DNA of 64,000 nt, from positions 128,001-192,000 of the forward strand of contig CBDBGZ010000004.1 in NCBI GenBank assembly GCA_965205425.1, written 5' to 3'. This document shows, piece after piece, positions 1 through 64,000 of this stretch. This stretch comes from Nitrosopumilus sp. (GTDB lineage Archaea > Thermoproteota > Nitrososphaeria > Nitrososphaerales > Nitrosopumilaceae). The stretch's first letter is position 1. Each line of letters begins with the position of its first letter. The position numbers were made by a program, and so were the translations under genes. The notes under the pieces were generated by a model. It ran no database searches and had not been told where the DNA came from. It saw only the letters and a program-made list of their open reading frames with translations.

Positions 1-1204
1 AGGGGAAATCAATTCCAGCATAACAAGGATAGTTAATTTGAGGATATGTGATCAACATACTAATTTTTTTAGCACCAGCACGACGAAGGGCTTTGATAAT
101 TGCCTTGGAACTTGTACCTCTAACTAGACTATCATCAATTACAACTACGTGTTTATCTTTAATTATTTCACTAATTGGGATAATCCAACGATTGATTTCA
201 ACTCTATCACTTTGATGGGGTTCAATGAAACTTCGTAATGGACCTTTCTTACTGTATCTATCTTTTAGTAAGCCTTCATCAAAGGATACCCCAAGTTCTT
301 GAGCATAACCTAATGCGGCAGGTCGTGCAGAATCAGGTACAGGTATAACTAAATCTGCATCTTTGATTGGAAATTTTTTTGCCATAAATTGGCCGATTTT
401 TTTCCGGGAAACGTAAATATTTTTTCCTTCCATTTTGCTTGAGGGATGTGCAAAGTAAGTAAATTCAAAAGAACAATGTGCACGAGAAGTATCAGTTGAA
501 AATTTTTCAGTTTCCAAACCAGTTTTACTTAATTTAATTAATTCCCCAGGTACTACATCTCTTTGAAGTTCAGCACCAACTGCAGTAACTGCTGTAGATT
601 CAGAGGTTACAATGTATGTGTCATCAGATTCCTTATGTCCTAAAACCATCGGACGAAATCCCTTAGGATCACGTGCGGCATAAACAGAATTATCATCAGA
701 GATAAATGTGAAACAATAAGAGCCAACCATTTCATTTTTGAGAATGGATAGTGCTTTTCCCATTTCACCATTTTCAGAAATTAATGAAACAAGTCTTTCT
801 GCTGCAACCAAAGTATCACTGGCATTTTGAGGAGTAAACGAGCATCCTCCAACTAAATTAGATAATTCTTGAGCATTAGCAATTGTTCCATTATGAGCAA
901 CACATAGATCTTTTACTTTCAATGGTTGTGCATTGTCCAAAGTACTAGTTCCCATTGTAGAATATCTAACATGCCCAATGACACATGGGGATTCATACTC
1001 TTTGGCAATTTTTTTAAAATCAGATGAAGAATGAGAAACTAGTCCAACTTTTTTAAACGGAGGTTTGTTTGGAACTGCAAATCCCCAAGCTTCTTGCCCC
1101 CTATGTTGTAAAGCCCGTAAAGCATCAAAAACCATCGGAACTACATTCTTTCCAGATAAACTGTAAATTCCAACAACACCACAATTTTCCTTTACCTTAG
1201 GCAA
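1..1204 (-). CDS. purF: Amidophosphoribosyltransferase (3' end outside window)
   Basis: Manual translation from TTG at 1204 gives PKVKENCGVVG...LQHRGQE...GHVRYST...VVVIDDSLVRGT; lies beside purL/Q/S. Confidence 0.93.
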   Translation of the reverse strand, partial: MPKVKENCGVVGIYSLSGKNVVPMVFDALRALQHRGQEAWGFAVPNKPPFKKVGLVSHSSSDFKKIAKEYESPCVIGHVRYSTMGTSTLDNAQPLKVKDLCVAHNGTIANAQELSNLVGGCSFTPQNASDTLVAAERLVSLISENGEMGKALSILKNEMVGSYCFTFISDDNSVYAARDPKGFRPMVLGHKESDDTYIVTSESTAVTAVGAELQRDVVPGELIKLSKTGLETEKFSTDTSRAHCSFEFTYFAHPSSKMEGKNIYVSRKKIGQFMAKKFPIKDADLVIPVPDSARPAALGYAQELGVSFDEGLLKDRYSKKGPLRSFIEPHQSDRVEINRWIIPISEIIKDKHVVVIDDSLVRGTSSKAIIKALRRAGAKKISMLITYPQINYPCYAGIDFP

Positions 1205-1371
1205 ATCTATGATATCTCCCGAGCACAAAATGATGAGAAAAGGTTAGAAAAAGTGTAAAACTCAGCTGATAAATCAAATAATGACTCCATCCCCTGATCC
1301 ATTACCAACTTTGAACAATAAAAATGCTGATCACTTTATGCGATCAAGGACAGATTTCGTTAGAAGTCTTG

Positions 1372-1512
1372 TCAAAACCCTTCTTCATTTGAATCGAGTT
1401 CTTTATTGACCTGCTCAAATGACATTTCCTTTTTTTGGCATGATTCACATTTTTCCATAATACCAAATTGATTCTTGTATTTTCCTTTTCCATCACATCT
1501 AAAACAAACCAA
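1372..1512 (-). CDS. Small zinc-finger protein (CFRCDGKG...CESC)
   Basis: Manual translation, TTG start, 46 aa, two CxxC motifs. Confidence 0.45.
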   Translation of the reverse strand: MVCFRCDGKGKYKNQFGIMEKCESCQKKEMSFEQVNKELDSNEEGF

Positions 1513-1548
1513 TCTGTTCTGATGAGGATCAATACAAATTAAGGTTTT

Positions 1549-1686
1549 CTAATATTTTCGAGGCTTTTTTCCTTTTTTCTTTCTTTGTTGTTCACTCTTG
1601 TATTTTTTAATACGTTCTTTTTGTTTAGCTAACTTTTCGCCTTTTTGTTTTCTATCAGATTTTTTCTTTGATTTTTTATCAGTCAT
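1549..1686 (-). CDS. Small lysine-rich protein
   Basis: Manual translation MTDKKSKKKSDRKQK..., 45 aa, directly after purL. Confidence 0.4.
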   Translation of the reverse strand: MTDKKSKKKSDRKQKGEKLAKQKERIKKYKSEQQRKKKGKKPRKY

Positions 1687-1691
1687 CAATA

Positions 1692-3869
1692 TCAAAAAGT
1701 TTTCTTACCGTGAAGAACTAAATTTGGAAGTGCATGTAACCATGTTTTGTGAGTTTTCTCAACATCAAGAGTGATGACAGATTTTGAATCATTGTTAAAT
1801 TGAATTGCCTCACCACCGAACTGACCAATATGATTAAAAGAAACTTTGTTCTCATTGAGGATATTCTCAATATCTGAGAGATTCTTCTTATCAAAAGATA
1901 TCAAATATCTAGAATGGCTTTCTGAAAATAGAATTCTATCAACATCTAATTTTTCACCAGGAACTTTATCCAATGACACAGTGCAGCCGATTTGATTAGT
2001 CATACATAGTTCAGATACTGCAATTGTCAATCCTCCTTTGGAGCAATCATGTGCAGATTTGATGAGAGAGTTATTAATTATATCAAGAACTGATTTCATA
2101 TTTTTCTTTGAATCCTCAAAGTTAACCGCGGGACATGTTCCACCCACAAATTTGTGTACATATTCAAAGTATTCAGAGCCACCAAGCTCATCTTTAGTAT
2201 CACCAATAATCAATAAGCAATCACCATCAGAGATTTTCTGAGGAACTGAGGGTTTTCTGTCAATTAATCCAATAACACCAATTACAGGGGTGGGTTTTAT
2301 CGAGCCTTTTGGAGTCTCATTGTATAGACTCACCTTTCCACCAACGCATGGGATTTCAAAAAATTTAGCAAAATCAGTTAATCCTTTTAATGATTCTAAA
2401 AAGGTCCAGAAAATTTCAGGATCAGTAGGATTGCCAAATTGGAGGTGATCAAGCATTCCAATTGGTTTAGCTCCAGTACATACAACATTTCTACACGCTT
2501 CCTCAAAACATCCAATTGCACCTTCACGTGGATTAATGTAGCATTGTTTTGGATTACCATCAATTTTTGCAGAAAGGTATTTTCCATTATCTAATCTCAA
2601 TACAGATGCATCAGTTCCGGGTTTTACCACAGTTCTAATTCCTACTTCATGATCATATTGTCCATAGACCCAAATTTTGCTTGCAATGTTTGGGGATGCA
2701 AGTAATTTCATCAGAGTTTCAGAATAATCAGAAGTTGGTTTGAATTGTTTTTCAGTTTTAATAGTTTTCAAATAAGCAGGTTCCTTTGAAGGTAAATCAA
2801 GTAGGGTTGCATTTGCTACAACATCAGCAGGTAAATTTGCAACTGTTTTCCCTCCTTTTTTGACATGCACTTGATTATCAAATTTTACATGGCCAATTAC
2901 AGAGCAACCAATACGAAATTTGTCGCAGATTTCTTCTAGTTTTTTGAGTTTTGTTTTACTAGTAACAATTAACATTCTTTCTTGAGATTCAGAAACCATA
3001 ATTTCATCAGGATGCATGTCAGATTCTCTAGTGTGAACTTTGTCAACATCCATTTCAATTCCAACTTCCATGGCATCAGCAGTTTCTGAAACTGCACAGG
3101 ACAAGCCACCACCACCAAGATCTTTCATTGCATGAATTAAACCATCATTTCGAGCCTGTAAAACTGCCTCAATGATTAATTTCTCAATGAAAGGGTCAGG
3201 AATTTGAACGGCAGAACGGTCTTCAGATTCTAAAGAATCAGATGCAAATTGAGAGCCACCAATACCATCTCTACCAGTAGAACCTCCCATCAATACTACA
3301 ATGTCATCTTTCTCGACATGATTTTTGATCAAGTTTTCTTTTTTACCAAAACCTAGTGCAGCAACATCAACCATTGCATAATTTTCATAACATTCATCAA
3401 ACTCCACTTCACCACCAATAGTTGGAATACCTAAACAGTTTCCATAATCCGCAATTCCAGTAACTGCATTTTTGAAAAGCCATCTTGCTTGCAAATCATT
3501 TTCAATATTTCCAAATCTCAATCCATCAAAAATTGCAATAGGTCTAGTTCCAGCAGATAAGATATCTCGAATTACTCCACCAACACCAGTAGCAGCACCA
3601 CCGTATGGCTCTACAGCAGATGGATGATTATGACTTTCAATATGTGCTGTAACCACATAACCATCACCAACATCTAAAACTCCAGAATCATATCCTTTCT
3701 CATTAATTACAAGAGGACCATCCATTGGCAACATTTTCAGATGTCGTTTGGAAGATTTGTAAGAACAATGCTCAGACCATTCTGCAGCTACGATTTGAAG
3801 TTCAGTTGAAGTTGGATCTCTACCAATTTTTGATTTCAACTCAGAGCGTTCTTGATCTTCTAGACTCAT
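1692..3869 (-). CDS. purL: Phosphoribosylformylglycinamidine synthase subunit PurL
   Basis: WSEHCSYKSS, ESHNHPS and GGKVSLYNE motifs. Confidence 0.97.
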   Translation of the reverse strand: MSLEDQERSELKSKIGRDPTSTELQIVAAEWSEHCSYKSSKRHLKMLPMDGPLVINEKGYDSGVLDVGDGYVVTAHIESHNHPSAVEPYGGAATGVGGVIRDILSAGTRPIAIFDGLRFGNIENDLQARWLFKNAVTGIADYGNCLGIPTIGGEVEFDECYENYAMVDVAALGFGKKENLIKNHVEKDDIVVLMGGSTGRDGIGGSQFASDSLESEDRSAVQIPDPFIEKLIIEAVLQARNDGLIHAMKDLGGGGLSCAVSETADAMEVGIEMDVDKVHTRESDMHPDEIMVSESQERMLIVTSKTKLKKLEEICDKFRIGCSVIGHVKFDNQVHVKKGGKTVANLPADVVANATLLDLPSKEPAYLKTIKTEKQFKPTSDYSETLMKLLASPNIASKIWVYGQYDHEVGIRTVVKPGTDASVLRLDNGKYLSAKIDGNPKQCYINPREGAIGCFEEACRNVVCTGAKPIGMLDHLQFGNPTDPEIFWTFLESLKGLTDFAKFFEIPCVGGKVSLYNETPKGSIKPTPVIGVIGLIDRKPSVPQKISDGDCLLIIGDTKDELGGSEYFEYVHKFVGGTCPAVNFEDSKKNMKSVLDIINNSLIKSAHDCSKGGLTIAVSELCMTNQIGCTVSLDKVPGEKLDVDRILFSESHSRYLISFDKKNLSDIENILNENKVSFNHIGQFGGEAIQFNNDSKSVITLDVEKTHKTWLHALPNLVLHGKKTF

Positions 3870-4546
3870 TTAGTGACACCCATTTGTGTTAACAGTGATT
3901 CAAAGATAAGAGAAGAAGGTTTATTATCAATTGGATTAATGTCAGATTCAACTGCCCTTTCAGGGTGAGGCATCATGCCCACAACATTTCCATCCTCATT
4001 ACATACGCCTGCAATTCTATTTGCAGAGCCATTTATAACCTCAGAATATCTAAAAACAATTTGGTTTTTCTTTTTTAATTCATTCATAGTATTATCATCA
4101 ACATAATATCGTCCTTCACCATTAGCTATTGGAATTGGGATTGTCTCATTTAGTTTGAATTGATTTGTAAATGGAGTTTTGTTGTTTTCTACTATCAAAT
4201 TAGTCCATTCACACATAAAATTAAGAGATTCATTTTTGAGCAATACTCCTGGAAGTAATCCAGATTCTACAAGAATTTGAAATCCATTACACACACCTAA
4301 AACAGGGATTCCTTTTTCAGCCATTTTTTGTACATCTTTGATAATTGGACTATGAGCTGCGATAACACCAGCTCTCAATCTATCACCATAAGAAAATCCT
4401 CCTGGAAGAATTACAGCATCAATATTTTCAGGCAATCCTTTTTCGTGCCAATAATATTCTGCATTAAGATGAAATACATCAGTCAATACGTGAAACATGT
4501 CACGATCACAATTACTACCTGGAAAAACTACAACTCCAACTTTCAC
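3866..4546 (-). CDS. purQ: FGAM synthase glutaminase subunit PurQ
   Basis: FPGSNCD, GVCNGFQ and MMPHPER motifs. Confidence 0.97.
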   Translation of the reverse strand: MKVGVVVFPGSNCDRDMFHVLTDVFHLNAEYYWHEKGLPENIDAVILPGGFSYGDRLRAGVIAAHSPIIKDVQKMAEKGIPVLGVCNGFQILVESGLLPGVLLKNESLNFMCEWTNLIVENNKTPFTNQFKLNETIPIPIANGEGRYYVDDNTMNELKKKNQIVFRYSEVINGSANRIAGVCNEDGNVVGMMPHPERAVESDINPIDNKPSSLIFESLLTQMGVTK

Positions 4547-4600
4547 AATTCTTCAAACATTCAGAGATATTTAATTTGAATCTAGTCTGAGTAAACTCTT

Positions 4601-5041
4601 ATGTATAAAAATCAGGTGATCGCCATGACTCAAGTGAGAGACATTATGAAAAAAAATGTAATCACTATAGATTACACCAAAAATGCACTTGATGCAGCAG
4701 TAATTCTAAAAGAAAAAGAGATCAGTTTTCTTGTAATACTAAAGGAAGGTAAACCAGAAGGGATTGTTTCAGAAAGAGATATTGTAAGAAAAATTGTAGC
4801 AAAAGATATCAAATCATCACAAATTAAACTAGAAGAAATAATGTCTAAAAATTTCAAATGGGTAGAGCCTGAAACAGAAATTGAACACGCAGTTCAAAAG
4901 ATGTTAAATAACAACATTAGACGGTTAATCGTGCTTGAAGATGAAAATCTAGCCGGAGTAATAACTCAGACAAATTTAGCTGAAGTTCTCAGAAGCAAAC
5001 TTTTGATTAATGCCACAGTAGAGAATGTAAATTCAAAATAA
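4601..5041 (+). CDS. CBS-domain protein
   Basis: Tandem CBS pattern (GIVSERDI, GVITQTNL). Confidence 0.85.
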   Translation: MYKNQVIAMTQVRDIMKKNVITIDYTKNALDAAVILKEKEISFLVILKEGKPEGIVSERDIVRKIVAKDIKSSQIKLEEIMSKNFKWVEPETEIEHAVQKMLNNNIRRLIVLEDENLAGVITQTNLAEVLRSKLLINATVENVNSK

Positions 5042-5043
5042 AA

Positions 5044-5304
5044 TTAATCTTCAAAAACATTAATCATAACTTTACTTACCATAGGGTTATAAATTCTCAA
5101 ACCATCACAGATTTCTTGTACTTTTGACTGAGCAGTTTTTTTATCATTTTCTTCAATTGTAAATTTTAACATCTTTGCAGTTTTAATTTTTGAAACTGAT
5201 TTGTGAGTTCCTTTGAGAACCAAATCATTTAGTATAGTTTCACCTTCAGGGTCACTAATTCCAGGTTTGTTTTCTATAGTTACATGAACTTGAAAAGTTG
5301 CCAT
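5044..5304 (-). CDS. purS: FGAM synthase subunit PurS
   Basis: KPGISDPEG...NPMV motif; pur cluster context. Confidence 0.9.
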   Translation of the reverse strand: MATFQVHVTIENKPGISDPEGETILNDLVLKGTHKSVSKIKTAKMLKFTIEENDKKTAQSKVQEICDGLRIYNPMVSKVMINVFED

Positions 5305-5440
5305 TTACAAATTGAAAAATCAAATCGAGGTTAATCTATCTTCCGAATAATTTTGTGCTTTTATACTTATTTTGAAACACACATCAGGTAACCCGGGTTT
5401 GAGGACTTGTGTTGTTAAGATATCTCCAGCCCAGATCCGG

Positions 5441-6920
5441 TTACTTTGAATTCATTTTTTCCTTAACATATTCTGTATAGATTCTATAAAGACCAGATTG
5501 ATAATTAGGATTTTTCAATATCAATGATTCATTTTTCAAATCTTCTTTTGATTGATACATATCTTTTTCAAAAATTCCTTTATCATCTAGAGTTATGCAA
5601 ATGTCTTGCCATGTAAATACCTCCTTGGAATTTCTATTATATCTTTTCCGGAAATTATTTCACCCCTTAACTAGGAGAGCATCATTCCCATACTATCGTA
5701 TGCGTGGGTATCGTGGCATACCTATGGTAAAGTTAGATGAGAATAAGATCAGGTGGATTATACAATCTAAAAATGAAAAAGTCAAGAATTTAGATATTTC
5801 AGTAATCCTCAAGATAACGCCTAGAAGAGTACAACAAGTCTACTCTCAGTACAAAAAAACCAAAAAGATTCCCACACTCAAAAGACCAGGGCGTCCAAAA
5901 AAGCCAGTCACTGTACACGAGATAGAGCTAGTCAAACAAGTTCAAGAAAAATTTCATACAAACGCACTATACCTTGAGAAAATCATATCAAAATTGTACA
6001 ATACCAAGATAAACCACAATCGCATCCACAAGATTATGCTAGATGAAGGATTATCAGTTGAGCAACCACGGAAAAAGATGAGAAGAAAGTGGATCAGGTA
6101 TGAACGTGAATATTCAAATTCACTGTGGCATACTGACTGGCACACAATACATGATTCACGCTGGGCAGGAAAACAACTAATTGCATTTGAAGATGATGCC
6201 TCACGATTTATCACGGGTTTCGGAGTGTATGATGAGGCAACATCTGTGAATTCTTCTGAAGTACTATCTGATGCAATAAAGAATCACGGTAGACCAGCAT
6301 CTGTACTATCTGATAATGGAAAACAGTTCACATCAAATGTCAATACTCTTGATCATAACAAGCCAGTAGACTTTGAGCAGCAACTAATGAGACATCACGT
6401 AAAGCACTCTCGTACAAGAGTGAGACATCCACAAACAAATGGTAAGCTAGAAAAGTTCTGGGATATCTTTGAGTGTAAAATAGAATACTTTGAGTCAGTG
6501 GAGCAGTTTATGCATTGGTACAATCACATTAGAGTTCATGGCGCACTAGACTTGGATAACATGGAGACACCATCTGATGCGTATCACTCCAAGATGATAA
6601 CAAACGAAATACTCATAGACCCAAGCATTCTATGGAGGAATTACTCATGAAAGTGACACGAAATAATTTCTGGAAAGAACATTGGAATTTCTATTAGCAG
6701 TAGCATAATACACATACAATAATCGAAGTTTATTGTACTCATCAAGAATCATCTCTTTGCCAAGAACATATTTTCTTTTCAAAGATTGAAAATATACCAA
6801 ACCGTCTGCAGTTAATACATAATCAAAGAGTTTTGGATAATCATCAATTTTTACAGGGAATAACGGGTTTTGTGGATCTGGCACAGACAAATTATGAGAA
6901 TTTACTATAAAAAAAGACAC
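5441..6920 (-). pseudogene. Hypothetical gene (~140 aa) split by IS481 copy A1
   Basis: Removing the IS and one TSD restores ...YYATANRNS-KEVFTWQD...KMNSK*. Confidence 0.8.
5640..6681 (+). mobile_element. IS481-family element, type A copy 1 (rve/DDE transposase within 5595-6650)
   Basis: Imperfect TIRs TATCTTTTCCGGAAATTATTTC / TGTTCTTTCCAGAAATTATTTC; 15-bp TSD TTGGAATTTCTATTA; WHTDWH, SDNG and PQTNGKLE motifs. Confidence 0.9.
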
Positions 6921-6979
6921 AAAATCGCCTAGTCACATAGAGATGGAATTTATACCAGAATAATTTACAATATTGCATA

Positions 6980-7447
6980 ATGGCAAAAGGTAGAATGAGA
7001 TACTGGAAAATTACATCAGAAGAATTAGGCGGATATGCATATGATGAAAGCAATCTGCTAAATTGGGAGATTAAATGTATTAGAGAACCAGAAGAGGAGG
7101 CTCATTTTATCGGTGTTTTCATGTATAGAAATGGAACAGCGTATGATTATGAATCAGTCAAAGGAATCTGTTATTTTTACAACAACATTGACAGAAAAGA
7201 ACTTCCAGAAATTACCAAATTTCTTCAAGGAAAATACAACGGTAAGGAAATGGAGAAAGGAGATAGAATTATCCTAAAAGGTTCAGATGAAATCTACTCT
7301 GCTAAAGATATTGCAGAGTTAGCAAAAGAGATGGAAACTAAATTCAACACAAATGCTGTGATATCATTAGAATTTGGTGGAATTACTGCTGAAGCACTCA
7401 AAGAAGCAGGACTACCTGAAGCAAAATTATTGCCAATTCCCACATAA
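6980..7447 (+). CDS. Hypothetical protein
   Basis: Clean 155-aa ORF upstream of tatC. Confidence 0.75.
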   Translation: MAKGRMRYWKITSEELGGYAYDESNLLNWEIKCIREPEEEAHFIGVFMYRNGTAYDYESVKGICYFYNNIDRKELPEITKFLQGKYNGKEMEKGDRIILKGSDEIYSAKDIAELAKEMETKFNTNAVISLEFGGITAEALKEAGLPEAKLLPIPT

Positions 7448-7476
7448 TTGATATAGTTTGGAATAAAAGATATCAG

Positions 7477-8268
7477 ATGTCCGAATTGGAAGGCATTAAT
7501 CAACATCTCGAAGAGTTAAGAAAAAGATTAGTTCGAATTGTCATAGTGATTGGTGGAATTACTGCATTTTTACTAATGTTTCATGCAGAGCCAATTCAAA
7601 TAAACCAATTCACATTGTATTATCCAACACTAGAACCAGTCAACAACATAGCAGCACAAATTACAAATCATATGAGAATGAATCTAGTTCCAGAAGGAGT
7701 GCAACTAATTCAAACGGCACCAGGGCAAGCTTTCTTTGCTCAAATGTATGTTGCAGCACTTGTAGGTATTGTTGCAGGAATGCCAATAATCATTAAAGAG
7801 TTAGTAGGATTCATCAAGCCAGCGTTAAAAGAAAATGAAATTAATGTAAGCAGAAGTATTTCATTTCCTGCACTAGGATTATTCATTGTAGGCTGTGTTT
7901 TTTCTTATAATTTTGTAATTCCATACATGTTGGAATTTTTGTATAGATTTGGAGAAGCATCTGGACTAGTTACTTTTCTAAATGTAATGGAATTTGTAAC
8001 ATTTGTATTACAATTTTTGTTGGCATTTGGTTTTTCATTTCAACTTCCTCTGGTAATGTATGCAGTGTCAGCATCAGGTATGGTTGATGCAGATTTTTGG
8101 AGAAAAAACATCAGATATGCAATTGTAATCATAGTGATTTTTGGCGCAATAATTACTCCAGATGGGACAGGAGTAACAATGGTGTTTGTTGCAGGGCCGA
8201 TGATTGGATTGTATGCAGCAGGCATGTTCATAATTGAGCGTAAAGCCCGTAAGAAGTCTAACACTTAA
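7477..8268 (+). CDS. tatC: Twin-arginine translocase TatC
   Basis: HLEELRKR, PALKENE, FQLP and ITPD motifs; about 6 TM segments. Confidence 0.95.
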   Translation: MSELEGINQHLEELRKRLVRIVIVIGGITAFLLMFHAEPIQINQFTLYYPTLEPVNNIAAQITNHMRMNLVPEGVQLIQTAPGQAFFAQMYVAALVGIVAGMPIIIKELVGFIKPALKENEINVSRSISFPALGLFIVGCVFSYNFVIPYMLEFLYRFGEASGLVTFLNVMEFVTFVLQFLLAFGFSFQLPLVMYAVSASGMVDADFWRKNIRYAIVIIVIFGAIITPDGTGVTMVFVAGPMIGLYAAGMFIIERKARKKSNT

Positions 8269-8294
8269 ATCTGAAATAAGCAAATATGTTGTAA

Positions 8295-8501
8295 ATGCTA
8301 GGAAGTACTGAGATCATTGTATTGGTAGTGGTAATCGGAGTATTGATTTTTGGTGCAAAAAAAATTCCAGAACTAGCAAAAACATTTGGTAAAGCCAAAG
8401 GCGAATTTGAGCAAGGCAAAATTGAAGGAGATAAGAATCTCAAAGATTTCAAAGAAGAAATTAAGGGAACATCCAAGGACAAAGAAGTTAAATCTGATTA
8501 A
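8295..8501 (+). CDS. tatA: Twin-arginine translocase TatA/E
   Basis: TM helix followed by FGAKKIPELAKTFGKA. Confidence 0.93.
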   Translation: MLGSTEIIVLVVVIGVLIFGAKKIPELAKTFGKAKGEFEQGKIEGDKNLKDFKEEIKGTSKDKEVKSD

Positions 8502-8926
8502 TGTTCAGCTAGGGTTACAAAATCATCTAATACATTATCATAATCATGTTTGAAATCATTTTTCCCAAACATGACTGAAATCTTCATTTTTCCTCTAAAT
8601 TTTAAATCAACATCCACTAAGACTTTGGTTCCATTTTCAAGTTGAATGAATTCTTGCTTAATTTTACTTCCTTTTGCATCACCGCCAATTACAAAAATTT
8701 CATGTAAAATTGGTTTCTGGGAAACATGTTTTGCCATAATTAACAATTCCATATCGCCTAAAATCAAATGTTCTTCAACTACAGATACATCTCCACGCAT
8801 AGAACGAATGCGAATAGATGGATAATGTTGTGAAATTATTTTCTGATAATTTTCAAAATTTGAGAAAATTTCAAAAACAGTATCTCGGTCTTTGTTAACA
8901 ATTTTTTCTAAAGAGAATTTTGGCAA
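8498..8926 (-). CDS. SRPBCC/polyketide cyclase-like protein
   Basis: 142 aa with START-like N-terminal pattern. Confidence 0.6.
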   Translation of the reverse strand: MPKFSLEKIVNKDRDTVFEIFSNFENYQKIISQHYPSIRIRSMRGDVSVVEEHLILGDMELLIMAKHVSQKPILHEIFVIGGDAKGSKIKQEFIQLENGTKVLVDVDLKFRGKMKISVMFGKNDFKHDYDNVLDDFVTLAEH

Positions 8927-8933
8927 TTGTATT

Positions 8934-9491
8934 TTAGAGAGTACCCCATCGAGGGTATAAATCGTGCTCTATGTCAAACTGGTCTAAACACTTTCCAACA
9001 CCATGATTTACAATATCATCAATTGATTTTGGTTTTGTATAAAATTCAGTTACAGGAGGTAAAATAACAATTCCCAATCTAGCAAGTTTTAGCATATTCT
9101 CTAAATGAATTGCAGAAAGAGGAGTTTCCCTAACCATCAAAATTAGTTTTCTAGATTCTTTAATTGTCACTCCAGCTGCTCGAGCAACCAGTGTATCATC
9201 ATAACCATTTGCAATTGCAGCTAATGTCTTCATACTACATGGAACCACAATCATGCCATCAATTCGATGAGTTCCACTAGAAACACTTGATGCCATATTT
9301 TTTTCATCAGAAATATTAGTAGCCAATGATTTCACATATTCAGGAGTGAAATCAGTTTCCATTGAAATACATTTTTCACCCCATTCAGAAATTATCAAAT
9401 GAGTTTCAATGTTTAATTTTTTTAAAGTTTCAAGCATACGAATGCCATAGATTGCACCAGTACTGCCAGTAATTCCAATTACAAGTTTCAA
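8934..9491 (-). CDS. ubiX: Flavin prenyltransferase UbiX
   Basis: GITGSTG, PCSMKTL and RETPL motifs. Confidence 0.93.
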   Translation of the reverse strand: MKLVIGITGSTGAIYGIRMLETLKKLNIETHLIISEWGEKCISMETDFTPEYVKSLATNISDEKNMASSVSSGTHRIDGMIVVPCSMKTLAAIANGYDDTLVARAAGVTIKESRKLILMVRETPLSAIHLENMLKLARLGIVILPPVTEFYTKPKSIDDIVNHGVGKCLDQFDIEHDLYPRWGTL

Positions 9492-9548
9492 TATGTTATA
9501 TGGGAAACCAGAGTATTATATGTATTAGATAGAAGTGGTGTTTTAGCA

Positions 9549-9692
9549 CTAGAAATTGTGAGACTCTTCATTTTCAGCAGTTTCTAATTCTTGATTTGCT
9601 TTTCTTCTCTTACACCACATGACTATACCTGCAACAAGCATGGCAGGAAGAAGAATCGTGCCAAGCAGTTGAAGTTCAAAATGATACAACAT
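9549..9692 (-). CDS. Small single-TM protein
   Basis: Manual translation MLYHFELQLLGTILLPAMLVAGIVMWCKRRK..., 47 aa. Confidence 0.5.
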   Translation of the reverse strand: MLYHFELQLLGTILLPAMLVAGIVMWCKRRKANQELETAENEESHNF

Positions 9693-9787
9693 GATTTGTA
9701 TTAAACCTCAATTGAAAAAAGCCTATTGATTATCCGATCTGATATTTCAAAAATTAGCTATATTAGATCCCAATATCTAGTCATAAT

Positions 9788-10879
9788 GTGATTAAAAGTT
9801 CTGAGATTAAGAAAATAGTTAACAATTATTCAGATGTTAAGATAGGCGTTCTAGGTAGTCACTCAGCCCTAGAGATTATGGATGGTGCAAAAGATGAAGA
9901 TTTCCAAACTAGAGTATTTTGTCAAAAAGGACGGGAAGGCCCTTACCAAAGATTTGGACGTATTGCAGATGAGGTTACAGTTTTAGATAAATTCAAAGAT
10001 ATGGCATCTGCCAAATATCAAAAAGAACTACGAGATTCCAACACAATCATAGTTCCTCATAGATCACTTACAGTATACTTGGGATACAAAACAATTGAAA
10101 ATTCATTCAAAGTACCAATTTTTGGAAATAGAAAATTATTCCAAGCAGAAGAAAGAACTGCTAAAAAAGGACAATACTATCTTTTAGAAAAAGCTAGAAT
10201 AAAATATCCAAAATTATTCAAAGATCCTAAACGAATCAATAAACCATGCATTGTTAAAGTTCAAGAAAAAAAGAGACCATTAGAAAGAGCATTCTTTACA
10301 GTTTCATCATACAAAGATTATGTTCAAAAATCTGAAGAGAAAATCAAACAAGGAGTTATTGCTAGAAAAGATCTTGAAAAGGCAAGTATCGAAGAATTGG
10401 CAATAGGAACATACATGAATTTTAATTTCTTCCACACACCAATTTCAAATCAAGTAGACTTTATTGGAATTGAAAGAAGATTACAAACAAACATTCACGA
10501 TTACAATGCATTACCTGCAAGAGAACAACTAGAGATGGATATTGATTTACAAAATATCGAGGTAGGTCACACCCCAGCAAGTATCAGAGAATCTCTTCTT
10601 GAAAAAGTACTCAAAATGGGAGACAAATTTGTAAAGGCAACCAAAAAAGAATATGCTCCTGGAATAATTGGTCCATTTTCTCTACAAAGTGTAATTACAA
10701 AAGATTTAGAATTAATCGTCTATGATGTCTCGCTAAGAGTTCCAGGAAATCCAATTGTAGCCACAACCAGTCCATATACCAAATATCAATATGGTCAAAC
10801 GTTTGGAGTTGGGAGAAGAATTGCCATGGAGATTAAACGAGCTCAAGAAGAAGACAGACTAGATGAGATAGTCACATAG
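9788..10879 (+). CDS. purP: FAICAR synthetase PurP family (ATP-grasp)
   Basis: GSHSALEI, GHTPASIRESLL, GPFSLQ and GRRIAMEI motifs. Confidence 0.9.
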   Translation: MIKSSEIKKIVNNYSDVKIGVLGSHSALEIMDGAKDEDFQTRVFCQKGREGPYQRFGRIADEVTVLDKFKDMASAKYQKELRDSNTIIVPHRSLTVYLGYKTIENSFKVPIFGNRKLFQAEERTAKKGQYYLLEKARIKYPKLFKDPKRINKPCIVKVQEKKRPLERAFFTVSSYKDYVQKSEEKIKQGVIARKDLEKASIEELAIGTYMNFNFFHTPISNQVDFIGIERRLQTNIHDYNALPAREQLEMDIDLQNIEVGHTPASIRESLLEKVLKMGDKFVKATKKEYAPGIIGPFSLQSVITKDLELIVYDVSLRVPGNPIVATTSPYTKYQYGQTFGVGRRIAMEIKRAQEEDRLDEIVT

Positions 10880-10909
10880 AATTTAGATAAAAAGAAGAAA
10901 AAGGAGAAT

Positions 10910-11821
10910 TTACTCCAGTTTCAATGGTATGCTCATACTACCAAAGTCTTCGTTGATTCTAAAGGTATAACTTTTTGAAGAATCATACTCAAACTCAGTT
11001 CCACCATATCCAATGTTTGGACCAAAGAGGAAATTGAATTCTCTTGAATCACCAGAATTCAATACAATTTGTCCACTGGTAAAGTCCATTCCAGAATATT
11101 TGAAGATCTTGGAACCATCTGATACATCATATGCACAGATAGAAGGACTAGTACAGTTGATTGCAGCTACATCCGAACCAGTATTTTCTGCCAACATACG
11201 AATTGTCAATATGGGTTGCCCAGTTGGGGTGATTTCAAATTCACTCCCTTCAGAACCCATACCAAACCAATAGTATGTGATTGGTCCAATATCAAAATGC
11301 TCAGCATCTGTTTGATATTTGTAAAGCTCTATAGCTTTATCAAGTGGTTTTTCACAATCAATTCTTTTGTATGCTTTGATGATTTCAGAGCATTTTTCTA
11401 ATTCTGCTTGTAGTGCTACCAACTTTGAATCATTAGTACTAGATTCAATAGGAGTCGTTTGCATTGATTCAGAATCGGTAGATACTGAAATGAGCCCAGA
11501 CTTTATCAAATGCTGAATTGCATTTACAAATTCACCATCAGTGATAACATCCTCAGCCCACCATCCAGCAGTATTCTTTACCCAATCTGGAACACCTTCA
11601 GATGTTTCAGAAGAGACGATTGTTGGTGGAACTTGAATGATTTCATCTATTATTAAAAATTCTACACCTGAAATAAATTCAGATTCAGTAATAGTGCCAT
11701 CAGCCCACCATCCAGCAGTATTCTTTACCCAATCTGGAACTTCTGCATAAGTAGTGGATACAGTTGAGGTTACTCCAAACAGTAGTGCAATTGTTGAAAT
11801 TGCAGCCATTGTTGTTTTCAT
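10910..11821 (-). CDS. Exported protein with two VPDWVKNTAGWWA repeats
   Basis: Signal peptide plus duplicated repeat common in thaumarchaeal surface proteins. Confidence 0.8.
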   Translation of the reverse strand: MKTTMAAISTIALLFGVTSTVSTTYAEVPDWVKNTAGWWADGTITESEFISGVEFLIIDEIIQVPPTIVSSETSEGVPDWVKNTAGWWAEDVITDGEFVNAIQHLIKSGLISVSTDSESMQTTPIESSTNDSKLVALQAELEKCSEIIKAYKRIDCEKPLDKAIELYKYQTDAEHFDIGPITYYWFGMGSEGSEFEITPTGQPILTIRMLAENTGSDVAAINCTSPSICAYDVSDGSKIFKYSGMDFTSGQIVLNSGDSREFNFLFGPNIGYGGTEFEYDSSKSYTFRINEDFGSMSIPLKLE

Positions 11822-11980
11822 AGTGACAATTTTTGCTCATCGTATATAATCTAGTGGTAGGATAATTTACTAGTGCTAATTATCAGTCTTTTTAAGCATG
11901 GAATATCACTAAAAATGTCAATATTAGCACTATAATAGAAAGTTAGCATTAGTTATATGCAATGAAAGTAAATTCAGAAT

Positions 11981-12823
11981 ATGACATACATTAGAGTAAA
12001 AAATGTCAAATCTGATCAGTATCTCTATCTTGTCAAAAGTGTGTGGGATTCAAAAAAGAAAACATCAAACCAAGAAATTATCAAATATTTGGGAAAAGCA
12101 TCAGAAGTAACTGAAGAAGACATACCAGTAGATTACAAAAAAGATGCCAAAATATTATCAATGGTTGCAAAGTATAATCCAAAAAATATCAAAAATAGTC
12201 AAAACATAACAAAAAAAATTCAAGCGAAACTATACAAAAAATTAGCAGAAGGAAACATTCAAGATGCATTGAAACTATATGAAGAATATACAAATAATTT
12301 TAATTTTGTGAATTTCTTAGATATAATTTTCAAACCAGTAATGTATAAAATTGGAGATGATTGGGATGCAAGTAAAATTAGTATTGCTACAGAACATATT
12401 GCAAGTAATACAGCACAAATTTTAGTAAGCAAAATAAGTAAACAGGTTTCCGGAAGTGCAAAAAAGAAAAAAGTTTTGATTTGTGTTCCAATAGGAGAAG
12501 AACACAGACTAGGTTGCGACGTGCTTGAAACTTATCTTTCATCTAAAGGATTCAAAACATACAACATGGGAACTTCAATTCCAACTGAAGCAATATTGAA
12601 TTTTATCGACGAGGAAAAACCAGACATTGTATTTTTATCAATAACAATTAAAGATAATCTTCAAGCAGGTCAAAGATTAGTAAAAAAAATCAAAGAGAAA
12701 TCAAGTGTTCCTATCATAGTAGGAGGATTGGCAGTACAAGGAGATAATCCTCCAGAATTTGATGCTAAAATAATATCAAATATGGCACTAGATGAAATTC
12801 CAAAAATCATCAGAGCAGCCTAA
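11981..12823 (+). CDS. Cobalamin (B12)-binding domain protein
   Basis: IGDDW...EHIAS and GEEHRLG...IIVGG motifs. Confidence 0.85.
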   Translation: MTYIRVKNVKSDQYLYLVKSVWDSKKKTSNQEIIKYLGKASEVTEEDIPVDYKKDAKILSMVAKYNPKNIKNSQNITKKIQAKLYKKLAEGNIQDALKLYEEYTNNFNFVNFLDIIFKPVMYKIGDDWDASKISIATEHIASNTAQILVSKISKQVSGSAKKKKVLICVPIGEEHRLGCDVLETYLSSKGFKTYNMGTSIPTEAILNFIDEEKPDIVFLSITIKDNLQAGQRLVKKIKEKSSVPIIVGGLAVQGDNPPEFDAKIISNMALDEIPKIIRAA

Positions 12824-12843
12824 AAATTACCACTAGAGAGAAA

Positions 12844-13080
12844 ATGGTGCTTTATTCAAATATGATGAAAACAAAATTAACACAGGTAAAAAATATGGGT
12901 AGAACATGTAGAGGTATTTGTGAAATGCACAAAGCTGAACCAGTTTCAAACAAAATCAGATATGAGATTGGACAAAAAAGATGCACATATTGTGGGATTT
13001 TTTTCGCATCAGAAGATATTAGATGTATTTGTTGCAAGGCAGTTTTAAGAACAAAGCCAAGATCTAGGAAAGCAAAATAG
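12844..13080 (+). CDS. Small Cys-rich zinc-binding protein
   Basis: CRGIC, CTYC and CICC motifs. Confidence 0.7.
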   Translation: MVLYSNMMKTKLTQVKNMGRTCRGICEMHKAEPVSNKIRYEIGQKRCTYCGIFFASEDIRCICCKAVLRTKPRSRKAK

Positions 13081-13100
13081 GATTTTAAAGAAAACAAAAA

Positions 13101-13206
13101 GGCGCAAACCCCTAACTGCAGAACTCTGAGAGATTTCCTCTCGTGGTCAAACGTCTAAACGTCTGATTGCCTTTCTCGTTCTGCGGGGCAGCGCAGTCTA
13201 ATCGCC
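13101..13206 (-). ncRNA. Candidate structured non-coding RNA
   Basis: GC-rich island with nested stems; G-U pairing favours the minus strand. Confidence 0.45.
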
Positions 13207-13351
13207 AGATTTTATAACTAACGACATCAATTACTATAAGACAAATAACTATTTAACATTTAGTACAAATTATTTCAAGAAAATTAACATAATATTGAAA
13301 ATTTCAGCACATCAAAAAAATCAAACGAAGAATCGAACATCTGATTATTAC

Positions 13352-14377
13352 GGGTGTGTCCTAAAACTATCCTCTAACATGTTTTGTAACCCCCATCAAA
13401 TTAACAACTCGTATGTTGTAACAAATTACACGCAACGCCAACTCTTTTCTTTGAACCAACTTGTTTTTTGATGACAAGCTATTTCCAAAGATTCTTTTGA
13501 GTACTGCAAATACTGATTCAACAAGTGACCTCTTGTGATAATGTCTGTCAAATTCATCTTGATTGTCCTGGAATAATGTTATCATTTTTTTCCATGATGC
13601 AGAGCCTTTGGGATTTCTAACTGTGTTCTTCTTTGGTTTGATGTATGGTATCTTTTGCAGAGTAGCTACCATATTGCAAATGTCTCGTGACAAATATGCA
13701 GGATCTGCACAAAAATCACCAATTCCCTTTGGAATGTCTTTGATTAGTTTTTTGAGAATTGGTGCATCACCACGAGTTCCTTTAGTAATGTCAAAAGATA
13801 CTATTGCCATGGACTGTATTGCAATTAGGATGTGCAGTTTTAGATATAATTTCTTGGATTTGTGCGTGTTTGTCTTGATGTCAAACCAAGCCTCACATCT
13901 TTTGGTACCAAATCCTGAACTGTCAGGAGCTATGTCTTTTTTTTGATTGGTTCTGTGAGTTTTGCGTTTACCTTTTTCAAATAAGGCATTGGAATTCTTT
14001 TTAGACTGTCATTAATGACAGTCTTGCTTGGTGCTTTTTTGAGCTCCATTATTTCCAACAGATCCGGCCTTGATCTCAAGTGGGACTCCATGGAACGATA
14101 ATCCAATCCAAACTTTACCTTTAGCATTGCACACATTATCTTTGCTTTTGTTGGAAATGCAGGACGTCCGCCTGTCTTTGGTTCCCATGGTGTATCCATA
14201 CTCCAAACTGTCTTCTTTACTTTTTCCAAGAATAGAATCTCCTCATCCTTGCGATATGTGCCATATACTTGCCAGTCTCTTTTTGATTTGTTTTGCATAG
14301 TTGTTGTGATTCCATGCGATCAATATGTTACAGAATTGAATAAAATTGTTATATTTGTCTACTTTTAGGACACACCC
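13352..14377 (-). mobile_element. IS5-family element copy 1; transposase in two frames joined at A-AAA-AAG (probable -1 frameshift)
   Basis: 15-bp TIR GGGTGTGTCCTAAAA; ADPAY and HKRSLVESVF DDE motifs; matches 23969-24994. Confidence 0.88.
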
Positions 14378-14425
14378 CAGTTTGACAGTTCAGTTTTATC
14401 TGATGTTTGGAACCCATACATGTAT

Positions 14426-14463
14426 TATGCCCCCTAAAATATTAAATATAAGTATGCCCCCTA
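14426..14463 (+). promoter_or_regulatory. Direct repeats TATGCCCCCTA flanking a TATA-like core (probable TA operator)
   Basis: Repeats at 14426-14436 and 14453-14463 around TTAAATATA, 10 bp before ATG. Confidence 0.5.
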
Positions 14464-14473
14464 CTATTGTATA

Positions 14474-14641
14474 ATGTTGGTAAAAATAGTTAGAAAACTT
14501 AATCGAAAAGTAGGTAAAGAAACGTATTACAAATATTTGATTCCTATATCCACAAAACAAATGGAAGAGTTAGGATGGGATGAAAATACACAAGTTGTTA
14601 CAAATGTTAAAACTAAAAAATTAGTCGTTGAGAGACAATGA
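14474..14641 (+). CDS. AbrB/MazE-like antitoxin
   Basis: Manual translation ...YLIPISTKQMEELGW...KLVVERQ*, 55 aa; overlaps the toxin by ATGA. Confidence 0.65.
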   Translation: MLVKIVRKLNRKVGKETYYKYLIPISTKQMEELGWDENTQVVTNVKTKKLVVERQ

Positions 14642-15009
14642 TTCAGTACATAACAAAATCCACAGTTGAAAAAATCAGAGAATCTCTAGAGTTAGAAGAG
14701 GAAGAAAATTCATACAATTATGAAGGAGGTTTGGAACTCACATTAGATATGATAAAGACAGTGTTTCAAGACGATATAATCGGTAAGGCATACTATTTGT
14801 TAAAAGAGATAACTTTAGGCCATTACTTTAACGGTGGAAACAAAAGAACAGCATTGTTGACGACCCGTGTTTTTCTTAACATAAACGATTACAGTCTAAA
14901 ATATGAAGAAGGCTCAGGATTTTTGCTGACCATGATGATTAACTATAATCTTTTAACAGAAGAACAGATAAAAAATTGGTTGAAAAAGAATATGGAGGAA
15001 AAGAAATGA
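14638..15009 (+). CDS. Fic/Doc-family toxin
   Basis: HYFNGGNKRTA, a variant of the Doc motif HxFxDGNKR. Confidence 0.8.
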   Translation: MIQYITKSTVEKIRESLELEEEENSYNYEGGLELTLDMIKTVFQDDIIGKAYYLLKEITLGHYFNGGNKRTALLTTRVFLNINDYSLKYEEGSGFLLTMMINYNLLTEEQIKNWLKKNMEEKK

Positions 15010-15224
15010 AGACAATAAAGGAGGTAATTGAGGAAGAAATTAGAAAATCTCAAGGAGATTTAGAGATGTTCAAATCATTTGATCAAAATCCATATGACTT
15101 AAAATCTGCCAGTGAATCAGGCATTGCCGATTTGCTTCGGGACATCATGCCAAAATCTACTGAAGGGAAAGTTCTCTTAGGCGGACTAGTCGTGCTAGGA
15201 TTATTAGCATTGTCTAAGAAATGA
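15006..15224 (+). CDS. Small protein with C-terminal TM helix
   Basis: ATGA-coupled to the Doc gene. Confidence 0.6.
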   Translation: MKTIKEVIEEEIRKSQGDLEMFKSFDQNPYDLKSASESGIADLLRDIMPKSTEGKVLLGGLVVLGLLALSKK

Positions 15225-15353
15225 GAGCAAATCAAACATCAGGTTCTGGGTAATCTTCGAGACCTGGAATATGGATCTTCCTCGTGTTAAGTGTAGAGAC
15301 CTAAAAACGAAAATTAAATTCCAATTATTTGAAAATTATATGTATTTAATTTT

Positions 15354-16263
15354 GGTGATTATCAATTATTCACCACCAACACATAATCTAACAATAATGA
15401 GAAAGTATCTTCCATCTCTGTTGTTGTATCTCCATTCCATCTCTTTGATGTATAACAAGAATTTACCTGGACTGACTCCGTGATGCTTTGCCATGTTCTC
15501 TTTTGCAAAACTCCAAAACCCTTCGATTCCATTTATGTAAACATCGCCTTTACCAAACATCTTGCTGTGGTCTATTGAGAGATGTTTGTAGCCGTTGAAA
15601 ATTAGCGAATCATATCCTCTCCTCTTGTCCGTATACACAATGCTTCCTTTCTTTACTTTCTTGATTGTTCCTGCAAGCAATGTCTTTGCCTTGACATTGT
15701 TTACAATCTCAACGTGAACTTTTCCCTTTCTTTTCAGTATGCCAAATACGATGGTCTTGTTCTTGGCACCTCTGCCACGATTTCCCTTTCTTTTTCCTCC
15801 AAAATAGTCGCCTCGTCAGCCTCAATTTTCCCTTTTAGTTTCTTGTCTGATTCTGCTAGATGATACAGTATGGCATATCTGATGCAATCAAAAGCATTTA
15901 GTGCAAGTTGGATAACTGACACCTGCTTCTCTAGCTGCACGTCTTGCACTAATCCCAATATCAAATAATTTGACTAGGGCCAACCATTTTGTAAAATTAA
16001 TGTTGATGATATCAAACCATGTTCCAGCAAACGGTCTATAATCTGTCTTGCAATCTTTGCATCTTAGTTTCCCTCTTGAAATAATATAGTAATTCTCAGA
16101 GTTACATGATGAACAATGAATTGTGTTTTTCTTTTTGAATTGGTTGCAGAGAAATTCCAATGCAGTTGATTTGTTGTGAATTATTTTAGATAACTCAATT
16201 ATGTTGATTGTTTTTTCCAATAATTACTCAAAAATAGTTGGTGGTAATAGGTTTACAATCACC
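15354..16263 (-). mobile_element. IS1595-family element, frameshifted transposase
   Basis: TIRs starting GGTGATT; Zn finger, EADE, YTD and INGIEGFWS motifs; split into 3 ORFs. Confidence 0.85.
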
Positions 16264-16327
16264 AAATAATATATCAAAATGATACCCATGTTATTGACAA
16301 CAAAAATTGTCAATGGGAGATTAGAAA

Positions 16328-16780
16328 ATGAAAAGTAGATATAAAATTTTAATTGCAATAATCAGTGTTTCATCTATTGGAATATTGCTATTTGAAATTT
16401 CAGATAATTTTTCTAATGATTTAATTCGTGATATGATAAAAGATGATGCAATCAAAAATTATCAAATGCTAGACACTACTTGCAATGATGCCAATGGAAA
16501 ACCTGATGCAGAATGCTTCATTAATGCATTTGATGAATGTAAATCTGCAACAATAAAACATATGGGTTCTACTTTTGAAGGTGATCCTATTTTTTATTAT
16601 GTTGCAATTATGCCTGAAGACTCGTGTCAAATTCATCTTGAGATAGATATCAGTCAGGATAAATGGAAAGGAATTGCCACTAAAGGAATAATTCAAAGAA
16701 CTTGTACCGATATTCAACTAGAGGAATATAAAATACAGTTTCAATGTGGTGATGATGAGTATGCATTTTACTTGCGTTAA
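16328..16780 (+). CDS. Membrane-anchored Cys-containing hypothetical protein
   Basis: N-terminal TM segment; EGDPI motif. Confidence 0.7.
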   Translation: MKSRYKILIAIISVSSIGILLFEISDNFSNDLIRDMIKDDAIKNYQMLDTTCNDANGKPDAECFINAFDECKSATIKHMGSTFEGDPIFYYVAIMPEDSCQIHLEIDISQDKWKGIATKGIIQRTCTDIQLEEYKIQFQCGDDEYAFYLR

Positions 16781-16793
16781 GAGAATATGAAAA

Positions 16794-18104
16794 CTAGATA
16801 TCTTCTACACATCTAAATCCTGAAAATAACCAACGTTCGTCTAATCTAAAGAAATTCCTATAACTTCCTCTAATTGACATTTTTGGAGTTCCAAAAGAAC
16901 CTCCTCTCAAAACTTTTTGGTTGGTGAACCACTTGTCATTATACTCGTCAAATCCTGATTTGAATCCAGGGTATCCTGTAAATTCTGATGTGGTCCATTC
17001 CCAAACATCTCCAATCATTTGCTGACAACCGAAATGACTTGCTCCTTCTGGGTATGATCCTATTTCTGAACAACTCCAATTGTATGATTCAAGCAAATTA
17101 CATTTTTCTGATGTAGGATTTTCATTTCCCCATGGGAACGTTGTTTTTTCTTTTTCTTCTTCATTCCAACAAGCTGCTTTCTCCCATTCAGCTTCATTTG
17201 GAAGTCTTTTACCTGCCCATTTACAATATGCATCTGCTTCGTAGTAACTAACATGGCATACAGGTTCATCTGGATTTATTTTTCTAATCCCTATAAAATC
17301 TCTAACATGCCAAATCCCATCAATTTTTTCCCAATACATTGGAGAATTCCATTTGTTTGCTTTGACTTTTCCCCATCCGTCTGATAACCAATATTTGTAA
17401 GTATCATATCCTCCAGATTCTATGAATTCTAGATATTGTTTATTTGTAATTGGAAATACATCCATTTTATAATCATTCAAGAAAACTTTGTGTTCTGGTA
17501 ATTCAATGTCGTAGCAAAATTCTCTACCATTATTTCCCATTGTGTATAATCCCCCACTGATTTGCTTTGATTTAATTTCAGTGTTGATTGATTTTGGAAT
17601 TTCATTTTTCTTAACAGGTCTATATTGTTCTGCAAGTAAATGTTGTAAATCATAAACTAAAAGTTCTTGATGTTGACATTCATGATGAAATCCCATCACT
17701 ATCATTTTTGTGGAATCTTCACTTAATGCCTGAGTGTCGATAAATTTCTCTACTCTCTGGTTTATCGTGTTAAAGTATTGAAAAATTTGATCTGTTGTTG
17801 GTCTTGATACTACTCCCCGTAAGCCTTTATCATGTGGAACTCCGAACTGTTGATAGTAGGAATTGAGATATTCTGAAAATTCTTTAGAGTAAAATTCATA
17901 ATTTTTATCAATTTTACTCATTATTGCCTCATAAATCCAACTCACATGACCTATGTGCCATTTTGGTGGACTCATAAAAAATGCAGTTTGTACGACAAAA
18001 TCATCTCTTTCTAAAGTTTTTACAAGTTCTAACGTTCTACTTCGTGTTTCTTTAAACTGTTCTAGTAATGCATTTCTTGAATCAAGTTCTGGATTTGATG
18101 TCAA
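16794..18104 (-). CDS. egtB: Ergothioneine biosynthesis sulfoxide synthase EgtB
   Basis: SPPKWHIGH and HECQHQEL motifs plus FGE-sulfatase domain. Confidence 0.9.
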   Translation of the reverse strand: MTSNPELDSRNALLEQFKETRSRTLELVKTLERDDFVVQTAFFMSPPKWHIGHVSWIYEAIMSKIDKNYEFYSKEFSEYLNSYYQQFGVPHDKGLRGVVSRPTTDQIFQYFNTINQRVEKFIDTQALSEDSTKMIVMGFHHECQHQELLVYDLQHLLAEQYRPVKKNEIPKSINTEIKSKQISGGLYTMGNNGREFCYDIELPEHKVFLNDYKMDVFPITNKQYLEFIESGGYDTYKYWLSDGWGKVKANKWNSPMYWEKIDGIWHVRDFIGIRKINPDEPVCHVSYYEADAYCKWAGKRLPNEAEWEKAACWNEEEKEKTTFPWGNENPTSEKCNLLESYNWSCSEIGSYPEGASHFGCQQMIGDVWEWTTSEFTGYPGFKSGFDEYNDKWFTNQKVLRGGSFGTPKMSIRGSYRNFFRLDERWLFSGFRCVEDI

Positions 18105-18152
18105 TATTGAAAAATTGTTTTTTTCTATTATTATATTTGTGGGTATTATTTT

Positions 18153-19607
18153 CTAATATCCTCTGGCAAAAATTGGTCTTGACACACTCTGTTCTTGACA
18201 GTAAATGCATTTTTGATTTGTAATTTCACTTCCAAATGGAATTACTCTTATTTCTGCACCTGTTTCCTCTTTGATTTTATCTTCACACTCTAATTTTCCA
18301 CACCATGGAGAGTTGAAGAATCCTCCTTTTTCTATTTTTGATTTAAATTCTGAATAATCTGAAATGTCTAATGTGTTGTTTTTTGCTTGCTCTTTGGCTT
18401 TTGTTAACATCTCAACTTGAATTTCATCTAATATTGTAGGGATTTTTTCTGTTTCATCAAATTTCAAATTTATTTTCTCTAAATTGTAACGTTTTGCAAC
18501 AACTATGCTTTCTTTTTCAATATCTTTTGGTCCAACCTCAATTCTTAGTGGCACCCCTTTCATTTCCCAATCATTGAATTTGTATCCTGGTGACAATCCC
18601 TCTCTTTCATCTATCTGTACTCTGATATCTTTTGATTCTAATGCATTTTTGATTTCTTCAACTTTTGACAATACTGTATTTTTACCTTCATCATTTCTGT
18701 AAATAGGTACGATTACTACTTGTATTGGAGCTACTTTTGGTGGTAACACTAATCCTTTATCATCCCCGTGAGCCATGATCATCGCTCCAATCAATCTCCA
18801 TGAAACTCCCCATGATGTTTGCCATGCAAAATGTTCTACGTTATCTTTATCTGCAAATTTAACTTCAAATGGTTTTGAAAAGTTTTGTCCTAAGAAATGT
18901 GATGTACCCATTTGTAGTGCTTTACCGTCTGGCATTATTGATTCCATGGTAGTTGTATACACTGCACCGACAAATTTCTCTTTCTCACTTTTCTTTCCAG
19001 TACTTACTGGAATTGCAAGTTCTTCTTCTACTGTATTTTTGTAAATATCTAAAATTTTCATTACTTCTTTTTCTGCCTCTTCTTGTGTGACATGTACTGT
19101 GTGACCTTCTTGCCACAAAAATTCTGAAGTTCTAAGAAATGGTTTAGTTGCTTTGATTTCAGCTCTCAAAGCTGTATTCCAAAAATTAATTTTTAATGGT
19201 AAATCTCTCCAACTTTGAATCCATTTTGAATATAGTGTATATGCTAATGTTTCCGATGTTGGTCTTAATGCAAGTCTGTCTCCTACTTCATTGATTCCTG
19301 AATGAGTTACCCAAAACACTTCTGGATTAAATCCTGCAAAATGTTTTTGTTCTTTACCTAGTAGTGATTCTGGAATTAATATTGGCAAAAACCCATTTCT
19401 GATTCCATTTTTAGCAAATTTCTTATCAAATGTACTTCTTAGTGATTCCCATATTGAATACCCGTCAGGTCTGAGAACAATTAGTCCTTTGACTGGAGCA
19501 TAATCTGCTAATTTGGCTTTGAGCACGACTTGAGTATACCATTCACTAAAATCATCATTTTTTGAAACTGTAATCCCTATGTCTTCTTTACCCAAACTAG
19601 AATTCAA
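18153..19607 (-). CDS. proS: Prolyl-tRNA synthetase
   Basis: RPTSE, FLRTSEFLWQEGH and TSWGVSWR motifs; C-terminal ARGY. Confidence 0.97.
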   Translation of the reverse strand: MNSSLGKEDIGITVSKNDDFSEWYTQVVLKAKLADYAPVKGLIVLRPDGYSIWESLRSTFDKKFAKNGIRNGFLPILIPESLLGKEQKHFAGFNPEVFWVTHSGINEVGDRLALRPTSETLAYTLYSKWIQSWRDLPLKINFWNTALRAEIKATKPFLRTSEFLWQEGHTVHVTQEEAEKEVMKILDIYKNTVEEELAIPVSTGKKSEKEKFVGAVYTTTMESIMPDGKALQMGTSHFLGQNFSKPFEVKFADKDNVEHFAWQTSWGVSWRLIGAMIMAHGDDKGLVLPPKVAPIQVVIVPIYRNDEGKNTVLSKVEEIKNALESKDIRVQIDEREGLSPGYKFNDWEMKGVPLRIEVGPKDIEKESIVVAKRYNLEKINLKFDETEKIPTILDEIQVEMLTKAKEQAKNNTLDISDYSEFKSKIEKGGFFNSPWCGKLECEDKIKEETGAEIRVIPFGSEITNQKCIYCQEQSVSRPIFARGY

Positions 19608-19689
19608 TGAATTAATTTAACTAATGAGCCTTTCGTGAGGGGTTTTCGTCATATTTATTTATGAAAACTCCCAAGAATGTATGTGAAAC

Positions 19690-20731
19690 TGTTCTTTCCA
19701 AAAATTATTTCGTGTCACTTTCATGAGTAATTCCTCCATAGAATGCTTGGGTCTATGAGTATTTCGTTTGTTATCATCTTGGAGTGATACGCATCAGATG
19801 GTGTCTCCATGTTATCCAAGTCTAGTGCGCCATGAACTCTAATGTGATTGTACCAATGCATAAACTGCTCCACTGACTCAAAGTATTCTATTTTACACTC
19901 AAAGATATCCCAGAACTTTTCTAGCTTACCATTTGTTTGTGGATGTCTCACTCTTGTACGAGAGTGCTTTACGTGATGTCTCATTAGTTGCTGCTCAAAG
20001 TCTACTGGCTTGTTATGATCAAGAGTATTGACATTTGATGTGAACTGTTTTCCATTATCAGATAGTACAGATGCTGGTCTACCGTGATTCTTTATTGCAT
20101 CAGATAGTACTTCAGAAGAATTCACAGATGTTGCCTCATCATACACTCCGAAACCCGTGATAAATCGTGAGGCATCATCTTCAAATGCAATTAGTTGTTT
20201 TCCTGCCCAGCGTGAATCATGTATTGTGTGCCAGTCAGTATGCCACAGTGAATTTGAATATTCACGTTCATACCTGATCCACTTTCTTCTCATCTTTTTC
20301 CGTGGTTGCTCAACTGATAATCCTTCATCTAGCATAATCTTGTGGATGCGATTGTGGTTTATCTTGGTATTGTACAATTTTGATATGATTTTCTCAAGGT
20401 ATAGTGCGTTTGTATGAAATTTTTCTTGAACTTGTTTGACTAGCTCTATCTCGTGTACAGTGACTGGCTTTTTTGGACGCCCTGGTCTTTTGAGTGTGGG
20501 AATCTTTTTGGTTTTTTTGTACTGAGAGTAGACTTGTTGTACTCTTCTAGGCGTTATCTTGAGGATTACTGAAATATCTAAATTCTTGACTTTTTCATTT
20601 TTAGATTGTATAATCCACCTGATCTTATTCTCATCTAACTTTACCATAGGTATGCCACGATACCCACGCATACGATAGTATGGGAATGATGCTCTCCTAG
20701 TTAAGGGGTGAAATAATTTCCGGAAAAGATA
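19690..20731 (-). mobile_element. IS481-family element, type A copy 2
   Basis: Near-identical to 5640-6681; 15-bp flanks exchanged with copy 3. Confidence 0.9.
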
Positions 20732-20774
20732 CAAGAACAGTAAATTGAAAAGACTTATGACTGGGGCATACGTC

Positions 20775-21737
20775 TTATTTTGTTGGTATTTTGTTTAACT
20801 TTTCGATAATGTTTTTTTCTAATTCTATGATTTTTTCTTTTACTATTTTTGATTTTTCGTATTTGATTCCCTTATATTCAATTATTTTGTATTTTTTTAT
20901 GCTCAGTTCATAATTATTATCCTTAATTTCCTTAATTGGAACAAAGAAGTGTTTCTCCTTCCTATCTTTGTTGTCTTCTTTGTGTCTGTTCTTGAATTTT
21001 TCAATTATATCTGGAATGTCATCTTGCTCAATCTTAGTTCTCTTGTCATCTAAACTAAATCCATCATTTTCCATATCATAAAACCAAACTTCTTTTGTTG
21101 GTTCACCTTTTATGAAAAACAAAACTGCCGTAGAAACTCCTGCATATGGTTTAAAAACCCCTGATGGCATAGAAATTATTGCATTGAGATTACATCTTTC
21201 AAGTAATAATTTTCTTATTTTTTGATGTGCATTTGAAGTTCCAAATAATGCCCCATCTGGAACAATAACTGAACATCTTCCACTCATTCGCAAAAGATTA
21301 AACATTAATTCTAAAAATAATACTTCTGTCTTTTTTGTCTGAATCCTAAAGTTATCTCCAAGCTCTGACTGATCAATACTTCCCTTGAAAGGTGGATTGG
21401 CTAGAACAATATCATAATAATTTGATTCGCTATATCTTTTAGATAATGTATTTTTCCTTTCAATGTTTGGATTTCTAATTCCATGCATCATCAAATTCAT
21501 TAAAGAAATTCTTGTCATTGTCTGATCAAAGTCAAATCCATATAGACTCTCTTCTCTGAGAATTTCCCATTGGGAATCATTCATTTTATCTCCTGCAAAA
21601 TTCCCTTCTCTGAGTAATCCCTTTGAAGTTTTATTTTTTAGAATGTGTTCATATGAGGCAATAAGAAAACCTGCAGTTCCACAGGCTGGATCACAAATTT
21701 TGTCCCCATATTTTGGGTCTAAAATATCAACCATCAT
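20775..21737 (-). pseudogene. hsdM: Type I R-M methyltransferase (HsdM), N-terminally truncated
   Basis: DPACGTAGFL and ANPPF motifs; N-terminal domain missing; no hsdR/S nearby. Confidence 0.8.
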
Positions 21738-21849
21738 GTTGGTGAATACAAAAAACCTATGAAAGATTTTCTTTCAAAATTTATGGGCAAAAATCGAAAT
21801 CCATCAGAAACTTTTTTGGAAGAAGAAAAATATCGATTTACAAAAATAT

Positions 21850-22149
21850 TCAAGTAAATGAAAAAATAATGTTAACCTTTTTTGTGCCTAATTCTTGTTG
21901 TACATCTGGAAAAACTAATTCTTTGAAAGCAATAATAGTAATTTTAGCAGGGAATTTACTAAGAAATAAACGGACATCACTAGCATAATTAACATGCATC
22001 ATTTCAGCAGGAATAACCATTCCAAGTCTTCCTCCATCATTAAGACTGAACATTCCCGCAATTAGAAAAGGAGCCCAGATATTGGTGAGTTTATTTGATT
22101 TTATTCCTGCAGATTCCACAATTTTCTTTGCTTCTTTTTTAGATAGCAT
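21850..22149 (-). pseudogene. Internal fragment of an Eco57I-like DNA methyltransferase
   Basis: NIWAPFL...GGRLGMVIPAE...VFPDVQQ segment only. Confidence 0.55.
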
Positions 22150-22416
22150 CTATTCCTCCAAATATTCCTGGATTTTATTTTTCATCTTTGGATTCAGACT
22201 GACTTCTAATCCATATCCTGTAGGTTTTGATAAAATCAGATTTTCTTTGATCAGAGATTCTCCCATTTTATCTATTTTTTTGAAACCCTGTTTTCCAGTA
22301 TCTCGTTGACTGAATCCTTTTTTGAGATTCTCAAATGAGGTATGGCTAGCACCCCAATTTCCACGTCTGTAGAGTTTTCGTATGATTCTACCTTTGATTT
22401 TATCGTCTGTTAGCAT
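22150..22416 (-). CDS. Small basic hypothetical protein
   Basis: 88-aa ORF divergent from the wHTH gene. Confidence 0.6.
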   Translation of the reverse strand: MLTDDKIKGRIIRKLYRRGNWGASHTSFENLKKGFSQRDTGKQGFKKIDKMGESLIKENLILSKPTGYGLEVSLNPKMKNKIQEYLEE

Positions 22417-22478
22417 GTGTTCACTTATAGTACCTTTGTTGGTTCACATTTAAATACATTTAAAATCATAGTATTGCT

Positions 22479-22832
22479 ATGGAAGACCAATCACTACTCC
22501 TACAGTACATGGGAGATACTCCAAAACTCAGAATAATAGACTTCTTTCTGGATAATAGAGAGAGTGATTATTCTAAAAAAGAGATTATAGAGTACACAGG
22601 TATTTCTAAAACTACATTTTACAAGGTTTGGGATGGAATTTTAGAATTTGAATTTTTAAAAACTACAAGAAAGTATGGCAAAGCACAACTATACGCACTA
22701 AATCCAGATTGTACACTTATCCAGAAGTTTAAAGATCTGGATAATGAACTTGGGAAGCAAGCCATGCAAAAGGCAACAGAAGAACCAATCCCTGCTCTGT
22801 CGTATCCCAAAATCAGTTCGTCCCTTATTTGA
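22479..22832 (+). CDS. Winged-HTH protein; 3' end runs into IS481 B1
   Basis: PKLRIIDFF...YSKKEI...GISKTT pattern. Confidence 0.7.
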   Translation: MEDQSLLLQYMGDTPKLRIIDFFLDNRESDYSKKEIIEYTGISKTTFYKVWDGILEFEFLKTTRKYGKAQLYALNPDCTLIQKFKDLDNELGKQAMQKATEEPIPALSYPKISSSLI

Positions 22833-23826
22833 CATCGTATTCTTCTCCTGTCTGCTCATCAATAACTCTTGTTCCCTTCTCTGGCATCTTTCTTGCATAT
22901 GCCTTTACAGGGGTCTCAAGATTATCCCAGTCAAGTGACATGTGTGGCTTTATGTGATTGTACCAGTGGACCAGCTCATCAATGGTGCCAAACCATTTCT
23001 GCTTTCTCTGAATCTCGCCGTGAAATCTTTCTAACTTTCCATTTGTCTGTGGATGATTCACTCTTGCCATGATATGCTTTATCTCTAATTTTACCAGTTC
23101 TTGCTCAAACTGAGATGCTCCTTTTCTCTTGTATTCTGATTGGTTTGCATAAAACTGGGAGCCATGATCAGTTAGAATTGATGCAGGCCTACCATGCTTT
23201 GCAATTGCCTCATGTAATACCACAAGTGCGTTATCTGTTGTTGCCTCTGCAAACACTCCATGAGAAACGATAAATCTTGATGCGTCATCCTGGTAGCATA
23301 AGAACCATCTGCCATCATCTAGCTTCTTCCAGTCAGTATGCCACATGGAGTTTGAATATGTCCTCTCGTATCTAACCCACTTTCGTCTTCTCCTCTTCTT
23401 TGGCTGAGCTTCTGCCAACCCTTCATCTCTCATAATTTTGTGTATGGTATTGTGAGGTATGTGTGTTCCAGTAGTATCAATTATTTTCTCCAAGAATACT
23501 GCAGAACACCTGAACTTTTCAAATGTAGACTGGACAGTCTGTACCATCTGCTCTGTGATTATTCCCTTTGGCCTTCCAGGCTTGCCTAGAATCGGAACTG
23601 CACCAGTACGGCGATACCGTGAGTAGAGTTTCTGCACCCACCGAACAGATATCTTCATGGATGAGGCTACGTCTGCGTTCTTGGCACCATCCTCTTTTGA
23701 CTTGATTATCCAGGATATCTGGATTGGATCTAACTTTTGCATAATCTTGTGATTCTTTCCTCTTTTCCAAACGTATCTTGACTTTAGTCTGGAAATAATG
23801 GGGTGAACTAATTTGAGGATAATAGA
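22798..23826 (-). mobile_element. IS481-family element, type B copy 1 (transposase 22825-23742)
   Basis: Imperfect TIRs; WHTDWK, TDHG and PQTNGKLER motifs; flanks do not form a TSD. Confidence 0.88.
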
Positions 23827-23968
23827 GTCCCTAATTCAGCTCCAAATAAATAAATCAGATAGCAAGAACTTTTAATTTTTGTTCTATTTCCTATGAAATT
23901 CGTCATATTTTAACGAAAAACTGAATTAGGAAACAAAGTTGTTGCTAAACGTTCTGTGTCAGTTTGAC

Positions 23969-24994
23969 GGGTGTGTCCTAAAACTATCCTCTAACATGTT
24001 TTGTAACCCCCATCAAATTAACAACTCGTATGTTGTAACAAATTACACGCAACGCCAACTCTTTTCTTTGAACCAACTTGTTTTTTGATGACAAGCTATT
24101 TCCAAAGATTCTTTTGAGTACTGCAAATACTGATTCAACAAGTGACCTCTTGTGATAATGTCTGTCAAATTCATCTTGATTGTCCTGGAATAATGTTATC
24201 ATTTTTTTCCATGATGCAGAGCCTTTGGGATTTCTAACTGTGTTCTTCTTTGGTTTGATGTATGGTATCTTTTGCAGAGTAGCTACCATATTGCAAATGT
24301 CTCGTGACAAATATGCAGGATCTGCACAAAAATCACCAATTCCCTTTGGAATGTCTTTGATTAGTTTTTTGAGAATTGGTGCATCACCACGAGTTCCTTT
24401 AGTAATGTCAAAAGATACTATTGCCATGGACTGTATTGCAATTAGGATGTGCAGTTTTAGATATAATTTCTTGGATTTGTGCGTGTTTGTCTTGATGTCA
24501 AACCAAGCCTCACATCTTTTGGTACCAAATCCTGAACTGTCAGGAGCTATGTCTTTTTTTTGATTGGTTCTGTGAGTTTTGCGTTTACCTTTTTCAAATA
24601 AGGCATTGGAATTCTTTTTAGACTGTCATTAATGACAGTCTTGCTTGGTGCTTTTTTGAGCTCCATTATTTCCAACAGATCCGGCCTTGATCTCAAGTGG
24701 GACTCCATGGAACGATAATCCAATCCAAACTTTACCTTTAGCATTGCACACATTATCTTTGCTTTTGTTGGAAATGCAGGACGTCCGCCTGTCTTTGGTT
24801 CCCATGGTGTATCCATACTCCAAACTGTCTTCTTTACTTTTTCCAAGAATAGAATCTCCTCATCCTTGCGATATGTGCCATATACTTGCCAGTCTCTTTT
24901 TGATTTGTTTTGCATAGTTGTTGTGATTCCATGCGATCAATATGTTACAGAATTGAATAAAATTGTTATATTTGTCTACTTTTAGGACACACCC
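23969..24994 (-). mobile_element. IS5-family element copy 2
   Basis: Matches 13352-14377; 9-bp flanks exchanged with copy 1. Confidence 0.88.
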
Positions 24995-25213
24995 GATTAT
25001 TACAAAGCAGTTAATGAGCCACTAAGAAAAGCAGTCTAGCCCAAAAATATATTTTCAAGAAATACTAGAAAATAGTGTTAGTTGGTTAGTGTGGAAATAT
25101 ACTGAATACCACTCGTTCTAATTTTGAATGATTAAAACGGTTTGACATTCAAAATGGAATGCTGATACCAATTAACAATACTATTCTATAGCGGTTTTTC
25201 AGAACAAGAAGTT

Positions 25214-25474
25214 ATGGGCAGAACAATATTCATTAAAGAAATAATTACGATACTAAAAGAACCAAGACTTTGCCCCACATGTCAAAAAGAAGACAGATTA
25301 GAAAAAGACCTAGTTAGAGAAGAAAGATCAAGCGGAAAGACAATTCTTTGTTCAAGATGTGAAGCATTGATTGTAATTACTAACCATAATCTCAAAGTGG
25401 TAGATTTGTCATCTACGAAAGATGATACAATTATGTTAAAAGAGCCTCATTTGATCAGAAAAGTTGGTTATTGA
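25214..25474 (+). CDS. Zn-ribbon hypothetical protein
   Basis: CPTC...CSRC motifs. Confidence 0.7.
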   Translation: MGRTIFIKEIITILKEPRLCPTCQKEDRLEKDLVREERSSGKTILCSRCEALIVITNHNLKVVDLSSTKDDTIMLKEPHLIRKVGY

Positions 25475-25495
25475 TTATCAATTTTTTAAGTAAAA

Positions 25496-25942
25496 TTAGA
25501 TCTTTGGTTTTGAAAATGGTTTTCCTGCAGATTGTTTGTCAGTAGAATCTTTTTTGTAAATTCGTTTCTTTGTAGCTGATTTTTCGGAAATAGGTTTCTT
25601 CGAGAATTGTACATCGAATAATCTCTTATTTGTTTTATTTTCTTTGCTGTCAGGAGTTAATCTTGTAGATAATAATCCTTTTTTATCTTCTAATAGCATA
25701 GCAATTATACGAGGTCGAATGTACCTAGCAATTTCCCATTCTTTCAAATCAGCATTACGAGATTCTTCTTTAATTATTAGACCAGCTAACCCATTACTCC
25801 AAATGTGACGTTTGGTATCATACACTTCAATAACTTTTCCATGTTTAGTAATCTTGATTGCCCCGTGACATCTTTGAACAATTTGCTCGGCTACACGTTG
25901 ATAGATTTTTTCAAAATTTGCCAATACCATAGTGGAAATCAA
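25496..25942 (-). CDS. Hypothetical protein with basic tail
   Basis: 148-aa ORF. Confidence 0.65.
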   Translation of the reverse strand: MISTMVLANFEKIYQRVAEQIVQRCHGAIKITKHGKVIEVYDTKRHIWSNGLAGLIIKEESRNADLKEWEIARYIRPRIIAMLLEDKKGLLSTRLTPDSKENKTNKRLFDVQFSKKPISEKSATKKRIYKKDSTDKQSAGKPFSKPKI

Positions 25943-26084
25943 TCATGTGAAAAAGGTTCTGATTTAGAAATTGAATGATAATATATCCTAGAAAATGTTA
26001 GAAAAAGTGCTGATGATTAATCAACCTCTAAGCTATAACTGATAGATGATGAGAATTGCCGAATTATGAAGCATGTTTAATTTA

Positions 26085-26477
26085 TCACATTTGACGTTCG
26101 CGGACATTTACCATCATAGATAATGGTGGTGATAATACTGAAGGATTATCAATACTTTCCCAAACATATACCTGAATGTGATAAGTTCCAGATTCAGTAG
26201 GAATCCAAGATTGTGCAGGTGAAAATGACTGTCTAGGGGATAAAGAGCCAGTAATCCAAGACAACGAAATCACGACATCATCAGAATTTCTAACTTGGGT
26301 AATATATGCAAAAATTTGTGGAGTGTCTTGATTATTTGAAATGTCAGCCATTATCATAATTTGTTCATCAACAAAGTGTGTTTTTTCTTCAGAGGAATTT
26401 TGAGTTGTTATAGGATCTCCAAATGCCACTCCCATACTTGTTGTTGCCTCTGGGATGGTAAGAAGTAGAATTTTCAT
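26085..26477 (-). CDS. Ig-like hypothetical protein
   Basis: SWIPTESGTYHIQVYVWES pattern. Confidence 0.65.
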   Translation of the reverse strand: MKILLLTIPEATTSMGVAFGDPITTQNSSEEKTHFVDEQIMIMADISNNQDTPQIFAYITQVRNSDDVVISLSWITGSLSPRQSFSPAQSWIPTESGTYHIQVYVWESIDNPSVLSPPLSMMVNVRERQM

Positions 26478-26505
26478 AACCCAGTATTAGGAGGATGCGT
26501 ATTTA

Positions 26506-26721
26506 ATGTATCTAATGGGTAAAGAACTTCCTGAAAATTTTCCAGAGTTTTCAATAATGTACAAGACGCTAACAAAACAAATCAAAATTCTTAAAAAATC
26601 ATTAGATGGAAAACAAGGTACAGAACTAGAAGAAATTCAAATGAAAATTCAAAACTATGAATCAGAAATTTTGAAAATTAAGAAAAAGTTTCCAGATAAT
26701 TTTTTTGAAGAATTAAATTAA
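26506..26721 (+). CDS. Small hypothetical protein
   Basis: 71-aa ORF. Confidence 0.6.
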   Translation: MYLMGKELPENFPEFSIMYKTLTKQIKILKKSLDGKQGTELEEIQMKIQNYESEILKIKKKFPDNFFEELN

Positions 26722-26949
26722 TTATTCATGTGTATGATCATGACCACAATCACAAGAATGATCATCACCTTTAAGAGACATTAATTTTTGTACCATTTCA
26801 TCACGAATTTTAAGTAAATCGCCAACTTGTTGTTTCATAGATTCTGAATCCCAATGACTTTGGTGTAGTTCCCTAACAACGTCAATAATTTCAAGATCTA
26901 CATTTAGAAGATTATCCATTAGTTGTTCTTGTTCATTCATAATATCCAT
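26722..26949 (-). CDS. Small protein with His/Cys-rich tail
   Basis: C-terminus DDHSCDCGHDHTHE. Confidence 0.65.
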   Translation of the reverse strand: MDIMNEQEQLMDNLLNVDLEIIDVVRELHQSHWDSESMKQQVGDLLKIRDEMVQKLMSLKGDDHSCDCGHDHTHE

Positions 26950-26998
26950 TCAACATACTAGAAAAAAAACTATTCTAATCAAATTACCCAATAATGAA

Positions 26999-27439
26999 TT
27001 ATTCAGCTTCCATGCTTTCTTTTAGAAGATTTTTTCGTACTAAGATTGGAATATTGTAAAAAGCACCCAAGGCCATCGCGTCAGATGCACGATAATTTCT
27101 TAAAACCAAATCCTTTTTTCCAGTAAAATACAAATTTGCACGTAATACGTCACCGCTTTCATAGATTTTGACTTTAACTAACACCAATTCACTTTGCTCA
27201 CAAATCTCTTCAATCATTTTATAAATAGAGGGTGCGGCTTCGCCTTCAGATTCACCAAAACTAGAGATATGTTTTGCTACTTCTCCAGAAAATGCCCTCA
27301 TATGGAATTCTTTTCCATTATCAGCTTTTAGAACAACCATGCCTTCAACAGCATATGGATCTACAAATCCAACATAATTGATTTTTACAGAGTCATAATC
27401 AGGCTCTTGTGCTTGATCAATTTCCATTGTATTACGCAT
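26999..27439 (-). CDS. Bifunctional nuclease (DUF151-like) protein
   Basis: YRASDAMALG...PILV motif. Confidence 0.75.
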   Translation of the reverse strand: MRNTMEIDQAQEPDYDSVKINYVGFVDPYAVEGMVVLKADNGKEFHMRAFSGEVAKHISSFGESEGEAAPSIYKMIEEICEQSELVLVKVKIYESGDVLRANLYFTGKKDLVLRNYRASDAMALGAFYNIPILVRKNLLKESMEAE

Positions 27440-27578
27440 AAACTTCCTTGTCAGTGCTTATAAAGATAGCAAAAAAAATGAGATCAGGATGAAAAATAAG
27501 TAATGGTAAATTTTTTTTAAACGATCAAGACTCATGCGCAACCCCAAATTATTTAAAATCCCCAACTAAGGTAGCTTA

Positions 27579-29420
27579 ATGTCAACAAATCCAGAACGAG
27601 CCGTATCATATGTTCTTAGCAAGTATGTTACAAACTACATGGACAAAGATGTTCTGATACTGGGACTAAATACACAAACAAGAGAAGCCGCCAGAATGCT
27701 TCGTCACTACGAAACAGATGACATCATAGTTACGGATGGAGATAATCTTCCAGTTGGAATTGTTACAGATGAAGATATTCTAAGTAAAGTAAGTGATGTA
27801 ACAGTGTATGCCGAAGCTACTACTTTGAAAGATGTTATGAGTACTCCACTAATTACAATTAATGAAAAAGCAACATTACAAGATGCATTACATAAAATGA
27901 GAGATAACAACATCAGAAAACTCCCAGTATTATCAAAGAAAAACCAAGTAATTGGAATGATTTTCCAAACAGTAATTGCAAATGTTATTAGAGATGCAAC
28001 TGCTACAGCCCCACGTCTCCTTAGCCCGCCGGTAAAAGCAGTTTTGGGTAATCTTGGATTTGTATTACAATTTGCAGGAGTGTTACTTTTGGTACCAGCA
28101 ATTGTTGCCACAGTGTTAGAAGATACAACTACAGCTACAGGAATTTATCTTACTACCGTTCTTTTACTAGTTACAGGATTTTTCCTCAATTCTTATGGTG
28201 AAAAATCTAGTCTGAATCTACAACAGGCGTCAATTCTTGTATTTTCAAGCCTGTTTTTGCTGTCTTTATTTGGAACTGTTCCCTATCTGTACGTATTTCC
28301 AAGTGATGAAACTAGTGTAGAGGTATTTGGTAATGCATTTTTTTCAAGTGCTGCAGGATTCACTACAGGAGGAATATCATTATTTGATGAGCCAGAAGAA
28401 CTAACTCAGAGTTTTACATTTTTCCGAAGCTATACCCAACTTGTAGGAGGAATGAGTTTCATTTATTTGGTAATTACTGCATTTTATCCAGAATCAAAAT
28501 TACAATCAATGCGTGGTTTTATTTCTGGAAGAACATTACACATGAAAGAGTTATTCTTAACCATCACAGTCATCTTTGCAATCTACATTGTGATTGTAGC
28601 ATTTCTACTACACATATTTGGAGAAGGTGACATCATAGATGTTTTCTCATTATCGATGATAGATAATTTCTCACTAGCAATGAGTACTTTGGCAACGGGA
28701 GGATTTACACCAACATCTACAATTTTAGATGATTTGGTATGGCAAGAACACATAATCTTAATGGGTGCAATGATTCTAGGTGCATTACCATTTACATTCC
28801 ACTATGCATTTGTAAGAAAAAAATTCCTTTCACCAAAACTTGGAAAAGAAGTTTTAACATACTTTGCAATTTTAGGAAGTGCAACAGTTTTGTTTATTGG
28901 TATCAGTGGTTTAGATGATCCTTTGCAAAGTGCATTTTACTCTGTATCTGCCAGCACCACTGCAGGACTCCAAATTGAAAGTCTTGCGGGATTAAACGGG
29001 GGTGCACATACAATACTGATAATTCTAATGTTCATCGGAGGTTGTGGATTCTCAACAGCAGGGGGTTTGAAAATATTCAGATTATTCCATCTAAAAGATC
29101 TCAGATCTTTACTCAGTAAAGCACGAAGAGCAGAACTTTCAGTCCAATCAAAAAAGGAAATAATTTCAACTATCATCATCATAGCATTGTTTCCCACAAT
29201 TTCAGCAATCACAGGATTGCACCTTGCAGCAATAGAAGATGTACCATTCCAAGATGCATTTTTTGAAGCAGCAGGAGTAATCACTACAGGGGGGTTATCA
29301 GCAGGAGTAATTGATTTTGACACAGATCCTGCAACAAAGATTGTACTTGGATTTTTGATGATTTTTGGAAGGTTGGAAATAATTGCAATTATCTACATTT
29401 TTGTCCCCAAACTTAGTTGA
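27579..29420 (+). CDS. TrkH-type cation transporter with N-terminal CBS pair
   Basis: Four pore motifs (FTTGG, LATGG, STTAG, ITTGG), GRLE motif, CBS domains. Confidence 0.88.
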   Translation: MSTNPERAVSYVLSKYVTNYMDKDVLILGLNTQTREAARMLRHYETDDIIVTDGDNLPVGIVTDEDILSKVSDVTVYAEATTLKDVMSTPLITINEKATLQDALHKMRDNNIRKLPVLSKKNQVIGMIFQTVIANVIRDATATAPRLLSPPVKAVLGNLGFVLQFAGVLLLVPAIVATVLEDTTTATGIYLTTVLLLVTGFFLNSYGEKSSLNLQQASILVFSSLFLLSLFGTVPYLYVFPSDETSVEVFGNAFFSSAAGFTTGGISLFDEPEELTQSFTFFRSYTQLVGGMSFIYLVITAFYPESKLQSMRGFISGRTLHMKELFLTITVIFAIYIVIVAFLLHIFGEGDIIDVFSLSMIDNFSLAMSTLATGGFTPTSTILDDLVWQEHIILMGAMILGALPFTFHYAFVRKKFLSPKLGKEVLTYFAILGSATVLFIGISGLDDPLQSAFYSVSASTTAGLQIESLAGLNGGAHTILIILMFIGGCGFSTAGGLKIFRLFHLKDLRSLLSKARRAELSVQSKKEIISTIIIIALFPTISAITGLHLAAIEDVPFQDAFFEAAGVITTGGLSAGVIDFDTDPATKIVLGFLMIFGRLEIIAIIYIFVPKLS

Positions 29421-29466
29421 AAATAAGATAATGTGTAACAAATCGAACTGACATATTCTTATCAAT

Positions 29467-29606
29467 AGACGTCTTGCGTAATTATTTCTAGGCGTGAATT
29501 TTGCTGCAGGATTTTTCAAATTGGTTGAGAAATTTGAATTTTCAGGTATGAATTCTGTTAAAATACAAAATTTGAGAAAAAATCTCTATAATTACGCAAG
29601 AGGTCT
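29467..29606. mobile_element. 140-bp MITE related to the IS at 63419
   Basis: 18-bp TIR AGAC(G/C)TCTTGCGTAATTA, AAT direct repeat, no ORF. Confidence 0.75.
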
Positions 29607-29801
29607 AATACAATATACAATCAATTAGGTATGTATGTCCACGAAGAGATCACCAGAGATTTGGCAATGCTAAACGATATGACAAAATTTGTCTTAGCCA
29701 AAATTAAAGAAACATCTGAAAGCCAATAATTACAGCATTCCAAATAGGATTGACTATTAAATTAGGATAGAATTTATTGTTATAATCAAAAAAACAGAAA
29801 C

Positions 29802-30623
29802 ATGGAGACGCATGTTAAAAAGAGTACAAATCAAGGGAAAAAACTGATTATTTTAGGATTTGTTACAATTGCAATTTTGTTTTTAATTTATGGAAGATAT
29901 GAAAATTCAGAACTTTTGACACCAAGTGCAATTGATACCATACAAAGAATTGCATATGGATTTTATATTATTCTAATAGTTTCTTTTGGAGCCATTGCTT
30001 TTGGAATGTATAGATATCATAGAGATAAAGTAGAAAACAAAGGAAAAGATCTCTCAACAATTATAGCAATTACAACATGGAATTCAAAATCTAGGAAAAT
30101 CTTTGTTGCCACATTTATCGGATATGGGATATTTTTTTCAATGGTTTCAGGAACTCTGGTATATCAACCAGATGTGAGTTTCTCTTATCATTACGGAGCA
30201 GAGATACCATCAGGGTTTGTTGCACCATGCTGTGACAAACCAGGATACATGCCTCAAGTAATCATTTACCTCACAGATCATGTAGGATTAAATGTAATTC
30301 CTCTTAACTTAGTGCTACAAATTATTGTTTCATATCTAGTAGGATTAAACGCAGCAATTGCAGTAAACGCATACACAATTTCTAAAAAAGGTAGAGGTGC
30401 AAGCAGTATTGGAGCTATTGCAGGATTGTTCATTGCATGCCCAACTTGTGCAGGATCATTTTTGTCAGTGTTTATTGGGACAGCAAGTGGAATTGCACTA
30501 TCAATTGCATTAGTTGAATTACAGACATTTTTTATTGCAATTTCAATACCAGTATTACTTGTAACACCATATGTCATGGCAAAAAAATTACGAAATACGG
30601 ATGGAAGTTGTAAGATTAACTAG
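29802..30623 (+). CDS. Membrane protein with CPTC motif
   Basis: Multiple TM segments; APCC and ACPTCAG motifs. Confidence 0.75.
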   Translation: METHVKKSTNQGKKLIILGFVTIAILFLIYGRYENSELLTPSAIDTIQRIAYGFYIILIVSFGAIAFGMYRYHRDKVENKGKDLSTIIAITTWNSKSRKIFVATFIGYGIFFSMVSGTLVYQPDVSFSYHYGAEIPSGFVAPCCDKPGYMPQVIIYLTDHVGLNVIPLNLVLQIIVSYLVGLNAAIAVNAYTISKKGRGASSIGAIAGLFIACPTCAGSFLSVFIGTASGIALSIALVELQTFFIAISIPVLLVTPYVMAKKLRNTDGSCKIN

Positions 30624-30873
30624 ATTGTGATTTCTTTACTTCGGGGATTTTGTGAGTACCAATATCATAACCATCACGACGTAAGTATTTGAGCGTCAGT
30701 TTGTAAATTATCTCATCATGATCTACTTTGTCTAAAATTTCAGTCCACATAACTTTTCCATTATCTTCAATGTATTTTTTAAAACCAGGATTCATAGATT
30801 CAGCAATTTCTCGACATTGATCAAATGTTTTTCCATTTTTGTAAGCGCGTACACGCCTATCACAACTATCCAT
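30616..30873 (-). CDS. Hypothetical protein
   Basis: 85-aa ORF. Confidence 0.65.
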   Translation of the reverse strand: MDSCDRRVRAYKNGKTFDQCREIAESMNPGFKKYIEDNGKVMWTEILDKVDHDEIIYKLTLKYLRRDGYDIGTHKIPEVKKSQSS

Positions 30874-30950
30874 GAAGGAATTCTTTCAAAATTGTAAATA
30901 AACTTAGATTGTATGTCTTCAAACAAATACTAGAATGGTGACTATATAGC

Positions 30951-31184
30951 ATGGCAATAAAATCAACTGAAGAGTATATTGATTTTTTTGTTAATTTGAA
31001 TATGGGAGAAAATGTACCACTTTTGAGTTTTGTAAATAATGAAAGAATGGTTTTGAAACAAAAATTAGAATATAAAAATTTAGAAAAAGAGCCAATAAAA
31101 AAAGGAATAGAAATCTTGGAGCAATTAATAATAGAAATTAATGATATTGGAGAATTAGCAATACTAAAAAAATATCAAAAGTAG
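30951..31184 (+). CDS. Hypothetical protein
   Basis: 77-aa ORF. Confidence 0.65.
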   Translation: MAIKSTEEYIDFFVNLNMGENVPLLSFVNNERMVLKQKLEYKNLEKEPIKKGIEILEQLIIEINDIGELAILKKYQK

Positions 31185-31187
31185 AGT

Positions 31188-31766
31188 TTGGGAGAAAAAA
31201 TGGATAAAAATTCAGAAATTATCAAAACAGAGATCATTAGAATACTAAACGAAAATGGGAAGATCAGAGGAACAGAACTTGCCAAAAGAGTAATAGAAAA
31301 AGTAGGAAATGAAAAAATAGTATACAGAGAAATCAGTGCTCTAGTTGAATCAGGGGAAATAGATAAGAAAGTTCACAGTAGGTCACATATCGAATATGAA
31401 TTGATTAATTTATCAGAATCTGTAAACAGTCAACTAAAAAATTTGCATAAAGAAGTAGATATGATTTATGAAGAAATTGCAAATTTTGAAGCCATAATAA
31501 AAGAAGAGAATTTTTCGTTTCATGAAAGACTAAGATCAATTATTCATCAAATACACATAGTGCAATCTACTGATGGAATAATGAAATTACTGTCATATTA
31601 TCCAGCATTTAGAAAAGACAAGATGTATTCACAAATTATAAGAAAAATAAACGATTGTTGGGAATCAATCATGAATAGCATCACTCATCAACCAGAAGGA
31701 GATTTTCTTAATGAAGTTCTTGCAAATTTAAGAATATCTCAAATAGATTCAAAAAATGTGAATTAA
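31188..31766 (+). CDS. wHTH-containing hypothetical protein
   Basis: IIRILNENGKIRGTELAK...LVESGEI pattern. Confidence 0.65.
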   Translation: MGEKMDKNSEIIKTEIIRILNENGKIRGTELAKRVIEKVGNEKIVYREISALVESGEIDKKVHSRSHIEYELINLSESVNSQLKNLHKEVDMIYEEIANFEAIIKEENFSFHERLRSIIHQIHIVQSTDGIMKLLSYYPAFRKDKMYSQIIRKINDCWESIMNSITHQPEGDFLNEVLANLRISQIDSKNVN

Positions 31767-32035
31767 GAATTTTTTAATTTCTCTAAAACAATTTTAAAAA
31801 TTTCATTATTATCTAATAATATGTATGGAAGATCATTTTCTTCACATGCTTGACCACTTTCGGTATCACGGGTGACCAATATCATGTTGTGTTCTTTAGC
31901 ATAATTAATCACAGAATAGTCAGTTCGTAGTTTGTGTCCATCCGTACGTAACTTTTTAACGCTATAGGCATCATAACCTAATTCTTTGAGTTTATCATCC
32001 CAGCCATCATCCATTTCATCAATTAAAATTTTCAT
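31763..32035 (-). CDS. PIN-like (DUF5615/Mut7-C-like) protein
   Basis: MKILIDEM...ILVTRD motif. Confidence 0.75.
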   Translation of the reverse strand: MKILIDEMDDGWDDKLKELGYDAYSVKKLRTDGHKLRTDYSVINYAKEHNMILVTRDTESGQACEENDLPYILLDNNEIFKIVLEKLKNS

Positions 32036-32118
32036 GTATTACGATGACATAATTTCAATATTAGTGTAAATAAACAGCGAATGATCAAGTACTTATTTTC
32101 AATAATTTATGAAAAATC

Positions 32119-32352
32119 ATGGATGTAAAAGAGGAAGATACATCAGAAGAATCTAAGAAAAACCACATATCATATTATAAATCACTAACCAAGGTCATCA
32201 CGGAAATTCAAGAAGAAAAAAAACAAGAAGGTGAACCAGCAATCATAAGTCATTTGGATAATAGAATCGATGCAATGGAGAAAGACAAAAAAAGAATAAG
32301 AGACATGTTTCCAGATATCAAAGAAGAGGAGTGGGATGGCAACACCAACTGA
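32119..32352 (+). CDS. Hypothetical protein
   Basis: 77-aa ORF. Confidence 0.6.
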   Translation: MDVKEEDTSEESKKNHISYYKSLTKVITEIQEEKKQEGEPAIISHLDNRIDAMEKDKKRIRDMFPDIKEEEWDGNTN

Positions 32353-32542
32353 AAAAAATCACAATAAACATCTAGATTTACTCCATGACTACAAAATTCA
32401 CCTAGTAAAGTACATAGAAATTTTAGAGAAAATGGATAAACAATCAGAATTTGCAAAAGAATGGAATCAATCCACAATTAAAGAAAGAAAACAAGAAATT
32501 CAGGTAATAGATAAAATTTTAAAAAATTTAATACGATTTTAA
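32336..32542 (+). CDS. Hypothetical protein
   Basis: 68-aa ORF. Confidence 0.6.
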   Translation: MATPTEKNHNKHLDLLHDYKIHLVKYIEILEKMDKQSEFAKEWNQSTIKERKQEIQVIDKILKNLIRF

Positions 32543-32890
32543 TTAGGATTTTTGTGTTAAATCATAAAGAGTTATACAAAAACCATCTACATGTTCAGAA
32601 GAAACACCATCAAACCATGCAAGTTCTTTATCTATGCTAAATCCTTGAAAATCATATTTAGAATTTGATTTAACATAATCAATTTCAGATTGAATTAATT
32701 TTTGAATTGCTTCTTTGTCATTTTTATTTAATTCATAGTTACAGGTCATCATATCAATCTGAATGAAATAGTTGTCATGAACAGGATTGGTTTTGGCCTT
32801 GATAAATGGCCTATTTTGTTGTTGACATTCACGATAATGTTTGTCATATTCAAACATCTTTGAATCCCCAAGATATTTGTGAAATACCAT
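32543..32890 (-). CDS. Hypothetical protein
   Basis: 115-aa ORF. Confidence 0.65.
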   Translation of the reverse strand: MVFHKYLGDSKMFEYDKHYRECQQQNRPFIKAKTNPVHDNYFIQIDMMTCNYELNKNDKEAIQKLIQSEIDYVKSNSKYDFQGFSIDKELAWFDGVSSEHVDGFCITLYDLTQKS

Positions 32891-32920
32891 AATTTGGAAG
32901 AAAGAAGTAAGTAAATAACC

Positions 32921-33298
32921 CTAAAGGTCAGCAGTAATTTTTTTGATTTTTGTAATTAATCTGATTTTAGTATTAATTGGCATTTCAGGCTCCATTGTAA
33001 AATATACAATATTTCTCTTGGTGTAAATTACCATTTGAGAAACTTTTTCTCTTTCAACATGGACATATCTTACTTTACCAAGAGATCTGTCAAATTCTTT
33101 TCTCATAGAACGTCTTTGTGCAACTTGTTTACAGAAATGTTCTTCTTCTTTTTGAGATTTTAAATTGGTTTTTCCTGTTTTCATAATGGCTTCTCGAATC
33201 TTCCCTTTTGGATCAATAACTGCTGCAAATCTCATTTTATTATCTAACTTGAGAATTTTTTGAACAACATCAAGTAAATCAACTTTTTTCTTTGCCAT
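32921..33298 (-). CDS. Roadblock/profilin-like thaumarchaeal protein
   Basis: MRFAAVID...FDRSLGKVRY...EREKV pattern. Confidence 0.7.
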   Translation of the reverse strand: MAKKKVDLLDVVQKILKLDNKMRFAAVIDPKGKIREAIMKTGKTNLKSQKEEEHFCKQVAQRRSMRKEFDRSLGKVRYVHVEREKVSQMVIYTKRNIVYFTMEPEMPINTKIRLITKIKKITADL

Positions 33299-33400
33299 TC
33301 TAAATTAAAAAAACAATATGCTAAATAAAAACCATCAAGTGTTTTAAAAATACAAATTTCTCAAGACAGGATTAAATTTCATTATTTATACAGAAAATAG

Positions 33401-34018
33401 ATGAAAGAGGAGATTTCAAAAGTGCTAAAAGAATTAGAAACTCAATCTAGTCTTGAAAAAGCAAGAAAAGTTGAAGTTGCCCCACAAGACAGAATGCTTG
33501 CAATTACTAAAGAAACAGGGGAATTCTTAAACATGATTTTGCGCCTAAAAAATGCCAAAAATATGCTTGAAGTTGGAACATCTACAGGATATTCAACAAT
33601 TTGGTGTGCAGAAGCCATTACTGAAAAATCAGGCAAAATCATTACAATTGAAAAAAATCCAAGCAAGATCAAAAGAGCTAATGTAAATTTTCAAAAATCT
33701 GGACTTTTAGAATCAATTATGATTAAAGAGGGGGAGGCAATCAAGATACTAGAAGAACTTAACACACACGAAAAAAATAAGAATTTTTTTGATCTAGTTT
33801 TAATTGATGCAGATAAAGAAAACATAATTGAATATTTTGACTTGATTCTACCCATGGTATCTTTAGGAGGGCTAATAATTACAGACAATATGATCTATCC
33901 TGAAAAATACAGACAGGAAATGAAGAAATTTTCAAACTATGTAAAAACAAATCCAAATTTAAGAACAATTACATCAACCATTGGGAACGGGGAGGAAATT
34001 ACAATTAAAATAAAATAG
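33401..34018 (+). CDS. SAM-dependent O-methyltransferase
   Basis: LEVGTSTGYS, IDADK and ITDN motifs. Confidence 0.88.
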   Translation: MKEEISKVLKELETQSSLEKARKVEVAPQDRMLAITKETGEFLNMILRLKNAKNMLEVGTSTGYSTIWCAEAITEKSGKIITIEKNPSKIKRANVNFQKSGLLESIMIKEGEAIKILEELNTHEKNKNFFDLVLIDADKENIIEYFDLILPMVSLGGLIITDNMIYPEKYRQEMKKFSNYVKTNPNLRTITSTIGNGEEITIKIK

Positions 34019-34021
34019 TTA

Positions 34022-34930
34022 GGTGATTGTAAACCTATTGCCCCCAAACTAATTTTATGTAATTATTGGAAAAAACTATCAATATCATTGAGCTATCCAA
34101 AATAGTTTCAGATAAATCAACATCATTAAAATTTCTGTGTAAAAGATTCAACAGTACAAGTTCTGTATGTTGTCCCAAGTGTGATTCTCCAAAATATTAT
34201 CTGATGAGCAGAGGGAATTTGAGATGCAGTAAATGTAAGACAAACTACAAACCATTCTCAGATACACAGTTTGGCATCATCAATATTGATTATCCAAAAT
34301 GGTTGGTTCTAATCAAACTATTTGATCTTGGGATTAGTGCAAGACGTGCAGCAAAAGAAGTTGGTGTTAGTTATCCTACCGCACTGCATTCTTTTGACAT
34401 CATGAGATTCTCAATACTTGAAGAACAATCCAAAACAGATGATGTTCTAAAGGGTCAGATTGAGGCTGACGAGGTACTATTTTGGAGGAAAAAGAAAGGG
34501 AAATCGTGGCAGAGGATCTAAAAACAAAACTATTGTATTTAGAATTTTAGAGAGAAATGGAAAAGTTCATGTTGAGATTGTAAAGAACGTAAAGGCCAAG
34601 ACACTTCTTACAAGTACTATCAAGAAAGTAAAGAAAGGAAGCATTGTGTATACGGACAAGTGGAGAGGATACAATTCGCTAGTTTTCAATGGCTACAAGC
34701 ATCTCTCAATAGACCACAGCAAGATGTTTGGCAAAGATGATGTGTACATAAATGGAATCGAAGGGTTTTGGAGTTTTGCAAAAGAGAACATGGCAAAGCA
34801 TCATGGTGTCAGTCCAGGTAAATTCTTGTTGTACATCAAAGAGATGGAATGGAGATACAACAACAGAGATGGAAGATACTTTCTCATTATTGCTTGATTA
34901 TATGTTGGTGGTGAATAATTGATAATCACC
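34022..34930 (+). mobile_element. IS1595-family element, frameshifted transposase
   Basis: TIRs GGTGATT...AATCACC; ORFs 34066-34521 and 34460-34897. Confidence 0.85.
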
Positions 34931-34946
34931 TTAATTTAATTAATCA

Positions 34947-35705
34947 ATGACAACAAAACTAGCAATTTCATCTATCTTTGCAATTCTGTTTGTTGGGATT
35001 ATAATTCCTATCTTTGCAGACCAAATGAATAACCCTGATGATGATGTAGCCCCGGCACCTCCAAGTATTGGAGCTGACATTCCCTTAACCTACTTTGGTC
35101 CAGCACCAAGTGATGTACAAAAGGAATTGATTGGTCCATACCAGTTACTAAAATCTGGTCAGATTGATCTTGATGAGGCAACAATCACTTTACCATTGTA
35201 TAAGGGTCTGGTTCGTGATGGCTTTGATAAATACAAAACTGTCTGGTATATCTTAACTGATACAACTGACAAAGGAAATGCAGAAGCTTTAGGGTTGAAT
35301 CATTCACCCAAGCTAAAGTATTCTGAAATATCACAATCAATAAGATATGCAAAAATAAATGAAAACGCAGAACTTGTGTTTACTAGAGGCATGGTTGATT
35401 TCTCACCTGAACGAATCGTATCTCCTGGTATTGATTCACCATTCCCTCCAGAAATCTTTCAGCCAGGATCTGTAGGTGATGAGCATTATTCACCGTTGGT
35501 ACTGGTAACTAACGCAGGACGGGAAATATACAATGCACCAATGATCGCAGCAGGTGATGGATTCTCATACTGTGATGGAACGCCTGATTATTCAAAAGTA
35601 CATGATAAGGTAGTGGCGTTTTGTCCTGAAGAGGGAACAGTTACCATAAAACTAACACCTGGGTTTAGCTTTGCAAGACCCGTGCTGTATATCAGCACTG
35701 AGAGC
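34947..35705 (+). pseudogene. 5' part of a secreted-protein gene cut by ISH3 (3' part at 41062-41489, minus strand)
   Basis: Signal peptide; ends at AGAGC TSD; frame rejoins at 41484. Confidence 0.85.
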
Positions 35706-37024
35706 CAGTAGATAGGAAAGTGCTCAATTCGGATCAAAAAATAACGATCATTTTCTCAAATTATTCAGATAGAAAAAGCTTGATGAAAGTATGTCACTCC
35801 ATCAAATATGCATTGTACTTCATTTGATACCATGACACACCAAGGCGTGATACTATCTAAAGCATTTGAGATTATCACTAAAATAATGTACAATATCTTA
35901 TTGTTTCCATGCTCTAGTAAAAATAACTCACGGTTCCACAATGCAGACGCACATAATTCTATCATGTCATTGTGTTTGGGAAATTCATATTCTGAATCTG
36001 GATTAAAGAGACTGGCAATGGAATCAGATAATGCTTCTCCAACTGGTTTCATGGTTGAGAAAAATCATATCAAAAATATCACAAAAAACAATGCAAATTC
36101 AATTACATCGTTCACTGGATAGTACCATATCAAAATTACAAGAATTGGGAGTATTGGAACAACCAGTTACTGTAGCAATTGACAAACATCTAATCCCAAG
36201 ATATGACAAATTGCCAAACCATTCTTTAATAAAATCAAAATCTAAAAACAGTACTACTCATTTTGAGAGTTACTGCACCATGCAGTGCGTTGAAAAAAGA
36301 ATCAGGGCTCAATTAGGTTGTTATCCTTTGTATGACAACATATCAAATGCCGATTTTGTGCGTAAATTACTCTCTGATGGCATCAATAATGGAATCAAGA
36401 TTAAACTATTGCTAGTGGATAGGGAGTTTTTCACAGCTGGAACAATTTCAGAAATAAAACAAAGGAATTTAAAATTTCTAATGCCTGCAAAAAAGAATTC
36501 TCGAATCAAAGATGCAATTGTACAATACGTTAATGGAGATAGAAAGTCAATCTCGCCATACACAATAAAATCATCATCAGGACATGTAGAATCATTTAAT
36601 CTAGTTATTCTGCCAAACAAAAATGCAAGAAAAAAATCAGATATTATTGATCAGTATGTTGTGTTTGCAACAAACGTTTCACCAAAAGAAATATCATATA
36701 ACATACAAAACATTCCAACTGATTACAAGAAACGTTGGGGAATTGAAACAGGCTATGCATGTGTGGGAAGGTTCAGACCAAAAACCACCAGTTCAAACCA
36801 ATCCATAAGATTGTTGTATTTTTACTATTCATTGATTTTGTACAATGCATGGATAATTGCTAATTTGATTATCTCAGAAGAAACTAATGTAAAAAATTAC
36901 AAACCAATAATATCAATTGAAATTCTCAAATATTTCTTTGTAAAGATAATTATTCATTACTTTAGAAATAACAAAAATAATTATTTTCTAGAATGTGTAA
37001 TTTGATGTACTTTCCCATCTACTG
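35706..37024 (+). mobile_element. ISH3-family element copy 1, frameshifted transposase
   Basis: TIR CAGTAGAT(A/G)GGAAAGT; AID, DREF and YKKRWGIETGY motifs. Confidence 0.85.
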
Positions 37025-37208
37025 AATTAAAGATCGATCTTAAGATCGAAACATAATTTCTTATTGTTGTAAATTCAGATGTAAAATAGTGATTAGATCA
37101 CCAAAATGCACCAGCAGGGTCTAAAGTATAATTTCTATGGAAAATTATTCGTGTCCAAACCATACAATTTAAAAAAATGCAATTTGAAGAAGATCCATAT
37201 TTCATGAT

Positions 37209-37688
37209 GTGTGTGCTAGATCACTAGAATGCACCAGAACCGCAGTAGATGTGAAATCTAAACAGATCACAGGGATTGATATTACAGATGACAAGTCACA
37301 TGATTCAAAACATTTCATATCGCTAGTTGAGCAATCAAAACAGTTTGGCAATGTCACTAAAACTTTGGCTGATGGTGCATATGATACAAAGGATAATTTT
37401 TCATATCTGTATTATGATAATGATATTCTACCTGCAATTAAAACAAGAAAAAACTCATCAGTTGTAACTGATTGTTATCCTCGGAGAAAGTCCGTTTTGG
37501 CACAATTGTATAACTTGGATCTATGGAAGCTCAGCGTAAGCTATGGGGATAGATGGATTGTAGAGGGAGTATTCTCTGTATTCAAAAGAATATTTGGAGA
37601 GCATGTGACATCGCACAAGAGAGAAAACATGATTCATGAATTGAAAATGAAAGTTTGTCTGTACAATAAAATGATTGCAATGCAATAG
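37209..37688 (+). pseudogene. IS5-family transposase C-terminal relic
   Basis: LADGAYD and RWIVEGVFSVFKR motifs. Confidence 0.75.
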
Positions 37689-37768
37689 AATCAGAAATGA
37701 TTTCAAAGCATCAAAGAGTGTTGATGGTTATTTGGGGTTGGGAAACAAAGTAATTATTTTGATAATAG

Positions 37769-37811
37769 AAAAAAGAGATTAGCGCGTTGGCCTAACCTAC
37801 CTAAGAACTAA
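37769..37811 (-). ncRNA. Putative antisense RNA to tRNA-like gene 1
   Basis: 16-nt complement of the anticodon arm, then a 7-bp stem (G-U on the minus strand) and a U6 tract. Confidence 0.55.
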
Positions 37812-37845
37812 CATTATTAGTTTAGTGTTTTTTAATATACTTTGT

Positions 37846-37916
37846 GGGCCTGTAGCGTGACGGTCACGTACCTACCTAAGAACTAGGAGATTTGGGTTCA
37901 ACTCCCAACAGATCCA
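37846..37916 (+). tRNA. Non-canonical tRNA-like gene 1: Ala-identity acceptor, anticodon AAG
   Basis: Cloverleaf GGGCCTG/CAGATCC-A, T-arm TTGGG-TTCAACT-CCCAA, loop CT-AAG-AA, C31:C39 mismatch. Confidence 0.75.
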
Positions 37917-37979
37917 CGACTTTTAATTATGATTTATGTCAGGTAATTACTTTCCCAAGTACTGATGTTATTAGAATAG

Positions 37980-38021
37980 AAAAAGAGATTAGCGCGCTGG
38001 CCTAACCTACGTGAAACCTAA
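37980..38021 (-). ncRNA. Putative antisense RNA to tRNA-like gene 2
   Basis: Same scaffold as copy 1; the 16-nt segment co-varies with tRNA 2. Confidence 0.55.
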
Positions 38022-38054
38022 CGTTATTAGTTCAGATTTTATAATAAACTTTGT

Positions 38055-38125
38055 GGGCCTGTAGCGTGACGGTCACGCACCTACGTGAAACCTAGGAGAT
38101 TTGGGTTCAACTCCCAACAGGTCCA
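38055..38125 (+). tRNA. Non-canonical tRNA-like gene 2: Ala-identity acceptor, anticodon GAA
   Basis: Cloverleaf GGGCCTG/CAGGTCC-A with G3:U70, loop GT-GAA-AC. Confidence 0.78.
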
Positions 38126-38133
38126 CACTATAA

Positions 38134-38301
38134 TTAAGGTAAAAATGGTTTATGTTTTGCAGGAAATGCATCTCGTTTTTCTAGAAATACTCGTTCTTTT
38201 TGTGAATACCTACATCTCACATTATTGGTTGGAATTAGACGTGAACCCATACGAATCATGATGAATTGTTTTTGTGGGTTTGAAGCTGTGAGTTTTACCA
38301 T
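38134..38301 (-). CDS. Small basic hypothetical protein (55 aa)
   Basis: Manual translation MVKLTASNPQKQFIMIRMG...KHKPFLP*. Confidence 0.4.
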   Translation of the reverse strand: MVKLTASNPQKQFIMIRMGSRLIPTNNVRCRYSQKERVFLEKRDAFPAKHKPFLP

Positions 38302-38429
38302 TATTGTTGCAAAATTCTTCTCTGATCTAACTATTCGATATATCTAGGCACGACCTAAACACACACAGAGTCTCCATTATTGCTTGAAAATTCTTCTCTG
38401 ATCTAAATTATTCGGTTTAATCTAGGCGT

Positions 38430-38481
38430 TATCTTTTGTTCTGATTATCCATGATACTTTGACTGGATCTAGTTTCCGCAT
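38430..38481 (-). pseudogene. IS481 transposase N-terminal relic
   Basis: MRKLDPVKVSWIIRTKD resembles MQKLDPIQISWIIKSKED of type B. Confidence 0.6.
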
Positions 38482-38612
38482 ATCCTATGATTCTTACCTC
38501 TGTTCCATACGTATCGTGATTTTAGTCTAGAAATGGAGATGAAAACATAAATGAATCAGACTGTATGTAAAATTATGCAAAAAGTGGTACTAAAAACAAG
38601 GGTCCATTCCAG

Positions 38613-40109
38613 ATGATATCTGACAAGACAGTAATTTTTTGTGTCTTGATAATATCAATAGCAGTTGGTCTACAGCCTTTTGAGGATTTTTTTGACCAGT
38701 TAGCAGAAAATATTTTTTATAATTCTACAACTGATATTGGTTTGGAGTTTATTGCAAAACAAGACAATTTACGCAGTGAATTATTTGATAACATAAATAA
38801 TAATGATTATTTTTATGAAAAAATAAAACATACAGATGTATACAAAGCATTTATTGAGAAATACCCTCATTCAACTTTAACACTAAAGCATGCTGATAAT
38901 GATCTTTTAGAATTTGTTTTATACCATGTATACTCTAATGAACCACTTTCAGTTATTATGATAACCTTTGAGGTATCATTAGAGGAAGGTTTCATAAATA
39001 CTAGCTATGACTGCATCGGTGATAACAGTGCTAATATTTACTATAAAATGCCTACATTGTTTTGGATAAACTCTGATCGTTGTCTTCATACTATGAATAA
39101 TAAAATTACTTCATACCATAATGATATGCCAATATTTAATGATCATCATACAATGTTTTTCATCAATGATACTTTTGATGGTGATCTTGAGGGGTGGAAA
39201 TTTTGGTCAGGATTCCCAAAATATACCTTGGAAATAGATTCAAAAGCGGTACACCTTAGTGGAGATAATTTTGTAACCCATATAGGTTTGGAAAAAAATG
39301 TGAATGTATCTAACCTAACTAACAAAGAATTAATCTTATCATTTGATTATAGAGTAAAATCAGATACTTCAGATAGTACAGTCACCAATTCGAAACTCAT
39401 AATTTATGATTCAGATTACAATGAATTATTTAAAGAAAGTCTTGTATCAGGAGGAATAAAGGATACTGGTTGGCAAACATACCAAAAAAATATTTCAAAA
39501 TTCATCACAGGAGAAACACAAATCAAAATTGTTCTAAGTTTACAGGATAATTGGATATATAATCATAATCAACATGCTTGGTTCGATAATATTTACCTTA
39601 TACAAGATAATTCAAAAGAGATAATTTTTGATACGTTTGATGGTGATCTTGAGGGATGGTCTCTATGGACTGGTAAAATAGGTTATGAATTAATCCATGA
39701 TTCTCAAGCTGCAATGATTAGTGGAAATAGAGTATCATCTGTTAATGGCATACAAAAAACTGTAGATATCTCAGAATTAAAGAATAATTCTCTTACGTTA
39801 TCTTTTGATTATAGAGCAACTTCAAATTCTGCTAAAATTGATGTAACAAATGTTCTAGTTTCTATCTACGATGCAGAATCATACAAGCTGCTTTTTGAAC
39901 ATTATTTTATAAGTGGGGGAACAAAGGATACTGGTTGGCAAAAATATGAAAGAAATATTTATGAACATGTTAGGAACTCAGATAAAATTATTATCGCCTT
40001 ATCTAGTATAGATAATTCATCTGAAGATTCTAAACATAAGAACTGGTATGATAATATACAATTATCAGATAAAATTAGCATGGATCTAGATACTATCACA
40101 TATGAGTGA
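38613..40109 (+). CDS. Membrane-anchored/exported protein with two tandem ~150-aa beta-sandwich-like repeats
   Basis: Duplicated DTFDGDLEGW...LSFDYR...GG.KDTGWQ...W.DNI. Confidence 0.75.
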   Translation: MISDKTVIFCVLIISIAVGLQPFEDFFDQLAENIFYNSTTDIGLEFIAKQDNLRSELFDNINNNDYFYEKIKHTDVYKAFIEKYPHSTLTLKHADNDLLEFVLYHVYSNEPLSVIMITFEVSLEEGFINTSYDCIGDNSANIYYKMPTLFWINSDRCLHTMNNKITSYHNDMPIFNDHHTMFFINDTFDGDLEGWKFWSGFPKYTLEIDSKAVHLSGDNFVTHIGLEKNVNVSNLTNKELILSFDYRVKSDTSDSTVTNSKLIIYDSDYNELFKESLVSGGIKDTGWQTYQKNISKFITGETQIKIVLSLQDNWIYNHNQHAWFDNIYLIQDNSKEIIFDTFDGDLEGWSLWTGKIGYELIHDSQAAMISGNRVSSVNGIQKTVDISELKNNSLTLSFDYRATSNSAKIDVTNVLVSIYDAESYKLLFEHYFISGGTKDTGWQKYERNIYEHVRNSDKIIIALSSIDNSSEDSKHKNWYDNIQLSDKISMDLDTITYE

Positions 40110-40175
40110 AATCTTGATGATTTCTAGAAAGTCCAATCCACGTAATACTTGTAAAATCTAAATTATGCTTGCAAC

Positions 40176-40640
40176 TTATCCTAAAACACTCCAATACATC
40201 AAAATTGATGCAAGGTAAACAAATCCCAGACAAGTCTCATAGTTCTTCTCATATCTGATTGCAGTCCTATGAAATCCACACTTGAGCCATGCAAAGAATC
40301 TTTCAACAACAAATCTTGTTTTGTTGTAATTGTTTTTTAGATTTTTTGCTATGATGTATTTGAAATTACTCCTGTATGGAATATAACAATCCATTCTATG
40401 ACATCTGAGATAATATCTAATGTATTTTGCATCATACCCTTTGTCTGTATATGCTGACACTATTTCTTGTATGGAACCATCATCCAAATATTCTGAGATA
40501 TTTTCTAACACATCAATGAATTTAGTATTATCGTGTTGATTTGCAGAACTGGTTCTAATTGAGATTGGCAGTCCATTTGATTCTACAGCAACATGTATTT
40601 TTGTGCCTAAAATCTTCTTGAATCCATCACATCCTATTTC
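40176..40640 (-). pseudogene. IS5-family transposase relic
   Basis: DKGYD, RFVVERFFAWLK and RYEK motifs. Confidence 0.75.
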
Positions 40641-40673
40641 ATCTCTCTCCCCTCCCCCCAGCCTGTTCAGCTC

Positions 40674-40904
40674 TCATTTGTTGAATTGGCTGGTTTTGCA
40701 GAATCTTTGCAAAATTTCTGCAGGTCCTGAATCAATTAACATCACATTAAGGGATGTCTCAGGTGTCTGTACTAGATGGCCAAAACACCATACCTTTGCA
40801 ATGACTGCCGTATGAACCGCCTGTCCGTCCGTCATCTGTATCGTACATTGCAGTACTTCCAACAGGCATTGTTTTTGTATGCTAAGTTTGCACGCAACAG
40901 CCAA
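40674..40904 (-). pseudogene. Degenerate thermonuclease (SNase) relic
   Basis: AKVWCFGH...TSLNVMLIDSG matches 52690-53009; frameshifted. Confidence 0.65.
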
Positions 40905-41061
40905 GTGTCGTATAATTTGAGATGATGATTATAATATACGAAAATTTAATTCGGGCATTTCCATCTGTTTATGGTTATTCTCTGTTCCAACTGACGGTGC
41001 ATTGCCAAAAATATTGTCTTGATTTTTTTGGAGATATTTTGCTAAAAAAAGAAAAGAGTGT

Positions 41062-41489
41062 TTATAAAAATCTAAACACAATTGGACAGTTAACTATTAT
41101 ACCTGTACTGCCAAACTCTCCACCATCAGGACCTGTAATCCATCCTTGCTCTACAAGGCCTAATATTTGGAATTCCTCAGTAACCCTAGAGTCATAGTGT
41201 TTTTCTAGTGCCTCATCCGTCCAAAATCCTAGATTAACATCCCAAAGCGGTGAGTAATCAGTAGCTATAGTTGGTATTCCACCTAACACGTTTAGTGGAG
41301 ATCTATGATCAACAATTGCTGAATTTAATCCCTGTCTTTGTGGATTTTTATCACCTGTTGGACCATTAGCCATTACAAAGATTCTCTCAACTGCCGAGAA
41401 TGCGGAATCATCACCACCTATTGGGATTTTTCCTAGAGACGGTGTTAGTGTTGCACCTTCAAGTGTTGCATCTAATGGATGATTGCTCT
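41062..41489 (-). pseudogene. 3' part of the gene starting at 34947
   Basis: Begins with the reverse complement of the AGAGC TSD; continues NHPLDATLEG...NCPIVFRFL*. Confidence 0.85.
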
Positions 41490-42809
41490 CAGTAGATGGG
41501 AAAGTAACTCAAGTTACACATTCTAGAAAATAATTATTTTTGTTATTTCTAAAGTAATGAATAATTATCTTTACAAAGAAATATTTGAGAATTTCAATTG
41601 ATATTATTGGTTTGTGATTTTGTACATTAGTTTCTTCTGAGATAATCAAATTAGCAATTATCCATGCATTGTACAAAATCAAGGAATAGTAAAAATACAA
41701 CAATCTTATGGATTGGTTTGAACTGGTGGTTTTTGGTCTGAACCTTCCCACACATGCATAACCTGTTTCAATCCCCCAACGTTTCTTGTAATCAGTTGGA
41801 ATGTCCTGTATATTTTCAGATATTTCTTTTGGTGAAACGTTTGTTGCAAACACAGCATACTGATCAATAATATCTGATTTTTTTCTTGCATTTTTGTTTG
41901 GTAGAATAACTAGATTAAATGATTCTACATGTCCTGATGATGATTTTATTGTGTATGGCGAGATTGACTTTCTATCTCCATTAACGTATTGTAAAATGGC
42001 ATCTTTGATTCGAGAATTCTTTTTTGCAGGCATTAGAAATTTTAAATTCCTTTGTTTTATTTCTGAAATTGTTCCAGCTGTGAAAAACTCCCTATCCACT
42101 AGCAATAGTTTAATCTTGATTCCATTATTGATGCCATCAGAGAGTAATTTACGCACAAAATCGGCATTTGATATGTTGTCATACAAAGGATAACAACCTA
42201 ATTGAGCCCTGATTCTTTTTTCAACGCACTGCATGGTGCAGTAACTCTCAAAATGAGTAGTACTGTTTTTAGATTTTGATTTTATTAAAGAATGATTTGG
42301 CAATTTGTCATATCTTGGGATTAGATGTTTGTCAATTGCTACAGTAACTGGTTGTTCCAATACTCCCAATTCTTGTAATTTTGATATGGTACTATCCAGT
42401 GAACGATGTAATTGAATTTGCATTGTTTTTTGTGATATTTTTGATATGATTTTTCTCAACCATGAAACCAGTTGGAGAAGCATTATCTGATTCCATTGCC
42501 AGTCTCTTTAATCCAGATTCAGAATATGAATTTCCCAAACACAATGACATGATAGAATTATGTGCGTCTGCATTGTGGAACCGTGAGTTATTTTTACTAG
42601 AGCATGGAAACAATAAGATATTGTACATTATTTTAGTGATAATCTCAAATGCTTTAGATAGTATCACGCCTTGGTGTGTCATGGTATCAAATGAAGTACA
42701 ATGCATATTTGATGGAGTGACATACTTTCATCAAGCTTTTTCTATCTGAATAGATTGATTGAATAATTGATAGTTTTTGATCTAAATTGAGTTACTTTCC
42801 CATCTACTG
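41490..42809 (-). mobile_element. ISH3-family element copy 2 (inverted)
   Basis: 23-bp perfect TIR CAGTAGATGGGAAAGTAACTCAA; same frameshift as copy 1. Confidence 0.85.
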
Positions 42810-43009
42810 AAAAACCCAAAATTCTTCTCATAAATCACAGTACCGTAATTTACGGTATTGTTTGTTAAAAATGGATCGTTATGATCGCATATTGTGATCA
42901 TTTCAATCCATAATGATCATCATCATTACTTGACCAGATATCACGAAAGGATAACTGTGGACAAGATTACATTATTGTAGAAAAGTGATTTTGCCCAAAA
43001 TGAAATGAT

Positions 43010-45860
43010 TTACTCTGATATGTTATCCTCATAGATTCTCTTTAGTTTGGAGCTACATGTAGGACACTGTTGCTTGCTATGAATCGTACTGCATTGGGCA
43101 CAGCAAAACTCTGTAGAATTAGAATTTTGATTCAGTCTTGCTATCTGCTCTTGCAGTTCAGCAATCTTTTTCTTGTTTTCTTCAGCATCTTGCTGTTGTT
43201 GTTTGAGAAATGATTCATGTCTCGTAAGTATGGAATCTTTATTTTGATCTGCAATTTCTTTTGCTTTGAGTTTTGCCAAGGCATCATTGAGTTCAATCTT
43301 TAAAGAATCTGAATCATCATTTCCTGATACAACGTTTGAGAATTTTGTAAATATGTGAGACATGGGCATAACTAATTCTAATTTTTGAGTCAATTCTCAA
43401 ATTATTCAAATAGAAAAAGCTAAGGATCTTATCATGTTTTGTTCATTGTAATGTCAAAACAAATGAAAATCCCTAACAAGATTCTATCGGAATCATTTCT
43501 TATTGGTATTTTGTATTTGGTGGGAATGTTGTCTTTGTATGAAGAGATACTGAAACCTGGTAGACCGTACGTATACTCTACAATTCTAATGGTACAGCTG
43601 TCCATCATAAAATCTTGGATGAGAATTCCTAGTAACAATACATTACATTATTTCCTTTCAATCAAACCTTCCAATGACAAACTGCTCAAGGTTTGCAAAT
43701 TAACTCAAATTCCAGACAGAAGAACTATTGACAGACGATTTCAATTTCTACCAATTAGTGACATGATTAGTACCATGGGCAACAAATTCATCTCAGAGGG
43801 ATTGGTGGAAAATGTTTCAGCATCAGGGGATAGTTCAATGCTAAAAGCAGATGGTCCAGTATGGCACAAATCAGACATAAGGAACAATCGTCTACCAATC
43901 CCAGGAATTGATACTGATGCAAAATGGGGTTTTTCAAAATCAAAGGGTTGGATATTTGGATACAAACTGCACATGAGTTGCAGTACTGGAAAACTGATAG
44001 TTCCATTGTCTGCTGATGTCTCAACTGCAAATGTTTCTGATGGTAAAATGTATGAAACGTTAGTCAAACCACTTGCAGGACTGGTTGAAAATATTTTATG
44101 TGATGTGCCATATGATGATAAATCATTATATCAGTTTAGTGATGAGAGACATTTGAGATTGATTTGTTCTATCAAAATATATCCATCAACACCGCCAGAG
44201 CGAATCAAACTTGCAGATTTTTATAATTCTGTACAAGGTCAAGAGTTGTACTCACAAAGAAAAGTCTCAATTGAACCTTTATTTGAAATATTCAAAGATA
44301 CGTTCAACATTAGAACTGTACATGTGAAAGGATTTGACAACGTGAAATCATTTGTATTGGTTTGTGTGTTGGTGTATCAACTTGTAGTATATTACAACTG
44401 TATAATTGGAGCAGAAAATCCAAGAACTGTAAAGAGAATGCTTTGCTGTTAGGAAATGACTGAGAGTTATTTTTGTAAATAATTATGCCCAAGTCTCAAA
44501 TATGTTTAGTCGCTTGGAAGCTTTAGCATATTCCGTTCTTATGCTGTCTGGGAATAATTTTGCTTGTTTTTTGTAAGAGTTTTTTGGTTTGTGTCCCACC
44601 ACTTCTTCTACTACATCTTCACGGCAATTACAATCAGTTAAAACAGATACCAATACATCACGAATCTCATGTGAATCCATATTGTAGATATTTTTTTCGT
44701 TGGCAGTCTTACCGATTATTTTTAATATTCCTGCTCTTGTGGCAATTCTATGAAAAGCATGACTTATCCACCAATCAGTAATTGGTTTTCCAAATTTGTT
44801 TAAAAATATTGGTTCTCCAATTTGTATATCTTGTTTTGTCTGCTTTTTTCTGAAATCAAGATACCTCTGTAATTCATAAACTGCATCTCTATCAAGACAT
44901 CCAATATGGTTGTAATCTACTTTGATTCTTACAAGGGTGATTGGTACAGGGCATTTATTGAGATCCCATGAATTGTAATTTTCAGAACCAAAATATTTGA
45001 CTAGTTGTTCCAATGCTTCAAAATTGAATCTATCGGCCAATGTTGCTCGGTCCAATCCCCTATGAAATTTACATAAAAATAACGCTTTTTCCATTATTGA
45101 GGGTTTACCGACAGTCAAAAATTTCATCAAATCAGATAATGTCATACTTTGTTCTTCTATGGTATTGTTGTTTGTGATTGTCGGATCATATTGAAAATTA
45201 ATCTCTTGTTCATTTTTTTCAAAATATGATACTATTGCAGATTTGATCAACGTTAATGAACTTGCTTTAAAATTTGAATGTTTTTCATCAAGAAGATATT
45301 GTTTTATGATTCGTATGATTGTCTTTTTTTCTATGAATGGTCCTTCTAAAATGTTTAAAATTTCCTCCACATTTTGAAATTGTCTATATTCAGTTTTTTG
45401 CGTGAATGCACTTTCATCAATACGATGCAGAGTTTGAATTTTGAATCTCCTTTCATTATTTTCAATGTCTGGTGATGTAAGCCATTTGTTAAAATTCCAT
45501 AATTGACGTAAATATGCTTTTTTGGTACTATTTTGTGCTGTTTTGGCATTTTTTTGTCTATTTCCCCTTAATTGAGATTGCCAGTATTGAATTGATTTTA
45601 TCTGTATAAACCATGTAGGAATATGTGTATCATCAATTCTTTCAACCATATTGTTGTCTTTGGCAAATTTCATCATTTTTTGACTTTTCAGCAATGCACT
45701 TTCTTTTTTATTATTACATATTTTTAAAAGGATTTTTTTATTTTTCTCAAATAATGAATTTGCTGTAACTGTTTCGCCAATTTTCGGGAAACATATTTTT
45801 TCAAATGTCATTGGAAATTCTTGATTATCTGTAATAACTGTATAGAGGTATGACTGTTTC
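43010..45860 (-). pseudogene. Tyrosine recombinase/integrase (~550 aa) with C-terminal coiled coil and Zn ribbon, IS-interrupted
   Basis: HEIRD, GHK and Y catalytic pattern; frame RLNIF-TKFSNV restored after IS removal. Confidence 0.8.
43357..44497 (+). mobile_element. DDE IS element (IS5/IS982-like), transposase 43439-44452
   Basis: TIR GAGAC(A/T)TGGGCATAA; 8-bp TSD AAATATGT; GYKLH motif. Confidence 0.85.
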
Positions 45861-46889
45861 TGTTGTATCCCAAAATCAGTTCGTCCCTTATTTGACATCG
45901 TATTCTTCTCCTGTCTGCTCATCAATAACTCTTGTTCCTTTCTCTGGCATCTTTCTTGCATATGCCTTTGCAGGGGTCTCAAGATTATCCCAGTCAAGTG
46001 ACATGTGTGGCTTTATGTGATTGTACCAGTGGACCAGCTCATCAATGGTGCCAAACCATTTCTGCTTTCTCTGAATCTCGCCGTGAAATCTTTCGAGCTT
46101 GCCATTGGTTTGAGGATGGTTCACTCTTGCCATGATATGCTTTATCTCTAATTTTACCAGTTCTTGCTCAAACTGGGATGCTCCTTTTCTCTTGTATTCT
46201 GATTGGTTTGCATAAAACTGGGAGCCATGATCAGTTAGAATTGATGCAGGCCTACCGTGCTTTGCAATTGCCTCATGTAATACTACAAGTGCGTTATCTG
46301 TTGTTGCCTCTGCAAACACTCCATGAGAAACGATAAACCTTGATGCGTCATCCTGGTAGCATAAGAACCATCTGCCATCATCTAGCTTCTTCCAGTCAGT
46401 ATGCCACATGGAGTTTGAATATGTCCTCTCGTATCTAACCCACTTTCGTCTTCTCCTCTTCTTTGGCTGAGCTTCTGCCAACCCTTCATCTCTCATAATT
46501 TTGTGTATGGTATTGTGAGGTATGTGTGTTCCAGTAGTATCAATTATTTTCTCCAAGAATACTGCAGAACACCTGAACTTTTCAAATGCTGACTGGACAG
46601 TCTGTACCATCTGCTCTGTGATTATTCCCTTTGGCCTTCCAGGCTTGCCTAGAATCGGAACTGCACCAGTACGGCTATACCGTGAGTAGAGTTTCTGCAC
46701 CCACCGAACAGATATCTTCATGGATGAGGCTACGTCTGCGTTCTTGGCACCATCCTCTTTTGACTTGATTATCCAGGATATCTGGATTGGATCTAATTTT
46801 TGCATAATCTTGTGATTCTTTCCTCTTTTCCAAACGTATCTTGACTTTAGTCTGGAAATAATGGGGTGAACTAATTTGAGGATAATAGA
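45861..46889 (-). mobile_element. IS481-family element, type B copy 2
   Basis: 15-bp TSD AGGTATGACTGTTTC; transposase 45888-46805. Confidence 0.9.
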
Positions 46890-46914
46890 AGGTATGACTG
46901 TTTCACATACATTC

Positions 46915-47956
46915 TATCTTTTCCGGAAATTAGTTCACCCCTTAACTAGGAGAGCATCATTCCCATACTATCGTATGCGTGGGTATCGTGGCATACCTAT
47001 GGTAAAGTTAGATGAGAATAAGATCAGGTGGATTATACAATCTAAAAATGAAAAAGTCAAGAATTTAGATATTTCAGTAATCCTCAAGATAACGCCTAGA
47101 AGAGTACAACAAGTCTACTCTCAGTACAAAAAAACCAAAAAGATTCCCACACTCAAAAGACCAGGGCGTCCAAAAAAGCCAGTCACTGTACACGAGATAG
47201 AGCTAGTCAAACAAGTTCAAGAAAAATTTCATACAAACGCACTATACCTTGAGAAAATCATATCAAAATTGTACAATACCAAGATAAACCACAATCGCAT
47301 CCACAAGATTATGCTAGATGAAGGATTATCAGTTGAGCAACCACGGAAAAAGATGAGAAGAAAGTGGATCAGGTATGAACGTGAATATTCAAATTCACTG
47401 TGGCATACTGACTGGCACACAATACATGATTCACGCTGGGCAGGAAAACAACTAATTGCATTTGAAGATGATGCCTCACGATTTATCACGGGTTTCGGAG
47501 TGTATGATGAGGCAACATCTGTGAATTCTTCTGAAGTACTATCTGATGCAATAAAGAATCACGGTAGACCAGCATCTGTACTATCTGATAATGGAAAACA
47601 GTTCACATCAAATGTCAATACTCTTGATCATAACAAGCCAGTAGACTTTGAGCAGCAACTAATGAGACATCACGTAAAGCACTCTCGTACAAGAGTGAGA
47701 CATCCACAAACAAATGGTAAGCTAGAAAAGTTCTGGGATATCTTTGAGTGTAAAATAGAATACTTTGAGTCAGTGGAGCAGTTTATGCATTGGTACAATC
47801 ACATTAGAGTTCATGGCGCACTAGACTTGGATAACATGGAGACACCATCTGATGCGTATCACTCCAAGATGATAACAAACGAAATACTCATAGACCCAAG
47901 CATTCTATGGAGGAATTACTCATGAAAGTGACACGAAATAATTTCTGGAAAGAACA
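46915..47956 (+). mobile_element. IS481-family element, type A copy 3
   Basis: Near-identical to copies 1 and 2. Confidence 0.9.
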
Positions 47957-48116
47957 AATTTACTGTTCTTGCAAAATACTGATACATATTCAAATTAAAT
48001 TTGTGCGTTCTAAAATATTCCATAACTGTATGCCTCATCTCACGAATAGATTCATAAAATTCTGATTCAACATTAACATGTTTGCACTGTCTCCAAATCT
48101 CTTCAATCATACTCAA
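47957..48116 (-). pseudogene. Probable IS630-like transposase C-terminal relic
   Basis: IEEIWRQCK motif. Confidence 0.45.
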
Positions 48117-48171
48117 ATGTGGAGAACCTCTCAGAATTGATTTATATGATAAAATAAAAAGTCAAATTAGC

Positions 48172-48579
48172 ATGAGCCAAGAAAATCCATCATCTACAAA
48201 CAATGCTTTTGTTCAAACAGACGATCTATATTCAATATACGAACAAACTACTCTGAAATATTTTGAGAATGTTAGAAAGAACTATCCACAATACTTTCAG
48301 GCACTGACTAATTTCCAGCAAGAATGCATAAAGACATTTGAGAATACCATACACACCATGATTAAAACACAACAAAACTATGCCAAACAATATAGCATGA
48401 ATAGTATAATTTCAACAGATGCAAAAAATACAATATCAGAGTGCACCTCACAGATGATTCAGGCAAGTGATATAAATTCCAAAATCAGAAAGACCGTACT
48501 TGATACGATGACTGAAAATCTCAAAGTTTTCAATGACAGTGTAAAGTCATTTGCCGATGTATCCAAGTCTGCAAACTAG
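48172..48579 (+). CDS. Helical hypothetical protein
   Basis: ATG at 48172; Gln/Thr-rich. Confidence 0.6.
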   Translation: MSQENPSSTNNAFVQTDDLYSIYEQTTLKYFENVRKNYPQYFQALTNFQQECIKTFENTIHTMIKTQQNYAKQYSMNSIISTDAKNTISECTSQMIQASDINSKIRKTVLDTMTENLKVFNDSVKSFADVSKSAN

Positions 48580-49068
48580 AAAAAAATCATATCTGATGAA
48601 ATGTTAAATTTAATTTTTTATTTTACAAATCATTCCAAGCTAGAGACATTCCAAGCTAGAATGAATCTTTTTTATTTTCATAAAATTAGTTCTTTTATGA
48701 TGTGACGTTATTTTTTGTTTTATGAATTGTAATGTAGTAGAATCATGACTGTATTTCTCAGATTCTACTAATTTTAGAAAAAACAATGAACTGAGGAGAT
48801 GTTGCAAAGACTAGGCCCACGTGCATTTAATTTTATTTACATTTAATTTTTTGATTTTAGGATAAAATTAATTTAAAATTTCAGGACTGGGCCCCCTTGC
48901 ATCTCAAATTAATTTCAATGTAAAATGAGATTAACTTTTCATTTTTAAACTTCATTCCGGGATTCTCATGCGATGTCACATTAATTTCAGGTATTGTGCT
49001 GGGATTATTCCATTTCAGAAAAGTTTTGTATCCATGAAATGATAGTACAGTGTAAATAGAGTCAATTT

Positions 49069-50535
49069 ATGAAGGTGTACAATAACATGAATTATACAAA
49101 AAACAATCAAAAAATGACTTTCTTGTTTGCTGGAATAATTGGTATGATGATATTACCATTTGGTACAATGAGCGATACTTTTGCCCAGAGTGAACCCGGT
49201 GAGGATTCTACAGGCAAGACAGGACCAGTTGGAACTGTAAATGAATCTGCTGATATCAAATTACAGGAATTAGAAAAAAAACAACAGGATCTAAAAAACA
49301 AACATCATGCAATAAATGAGGAATTCAACAGTACCAATTCAACTAAAAAAATTATAGAATTAAAGTCAGACTACATCCAGACCATCAAAGAACTCAACGT
49401 CATATCTTATGTAGAGCCTGAAAGAGATTACCTTGCAGAATGGACAGCATTGGATTCAACAATAATGGATCTTGAGGACAAACAAATAGAGGAATACTCT
49501 GAGCAAAGACAGCAAATAATTGATGCCCTATATCAGCAAATGCATCAATTGGATCAAGATAGTATTGATTCAATGAAATTAGATCCACACGTTAAAGAAG
49601 AACTAGAGTCCTTAGAATCTGAACTAATTGCCATGTATTTTGACCATACTGCTGATATCTATGTCGGAAAGTCTTCTGTGATATATCCTTACATTGATCA
49701 TGAGCAACAAAATGTGGTTCTTTTGATTGACGAGACCAAAACACTTGATGTAAAAGATATTTCATCAATTTCAATTGCACAAAATGTGCTTGAAAATTAC
49801 AATGTAACTGTTGCCTTTACAACATTTACAGAAATATCGTGTTCCAATGTCACTTCTGACTGTGATCCTCTAATTGGAGGCATATCACTTGCCAGAGATG
49901 ATTCAAGAAATTCTCTTGCAGGAAGTGTGGGATTTAGAGCCAAAGACAGTAGTAACAATGTTGGTTTTGTAACTGCAGGACATGTAGTTCAATATAGGGA
50001 TTCCACAAACACGCAGATGCATCAACCAGTTGGCGGTTCTGTAGTTGGTACAATCTCAGACAATGGTGATATGGTATGCTATACTGCTGGTGGAGTAGAC
50101 AGTGGTGAACAAACAAGCAACAACAAAAACTGTGACTTTGCATTTGTCAAGATGAACCGCGGTGTATCAATCAATGATGACATATACAAGTCATCTAGAA
50201 GCACATATGATATCAACAGTATGGCAACTGAATCCAATCATCGGGAAGGAAAACTGTTGAAATGGGTTGGTGCAGTAAGTGGGGTACAGCAGGGCAGAAT
50301 CAATGCTTGTCATAATCTTATCCAAGTATGTTCCATTGAAGTGAATTCTCACCCTAGTACTGGTGGTGATAGTGGCGGCCCTGTATTTGAAGGGAGAACA
50401 GCTTCACGAAATACATTCACTGCAAATATTTTTGGCATTAATACTCACATTGCAACTATTAACGGTGAAAACTTGTTCATATACGAACCATCATACAAAA
50501 TCATGGATGAACTAAATCTTAGACCATATCATTGA
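49069..50535 (+). CDS. Secreted chymotrypsin-like (S1) serine protease with long pro-region
   Basis: Signal peptide; catalytic triad motifs TAGH, DFAF and GDSGGP. Confidence 0.85.
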   Translation: MKVYNNMNYTKNNQKMTFLFAGIIGMMILPFGTMSDTFAQSEPGEDSTGKTGPVGTVNESADIKLQELEKKQQDLKNKHHAINEEFNSTNSTKKIIELKSDYIQTIKELNVISYVEPERDYLAEWTALDSTIMDLEDKQIEEYSEQRQQIIDALYQQMHQLDQDSIDSMKLDPHVKEELESLESELIAMYFDHTADIYVGKSSVIYPYIDHEQQNVVLLIDETKTLDVKDISSISIAQNVLENYNVTVAFTTFTEISCSNVTSDCDPLIGGISLARDDSRNSLAGSVGFRAKDSSNNVGFVTAGHVVQYRDSTNTQMHQPVGGSVVGTISDNGDMVCYTAGGVDSGEQTSNNKNCDFAFVKMNRGVSINDDIYKSSRSTYDINSMATESNHREGKLLKWVGAVSGVQQGRINACHNLIQVCSIEVNSHPSTGGDSGGPVFEGRTASRNTFTANIFGINTHIATINGENLFIYEPSYKIMDELNLRPYH

Positions 50536-51143
50536 TCCTTTTTCTTTTTTGTTCTATTTCCTTATTGTTTCTTTTACATATTCCAGTATCTTACGGAATA
50601 GAAGAAAGTCTGTCTGTTTTAGGGCCTGGCAACTACAATGACACACGATATCTTTTTTATTATAATGTGGAAAACTCTACAGTAATTGACAAGCAAGATC
50701 CATATGATGATTTTTCTTTTGGATTCAATACAACATTGAATACAGATGGGTTTATGAAGTTCAAGGCTCCAAAAAACTATCCATATGATCAGACATATGA
50801 TCCTGTTTGGGCTTTTTTTACATTTATGAATGGCACTAGAGGTGATATTATTCTTGACAAACACACGGTATTGCCAAATGATTGTTTTTATGAAGTAGAT
50901 GTGTTTGTAGGAGACATTAGAGATATTGCATTTTTTACTATATGGGCTCTTTCACTTGATCTTGTTTATCACCCATTAGATGTTCCAGACAAATGTCTCT
51001 CTCAGACCATTGAAGGATACAAAACTATGGATGATTCTCACGCTATGGAAATATGGAAAAACATACGAGGGGAATCAGTATCTGTTTTTTCATCCTCTGT
51101 TGAGAAATTAATTCAATGGGGATATCTTGTAGAAAAACAATAA
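50532..51143 (+). CDS. Exported hypothetical protein
   Basis: Signal peptide; coupled to the protease; C-terminal SVEKLIQWGY. Confidence 0.7.
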   Translation: MILFLFCSISLLFLLHIPVSYGIEESLSVLGPGNYNDTRYLFYYNVENSTVIDKQDPYDDFSFGFNTTLNTDGFMKFKAPKNYPYDQTYDPVWAFFTFMNGTRGDIILDKHTVLPNDCFYEVDVFVGDIRDIAFFTIWALSLDLVYHPLDVPDKCLSQTIEGYKTMDDSHAMEIWKNIRGESVSVFSSSVEKLIQWGYLVEKQ

Positions 51144-51541
51144 AAATTACACTGTTACATCTTAGGTCGTTTTTACCAATTTCCCCATTTTCAAACTAGT
51201 GTTACATTCGGTTGGTAAAGTGTTACGTTAGGGTGATAAATTTACAATAATTCAAAATAAAGACAATCTTGAATCTATTCCTAAATAATTATAGTCATAG
51301 TTCAGGTAAAGAACAGACTTCGGTTATTTTTTTCCAGTTAAAAGAAATATCTGGTTTTCCTTTGGTTGTTTCTATCAAAGACAAAGATCGCCACAATATG
51401 AATTCATATTTGAGAAATCATACTCTGCTATAGCGAAAAGATAAAGTTCGTGAACTAAATAATCCCAAAACAAAAAACTTTTTGATCAGTTAACCCAACA
51501 AAATACATGAACAAGTTAGAATCACTTGAAGCAGCATACAA

Positions 51542-52687
51542 TAGTTAAGGCATTAAATATTTGAATAATTTCACAACTCGAACGTCTCCATTATCTAGTC
51601 TCTTCTGCATGTGTTTTCTCATCTCAGTTCCATTTGCAAAGAATGTATTGGCATTACCATTTTTCTCCTCTCTCCACTGTACCTCAATTGGATTGAGTTC
51701 TGGAGTGTATGCAGGAAAATATCTAATTATTACTTTATTTTTTGGTGCTTTGAGAAATTCTTTTACTCTGAGACTTTTGTGGTATGATGCATTATCTGCA
51801 AATAATAACAGTTTCTTACCAAATTGTTTTTGTAGTGACTCTAAAAAATCAAGAAATGAGTCTGTGTTTGATTTATCATAGAATCTGCAAAAAAATACGC
51901 CGTCATCCCCCAATGCACCAAATGATTGAAACTTTTCTCGAGTATAGTTGATTTTGGTTTGTGTATTTTTTCCTTTTAGATACCAGCCTTTTTTGATATT
52001 TGGAGCTATCTTGTTTGTTGACTCATCCAGACATAATGTGGTGTATCCCAATTTGGAATATTTTTTGATACTCCTTTTTGCGTTTTTTTAAAACGGGTTT
52101 GTTCCTCTTTTGAGGCTGATTTGTGATGAGTCTGTCTTGGTTTTTAGATGAGAATCCGATACGGTGCAGCAATTCACGCATTCCTCTTGCAGAGTATAGT
52201 GTGTTGTATTTTTTATTCACATGTGTGATTACCATTCTTGTACTCCACATGAATTGGTTAAATCCAAACTTTTCTGGACCTGAAATTAGATCATCTCTTA
52301 ATGACACTAGTTGTTTTTTTATCTAAGAAACATCTAGAGCCAGAATATTCCTTGCGGCGTGATGCAGATATTCCCTCTCGGTTCATTTGGTTTAACCAAT
52401 TACTAAGAGTTGATGGTATGATATCAAGACTGATGCATATTTGAGAATATGTCATGTCTTGTTTGCGTAGAATTGCAGCCTTTAGTCTTATCTTTGCTTT
52501 TGCATTTTTTTCATTCTTGCATGTTTTTCTTAAAAAATTAATGCTTGTACCTTTCATGAATTGATTCCCAGAGGAAACCTTGGATTGTCTTGTACTCTTT
52601 GACATGGTTTCATGAATTGATTCTACGATCTAGATCTTTTGGGTTAAAATACTTGACAGTTTATTCAGAATTTATATGCCTAAACTA
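51542..52687 (-). mobile_element. IS630-family element, multiply frameshifted
   Basis: TA-ended IR TAGTT(A/T)AGGCAT; LDES, DNASYH and PELNPIE motifs. Confidence 0.85.
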
Positions 52688-52689
52688 TA

Positions 52690-53009
52690 CTCTGGATGTT
52701 GACGGAGTCAGAATAAGACTTGCACTAGTGGACACGCCAGAACGAGAGGAACCAGGATATGCAGAAGCTACTGCATTCACACGCCACAACTGTCCAGTTG
52801 GAAGTACGGCAATGTATGATGCAGATGACGGACAAACTGGCGGCTCTTATGGCAGAGTAATTGGCAAGGTGTGGTGCTTTGGACATCCAGTGGAAACACC
52901 AGACACATCACTGAACGCGATGCTGATTCATGCAGGACATGCAGAAATATTATCCAGATTCTGCAGTGCCAGTGAGTTTAGTTCAGACGATTGGACAAAC
53001 TGCCAGTGA
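52690..53009 (+). pseudogene. Thermonuclease (SNase), 5'-truncated at IS630
   Basis: IRLALVDTPE, YGRVIG and LNAMLI motifs. Confidence 0.8.
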
Positions 53010-53149
53010 GGTCTCTTCACACAAATATTTTTTTTTTGACCTGACAATCCTTCCAAACCCGTATTATCTTTGATTGTACAATCAAAGGCTGACAGGCAGA
53101 CGGGTGTGAGAAAGGCAAATGGTGTTTGAGACACCAGAAGGTAAAAAAA

Positions 53150-53527
53150 ATGGGAATGTACGATACAGTAATAGCAACAGTGACATGTCCCTACTGCAAC
53201 AATTCATATCTCCATGAAGACATCCAGACAAAATCATTTGTATGTGATCTCTCAGAGATATATGAAAAGGATGACACACGACATCTCAAAGGCAAAAACG
53301 GCAGACAAAACGCATTTGCCAACATCAAAGACATTGATTTTCCAGGCATTACATCGTGCCAAATGTGCAATGCATATTTGGACGTCACATGCAAGATAAG
53401 GAGATACATCCTCATCAAGGCAATAGTTACAGGAATGAAGACAAAAACCAATGGGAAAAATCCTCATGTTCTAAATTTGAATCCTGGAACAAAATTTGCA
53501 GTAGAGAATCAGTTTTTACGAAAATAA
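53150..53527 (+). CDS. Zn-binding hypothetical protein
   Basis: MGMYDTV...CPYC...QTK...CQMC. Confidence 0.7.
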   Translation: MGMYDTVIATVTCPYCNNSYLHEDIQTKSFVCDLSEIYEKDDTRHLKGKNGRQNAFANIKDIDFPGITSCQMCNAYLDVTCKIRRYILIKAIVTGMKTKTNGKNPHVLNLNPGTKFAVENQFLRK

Positions 53528-53653
53528 AAACAACCCCACAACTTTTTTTTATGTGACCTGACAATCCTCTCAAATCCTGCATCATTCCATATGGAACTGA
53601 CAGGCAGACAGGTGTGGAGATGGTACAGATGCTTGCAGCATCATACAAAAATC

Positions 53654-54037
53654 ATGAAAGAGAAAACAACAAACAAAGTAAGAACCAGTCTAGTGCGAAA
53701 ACAAAACGTGATATTTGTGGCAATGGTAGCAGTTGGGTCATCCCTAACTGTCATGAGTCAACTAACAGATTCGCGACTGCTAAGTGAAGGCATAGCCTTT
53801 ATTATAGTTGGGTTTGTAGGTATGTTAATGTCTTGGACCACGATGGATATTGGCACAAGTATCAAAGAGGCAATATATGATGTTGGCAGACAAAACATGG
53901 TCGCATTGGAATCCATTGCATCATCTCAGAAAGAGATAGCATCTTCTCAAAAGGAGATGGGCAAGTCTCTCAATGAGATCAAAGACATTCTAGGTACACA
54001 TACTACAATTCTAGAGAACCTAGAGAAAAAAGACTGA
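53654..54037 (+). CDS. Two-TM coiled-coil protein
   Basis: TM pair plus IASSQKE repeat. Confidence 0.65.
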   Translation: MKEKTTNKVRTSLVRKQNVIFVAMVAVGSSLTVMSQLTDSRLLSEGIAFIIVGFVGMLMSWTTMDIGTSIKEAIYDVGRQNMVALESIASSQKEIASSQKEMGKSLNEIKDILGTHTTILENLEKKD

Positions 54038-54282
54038 GTTTTCAAAAACCCACAATATTTTTTGACTGAGTCATGCACTCCAAACCAACATTATTTGTAG
54101 CAATACAAATCGACTCAGCGAGCTGGTGTGAGATGTGTAAAGAAGATCAAAATAGATTTTCAAAACATTCCTACAGGACTGTACTGCGGTTTCATCCAAG
54201 CGATGAATCCAAACAACAGTTCTCATGACAGGAATCGTACTGCTGGAGACGTTACTACCAGATTATAGGAGGTTGAACCTTT

Positions 54283-55113
54283 ATGGTCCAACAAACAAGT
54301 GAAAGTGAAATCACAAAAATCAATTCACATCAAAAAACAATACAATACATGACAGATATGGCATCATCCATATGTGCAATTCAGGCAGAGCATGCACATC
54401 CCTTGAACAAGGAGTCATACCTCACATATACAGAAACAGAAAAGATACTGTACAAGATGCTTACTGAGAACACGGGGGCAAACATACTTGATTCGGGAGG
54501 AGCATATGGCAGACACTGGCAGCAAAACCGCGGGATTGCCGACTTTAAGAGCATACCTAGTGTGAAAATCCACAAAATGTATGGTGCAGCAAAACACGTC
54601 TTTGCAATAGTTAACGATATTGCAACGTATGACAAGGCAGTAGACTGCAAGTTCCACAAGTTTGCAGCAGCACCAGAAAATCGAGACAAATTATGGGTTG
54701 AGAACATGGAAGAGTTTGCTGAGACGTATAACGAGGATGATTGGATGAAAGATCATGGCGCAAACACATACGGTTTCGAGTCCTATTGTGGCAACCAGGA
54801 AATGCAGTACGATTTTCTCACAATAGATGGCTACACATACATCGTCTTGCAATTCCATGGAGGATGCGACATACGCGGAGGATACACAACACCGCACGTC
54901 TTTAGATGCGACTATGATGATTTCATAATTGCAAGCACACAGGTATCCATTAGCTGCATGTGTAACTGTGCATATTCTGACGGCTTTGACTGGACTGCTG
55001 AATCAGGAGATGACATAGAGTTCTCATGGGATGACGGATTACACCAAGACTGGAACTGGAAGAATGATAACACATTGTTGTGCAGTAAATGCAAAGAAAG
55101 GGTTGCAGCATAG
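54283..55113 (+). CDS. Mobile-element hypothetical protein
   Basis: ENTG..LDSGGAYGRHWQ and HGGCDIRGGYT motifs; AGGAGG RBS. Confidence 0.75.
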   Translation: MVQQTSESEITKINSHQKTIQYMTDMASSICAIQAEHAHPLNKESYLTYTETEKILYKMLTENTGANILDSGGAYGRHWQQNRGIADFKSIPSVKIHKMYGAAKHVFAIVNDIATYDKAVDCKFHKFAAAPENRDKLWVENMEEFAETYNEDDWMKDHGANTYGFESYCGNQEMQYDFLTIDGYTYIVLQFHGGCDIRGGYTTPHVFRCDYDDFIIASTQVSISCMCNCAYSDGFDWTAESGDDIEFSWDDGLHQDWNWKNDNTLLCSKCKERVAA

Positions 55114-55569
55114 TTGGTCATAAACAGCACATGTCCTAACTGCAAAGGAACCGGAATCTTTGAGACCTGTACTGAATGCGGTACAAGCAAACACCATGAT
55201 GCAAGATGCGAGTATTGTGCAGTCAAAGGCCATGAGCAGAGCATACAGCAAGGAAAAGACTGCATGATGTGCGGCGGATGGGGCAGGATACACAAATCCC
55301 AAAGTATGGAGATGCGAGATGCAGAAAAGGAAAACAGGGTTCCAATATGCATCGCATGCAATCACGAGGTACGCTCCATAATACAGACACAGTACGAGTA
55401 CATCGACTGGAGTTATTCTAAGAACTCAAAGAGTTATGTGAAAGGAGGATATGACGGTGATTCAGAAAAACCAGTGCATGACTGCAAAGAAAAAGGATGT
55501 GCATGTGAGTATCAGACGTGGGACTTTCTAGATGAGAACTCTGAATGTGATTTGGGGGTGGCATTCTAA
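55114..55569 (+). CDS. Cys-rich Zn-finger protein (CxxCxGxG repeats)
   Basis: CPNCKGTG and CMMCGGWG motifs. Confidence 0.65.
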   Translation: MVINSTCPNCKGTGIFETCTECGTSKHHDARCEYCAVKGHEQSIQQGKDCMMCGGWGRIHKSQSMEMRDAEKENRVPICIACNHEVRSIIQTQYEYIDWSYSKNSKSYVKGGYDGDSEKPVHDCKEKGCACEYQTWDFLDENSECDLGVAF

Positions 55570-55883
55570 TGTCTGAAGAAGGATTTGAGACTATAGCCCA
55601 GATGAAACTCCGACATCTTCCAAATGATGCAGAGCTAATGATACAAAGACAGAAAGGCTCCATGATACCTGATGACAAGGTACAGTTCGGACTGCCATCT
55701 ACATTTGTAAACCAGGACAACGGACAAACAGTATGGAATAGAGGACCATCAATCCAGCTCGAACAGATACCAGAGTTAATTCAGATGCTGCAAAAGGCAT
55801 ACGAGAAATATTCTAAAAAGAAATACTCTGATGCAAAGTCTGAAAGAACGCACACCTTTGCAGACATTTACGAAAATGACTGA
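55569..55883 (+). CDS. Hypothetical protein (possible PC4-like ssDNA-binding fold)
   Basis: 104-aa coupled ORF; RGPSIQLEQIPELIQML. Confidence 0.55.
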   Translation: MSEEGFETIAQMKLRHLPNDAELMIQRQKGSMIPDDKVQFGLPSTFVNQDNGQTVWNRGPSIQLEQIPELIQMLQKAYEKYSKKKYSDAKSERTHTFADIYEND

Positions 55884-56052
55884 TGCAAAGCGTCCTGCAA
55901 GGATACAATGTCTGATGGAAAAACATCATTAGGCAATGCCCGGGATAGCATCAGGCAGAGAAAGCACAAAAGAGCACTCAAAAAGGTTAGACAGGAATTA
56001 AACCGCATTCTTGATTCCTAATCTTTTTTTAGGATGCAAAAATAGAATAGAC

Positions 56053-56298
56053 ATGTCTGAGACAAAAACCCTCAATCCTTTTGAGCATCTTCCAGAAGAC
56101 AAGCTGGAGATAATCAGAAAGGATTTTGAGCAAAACAACTACAGATCAGATACTTTTGAGGAACATCTAAAGTCATTGCATGAAGATGATATGATTCCAG
56201 AAGAAGTACTAGATATAATCGAGGTCAGAAAAAGCAAGGATTGGAAGACATTTTCCTCAGCTGAAGAATTGTTAGAAGAATTACATAGAGATGACTAG
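56053..56298 (+). CDS. Putative antitoxin
   Basis: Acidic, FSSAEELLEEL tail; overlaps the toxin gene. Confidence 0.7.
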   Translation: MSETKTLNPFEHLPEDKLEIIRKDFEQNNYRSDTFEEHLKSLHEDDMIPEEVLDIIEVRKSKDWKTFSSAEELLEELHRDD

Positions 56299-56560
56299 CT
56301 GGAAGATAAAAAAAGAAAATACTTTCAAAAAACAATACAAAAACATTGGACACAATAGACAGTCTATTGCAGATAAAGCAATTCTAGAACTTGCAGCATC
56401 TTCAAATCCTGCAAATCTTGGAAAATACAAACAAAGCAACAAAGTCTTTGCATATGAACTTGGAAAAAATGATCGCCTAATCTACACCTTGGATTATTTT
56501 CACAATGAGATAATCCTACTTCGAGTGTGTGACCACAAGTCAGTCTATGGCAAAGACTAG
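56291..56560 (+). CDS. RelE/ParE/YafQ-like toxin
   Basis: FKKQYK...DRLIY...LLRVCDHKSVY. Confidence 0.75.
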   Translation: MTSWKIKKENTFKKQYKNIGHNRQSIADKAILELAASSNPANLGKYKQSNKVFAYELGKNDRLIYTLDYFHNEIILLRVCDHKSVYGKD

Positions 56561-56783
56561 ACAAAACAAATTTTTTGAACAAAACGCCTGGAACTCATAG
56601 CATTTCTAAGATAATTATCTTTAGAATCAAATGAGTTTTGGTACAGAAAATCAAAACAGATTTTCAACATTATTCCTGAGAATTACAAGTAAAATATCTC
56701 AAAGAGATATTCTGAAAGTAATTCTCATATGGGAACCGTTCTACTGAAAACGTTATTTCAGAATAACAGGAGGTTGAGCCTTT

Positions 56784-57653
56784 ATGGTCCAACAAACAAT
56801 ACAAAAAACAAAAGAAAAACAGATGAATCAATCAAAACAGATTCTAGAAAAACTAGTAAAAAGTTTTGAAAATCCAGAACTGTTACAAAATGCAATCCTC
56901 AAAACATTTCTGGACCCGATTGATGTGCCGCAAAACAGGTATTCCAGAGCAAACAGAATACTACTTGCAATCCAAGGCGCATATGATGCAAGAGGAAGTG
57001 CCACATGGAGGCAACTAAACCGCTTTCCACTGGATTGGTCAAAAAAAGTGTTCATCATGATGCCAAGAACACAGAGAATCAAAAACAGCGACAAAGACGA
57101 GAAAGACAACAAAGAAGAGAAAACAATAACTGCAGGATTTTTCTTCAAGGGTCTGTATGATGCAGAGAACACATACGGTACGGGAAAAAACTCCAAGATA
57201 GAATATGTGAAAAATCCACCAAGGACACTGCCACCACTAAGTGATGTCGCAGAGAAATGGGGAGTCAAAATACAATACCAGGTAAGACCCGATGCATGGG
57301 GATCATATGATCCAGCAAACAACAAAATCCAGCTAAGCACAGACAATGCAGGGACATTCTTTCACGAGTTAGCACACAAGGCACATGAGAAAATTGATGG
57401 AAAACTCAAAGGAGGTCAAGACCCACAACAAGAGGCAATTGCCCAGCTAAGTGCAGGAGTGTTGTCTCAAATGTATGATCATACCATTGATCTTGAGACA
57501 TTTGAGTACATCAAAGAATACACTCATGATGATCCAGAAAAAGCAATGCAGTTAATCCGCAAAGTATTGCACAAGACAGGCCAGGTTCTGGAACTGATTC
57601 TTGAAACTACATCATACCAAAAAACAGATGCAGTCAAGGAGGGCGTAAAGTGA
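56784..57653 (+). CDS. ArdC-like antirestriction protein (ssDNA-binding domain plus zincin)
   Basis: YSRANRILL..Q..ARG..W..LNR N-domain; HELAH...EAIA zincin motif. Confidence 0.7.
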   Translation: MVQQTIQKTKEKQMNQSKQILEKLVKSFENPELLQNAILKTFLDPIDVPQNRYSRANRILLAIQGAYDARGSATWRQLNRFPLDWSKKVFIMMPRTQRIKNSDKDEKDNKEEKTITAGFFFKGLYDAENTYGTGKNSKIEYVKNPPRTLPPLSDVAEKWGVKIQYQVRPDAWGSYDPANNKIQLSTDNAGTFFHELAHKAHEKIDGKLKGGQDPQQEAIAQLSAGVLSQMYDHTIDLETFEYIKEYTHDDPEKAMQLIRKVLHKTGQVLELILETTSYQKTDAVKEGVK

Positions 57654-57722
57654 TGAAAAGCATGCTGCCAAAGGCATTTCTCACAAACTGGAACAAAAAG
57701 AAATGATTCAGCCGGACTTTTA

Positions 57723-58091
57723 TTGCTGATGACAGTCGGAACAGAACTGCTAGGCAACATCTTTGATGTCCTGATACATAACAACTCCAAGCAAAAGATT
57801 CTCAGACGTCTGTACTGCGAATCAGGCCATCCGGCAGCAAAGGCATATGGATTTGTCAATGGCACCACCAGAGCAAAACTGGAGCTAATAATTCCAAAGT
57901 GCAAAGACTGCAAGCATCAAAAACTAAGACATATCACCATGGTGCTAGTCTTTGAGGAGCTTGCACGTCTCAACAAATCCAATTTGCTAGGAGAGTTGCA
58001 TAGACAGATAGGCGGACCTGCAAAATACGCATCCAATCTATGCTGCAAAAAAACACAGGAAATGATCCAAGAAAAAGGATCATTCAAGTGA
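57723..58091 (+). CDS. Hypothetical Cys-containing protein
   Basis: 122-aa ORF; start uncertain. Confidence 0.45.
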   Translation: MLMTVGTELLGNIFDVLIHNNSKQKILRRLYCESGHPAAKAYGFVNGTTRAKLELIIPKCKDCKHQKLRHITMVLVFEELARLNKSNLLGELHRQIGGPAKYASNLCCKKTQEMIQEKGSFK

Positions 58092-58951
58092 AAGAAAAAT
58101 CACTTTATAAAAAAACAAACTATTAGGGAAATCCCCCTGATGATTCAGTGATGTATGAAATGATCCTCAATACGAGGTGTTATGCATCACTGTTGCTCAA
58201 TTGTACCGTTCCACAGGAACTGTACTGTTGGGTTGGCTTTATCGCTAGTCGGTATTGCCGAAACCACAAAACGTCTCATCTCAACAAGAGATGATTCTAT
58301 ACAGTACTGTACGATACGTACAATACTGTGAATTGTGGTTGGGGAAAAATAAACAATTCAAATAAAGTATCTCATCCCCCATTCAAAGATGAATCTTTGA
58401 TGTGTTTATGCAAGACATACAGGCTATGTTCTGATGAATACGACTCATAATGTATTTGGTGAAAACCAATCATAGGGGTATCCTGCAATTGGGCAATCAT
58501 TTGTTGTTGTGGCGTTAGCTGGAAATTACAGCTGGAAATTATAGCCAAAGATTGTATTCCCAGTAGATCCTAAATGTTATTTATGGGATATTCCAAATAA
58601 TGAATTATCTTTGTGAAGAGAGTGGCCCAGACCTATAGTAACAGTCGCCTCTTCTGAAGAGAGAAATTAACAATATACAATGAATAATTCTCTCAATCTT
58701 TACATCATTTCAAATCACCATCTAAAACCCACATATATCACATGGAACTATATTGGTAATGTCACTGGCTAGATTAGGGAAATATCCAATACCCTCAAAC
58801 AGATTTTACATTGTATTGTCATGGTTATTTGATGCCAGTGGCAAATGACTCTAAAAAATAACTTGTACCAAACGTTTGGCAAAAGTTACATCCAAAGAAG
58901 GACGATGATGATTTCTGCCCTTTAAATTCAATTTTTCCCATGATATAATGT

Positions 58952-59347
58952 ATGTCAAAACTCCAGGTATTCTGTAAAACAAAAAAGGAAATCTATGGCA
59001 TACAAAGACATGACTCGTATAATGTTGTAATCCCCTACAGAACAGCAGAGGATATGCATGTACAAGACGGCATGGTATTGCACGCTACGGCATCAGAAAA
59101 AACTGGTACGATACGACTGCACAAAAAGGAATTAAAAGATTCCACTCCAGTCAAAATCAGACAGAGGTTAACCAAAGTGTACAAGAATCAAAGATACCAT
59201 TCCACAAGGATTACCATACCGATTCACATCGTAAGGCAATTGCACCTGCAAAAAAATGACGAACTAGACATTGACTGCAGAGCTGGTACCATAATCATAA
59301 AGTCAAGGACAAAAGACAAGAGAAGACCAAGGGCGACATACTCGTAA
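58952..59347 (+). CDS. Double AbrB/SpoVT-domain regulator
   Basis: VVIPY...MHVQDG and RITIPIHIVRQLHLQKND motifs. Confidence 0.75.
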   Translation: MSKLQVFCKTKKEIYGIQRHDSYNVVIPYRTAEDMHVQDGMVLHATASEKTGTIRLHKKELKDSTPVKIRQRLTKVYKNQRYHSTRITIPIHIVRQLHLQKNDELDIDCRAGTIIIKSRTKDKRRPRATYS

Positions 59348-59420
59348 TTAGTCACCTGTGCAAAGTTACAACAGAGAATTCAGCAGGTATGCTTTTATGA
59401 TATGGTAATATCAAAGCCAC

Positions 59421-60401
59421 ATGAAACTAGGCGCAGTCCTTGCAGGTATAATATTTGCAGTTGTTTTGATTACAAGTGTTGCAATCCCTGCACATGCCGA
59501 ATATCTCTCACCCAAAAAACAGCTAGAATCAGGAGTATTACCTGAGGATATACAGTGTAATGAAGACAAAATATTGATAATTAGGGATAATGGTAAAATG
59601 GCCTGTGTCTCACCATCAACTGCAGAGAAAAAGCTCTGGAACATCATACAGACAGAATTCATGCCAGAAATGATTCCATCAGAAAAAGACACTATCGATA
59701 CTCCAATAGAATCTACAACCATCACACTAAGTGTCACATCTGATACAGAGTTTGCAGATGATAAACGAGAGATAAAACGATCCATACTACAACGAGCACC
59801 TGCACCATGGCCAATGTATGATAAAATCATAAACAGTACCACAGGTTTGATAGTTCCAGGACCTGCCGGAGCATTAGGTCTGCAAACAACTCCACACGAG
59901 AAATATTCTCTAAATCACAAAGTTGGATTATATCTAGAAGACTGGATGCCAACACACATTCCAGAGGGTCAAAAATTACTATACGCAGATACTGATTACA
60001 ATGCTTTTGAGGTAAATGGAAGAGACTATGAGAGTCACAATGCAATTTACCAGTTTGTTCCAACATCATTTGTTTTGAATCCTGGCATAAACAGTCATGA
60101 CTTGAAAGTGTCGCAAGGATTTACAGTCAATATAAAACACAGAACATTACCATTTGATTCTGTAGAAGATGGTATTGAGTATCTTAAGGAAATTGATGAA
60201 ATACAACCAGGTAGTTATGGTGGTTATCGTGATATGACTCGTGATGGGAAAACAGTGTCGGCATTTGAAGGTGGAAATGATCTAAATCACTATCAAGCAA
60301 CAGTCTACTTTCAACCAGATGAAAATACTAGTATAGGTATCCATTCAAATTACCACACACTGGATGAACTAATTCCTGTTTTTAACAGCATAATGAAATG
60401 A
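59421..60401 (+). CDS. Exported hypothetical protein
   Basis: Signal peptide; SPKKQLESGV...C...ACV..TAEK domain. Confidence 0.75.
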   Translation: MKLGAVLAGIIFAVVLITSVAIPAHAEYLSPKKQLESGVLPEDIQCNEDKILIIRDNGKMACVSPSTAEKKLWNIIQTEFMPEMIPSEKDTIDTPIESTTITLSVTSDTEFADDKREIKRSILQRAPAPWPMYDKIINSTTGLIVPGPAGALGLQTTPHEKYSLNHKVGLYLEDWMPTHIPEGQKLLYADTDYNAFEVNGRDYESHNAIYQFVPTSFVLNPGINSHDLKVSQGFTVNIKHRTLPFDSVEDGIEYLKEIDEIQPGSYGGYRDMTRDGKTVSAFEGGNDLNHYQATVYFQPDENTSIGIHSNYHTLDELIPVFNSIMK

Positions 60402-63370
60402 TGATTAGACTCTTAATTTTATCTGCAATTATTTTTGCATTGGGTGTGACATCACTTGGTCAGGATGCCTTTGGAATACTGGGATGCGATGATCCCCACT
60501 GCTATGCATTATCTCAATCAAGCAGATCCTCACCTGTTGATGGCATCAGATACACATTGGATTCTCCGGATTTGTACGTTGATAGAAATCAATGTGTCAA
60601 CATTGCAGTTTCAACAGGTTGGCTAATCACAACAACAGGTGAATGGATAGAAAGCGGCGTTACAAAAGGCCATGTTGAAAATGTTGGCTGCGTTACAAAA
60701 TTAAGCACATATTATGCATTTAATAATGTTGTAAACAACAATGATCATTACCAAGAATACCTAGTACCAAACGGAAGAATAGATCCTGGGGATGACATTA
60801 ATATCGAAATCAAGAGATCAGCATTGCAGCCAAAAAGCTCAATTCAGGTCTTTGTAACAACGCCTGACTATTCCAGTCAATTTCCAACAGCACAAATCAG
60901 CATGAATCCTGAAAATACATACTATACCGATTACGGAATAGAGGGAACAATTTCGGCTACCGATGAGTATTCCTCAATTCCAATGAGCAAGTTTACTGAC
61001 ATGAAGATAAGACAAAACGATTCATGGTTGAATTTGCCATCTAGTGCAACTGTGATCACTTTGAACACAATTGATGCTCTTTATGTCACAAGTACTGCTG
61101 AGGGATATATCGGTAAGAAATGTGGAAACAACTCATTTATTGCAGGAACCGTACTGTCCCTTGACTGCAACAACATAGCTACAAGAAACCAGATTCCAAC
61201 TCCTGAAAATATCATAGTTAACACAAACACAAAGAGACCGTACACCATACATCTAAACGCAGTAGACACAGACAAGGACTATCTCACATATAATTTGGTA
61301 GAGCATCCAACAAACGGAAAACTAAACCATACAAATAAAGCAAATGATTTGATCAACACAGATGGGGACTCTTCCCAGTTCATCTACACACCAGCTAGTT
61401 CCACTCCGGAATCGGATACCATAAGATACTCTGTAACTGATAAAAGACTTGGACACACAAGGGAGGGATTAATAACAATTATGGGACCAACCCCTGCAAA
61501 TACGGTACCAAGCATAGTAGATGACTTTGCATTTGCATTGACAGGAAATACCATCCACTTTACATGGACTCATCCTAACAATGGTGGTTCAGACATTACA
61601 TCTTATCAGGTAGAGAGATCAAGGGATTCTATAGTATGGGCATTACATGGCATCCATTCTGAAACTACAACAAGCTTTGATTATACCAGGTAGCCAGGAT
61701 ATGACCAATACTTTAGAATATTTGCAAATAATGACATTGGAGCATCAGCACCATCAAATGTTTTACATGTGTACATCCCAGATACGACACCGCCTAACAT
61801 CACAATACAAAAACCAAGGACTGGCTCCACCATCATTATCCCTGATGTGACAGTATCAGGAAGCATCTATGAAGGCATGAGCTCAGGCATTGAGAACATT
61901 AGAATTGCAGTTGATGGCACCACCAGCACCACACCAATAACTACTACAATACTGGCCCAAGATACAACTGTAAACTTTGAATCTGTACTAACCGGACTGA
62001 CAAATGGCATCCACACCATAACAGCTTCTGCAGAAAACCAAGACGGACTGCGAGGTACTGACAGCACAACTATAACAGTTGATGCGCCAGTTCCAAAGAC
62101 TGTGACCTCTTTCTCAGATGACTTTGAGGGAACAATGTCCCAATGGAATCTATCTACAGAAGATGACGAATACTGGAGTATCAGAGATTCTCCTATTGTT
62201 ATGATACCTGACTCTGCACCTGCAAACAAGGTTGCAGGAACTGAGGACTGTGACGATGTATGTGTCATGAGCATGGTTGATAATGTAGATCTAACACAGA
62301 TGGAGTCGCCAACACTAAGCTTTTACAGGTTTGTTGGAACAGGCGCTGACATTAGAGACCAAGAGGGAATTGTATCATACGTCTCAACAAACGGAGGAGA
62401 CACGTGGAGGATACTTGAGCGATTCACTGCCGATGAATCCGAAGATGACGGAATATGGCACAAGGAAAAATATGACCTGAGTGCATATTCTACCAGTGCA
62501 CAGTTTAAGGTAAGATTTGATGCAGTCTCAAGTTCTAACAGTGAGGATACTGAACTTGATGATGTTGTCATTTATGACGCAGACAGACTTGCAGACACTA
62601 CACCTCCAGTAATCATGCCACCTGATGATAAAATAATCAATGCTACGGCAAAACTCACACCAGTTACTCTGTCTCAGTTAGGAGTAGCAACAGCTATAGA
62701 TAATATCGATTCAACTGTGAGAGTTACAAATGACATCCCATCATTATTCCCACTTGGCATTACCACAATAACATACACAGCTACTGATAATGCTGGAAAT
62801 ACTGCAAATGCCACACAATCAGTAATTGTTGTAGATACAACCCCTCCGGTATTTACAGGCGTATCTGAGGATATCATTTCAGGAAATGATCTGGCATTTC
62901 CAATAGATTATCTCAAACCCACTGCAACTGATAGTGTAGATGAGGACGTATCAATGAGTTGCAATCCATCTAACATACACAATACAGGACAAACCACCAT
63001 CTATTGTATTGCAACTGATGACTCGGGCAACTCTGCTGAGACCTCATTTGAAATAACAGTTCCACAAGATTCAATATTTACACTAGAATCAATTACAACT
63101 GATTCGTGCAGTGTACAGGTTCAGCTTGGCACCACAGTAGAATTCTCACTTGAGCAATGCAATTCAGAGTATGCTGGAATAACATACAGCTCTATCCCAC
63201 GCCACATGTATTACGGTTCAGTAGCAATATCTCATGATGGTACGACACTACTCATTACAGCACCAGACTCTGCAGAGTCCCATTTACATGCAGATGAATT
63301 TGGAGTAACAATTAATCATACGGCATACAACCAGCCAAGAGTCGATGTTTCAGTGATATACTATGAATAG
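60398..63370 (+). pseudogene. ~990-aa surface protein (Ig/FN3/HYR-like domains) with one in-frame TAG at 61691
   Basis: ORFs 60398-61693 and 61769-63370 share a frame; the FN3 sequence continues through the stop. Confidence 0.75.
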
Positions 63371-63418
63371 TAATACCTCATAACCGTTTACACACAACAA
63401 ATACCAAAACTATCCAGA

Positions 63419-64000
63419 AGACCTCTTGCGTAATTACAAACAAAATCTTATCTTTCATTGAATTTAATTTCAAATAATTTCTAATCTTATGGAATCACAA
63501 CAAACTCTTGTTTCCATCTTGTCTTGAAATTCACAATTCCACATACGATGTCACTTATTGCATCATATCTGCACAATCTATTCCTAAATGTCTCAGAATT
63601 AATCCTAAACTTTTTGATTTGAGAGATAATATGTTCTACTTTTATTCGGATTCTTGACTGTATCTTGTTCCATTCCTTTTGATGTATGGTCAGTTTTTTT
63701 CCTTTCTTTTTCTTGTATGGTAGAATGCTTGTCTGTTCTGGAAAATCTTTTTCCACTCCCAAATACCCAAGGTCATAAAATATCATCACATCTTCGTGTA
63801 GTGTAGGATACTTTATTTTCAGTATGGCATAATCATGTTTTTTACCTGGAGAATGTGGGGGTTTGTGGATTATCTCACCTTTCTGGTTTATGGTGATTTG
63901 GTTTTTTATTGTGTGTTTTTTCTTTTTGCCTGAATAGTGAGTCTTTCTTTTCTTTTTGTTCTGGGGTCTTGGGATTTGCTGCTCTGTCCCATCAGTCATT
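63419..64000 (-). mobile_element. IS5-family (ISL2-like, DDE_Tnp_4) element, partial
   Basis: DGTEQ, YSGKKK, DLGY and RIKVEH motifs; end AGACCTCTTGCGTAATTA. Confidence 0.85.

Follow-up and report, generated by a model that had tools for sequence, protein, structure and literature searches.

We found that a stretch of archaeal DNA holds two tandem units, in each of which a tRNA gene is preceded by a copy of part of its own anticodon arm, and that this copy has the makings of a gene, read from the opposite strand, for a small RNA (sRNA) complementary to that arm. The acceptor stems of the tRNAs are of the alanine type, whereas their anticodons read Leu, Phe or Asp codons. Our preferred explanation, to which we give a probability of about 40%, is that each unit is an RNA-only toxin-antitoxin-like pair, selfish or defensive, in which a mis-decoding alanine tRNA would be neutralised by a cognate anti-anticodon sRNA. 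More tentatively, such units may make up an archaeal family of RNA-only toxin-antitoxin systems, in which an alanine-accepting tRNA would be the toxin that misreads Phe, Leu or Asp codons, an sRNA of ~43 nt would be the antitoxin, the specificity set by the arm would drift via G·U pairs, and orthogonal units of ~180 bp would move and recombine. The arrangement is broader than an earlier, preliminary description of this DNA had seen, as there are a third unit in the same genome, units in relatives, and other placements of the sRNA gene.

The two units of the window

The window is a stretch of 64,000 nucleotides, positions 128,001-192,000 of contig CBDBGZ010000004.1 in the Nitrosopumilus sp. assembly GCA_965205425.1. 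The host is an archaeon that oxidises ammonia, and its genome has a size of 2.2 Mb and a GC content of 33%; the archaeal markers present include an archaeal-type ProRS and the PurP domains DUF1297 and DUF1246. The region around the units is dense in insertion sequences, and both units lie between inverted copies of a 1303-bp insertion sequence. The units repeat with a period of 209-210 bp and the conserved unit is ~180 bp long, which replaces the ~153 bp of the preliminary description. Their parts are as follows.

Unit 1
37769..37811, minus strand: predicted sRNA gene, ~43 nt (from sequence, fold and a design kept in 17 aligned units; transcription presumed)
37811-37795, 37798-37776 and 37774-37769, minus strand: 5' guide, hairpin and U-tract of this sRNA (from sequence)
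37795..37810, plus strand: upstream 16-mer ACCTACCTAAGAACTA, an exact match to tRNA positions 26-41; the sRNA guide is complementary to it
37813..37820, plus strand: TATA-like ATTATTAG, at -33 to -26 of tRNA G1; candidate tRNA promoter
37832..37839, minus strand: TATA-like TATATTAA, starting 28 nt ahead of guide nucleotide 1; candidate sRNA promoter
37846..37916, plus strand: class I tRNA with anticodon AAG, G3·U70, A73 and the mismatches C4·A69 and C31·C39 (ARAGORN, Rfam, acceptor statistics)
37870..37885, plus strand: anticodon-arm 16-mer ACCTACCTAAGAACTA, tRNA positions 26-41; predicted guide target
37918..37946, plus strand: GACTTTTAATTATGATTTATGTCAGGTAA, putative remnant promoter region of a downstream-type sRNA gene, truncated in the window (from comparison with loci of genome G177)

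Unit 2
37980..38021, minus strand: predicted sRNA gene, ~42 nt (from sequence and fold)
38021-38005, 38008-37986 and 37984-37980, minus strand: guide, hairpin and U-tract of this sRNA (from sequence)
38005..38020, plus strand: upstream 16-mer ACCTACGTGAAACCTA, identical to positions 26-41 of the unit 2 tRNA
38024..38030, plus strand: TATA-like TTATTAG, at -31 to -25 of tRNA G1
38041..38048, minus strand: TATA-like TTTATTAT, starting 27 nt ahead of guide nucleotide 1
38055..38125, plus strand: class I tRNA with anticodon GAA, G3·U70, A73 and a C31·C39 mismatch (ARAGORN, Rfam)
38079..38094, plus strand: anticodon-arm 16-mer ACCTACGTGAAACCTA (from sequence)

ARAGORN called both tRNAs (37846-37917, AAG; 38055-38126, GAA) and drew full cloverleaves for them, and their matches to Rfam RF00005 scored 46.8 bits (unit 1) and 49.2 bits (unit 2) at a gathering score of 29. 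Whether the cut-off was the gathering threshold or E<=1, a search of the units against Rfam returned tRNA matches only, leaving the sRNA without any family. The open reading frames that overlap the units are incidental (32-58 aa), and a 498-aa frame adjoining them matched no Pfam, NCBIfam or PHROG family. At two loci of genome G177 (L070 and L074) the sequence of the remnant GACTTTTAATTATGATTTATGTCAGGTAA runs on into a complete downstream-type sRNA, a second kind of unit that is described below.

The 16-mers have the positions and sequences given in the preliminary description. Their upstream copies stop 35 nt (unit 1) and 34 nt (unit 2) short of G1. ACCTACCTAAGAACTA and ACCTACGTGAAACCTA differ at four positions and, as had been claimed, each of these differences is present in both copies. 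The minus-strand hairpin AGGUUAG/CUAAUCU was likewise described correctly: it contains a G·U pair on the minus strand, where the plus strand would have A·C, and the T-tract behind it is T6 in unit 1 but T5 in unit 2. In the predicted fold of the unit 1 sRNA (-9.6 kcal/mol) the 5' end is free and the hairpin follows; that of unit 2 (-7.7 kcal/mol) starts with 13 free nucleotides. Four guide nucleotides are sequestered in the hairpin of the sRNA itself, and full pairing requires the anticodon stem to open.

Co-variation of guide and anticodon arm

Fourteen upstream-type units provided 12 distinct guide/arm pairs for comparison. We left out L050, whose adjacent tRNA is of another type, and the units with truncated tRNAs (L025, L029, L046 and later L061). 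In the 12 pairs, the upstream copy and the arm agree at 185 of 192 positions; over 17 columns, 201 of 204 positions can pair if G·U is allowed. When the partners were shuffled 10,000 times, identical positions averaged 146.5 and peaked at 169, so that no shuffle reached 185, a comparison that overstates independence because the upstream-type units are themselves related. Variation affects nine arm positions, and the upstream copy follows each of them. The coupling that had been noticed in two units hence extends to further ones. At position 42, 10 of the 12 pairs have a U·G, which lengthens the duplex to 17 bp. The mean predicted duplex energy is -24.7 kcal/mol for cognate partners vs -13.0 kcal/mol for non-cognate ones, and the orthogonal specificities proposed in the preliminary description are thereby borne out at the level of sequence.

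The exceptions are informative as to the strand on which pairing would occur. Five of the seven non-identical cells are G·U pairs on the predicted sRNA strand (C/T or A/G differences), and the other two are mismatches, one at position 32 of L038 and one at position 26 of L040, i.e. at the duplex end. In seven downstream-type duplexes, every internal position that is not a Watson-Crick pair is a G·U. Units G000 C2 and L050, whose tRNAs are identical, have guides that are alike except for one A-to-G change, by which an A-U pair becomes G·U; L119 and L106 contain one extra G·U each. Because most differences between partners are compatible with G·U only on the strand that carries the hairpin and the T-tract, they favour RNA-RNA pairing over DNA repeats. 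On these comparisons, the sRNA and the tRNA arm quite probably form a functional RNA-RNA pair.

Locus L050 was considered as a counter-example, as its upstream guide is mismatched to the adjacent tRNA. We rejected it, since that tRNA has a downstream cognate sRNA of its own.

Layout of the predicted sRNA gene

The presence of TATA-like boxes on both strands of the spacer, suggested in the preliminary description, was confirmed, and these boxes are candidate promoters. On the sRNA strand, the TATA-like 8-mer starts 27-31 nt ahead of guide nucleotide 1 in units of both the upstream and the downstream placement. In the other tRNA genes of the genome, the commonest TATA-like start lies between -35 and -26 (24 of 46), with an AT-rich peak at -30 to -26. 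The spacing between the TATA-like box and the guide thus matches the TATA-to-+1 distance of ordinary tRNA genes, which means that the identity of the two copies ends at the predicted sRNA start. A (T)TATTA motif is retained ahead of the tRNA in the other units.

The hairpin scaffolds differ (AGGUUAG/CUAAUCU, AGGCUA/UAGCCU, UUAGUUC/GAACUAG and GUAACUC/GAGUUAC), and the order of guide, hairpin and T-tract is constant across them. RNAalifold found a weak consensus for 17 aligned sRNA regions (-1.95 kcal/mol, zero compensatory pairs) because the divergent hairpins misalign, and the hairpin is therefore supported by single folds. These sequence features support a small minus-strand RNA gene that consists of a 5' guide, a hairpin and a T-tract, has a TATA-like box of its own, and is cognate to the anticodon arm of the neighbouring tRNA. 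For the ~43-nt antisense RNA that the preliminary description had predicted for each tRNA, the comparative support comes from the 12 co-varying pairs and from the other placements.

Such an sRNA could also act as a guide by which a protein whose gene lies elsewhere is brought to the anticodon loop, resulting in modification of the loop, editing, cleavage or splinted repair, in the manner of box C/D sRNAs but with another handle. Archaeal box C/D sRNAs guide tRNA methylation by means of a guide of at least 10 nt that is complementary to the tRNA, and here, too, we have a short archaeal RNA with a tRNA-complementary guide. A 5' guide followed by a 3' hairpin handle and a U-tail does resemble a guide RNA, and the guide covers the anticodon loop exactly. 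Unlike a box C/D guide, however, it spans the whole loop and both strands of the stem, and the C box (RUGAUGA) was found in 0 of 23 sRNA regions. The sRNA of the units also matches no C/D or other Rfam family. Furthermore, the protein would have to recognise each of at least four unrelated hairpins, whereas no protein gene is common to three or more upstream-type loci. An enzyme guide is hence quite unlikely.

Further units and other placements

The host genome contains a third upstream-type unit (C9:454052-454222), whose arm departs from that of unit 1 at positions 31 and 32, again in both copies. The idea of a mobile insertion, derived from this C9 copy, was dropped as its flanks turned out to consist of distinct insertion sequences that each exist in several copies. 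Among 201 genomes of the family, BLAST detected the unit in three, all of the same genus as the host, and the upstream-type unit was found by BLAST in 0 of 185 genomes from 26 other genera. The exact upstream scaffold pattern is present in 8 of 151 genomes of the genus; the downstream-type scaffold is present in 4 of these 151 and in 0 of 185 genomes of other genera; one or the other exact scaffold is carried by 9 of the 151. In a collection of species representatives, the scaffold pattern matched nine archaeal loci and six bacterial ones, the latter being chance matches in Streptococcus and Bacteroidota without a tRNA. The preliminary description had looked to archaeal, metagenomic and viral homologues. 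The first two exist, in genomes of the genus and in five metagenome contigs, but viral contigs gave 0 matches to either scaffold pattern.

There are three more placements of the sRNA gene, all with unrelated hairpins: downstream of the tRNA on the same strand, downstream and convergent, and upstream with other scaffolds. In the host genome, four further odd tRNAs, i.e. tRNAs with an alanine-type acceptor stem and a non-alanine anticodon (three GTC, one GAA), are followed ~35-55 nt downstream, on the same strand, by the reverse complement of their arm. A TTTAATTAG-like box lies ahead of this segment, the hairpin UUAGUUC/GAACUAG and T6-7 lie behind it, and the resulting duplexes would have 12-16 bp without an internal mismatch. 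A survey of genome G331, covering all 58 of its Rfam tRNA matches with 300-nt flanks, yielded nine tRNAs of the odd kind, eight of which have a cognate partner. It also revealed two new hairpins (AGGCUA/UAGCCU and GUAACUC/GAGUUAC) and a low-scoring tRNA-like sequence with a convergent downstream sRNA.

In order to judge how common such arm copies are, all 53 ARAGORN tRNAs of the host genome can be compared. Seven have a copy or complement of the arm within 250 nt, and all seven are odd tRNAs; six of the matches share at least 11 exact letters, and in the seventh, 15 of 16 positions can pair if G·U is allowed. The other 46 tRNAs share at most 10 letters with their flanks, and a cognate partner is thus present in 0 of 46 of them vs 7 of 7 odd tRNAs. 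Hence, the arm copies are not due to chance. For class II tRNA-like sequences with a GAA loop, no partner was found.

The spread of placements bears on the possibility that the copies are DNA-level features, namely sites of attachment or recombination, or templates used in anticodon switching or in gene conversion. In this phylum, mobile elements use short att sites with a median length of 17 bp to integrate into tRNA genes, as far as PMC6563490 describes them. Among our loci, the L027 tRNA contains a 38-bp duplication around a 35-bp insert, and the L050 cassette is inserted inside another tRNA gene, one of the upstream type. However, the repeats of a unit are just 59 bp apart, and at <=2 mismatches the window 16-mers occur in the 2.2-Mb genome inside such units only. 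The lack of a third copy argues against att sites of a large element. The copies are direct or inverted, depending on the architecture, yet in all placements the hairpin and the T-tract are on the strand antisense to the tRNA; their differences are G·U-compatible on one strand only; and their identity has constant limits, which fall at the 5' end predicted for the sRNA. Strand-specific G·U pairs, together with arrangements that are inverted or convergent, thus weigh against a switching template and a recombination site, both of which the preliminary description had named as alternatives, and we regard any DNA-level role as highly improbable.

No protein gene is common to three or more of the 17 upstream-type loci and, hence, the cassette appears to be self-contained. 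No protein neighbour that could be the endoribonuclease toxin of a type III (ToxIN-like) system is conserved across these loci either. A divergent open reading frame of 53-64 aa is located ahead of the tRNA in four of six downstream-type loci. It matches no Pfam family and no PDB sequence; its AF2 model has a pLDDT of 70, and Foldseek retrieved nothing below E=0.5 with it. An AbrB/SpoVT-like fold, considered as a guess, is unsupported by Pfam, PDB and Foldseek. The copy number and the context of the cassettes vary, and their loci are rich in insertion sequences.

Acceptor stems and anticodons of the tRNAs

The window tRNAs are 71 nt long and have a 4-nt variable region. As class I molecules without a long variable arm, those odd tRNAs that are called "Leu" cannot be leucine tRNAs. 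In 21 distinct intact tRNAs, the acceptor stem pairs 1:72 (G-C), 2:71 (G-C) and 3:70 (G·U) are invariant (21/21 each), 4:69 is C-G in 19/21, and residue 73 is A in 20/21, with a single G73. Their neighbours vary in a compensatory manner, with five pair types at 5:68 and seven at 6:67. Five further tRNAs, found in G331, agree with them in their acceptor ends, which brings the totals to 26/26 for G1-C72, G2-C71 and G3·U70, and to 25/26 for A73. The anticodons are AAG, GAG and TAG (Leu), GAA (Phe) and GTC (Asp), and none is an alanine NGC. Canonical genes for tRNA-Phe, tRNA-Asp and tRNA-Leu(GAG) are present elsewhere in the genome, and the host's own tRNA-Ala genes (GGGCCGG...CCGGTCCA) have the same acceptor stem as the odd tRNAs.

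G3·U70, A73, G1-C72 and G2-C71 constitute the identity set of alanyl-tRNA synthetase (AlaRS), an enzyme that ignores the anticodon. Alanine charging may therefore occur despite the non-alanine anticodons, and we infer that the odd tRNAs would bring alanine to Phe, Leu or Asp codons. An alanine-type acceptor stem joined to a Leu, Phe or Asp anticodon provides a concrete reason why the tRNA might be toxic. The same tRNAs also have features of weak decoders, such as C31·C39 or A31·C39 mismatches, C33 in some, an unmodifiable A34, and Rfam scores of 44-55 bits. They may thus be poor decoders, and so not very toxic.

The conservation of the acceptor stem is also pertinent to whether the units are decaying relics without a present function. 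Their surroundings are rich in insertion sequences and several members are truncated, as one would expect of relics, but acceptor stems that change in a compensatory manner around an invariant G3·U70, guides and arms that co-vary over at least 12 variants, and a conserved promoter spacing make this extremely improbable. As a point against our preferred explanation, the cassettes sit amid insertion sequences and could be in decay.

Loss of tRNA and sRNA genes

We counted 31 sRNA genes, 20 of the upstream type and 11 of the downstream type. Ten of these have no intact cognate tRNA: it is truncated by insertions in L025, L029, L046, L061 and L071, interrupted in L027 and replaced in L050, whereas L076, L070 and L074 have either none or a non-cognate one. 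Conversely, only two intact tRNAs are without a partner, L080, where an insertion 7 bp upstream has also removed the promoter region, and L114, which has no partner within 300 nt. That sRNA genes outlast their tRNAs rather than the reverse is what one would expect of a harmful tRNA, although the excess of sRNA genes is partly due to ascertainment, as most loci were found by means of sRNA-scaffold patterns.

Since pairing as such gives no direction, the roles could in principle be reversed, with the sRNA as the active agent on some other target and the tRNA as its sponge or antidote. Sponges for sRNAs that derive from tRNA precursors are known in bacteria. Nevertheless, the persistence of those ten sRNA genes is difficult to reconcile with such an antidote, the guides of the window have no second site in their own genome at <=2 mismatches, and the conservation of G3·U70 would be left unexplained. 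Reversed roles are thus very unlikely.

Proposed mechanism

In the toxin-antitoxin reading that we prefer, the cassette comprises two RNA genes, one for a sound class I tRNA with an alanine-type acceptor and a Leu, Phe or Asp anticodon and one for an sRNA of ~43 nt, whose 5' guide of 12-17 nt would be complementary to positions 26-42 of the tRNA of the same cassette. The free 5' end of the sRNA would nucleate at the anticodon loop and then invade the often weak anticodon stem (many of the tRNAs have a mismatch at 31·39) to form a duplex of 12-17 bp. Held in this duplex, the tRNA would be unable to decode, and it may also be marked for decay. If the sRNA were missing, the tRNA would be charged by AlaRS and alanine would be inserted at Phe, Leu or Asp codons. 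A stable tRNA would thus be held in check by a labile sRNA, and the sequence of the anticodon arm would serve as the specificity code. Transcription, alanylation, toxicity, neutralisation and a role in addiction or defence are all presumed here. Judged by comparative evidence, the interpretation given in the preliminary description probably holds as regards the predicted cognate sRNA gene, the orthogonality and the co-variation; the alternatives that it offered are disfavoured.

The pairing evidence would be the same if the cassette were a regulatory switch, in which the alanine-charged tRNA is used deliberately, for conditional mistranslation or as a non-translational donor of alanine, and the sRNA is the off-switch without any addiction logic. 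The strong conservation of the acceptor stem agrees with such a use, and natural families of mistranslating tRNAs are described for bacteria in the part of the literature covered by PMC10404621. The distribution is, however, patchy (9 of 151 genus genomes with either exact scaffold), the copy number and the context vary at loci rich in insertion sequences, and many tRNAs are disrupted while the sRNA gene survives. Moreover, varied anticodons with guides that follow them would be superfluous in a non-translational donor. We therefore consider a regulatory switch unlikely.

Should the toxin-antitoxin pair be real, it would be the first gene family whose sole evident job is to provide an antisense RNA against the anticodon arm of a specific tRNA, and its tRNAs would be the first natural archaeal set to join an alanine-type acceptor stem to non-alanine anticodons. 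tRNAs would then be added to the toxins or regulated effectors of small selfish cassettes, and the surplus "Leu/Phe/Asp" tRNA calls in carrier genomes would be accounted for. The cassettes would also show how a specificity code co-evolves between two separately encoded RNAs, and would offer ready-made orthogonal tRNA/anti-tRNA switches to control decoding.

Comparison with known RNA systems

In type I toxin-antitoxin systems, the antitoxin is an antisense RNA, which targets the mRNA of a toxin that is a small membrane protein. The cassette resembles them in that a short, presumably labile antisense RNA would oppose the stable product of a neighbouring gene, and in its orthogonal specificities. 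It differs in that it has no conserved open reading frame (none is common to three or more loci) and in that the target would be a tRNA.

Type VIII systems (haloarchaeal CreTA, SdsR/RyeA) are similar in that the two partners of our cassette would likewise both be RNAs, and in that the cassettes are small and addiction-like. Read from the sequence, its gene structures fit two adjacent non-coding RNAs without a conserved open reading frame. According to the account in PMC8501985, CreT toxins sequester a rare tRNA and in this way act on translation. So far as these systems are described there, the cassette differs from them in three respects: the presumed toxin is the tRNA itself; the antitoxin would base-pair with the toxin RNA, whereas that of CreTA acts through Cascade-guided promoter repression; and the antisense RNA is encoded beside its target rather than opposite to it.

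Acceptor identity is also uncoupled from the anticodon, often with toxic effect, in tRNAProX, a family that occurs naturally in bacteria, and in engineered anticodon variants of tRNA-Ala and tRNA-Ser (PMC10404621, PMC6125640, PMC6827378). Compared with the mistranslating tRNAs portrayed in these sources, those of the cassette are archaeal, have the alanine identity set together with Leu, Phe or Asp anticodons, and are accompanied by a dedicated gene for a cognate antisense sRNA. We found no description of a tRNA/anti-anticodon sRNA pair in the literature searched, in line with the preliminary description, in which the architecture was not recognised as that of any described family.

In the ColE1 RNA I/II and R1 CopA/CopT systems, the antisense RNA is encoded opposite its target. 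The likeness to these kissing RNAs would lie in fast pairing that starts from an anticodon-like loop and in loop changes that create new specificity groups. As a consequence of the opposite encoding, co-variation in ColE1 and R1 is automatic, whereas the guide and the target of the cassette are separate segments and must co-evolve. T-boxes, finally, are cis-acting mRNA leaders that pair with three anticodon nucleotides and the 3' end of a tRNA. Like them, the sRNA would read a specific tRNA by its anticodon, but as a free-standing molecule and over 12-17 nt.

Downstream-type cassettes

Outside the window, the same genome (G000) carries four cassettes of the downstream type, in which the predicted cognate sRNA gene follows the tRNA on the same strand:

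G000:C9:254430-254590, downstream-type cassette
G000:C9:711180-711332, minus strand, downstream-type cassette
G000:C8:191583-191753, minus strand, downstream-type cassette
G000:C2:54841-54987, minus strand, downstream-type cassette

Each tRNA has the alanine-type acceptor pair G3·U70 and the anticodon GTC or GAA, and in all four cassettes the elements run in the order tRNA, TTTAATTAG box, cognate guide, hairpin UUAGUUC/GAACUAG and T6-7. A comparison of this hairpin (for example, G000:C9:254552-254576) with window unit 1 shows that its arms are identical in sequence to the unit-1 sRNA at its 5' end (window 37811-37805) and to the loop and 3'-stem letters of the unit-1 tRNA. The hairpin looks like a guide and its target fused together.

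At four of six downstream-type loci, a divergent small ORF of 53-64 aa (MPKWKK..VSV..PKP) is found 77-80 nt upstream of the tRNA:

L077:1138-1296, minus strand
L073:1752-1943
L075:1138-1296, minus strand
L072:1724-1888

At two of these, ATATTCTACCTAATA direct repeats separate the ORF from the tRNA. The ORF belongs to a rare family (8 matches) that has no Pfam entry, and a fold search with it was uninformative.

Nested and interrupted cassettes

At L050, on the minus strand of a metagenome contig (around 2400-2600), a complete downstream-type cassette with an Asp-type tRNA and its cognate sRNA has an upstream-type sRNA gene on one side and, on the other, the 3' half of a tRNA of the upstream type. 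Hence, the cassettes nest in or recombine with one another. At L027, in another genome (G177:C1:541118-541361), an upstream-type tRNA is broken after position 43. A 38-bp duplication of its positions 6-43 flanks a 35-bp insert, which may be an integration footprint.

Mobile-element surroundings

In the window, two inverted, 98% identical 1303-bp IS copies with a DDE_Tnp_1 transposase (35723-37025 and 41489-42791) enclose the tRNA/sRNA units together with a 498-aa ORF, an arrangement that resembles a composite transposon. Several IS types occur in the genome, with dozens of copies. The 498-aa ORF (38613-40109, internal repeats 39429-39495 and 39894-39960) lies directly downstream of the units. 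It has no match among the Pfam, NCBIfam and PHROG families, and it was not found adjoining other units. A 504-aa ORF (44483-45997, minus strand) shows a weak, below-cut-off tyrosine-recombinase match (Phage_integrase, E=1.3e-4).

At two G177 loci, an ORF of 563 aa that weakly matches TraG-D_C, truncated in one copy, ends directly upstream of an upstream-type unit, which hints at a mobile-element context:

L030:8713-10404, minus strand
L032:7036-7953

Other tRNA-like genes

Three tRNA-like genes whose extra arm is long and whose loop reads GAA occur in the same genome, and others at L083, L126, L127 and L132:

G000:C8:120792-120883, minus strand
G000:C9:254931-255020, minus strand
G000:C9:901280-901368

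They are 89-93 nt long with ends CGTCAGG...CCTGACG and have Rfam scores of up to 56.9 bits. No complementary segment was found in their flanks. ARAGORN may have miscalled tRNAs that contain an intron here.

An 85-nt 'Gly ACC' tRNA-like gene without G3·U70 is present at two loci:

G000:C9:1042184-1042268
L144 (G331:C1:491404-492087), in another genome

Complementarity at the G000 copy is at background level only. At the G331 copy, a same-strand downstream segment following a TTTTAATTATAA box pairs with the arm at 13.5/15 positions, and this gene may represent a further kind of tRNA/sRNA cassette member.

What the first reader, a model, noticed from the sequence alone, without database searches (positions are those of the whole stretch)
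37846..38125. tRNA-like genes with alanine identity but Leu (AAG) and Phe (GAA) anticodons: predicted mistranslators
Seen: 71-nt cloverleaves that differ at only 2 positions outside the loop. Both have G1-C72, G2-C71, G3:U70, A73, U33 and A37, a C31:C39 mismatch, and an unusually self-complementary D arm (GCGTGAC-G-GTCACG). Established: G3:U70 is the main AlaRS identity element, AlaRS ignores the anticodon, and archaea generally lack A34 anticodons such as AAG. Inference: these would insert Ala at CUN or UUY codons. They could alternatively act as decoys for anticodon nucleases.
Basis: partly seen in the sequence, partly recalled or inferred. Interest (0 to 1): 0.85.

Follow-up and report, generated by a model that had tools for sequence, protein, structure and literature searches.

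The report
Alanine-type tRNAs paired with antisense RNAs
An ammonia-oxidising archaeon carries, on mobile DNA, tRNA genes marked for loading with alanine but reading leucine or phenylalanine codons, and each sits beside a small gene that matches its own anticodon arm, which suggests a controlled, possibly toxic, miscoding device.

Summary
ARAGORN and Rfam (46.8 and 49.2 bits) find two 71-nt tRNAs at 37846-37916 (AAG) and 38055-38125 (GAA). Both carry G1-C72, G2-C71, G3:U70 and A73.

They are not decayed copies. They belong to a family of 32 genes in 12 of 401 searched genomes of the family, probably Nitrosopumilaceae. The alanine acceptor set is invariant in 31 of 31 aligned sequences, all four stems covary, and only the anticodons AAG, GAA, GAG, GTC and GAT occur.

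Each tRNA gene has a degenerate copy of its own 5' half at a fixed distance, with the anticodon-arm part kept nearly perfect: 30 of 32 show at most 3 mismatches in 15 nt, against a mean of 7.8 for non-cognate pairs. On the strand antisense to the tRNA, the companion reads as a roughly 45-nt RNA gene with a TATA box, a 5' guide, a hairpin and a T-run.

My best reading is an alanine-loaded miscoding tRNA held in check by its own antisense RNA, a toxin-antitoxin-like cassette on mobile DNA. Expression, charging and toxicity are untested. Six literature searches found no description of it. Earlier scan notes reported serine-type tRNAs with a Phe anticodon in this genome, but not this family or its companion.

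The parts
37846..37916 (+). tRNA-shaped gene 1: alanine acceptor set (G1-C72, G2-C71, G3:U70, A73), anticodon AAG (Leu CUU). It has C31:C39 and C4:A69 mismatches and no encoded CCA.
   Evidence: ARAGORN; Rfam 46.8 bits; row win_AAG of alignment A1.
38055..38125 (+). tRNA-shaped gene 2: the same body, anticodon GAA (Phe UUY), an intact acceptor stem and a C31:C39 mismatch.
   Evidence: ARAGORN; Rfam 49.2 bits; row win_GAA of alignment A1.
37769..37813 (-). Companion 1, read on the minus strand as a predicted ~45-nt antisense RNA. The 5' guide is the complement of 37796-37810 and matches positions 27-41 of tRNA gene 1 at 15 of 15. It is followed by the hairpin 37775-37797 and a T6 run (plus-strand A-run 37769-37774). 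The ends are predicted, not mapped.
   Evidence: 15-nt exact copy 50 nt upstream of G1; coordinates checked; hairpin -7.7 kcal/mol on this strand against -5.5 on the other; 3' motif search.
37980..38023 (-). Companion 2, the predicted antisense RNA for tRNA gene 2. The guide is the complement of 38006-38020 (15 of 15), followed by the hairpin 37985-38007 and a T5 run (37980-37984). It carries the same four loop differences that separate tRNA gene 2 from gene 1.
   Evidence: repeat family D3.
37828..37840 (-). TATA-like box for companion 1 on the minus strand (GTATATTAAAAAA). It abuts the tRNA gene, and its centre lies about 25 nt upstream of the guide's first base.
   Evidence: Sequence. The box GTTTAWW is conserved at the same place in 23 unique type-A units.
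37812..37820 (+). TATA-like box CATTATTAG for tRNA gene 1, 26-34 nt upstream of G1, which implies a transcript start at or just before G1. It is interleaved with the companion's promoter.
   Evidence: Sequence. Its reverse complement, a TAATAAT-like box, is seen by eye in most of the type-A units listed.
38037..38049 (-). TATA-like box for companion 2 on the minus strand (GTTTATTATAAAA).
38022..38030 (+). TATA-like box CGTTATTAG for tRNA gene 2.
37917..37965 (+). Relic. 37917-37946 equals the promoter-like start of a second kind of companion gene (type B), as found intact after the orthologous tRNA gene of genome G177. It is cut off by a 19-nt insertion-sequence end (37947-37965).
   Evidence: Comparison of the downstream flanks of L204 and the window; repeat D7 and inverted repeat I24; further genomic copies of the IS end.
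35723..37025 (.). Left copy of a 1303-nt insertion sequence (DDE transposase). With its inverted twin it brackets the tRNA pair like a composite transposon.
   Evidence: Inverted repeat I1, 98% complementary; Pfam DDE_Tnp_1.
41489..42791 (.). Right, inverted copy of the same insertion sequence.

Best explanation
Each unit is a two-gene RNA cassette carried on mobile DNA.

Gene 1 is a true L-shaped tRNA. It keeps the acceptor-stem marks that AlaRS reads (G3:U70 with G1-C72, G2-C71 and A73) but has a Leu (AAG) or Phe (GAA) anticodon; in relatives the anticodons also include Leu GAG, Asp GTC and Ile GAT. Once charged with alanine it would put Ala at CUU or UUY codons.

Gene 2 is a small RNA of about 45 nt transcribed from the strand antisense to the tRNA. 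Its own promoter abuts the tRNA gene. Its 5' end pairs with positions 27-41 of its own tRNA, that is the 5' strand of the anticodon stem, the whole loop and part of the 3' strand. The rest is a degenerate antisense of the tRNA's D arm and 5' acceptor strand, and it ends in a hairpin plus a U-run.

Pairing would start at the open anticodon loop and spread, masking the anticodon and unfolding the tRNA. The miscoding tRNA would therefore act only when the small RNA is scarce.

The layout is an adjacent, non-overlapping antisense gene, present as many mutually specific paralogues, patchily spread and sitting on mobile elements. That is the layout of type I and type VIII toxin-antitoxin pairs, so the likely role is addiction of the mobile element, abortive infection, or a switchable burst of mistranslation.

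Shown here: the tRNA family, its invariant alanine set, the co-varying companion and its fixed geometry. Inferred: the transcribed strand, charging by AlaRS, decoding, inhibition and toxicity.
For: 1. The tRNA family is real and selected. 31 distinct members form the cloverleaf in 95.2% of cells, 14 of 20 pairs change on both sides, and 0 of 500 shuffles reach the observed covariation.

2. The alanine set is invariant. G1-C72, G2-C71 and G3:U70 are found in 31 of 31 and A73 is invariant, while acceptor pairs 4-7 covary. Bodies are at most 73% identical to any ordinary host tRNA.

3. Anticodons are limited to AAG (10), GAA (12), GTC (7), GAG (2) and GAT (1) among 32 genes. Position 37 is A in all aligned members. 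Four of these five anticodons are two or more changes away from any Ala anticodon. Phe, Asp and Ile Y-ending codons are abundant in this genome at 44, 60 and 66 per 1000.

4. The companion is specific. Cognate guide/arm mismatches over 15 nt were 0 in 10, 1 in 10, 2 in 7, 3 in 3, 4 in 1 and 5 in 1 of the 32 genes. Non-cognate pairs average 7.8. The 10 core positions hold 6 mismatches in 290 cells.

5. The control is clean. Among 59 ARAGORN tRNAs of the genome, only members of this family have a copy or antisense of 11 nt or more of their own arm within 250 nt (6 by exact match; the seventh, C2:54916, appears once mismatches are allowed). One ordinary tRNA-Thr has a 9-mer.

6. The geometry is fixed. 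The copy starts 47-51 nt upstream in 25 type-A units. It lies antisense 33-36 nt downstream in 6 of 7 type-B units, and 56 nt downstream in the seventh.

7. The antisense strand looks transcribed.
- A TATA box (GTTTAWW or TTTAATTA) lies about 25 nt before the guide's first base.
- A T run of at least 5 follows the hairpin in 21 of 23 unique type-A and 7 of 7 type-B units.
- 20 of 28 transition mismatches are G:U-compatible for this strand against the tRNA.
- Hairpins average -7.9 kcal/mol on this strand against -6.3 on the other.

8. The predicted duplex of small RNA with tRNA is -39.8 to -45.6 kcal/mol, against -21.2 to -29.8 for the tRNA's own fold.

9. The relation is one to one. The genome holds exactly 7 such small-RNA 3' motifs, each beside one of the 7 tRNA genes. 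The guides have no other target with fewer than 2 mismatches.

10. The context is mobile. Neighbours are transposases of several families. In G080 two members bracket ParM-like, TFIIB-like and TraG/HerA-like genes. Distribution is patchy: 9 of 99 genomes of the genus, with up to 7 copies per genome.

11. The principle of toxicity is known. In yeast, tRNA-Ala with a GAA anticodon slowed growth from a single-copy plasmid and gave no transformants from a multicopy plasmid (PMC10543346, passages seen).
Against: - There is no expression, processing or charging evidence of any kind. No run on record as RNA holds the locus.
- Several features suggest poor decoders. Pair 31:39 is unpaired in 21 of 31 members. 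Position 33 is C instead of U in 7 of 32. A37 is kept whatever the codon's first base. The D arm of the window's subfamily is a 5-bp stem with a 5-nt loop.
- The AAG copy in the window has a C4:A69 mismatch next to G3:U70, which may weaken AlaRS recognition.
- The strand asymmetry of the hairpin is modest. The antisense strand is the more stable one in only 17 of 29. The sequence is AT-rich, so TATA-like boxes are easy to find.
- The companion is a partial copy of the tRNA's 5' half. Part of the likeness could therefore come from repeated duplication or gene conversion and not from selection for pairing.
- No clear T-run follows the tRNA genes themselves.
- The serine-type tRNAs with a Phe anticodon in the same genome have no such companion, so a brake is not a general need of such tRNAs.
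Confidence: 0.45

Rival explanations
1. A tRNA-shaped regulatory RNA pair that does not decode. The cloverleaf and its antisense partner would control something for the mobile element, such as copy number, transfer or maintenance, in the manner of the cloverleaf-like RNA I with RNA II of ColE1 plasmids. Alternatively the tRNA shape serves only for processing and stability. The alanine marks would be kept for a reason other than translation, for example charging-dependent stability or use of Ala-tRNA outside the ribosome.
For: Features expected of poor decoders are common: 31:39 unpaired in 21 of 31, C33 in 7 of 32, and unusual D arms. The cassette has no conserved protein partner and sits on mobile DNA. 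The complementarity is far longer than a codon.
Against: This reading gives no reason why G3:U70, G1-C72, G2-C71 and A73 are invariant in 31 of 31 while the rest of the body drifts. It also does not explain why the three central loop bases stay within five sense anticodons with A37 fixed while the flanking loop and stem bases vary freely. The same genome also holds serine-type tRNAs with a Phe anticodon. It is established knowledge that Ala and Ser are the identities whose synthetases ignore the anticodon, which points to miscoding as the purpose.
Confidence: 0.22
2. The companion acts in the sense orientation or as DNA. In this reading it is a truncated copy of the tRNA's 5' half that mimics the anticodon arm. 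It could serve as an RNA competitor for a factor that binds the arm, or as a DNA site recognised through the tRNA-like RNA or by a recombinase.
For: The companion is a degenerate copy of tRNA positions 2-41. Identity to its own tRNA's first 26 nt is 0.65, against 0.53 for other members. Hairpin energies favour the antisense strand in only 17 of 29. Transposases, including the IS110 type, are frequent neighbours.
Against: On the antisense strand, 28 of 30 unique units have a T run right after the hairpin, and the TATA box lies at the right distance from the guide. The sense strand has no comparably conserved signals. Mismatches are biased to G:U-compatible ones for antisense pairing, 20 against 8. 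The element occurs in both orientations relative to the tRNA gene, yet always keeps the same promoter-guide-hairpin-T-run order on its own strand. No recombinase family is shared by all loci.
Confidence: 0.13
3. One reading: free-running mistranslators, or decoys for anticodon nucleases, with the upstream copy being a meaningless by-product of local duplication.
For: The alanine identity set and the foreign anticodons are real. Mobile elements of bacteria are known to carry tRNAs that counter anticodon nucleases (recalled, not checked here).
Against: A meaningless duplicate would decay evenly. Here the anticodon-arm part is kept at 0-3 mismatches in 30 of 32 units across three genera while the rest has drifted to about 65%. 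The four loop differences between the window's two tRNA genes are mirrored exactly in their companions. As decoys, the loops share little beyond the anticodon with the host's own tRNA arms. No nuclease gene is a conserved neighbour.
Confidence: 0.1
4. Decayed tRNA pseudogenes, or scars of mobile-element integration into tRNA genes (partial tRNA copies at att sites).
For: The locus is crowded with insertion sequences, and the AAG copy has an acceptor mismatch. Thaumarchaeal mobile elements often integrate into tRNA genes: 39 of 68 in PMC6563490 (passages seen).
Against: Compensatory change in all stems, with 95.2% of cells paired, argues against decay. Members occur in 12 genomes of 3 genera. 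Integration scars copy the 3' part of a tRNA and lie kilobases away (all but one case in PMC6563490). Here the 5' half is copied 47-51 nt upstream, or inverted 33-56 nt downstream.
Confidence: 0.03

Closest known systems
Natural mistranslating tRNAs: bacterial tRNA-ProX/ProA of Streptomyces and relatives (PMC10404621, abstract seen), human tRNA-Ala anticodon variants (PMC12084884, abstract seen), nematode nev-tRNAs (recalled)
   Same: Identity elements for one amino acid are combined with the anticodon of another. The genes are conserved in several genomes and are not single mutants.
   Different: This family is archaeal and alanine-type. There is no dedicated second synthetase: the genome has one AlaRS gene. 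Each gene comes with a cognate antisense partner, which I did not find reported for any of those in the abstracts and passages I saw.
Engineered tRNA-Ala anticodon variants in yeast (PMC10543346, passages seen)
   Same: Both have G3:U70 identity with GAA, AAG or GAG anticodons. The yeast work shows Ala misincorporation and a growth cost. The GAA variant gave no transformants on a multicopy plasmid.
   Different: Those are laboratory constructs in a eukaryote. The family here is natural, diverged and mobile-element-borne.
Type I toxin-antitoxin pairs with a divergent, non-overlapping antisense gene (tisB/istR-1, zorO/orzO, shoB/ohsC; recalled)
   Same: A small antisense RNA gene lies next to its target gene without overlapping it, with roughly 15-20 nt of complementarity. 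There are several mutually specific paralogues per genome, spread patchily.
   Different: In those pairs the target is an mRNA for a toxic peptide. Here the target is a tRNA itself, and no peptide is involved.
Type VIII (RNA toxin plus RNA antitoxin) systems, e.g. CreTA of Haloarcula, in which the CreT RNA sequesters a rare tRNA-Arg (recalled)
   Same: Both are RNA-only pairs in archaea that would act through translation and tRNA.
   Different: CreT is an mRNA-like RNA that traps a host tRNA, and CreA needs Cascade to repress it. Here the putative toxin is a tRNA, and the partner would act by direct base pairing, with no conserved protein neighbour.
Serine-type tRNAs with a Phe (GAA) anticodon in the same genome (earlier scan notes e1-7820712 and e1-7820707)
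   Same: Same genome, also on mobile DNA, the same target codons, and an identity class whose synthetase ignores the anticodon.
   Different: They have a different body with a long variable arm. No antisense companion was found within 250-300 nt.
Archaeal box C/D guide RNAs that pair with tRNA anticodon arms (PMC6009581 and PMC7994747, seen only as listings)
   Same: A small RNA has a 10-15 nt stretch complementary to a tRNA anticodon region.
   Different: No C, D, C' or D' boxes flank the guide, and no Rfam C/D family matches the companions. The guide sits at the 5' end and is followed by a terminator-like hairpin.

Membership tests
tRNA (Rfam RF00005) | Cloverleaf of four stems, scored by the covariance model above the gathering score. 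| tested here: met
   46.8 and 49.2 bits against a gathering score of 29. The family alignment is 95.2% paired, and 0 of 500 shuffles reach the observed covariation.
tRNA (Rfam RF00005) | Elbow nucleotides: GG in the D loop, T-loop TTCRANY and the G53-C61 pair. | tested here: met
   One D-loop G is invariant and its neighbour nearly so. G51-G53, T55, C56, A58 and C61-C62 are invariant in alignment A1.
tRNA (Rfam RF00005) | A 7-nt anticodon loop closed by a 31:39 pair, with U33 and a purine at 37. | tested here: inconclusive
   U33 and A37 are present in both window genes, but 31:39 is C:C. Family-wide, 31:39 is unpaired in 21 of 31 and C33 occurs in 7 of 32.
Alanine-accepting tRNA (AlaRS substrate) | G3:U70 wobble pair. 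| tested here: met
   G:U in 31 of 31 aligned members.
Alanine-accepting tRNA (AlaRS substrate) | A73 discriminator with G1-C72 and G2-C71. | tested here: met
   Invariant columns in alignment A1.
Alanine-accepting tRNA (AlaRS substrate) | Actual aminoacylation with alanine. | not testable with these tools
   This needs an in vitro charging assay or charged-tRNA sequencing. The genome does encode one AlaRS.
Alanine-accepting tRNA (AlaRS substrate) | Anticodon NGC, reading GCN codons. | tested here: not met
   The anticodons are AAG and GAA in the window, and AAG, GAA, GAG, GTC or GAT in all 32 members.
Natural mistranslating tRNA with a dedicated synthetase (tRNA-ProX/ProRSx type) | A second, specialised synthetase gene accompanies the tRNA. 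| tested here: not met
   There is a single match to the AlaRS core domain PF01411 in the genome. No synthetase is among the neighbours.
Toxin-antitoxin pair with an RNA antitoxin (type I / type VIII layout) | An adjacent small gene whose RNA is complementary to the toxin RNA, specific to its own partner. | tested here: met
   At sequence level only. Cognate mismatches are 0-3 of 15 in 30 of 32, against a non-cognate mean of 7.8. There are 7 companions for 7 tRNA genes in the genome.
Toxin-antitoxin pair with an RNA antitoxin (type I / type VIII layout) | The toxin harms the cell and the antitoxin neutralises it. The antitoxin is less stable than the toxin. | not testable with these tools
Toxin-antitoxin pair with an RNA antitoxin (type I / type VIII layout) | Patchy spread, multiple paralogues and location on mobile elements. 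| tested here: met
   12 of 401 genomes carry members, with 1-7 copies each. Flanks hold insertion sequences and conjugative-element-like genes.
Box C/D methylation guide RNA | C (RUGAUGA) and D (CUGA) boxes flank the guide, with the target base 5 nt from the D box. | tested here: not met
   No C/D family of Rfam matches the companions at E <= 1. No boxes are seen by eye next to the guides.
Integration scar (partial tRNA copy at an att site) | A copy of the tRNA's 3' part, separated from the gene by a whole integrated element. | tested here: not met
   The copy is of the 5' half, 47-51 nt upstream or inverted 33-56 nt downstream.

The most novel reading that the evidence does not exclude
This would be a new class of selfish or defensive module made only of two small RNAs. 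The toxin is a tRNA that AlaRS loads with alanine but that reads Phe, Leu, Asp or Ile codons, poisoning the whole proteome by miscoding. The antitoxin is a short-lived antisense RNA that grips the anticodon arm and unfolds the tRNA. Loss of the mobile element, or a shut-off of host transcription by a virus, would free the stable tRNA and stop the cell.
Probability: 0.3. Interest if true: 0.95.

Novelty: new variant of a known kind. Interest (0 to 1): 0.85.

Why it matters
If the reading holds, evolution has used the one weak point of the genetic code's enforcement, synthetases that do not check the anticodon, as a weapon or a switch. It has also built a dedicated RNA brake for it.

That would have three consequences:
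- It would be the first natural alanine-type mistranslator family in archaea.
- It would be the first case of a tRNA gene with its own antisense regulator.
- It would be a toxin-antitoxin-like cassette of under 200 bp without any protein.

It would also bear on how mobile elements persist in ammonia-oxidising archaea, which are abundant in the sea. The many mutually specific guide/loop pairs form a natural set of orthogonal RNA pairs. Even if the tRNAs do not decode, a conserved pair made of a cloverleaf and an antisense RNA is a new regulatory design that can be tested directly.

Tried and rejected
- Searches used a search pattern with a wrong internal gap (44-54 instead of the true 39-42 nt). 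They could not have found the family and count for nothing.
It yielded only one Nitrosopumilaceae record, an ordinary tRNA-Ala, so it says nothing about spread outside the family.
- The corrected pattern on viral contigs gave 70 loci. 68 were parsed as ordinary Ala anticodons (52 TGC, 9 CGC, 7 GGC) and 2 were not parsed. No member of this family was found there with this strict pattern.
- At class level, 105 genomes outside the family gave 2 matches, both ordinary tRNA-Ala(TGC). The pattern demands TGT before G1 and a narrow T loop, so relatives that differ would be missed.
- Sequencing runs: no RNA holder was listed. I did not lay reads, because contigs cannot show RNA ends.
- A leaderless mini-ORF in the companion (ATG TTA GTT CTT ...). 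The cognate codon is in frame in some type-A units, but the ATG is ACG or ATA in others and the codon is out of frame in G016. I take it as the reverse complement of the tRNA gene's TATA box.
- Companions for the serine-type Phe-anticodon tRNAs: none found.
- Other targets for the guides in the genome: none with fewer than 2 mismatches.
- A conserved protein partner: none. Neighbours are transposases of several families, plus a small AbrB-like ORF at 3 type-B loci.
- Literature searches found no description of this family or of a tRNA/antisense cassette. The library lacks most subscription journals, so this is not proof of absence.
- Searches failed on term formatting only.
Full report
**What is at the coordinates**

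ARAGORN finds two tRNA genes in the window, at 37846-37917 (anticodon AAG) and 38055-38126 (GAA). Rfam's tRNA model scores them 46.8 and 49.2 bits against a gathering score of 29.

Both genes have G1-C72, G2-C71, G3:U70, A73, U33, A37, a C31:C39 mismatch and the D arm GCGTGACGGTCACG. They differ at four loop positions and two positions elsewhere.

The genes lie in a 209-bp tandem duplication. They sit between two inverted copies of a 1303-nt insertion sequence, 35723-37025 and 41489-42791, which are 98% complementary. An insertion-sequence end relic lies between the two units at 37947-37965.

**A family, not an accident**

The window is part of a 2.2-Mb, 33% G+C archaeal genome, G000. An earlier scan note calls the genus Nitrosopumilus. 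A named record that shares its coordinates with a family member suggests the family is Nitrosopumilaceae.

The genome holds seven genes of this kind:

| Anticodon | Copies | Locations |
|---|---|---|
| AAG | 2 | window; C9:454069 |
| GAA | 2 | window; C8:191679 |
| GTC | 3 | C2:54916; C9:254430; C9:711260 |

A strict pattern search of 401 genomes of the family found matches in 68.
- In 56 of them the matches are ordinary tRNA-Ala(TGC) that happens to be preceded by TGT.
- In 12 genomes they are 32 genes with non-alanine anticodons: 9 of 99 genomes of the genus, 2 of 5 of genus g14 and 1 of 3 of genus g16, with one to seven copies each.

Searches elsewhere with the same strict pattern gave no further members.
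- Outside the family, 105 genomes of the class gave only two ordinary tRNA-Ala genes.
- 70 viral-contig loci gave 68 ordinary tRNA-Ala genes, 2 sequences that ARAGORN did not parse, and no member of this family.

Relatives that differ in the flank or the T loop would be missed by this pattern.

**Selection on the tRNA shape and on the alanine marks**

I aligned 31 distinct members and counted a cloverleaf that I wrote by hand on the alignment.
- 95.2% of cells are paired, against 73.3% in shuffles.
- 14 of 20 pairs change on both sides.
- The covariation score is 0.659 against 0.201, and 0 of 500 shuffles reach it.
- Sliding the partners by one to three columns drops pairing to 35-50%.

G1-C72, G2-C71 and G3:U70 are the same in 31 of 31, and A73 is invariant, while acceptor pairs 4-7 run through three to six pair types each. 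The elbow nucleotides are also invariant.

The bodies are at most 73% identical to any ordinary tRNA of the host, so they are old and diverged, not recent copies. It is established knowledge that G3:U70 is the main mark read by AlaRS in all three domains and that AlaRS does not read the anticodon. The genome has one AlaRS gene.

**The anticodons**

Among the 32 genes the anticodons are AAG (10), GAA (12), GTC (7), GAG (2) and GAT (1). Position 37 is A in all 31 aligned sequences.

None of them reads the mild neighbours of alanine (Gly, Ser, Thr, Val, Pro). Four of the five are at least two changes away from any alanine anticodon.

In long ORFs of this genome the codon frequencies are as follows:

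| Codons | Per 1000 |
|---|---|
| Phe UUY | 44 |
| Asp GAY | 60 |
| Ile AUY | 66 |
| Leu CUU | 16 |

The same genome also has serine-type tRNAs with a GAA anticodon (earlier notes). Alanine and serine are the identities whose synthetases ignore the anticodon.

Upstream of each window gene lies a 15-nt exact copy of the gene's own anticodon arm, at 37796-37810 and 38006-38020. The four loop differences between the two tRNA genes are mirrored in the two copies.

Across all 32 genes the copy is present at a fixed place.
- Type A (25 units): the copy lies in the same orientation, starting 47-51 nt upstream of G1.
- Type B (7 units): the copy is inverted, starting 33-36 nt downstream of A73 in six units and 56 nt downstream in the seventh.

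Mismatches to the gene's own arm over 15 nt:

| Mismatches | 0 | 1 | 2 | 3 | 4 | 5 |
|---|---|---|---|---|---|---|
| Genes (of 32) | 10 | 10 | 7 | 3 | 1 | 1 |

The one with 5 mismatches is a visibly decayed unit in G014. Against other members' arms the mean is 7.8 mismatches, and 47 of 992 non-cognate pairs have at most 3. By eye these are mostly close paralogues or orthologues.

Mismatches sit at the ends of the match. The ten central positions hold 6 mismatches in 290 cells.

As a control I examined all 59 ARAGORN tRNAs of up to 200 nt in the genome. Only members of this family have a copy or antisense of 11 nt or more of their own arm within 250 nt (six by exact match, the seventh once mismatches are allowed). 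One ordinary tRNA-Thr has a 9-mer.

**What the companion is**

On the strand antisense to the tRNA, every companion has the same order of parts:
1. a TATA-like box (GTTTAWW in type A, TTTAATTA in type B) that abuts the tRNA gene;
2. about 25 nt further on, the first base of the guide;
3. a hairpin, often ending in (A)ACTAGCC, or GCTAATCTC in the window's subfamily;
4. a run of five or more T, found in 21 of 23 unique type-A and 7 of 7 type-B units.

Oligo-T is the usual archaeal termination signal, and about 25 nt is the usual distance from a TATA box to the transcript start (established knowledge). The predicted product is therefore a roughly 45-nt RNA with its guide at the 5' end.

Two further observations lean the same way.
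- Of 28 transition mismatches between guide and arm, 20 would be G:U pairs if this strand pairs with the tRNA and 8 would not. A further 8 mismatches are transversions.
- The hairpins fold to -7.9 kcal/mol on average on this strand and -6.3 on the other. However, this strand is the more stable one in only 17 of 29.

The genome contains exactly seven such 3' motifs, one beside each of the seven tRNA genes.

**Origin and reach of the pairing**

Duplex prediction shows that the companion is antisense to the whole 5' half of its tRNA, not only to the arm. The duplex energy is -39.8 to -45.6 kcal/mol, against -21.2 to -29.8 for the tRNA's own fold.

Read in the sense direction, the companion is a shortened, degenerate copy of tRNA positions 2-41. 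Outside the arm it is 0.65 identical to its own tRNA and 0.53 to other members.

The element therefore arose by direct or inverted duplication of the tRNA's 5' half. Since then the arm part has been kept nearly perfect while the rest drifted. That sharp contrast is what one expects of selection for pairing at the anticodon arm, and not of plain decay or uniform gene conversion.

In a scan of 45-nt flank windows against each tRNA, the seven family members give the seven strongest duplexes of the 59 tRNAs. Their values are -39.8 or lower, the best ordinary tRNA reaches -38.2 and the median is -29.9. The margin is small, and the two window genes are inflated by each other's presence.

**Promoter for the tRNA genes**

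In type A units a second box lies 26-34 nt before G1: CATTATTAG at 37812-37820 and CGTTATTAG at 38022-38030. It implies a transcript that starts at or just before G1.

The two promoters are interleaved within about 45 bp and face opposite ways.

In type B units no T-run separates the tRNA gene from the companion, so read-through would give a precursor whose trailer is antisense to its own 5' half.

**Context**

No protein gene is shared by all loci. The neighbours are transposases of the IS4/IS5, IS630, IS110, IS66, IS1595 and rve kinds. A small AbrB-like ORF lies at three type-B loci.

In G080 two members bracket ParM-like, TFIIB-like and TraG/HerA-like genes, as in an integrated conjugative element. 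In G353, three of the six copies lie within 30 kb.

In the window, the 29 nt after the first tRNA gene equal the start of a type-B companion gene. That gene is intact at the same place in G177, where its guide fits a GTC-type loop and no matching tRNA gene lies within 3 kb. In the window it is cut off by the insertion-sequence end.

**Most likely mechanism**

The tRNA is made with little or no leader, gets CCA, and is charged with alanine by the host's AlaRS. It then competes with the proper tRNAs at CUU or UUY codons; in relatives the targets are GAY, AUY and CUY codons.

The small RNA is made from the adjoining promoter. It nucleates on the anticodon loop, which is widened by the frequent 31:39 mismatch (21 of 31). 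It then zips into the stem and the D arm, which hides the anticodon and unfolds the tRNA.

The design has these features:
- an adjacent, non-overlapping antisense gene;
- many mutually specific pairs per genome;
- patchy spread;
- location on mobile elements.

This is the design of type I and type VIII toxin-antitoxin pairs (recalled). In yeast, a tRNA-Ala with a GAA anticodon slowed growth and could not be kept on a multicopy plasmid (PMC10543346, passages seen).

I put 0.45 on this chain as a whole, about 0.7 on the antisense strand being the transcribed one, and about 0.3 on the full toxin-antitoxin reading.

**What speaks against it**

- Nothing is known about expression. No run on record as RNA holds the locus.
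- Several features predict poor decoding: the 31:39 mismatch, C33 in 7 of 32, A37 whatever the codon, and the 5-bp/5-nt D arm of the window's subfamily.
- The AAG copy has a mismatch next to G3:U70.
- The strand evidence from hairpin energies is modest, and AT-rich DNA offers many TATA-like boxes.
- The serine-type miscoding candidates in the same genome have no companion.
- A non-decoding RNA pair that regulates the mobile element, or a companion that acts in the sense direction or as DNA, is not excluded.

**Comparison with what is known**

Natural mistranslating tRNAs are known in bacteria (PMC10404621, abstract seen), in humans (PMC12084884, abstract seen) and in nematodes (recalled). The bacterial ones come with a dedicated synthetase, which is absent here.

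RNA-only toxin-antitoxin pairs are known, such as CreTA in Haloarcula (recalled). There the toxin traps a tRNA and is not one itself.

Box C/D guides also pair with tRNA anticodon arms, but the companions have no boxes and no Rfam match.

Integration scars copy the 3' part of a tRNA and lie far away (PMC6563490, passages seen). That does not fit the companion's position or content.

Six literature searches found no description of this family or of a tRNA gene with its own antisense gene. The library lacks most subscription journals.

I file it as a new variant of known kinds, namely mistranslating tRNAs and antisense-controlled RNA pairs. If the tRNA proves to be the toxin, it would be a new class.

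**Limits of what I did**

- The family counts rest on one strict pattern and on sampled genomes, many of them incomplete.
- Related genomes are not independent, so the shuffle tests overstate significance.
- G260, flagged as unpublished, contributed only an ordinary tRNA-Ala match. No claim depends on it.

Noticed in passing
G000:C9:1042184-1042268 and G000:C9:356124-356210 (outside the window): ARAGORN lists two further tRNAs with long variable arms but non-Ser/Leu anticodons (ACC and CCT). This is besides the three long-arm GAA ones already noted by the scan (C8:120792, C9:254931, C9:901280). One of those lies 430 nt from the alanine-type cassette at C9:254430. None has an antisense companion.
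   Followed up: partly
window 37917-37965: The 29 nt after the first tRNA gene equal the promoter-like start of a type-B companion gene that is intact at the same place in genome G177 (L204). There its guide fits a GTC-type loop, with no such tRNA gene within 3 kb. In the window it is cut by a 19-nt insertion-sequence end.
   Followed up: partly
window 35723-37025 and 41489-42791: Two inverted copies of a 1303-nt DDE-transposase insertion sequence, 98% alike, bracket 4.5 kb like a composite transposon. The bracketed stretch holds the tRNA pair, transposase fragments (37209-37688 and 40176-40511) and one long ORF.
   Followed up: partly
window 38613-40109 (+): A 498-aa ORF with internal repeats of about 154 aa (DNA repeats spaced 462-465 nt apart). 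It has no Pfam family. The protein atlas gives only weak leads (0.84-0.88) to carbohydrate-binding or galactose-binding-like domains.
   Followed up: partly
G000:C8:191834 (+) and G000:C9:254349 (-), and L207: A small ORF of 53-69 aa starting MPKWK lies divergently upstream of three type-B cassettes. It has an AbrB/SpoVT-like look by eye and was not tested against any library.
   Followed up: no
window 38259-38406: A C-box-like ATGATGA and a D-box-like CTGA lie about 65 nt apart, and a 33-nt repeat occurs twice, 76 nt apart (38298 and 38374). There is no Rfam match at E <= 1.
   Followed up: partly
window 34066-34897: An IS1595-type transposase is split into two overlapping ORFs, a zinc ribbon and a DDE domain. 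It is another sign that this stretch is an insertion-sequence graveyard.
   Followed up: no
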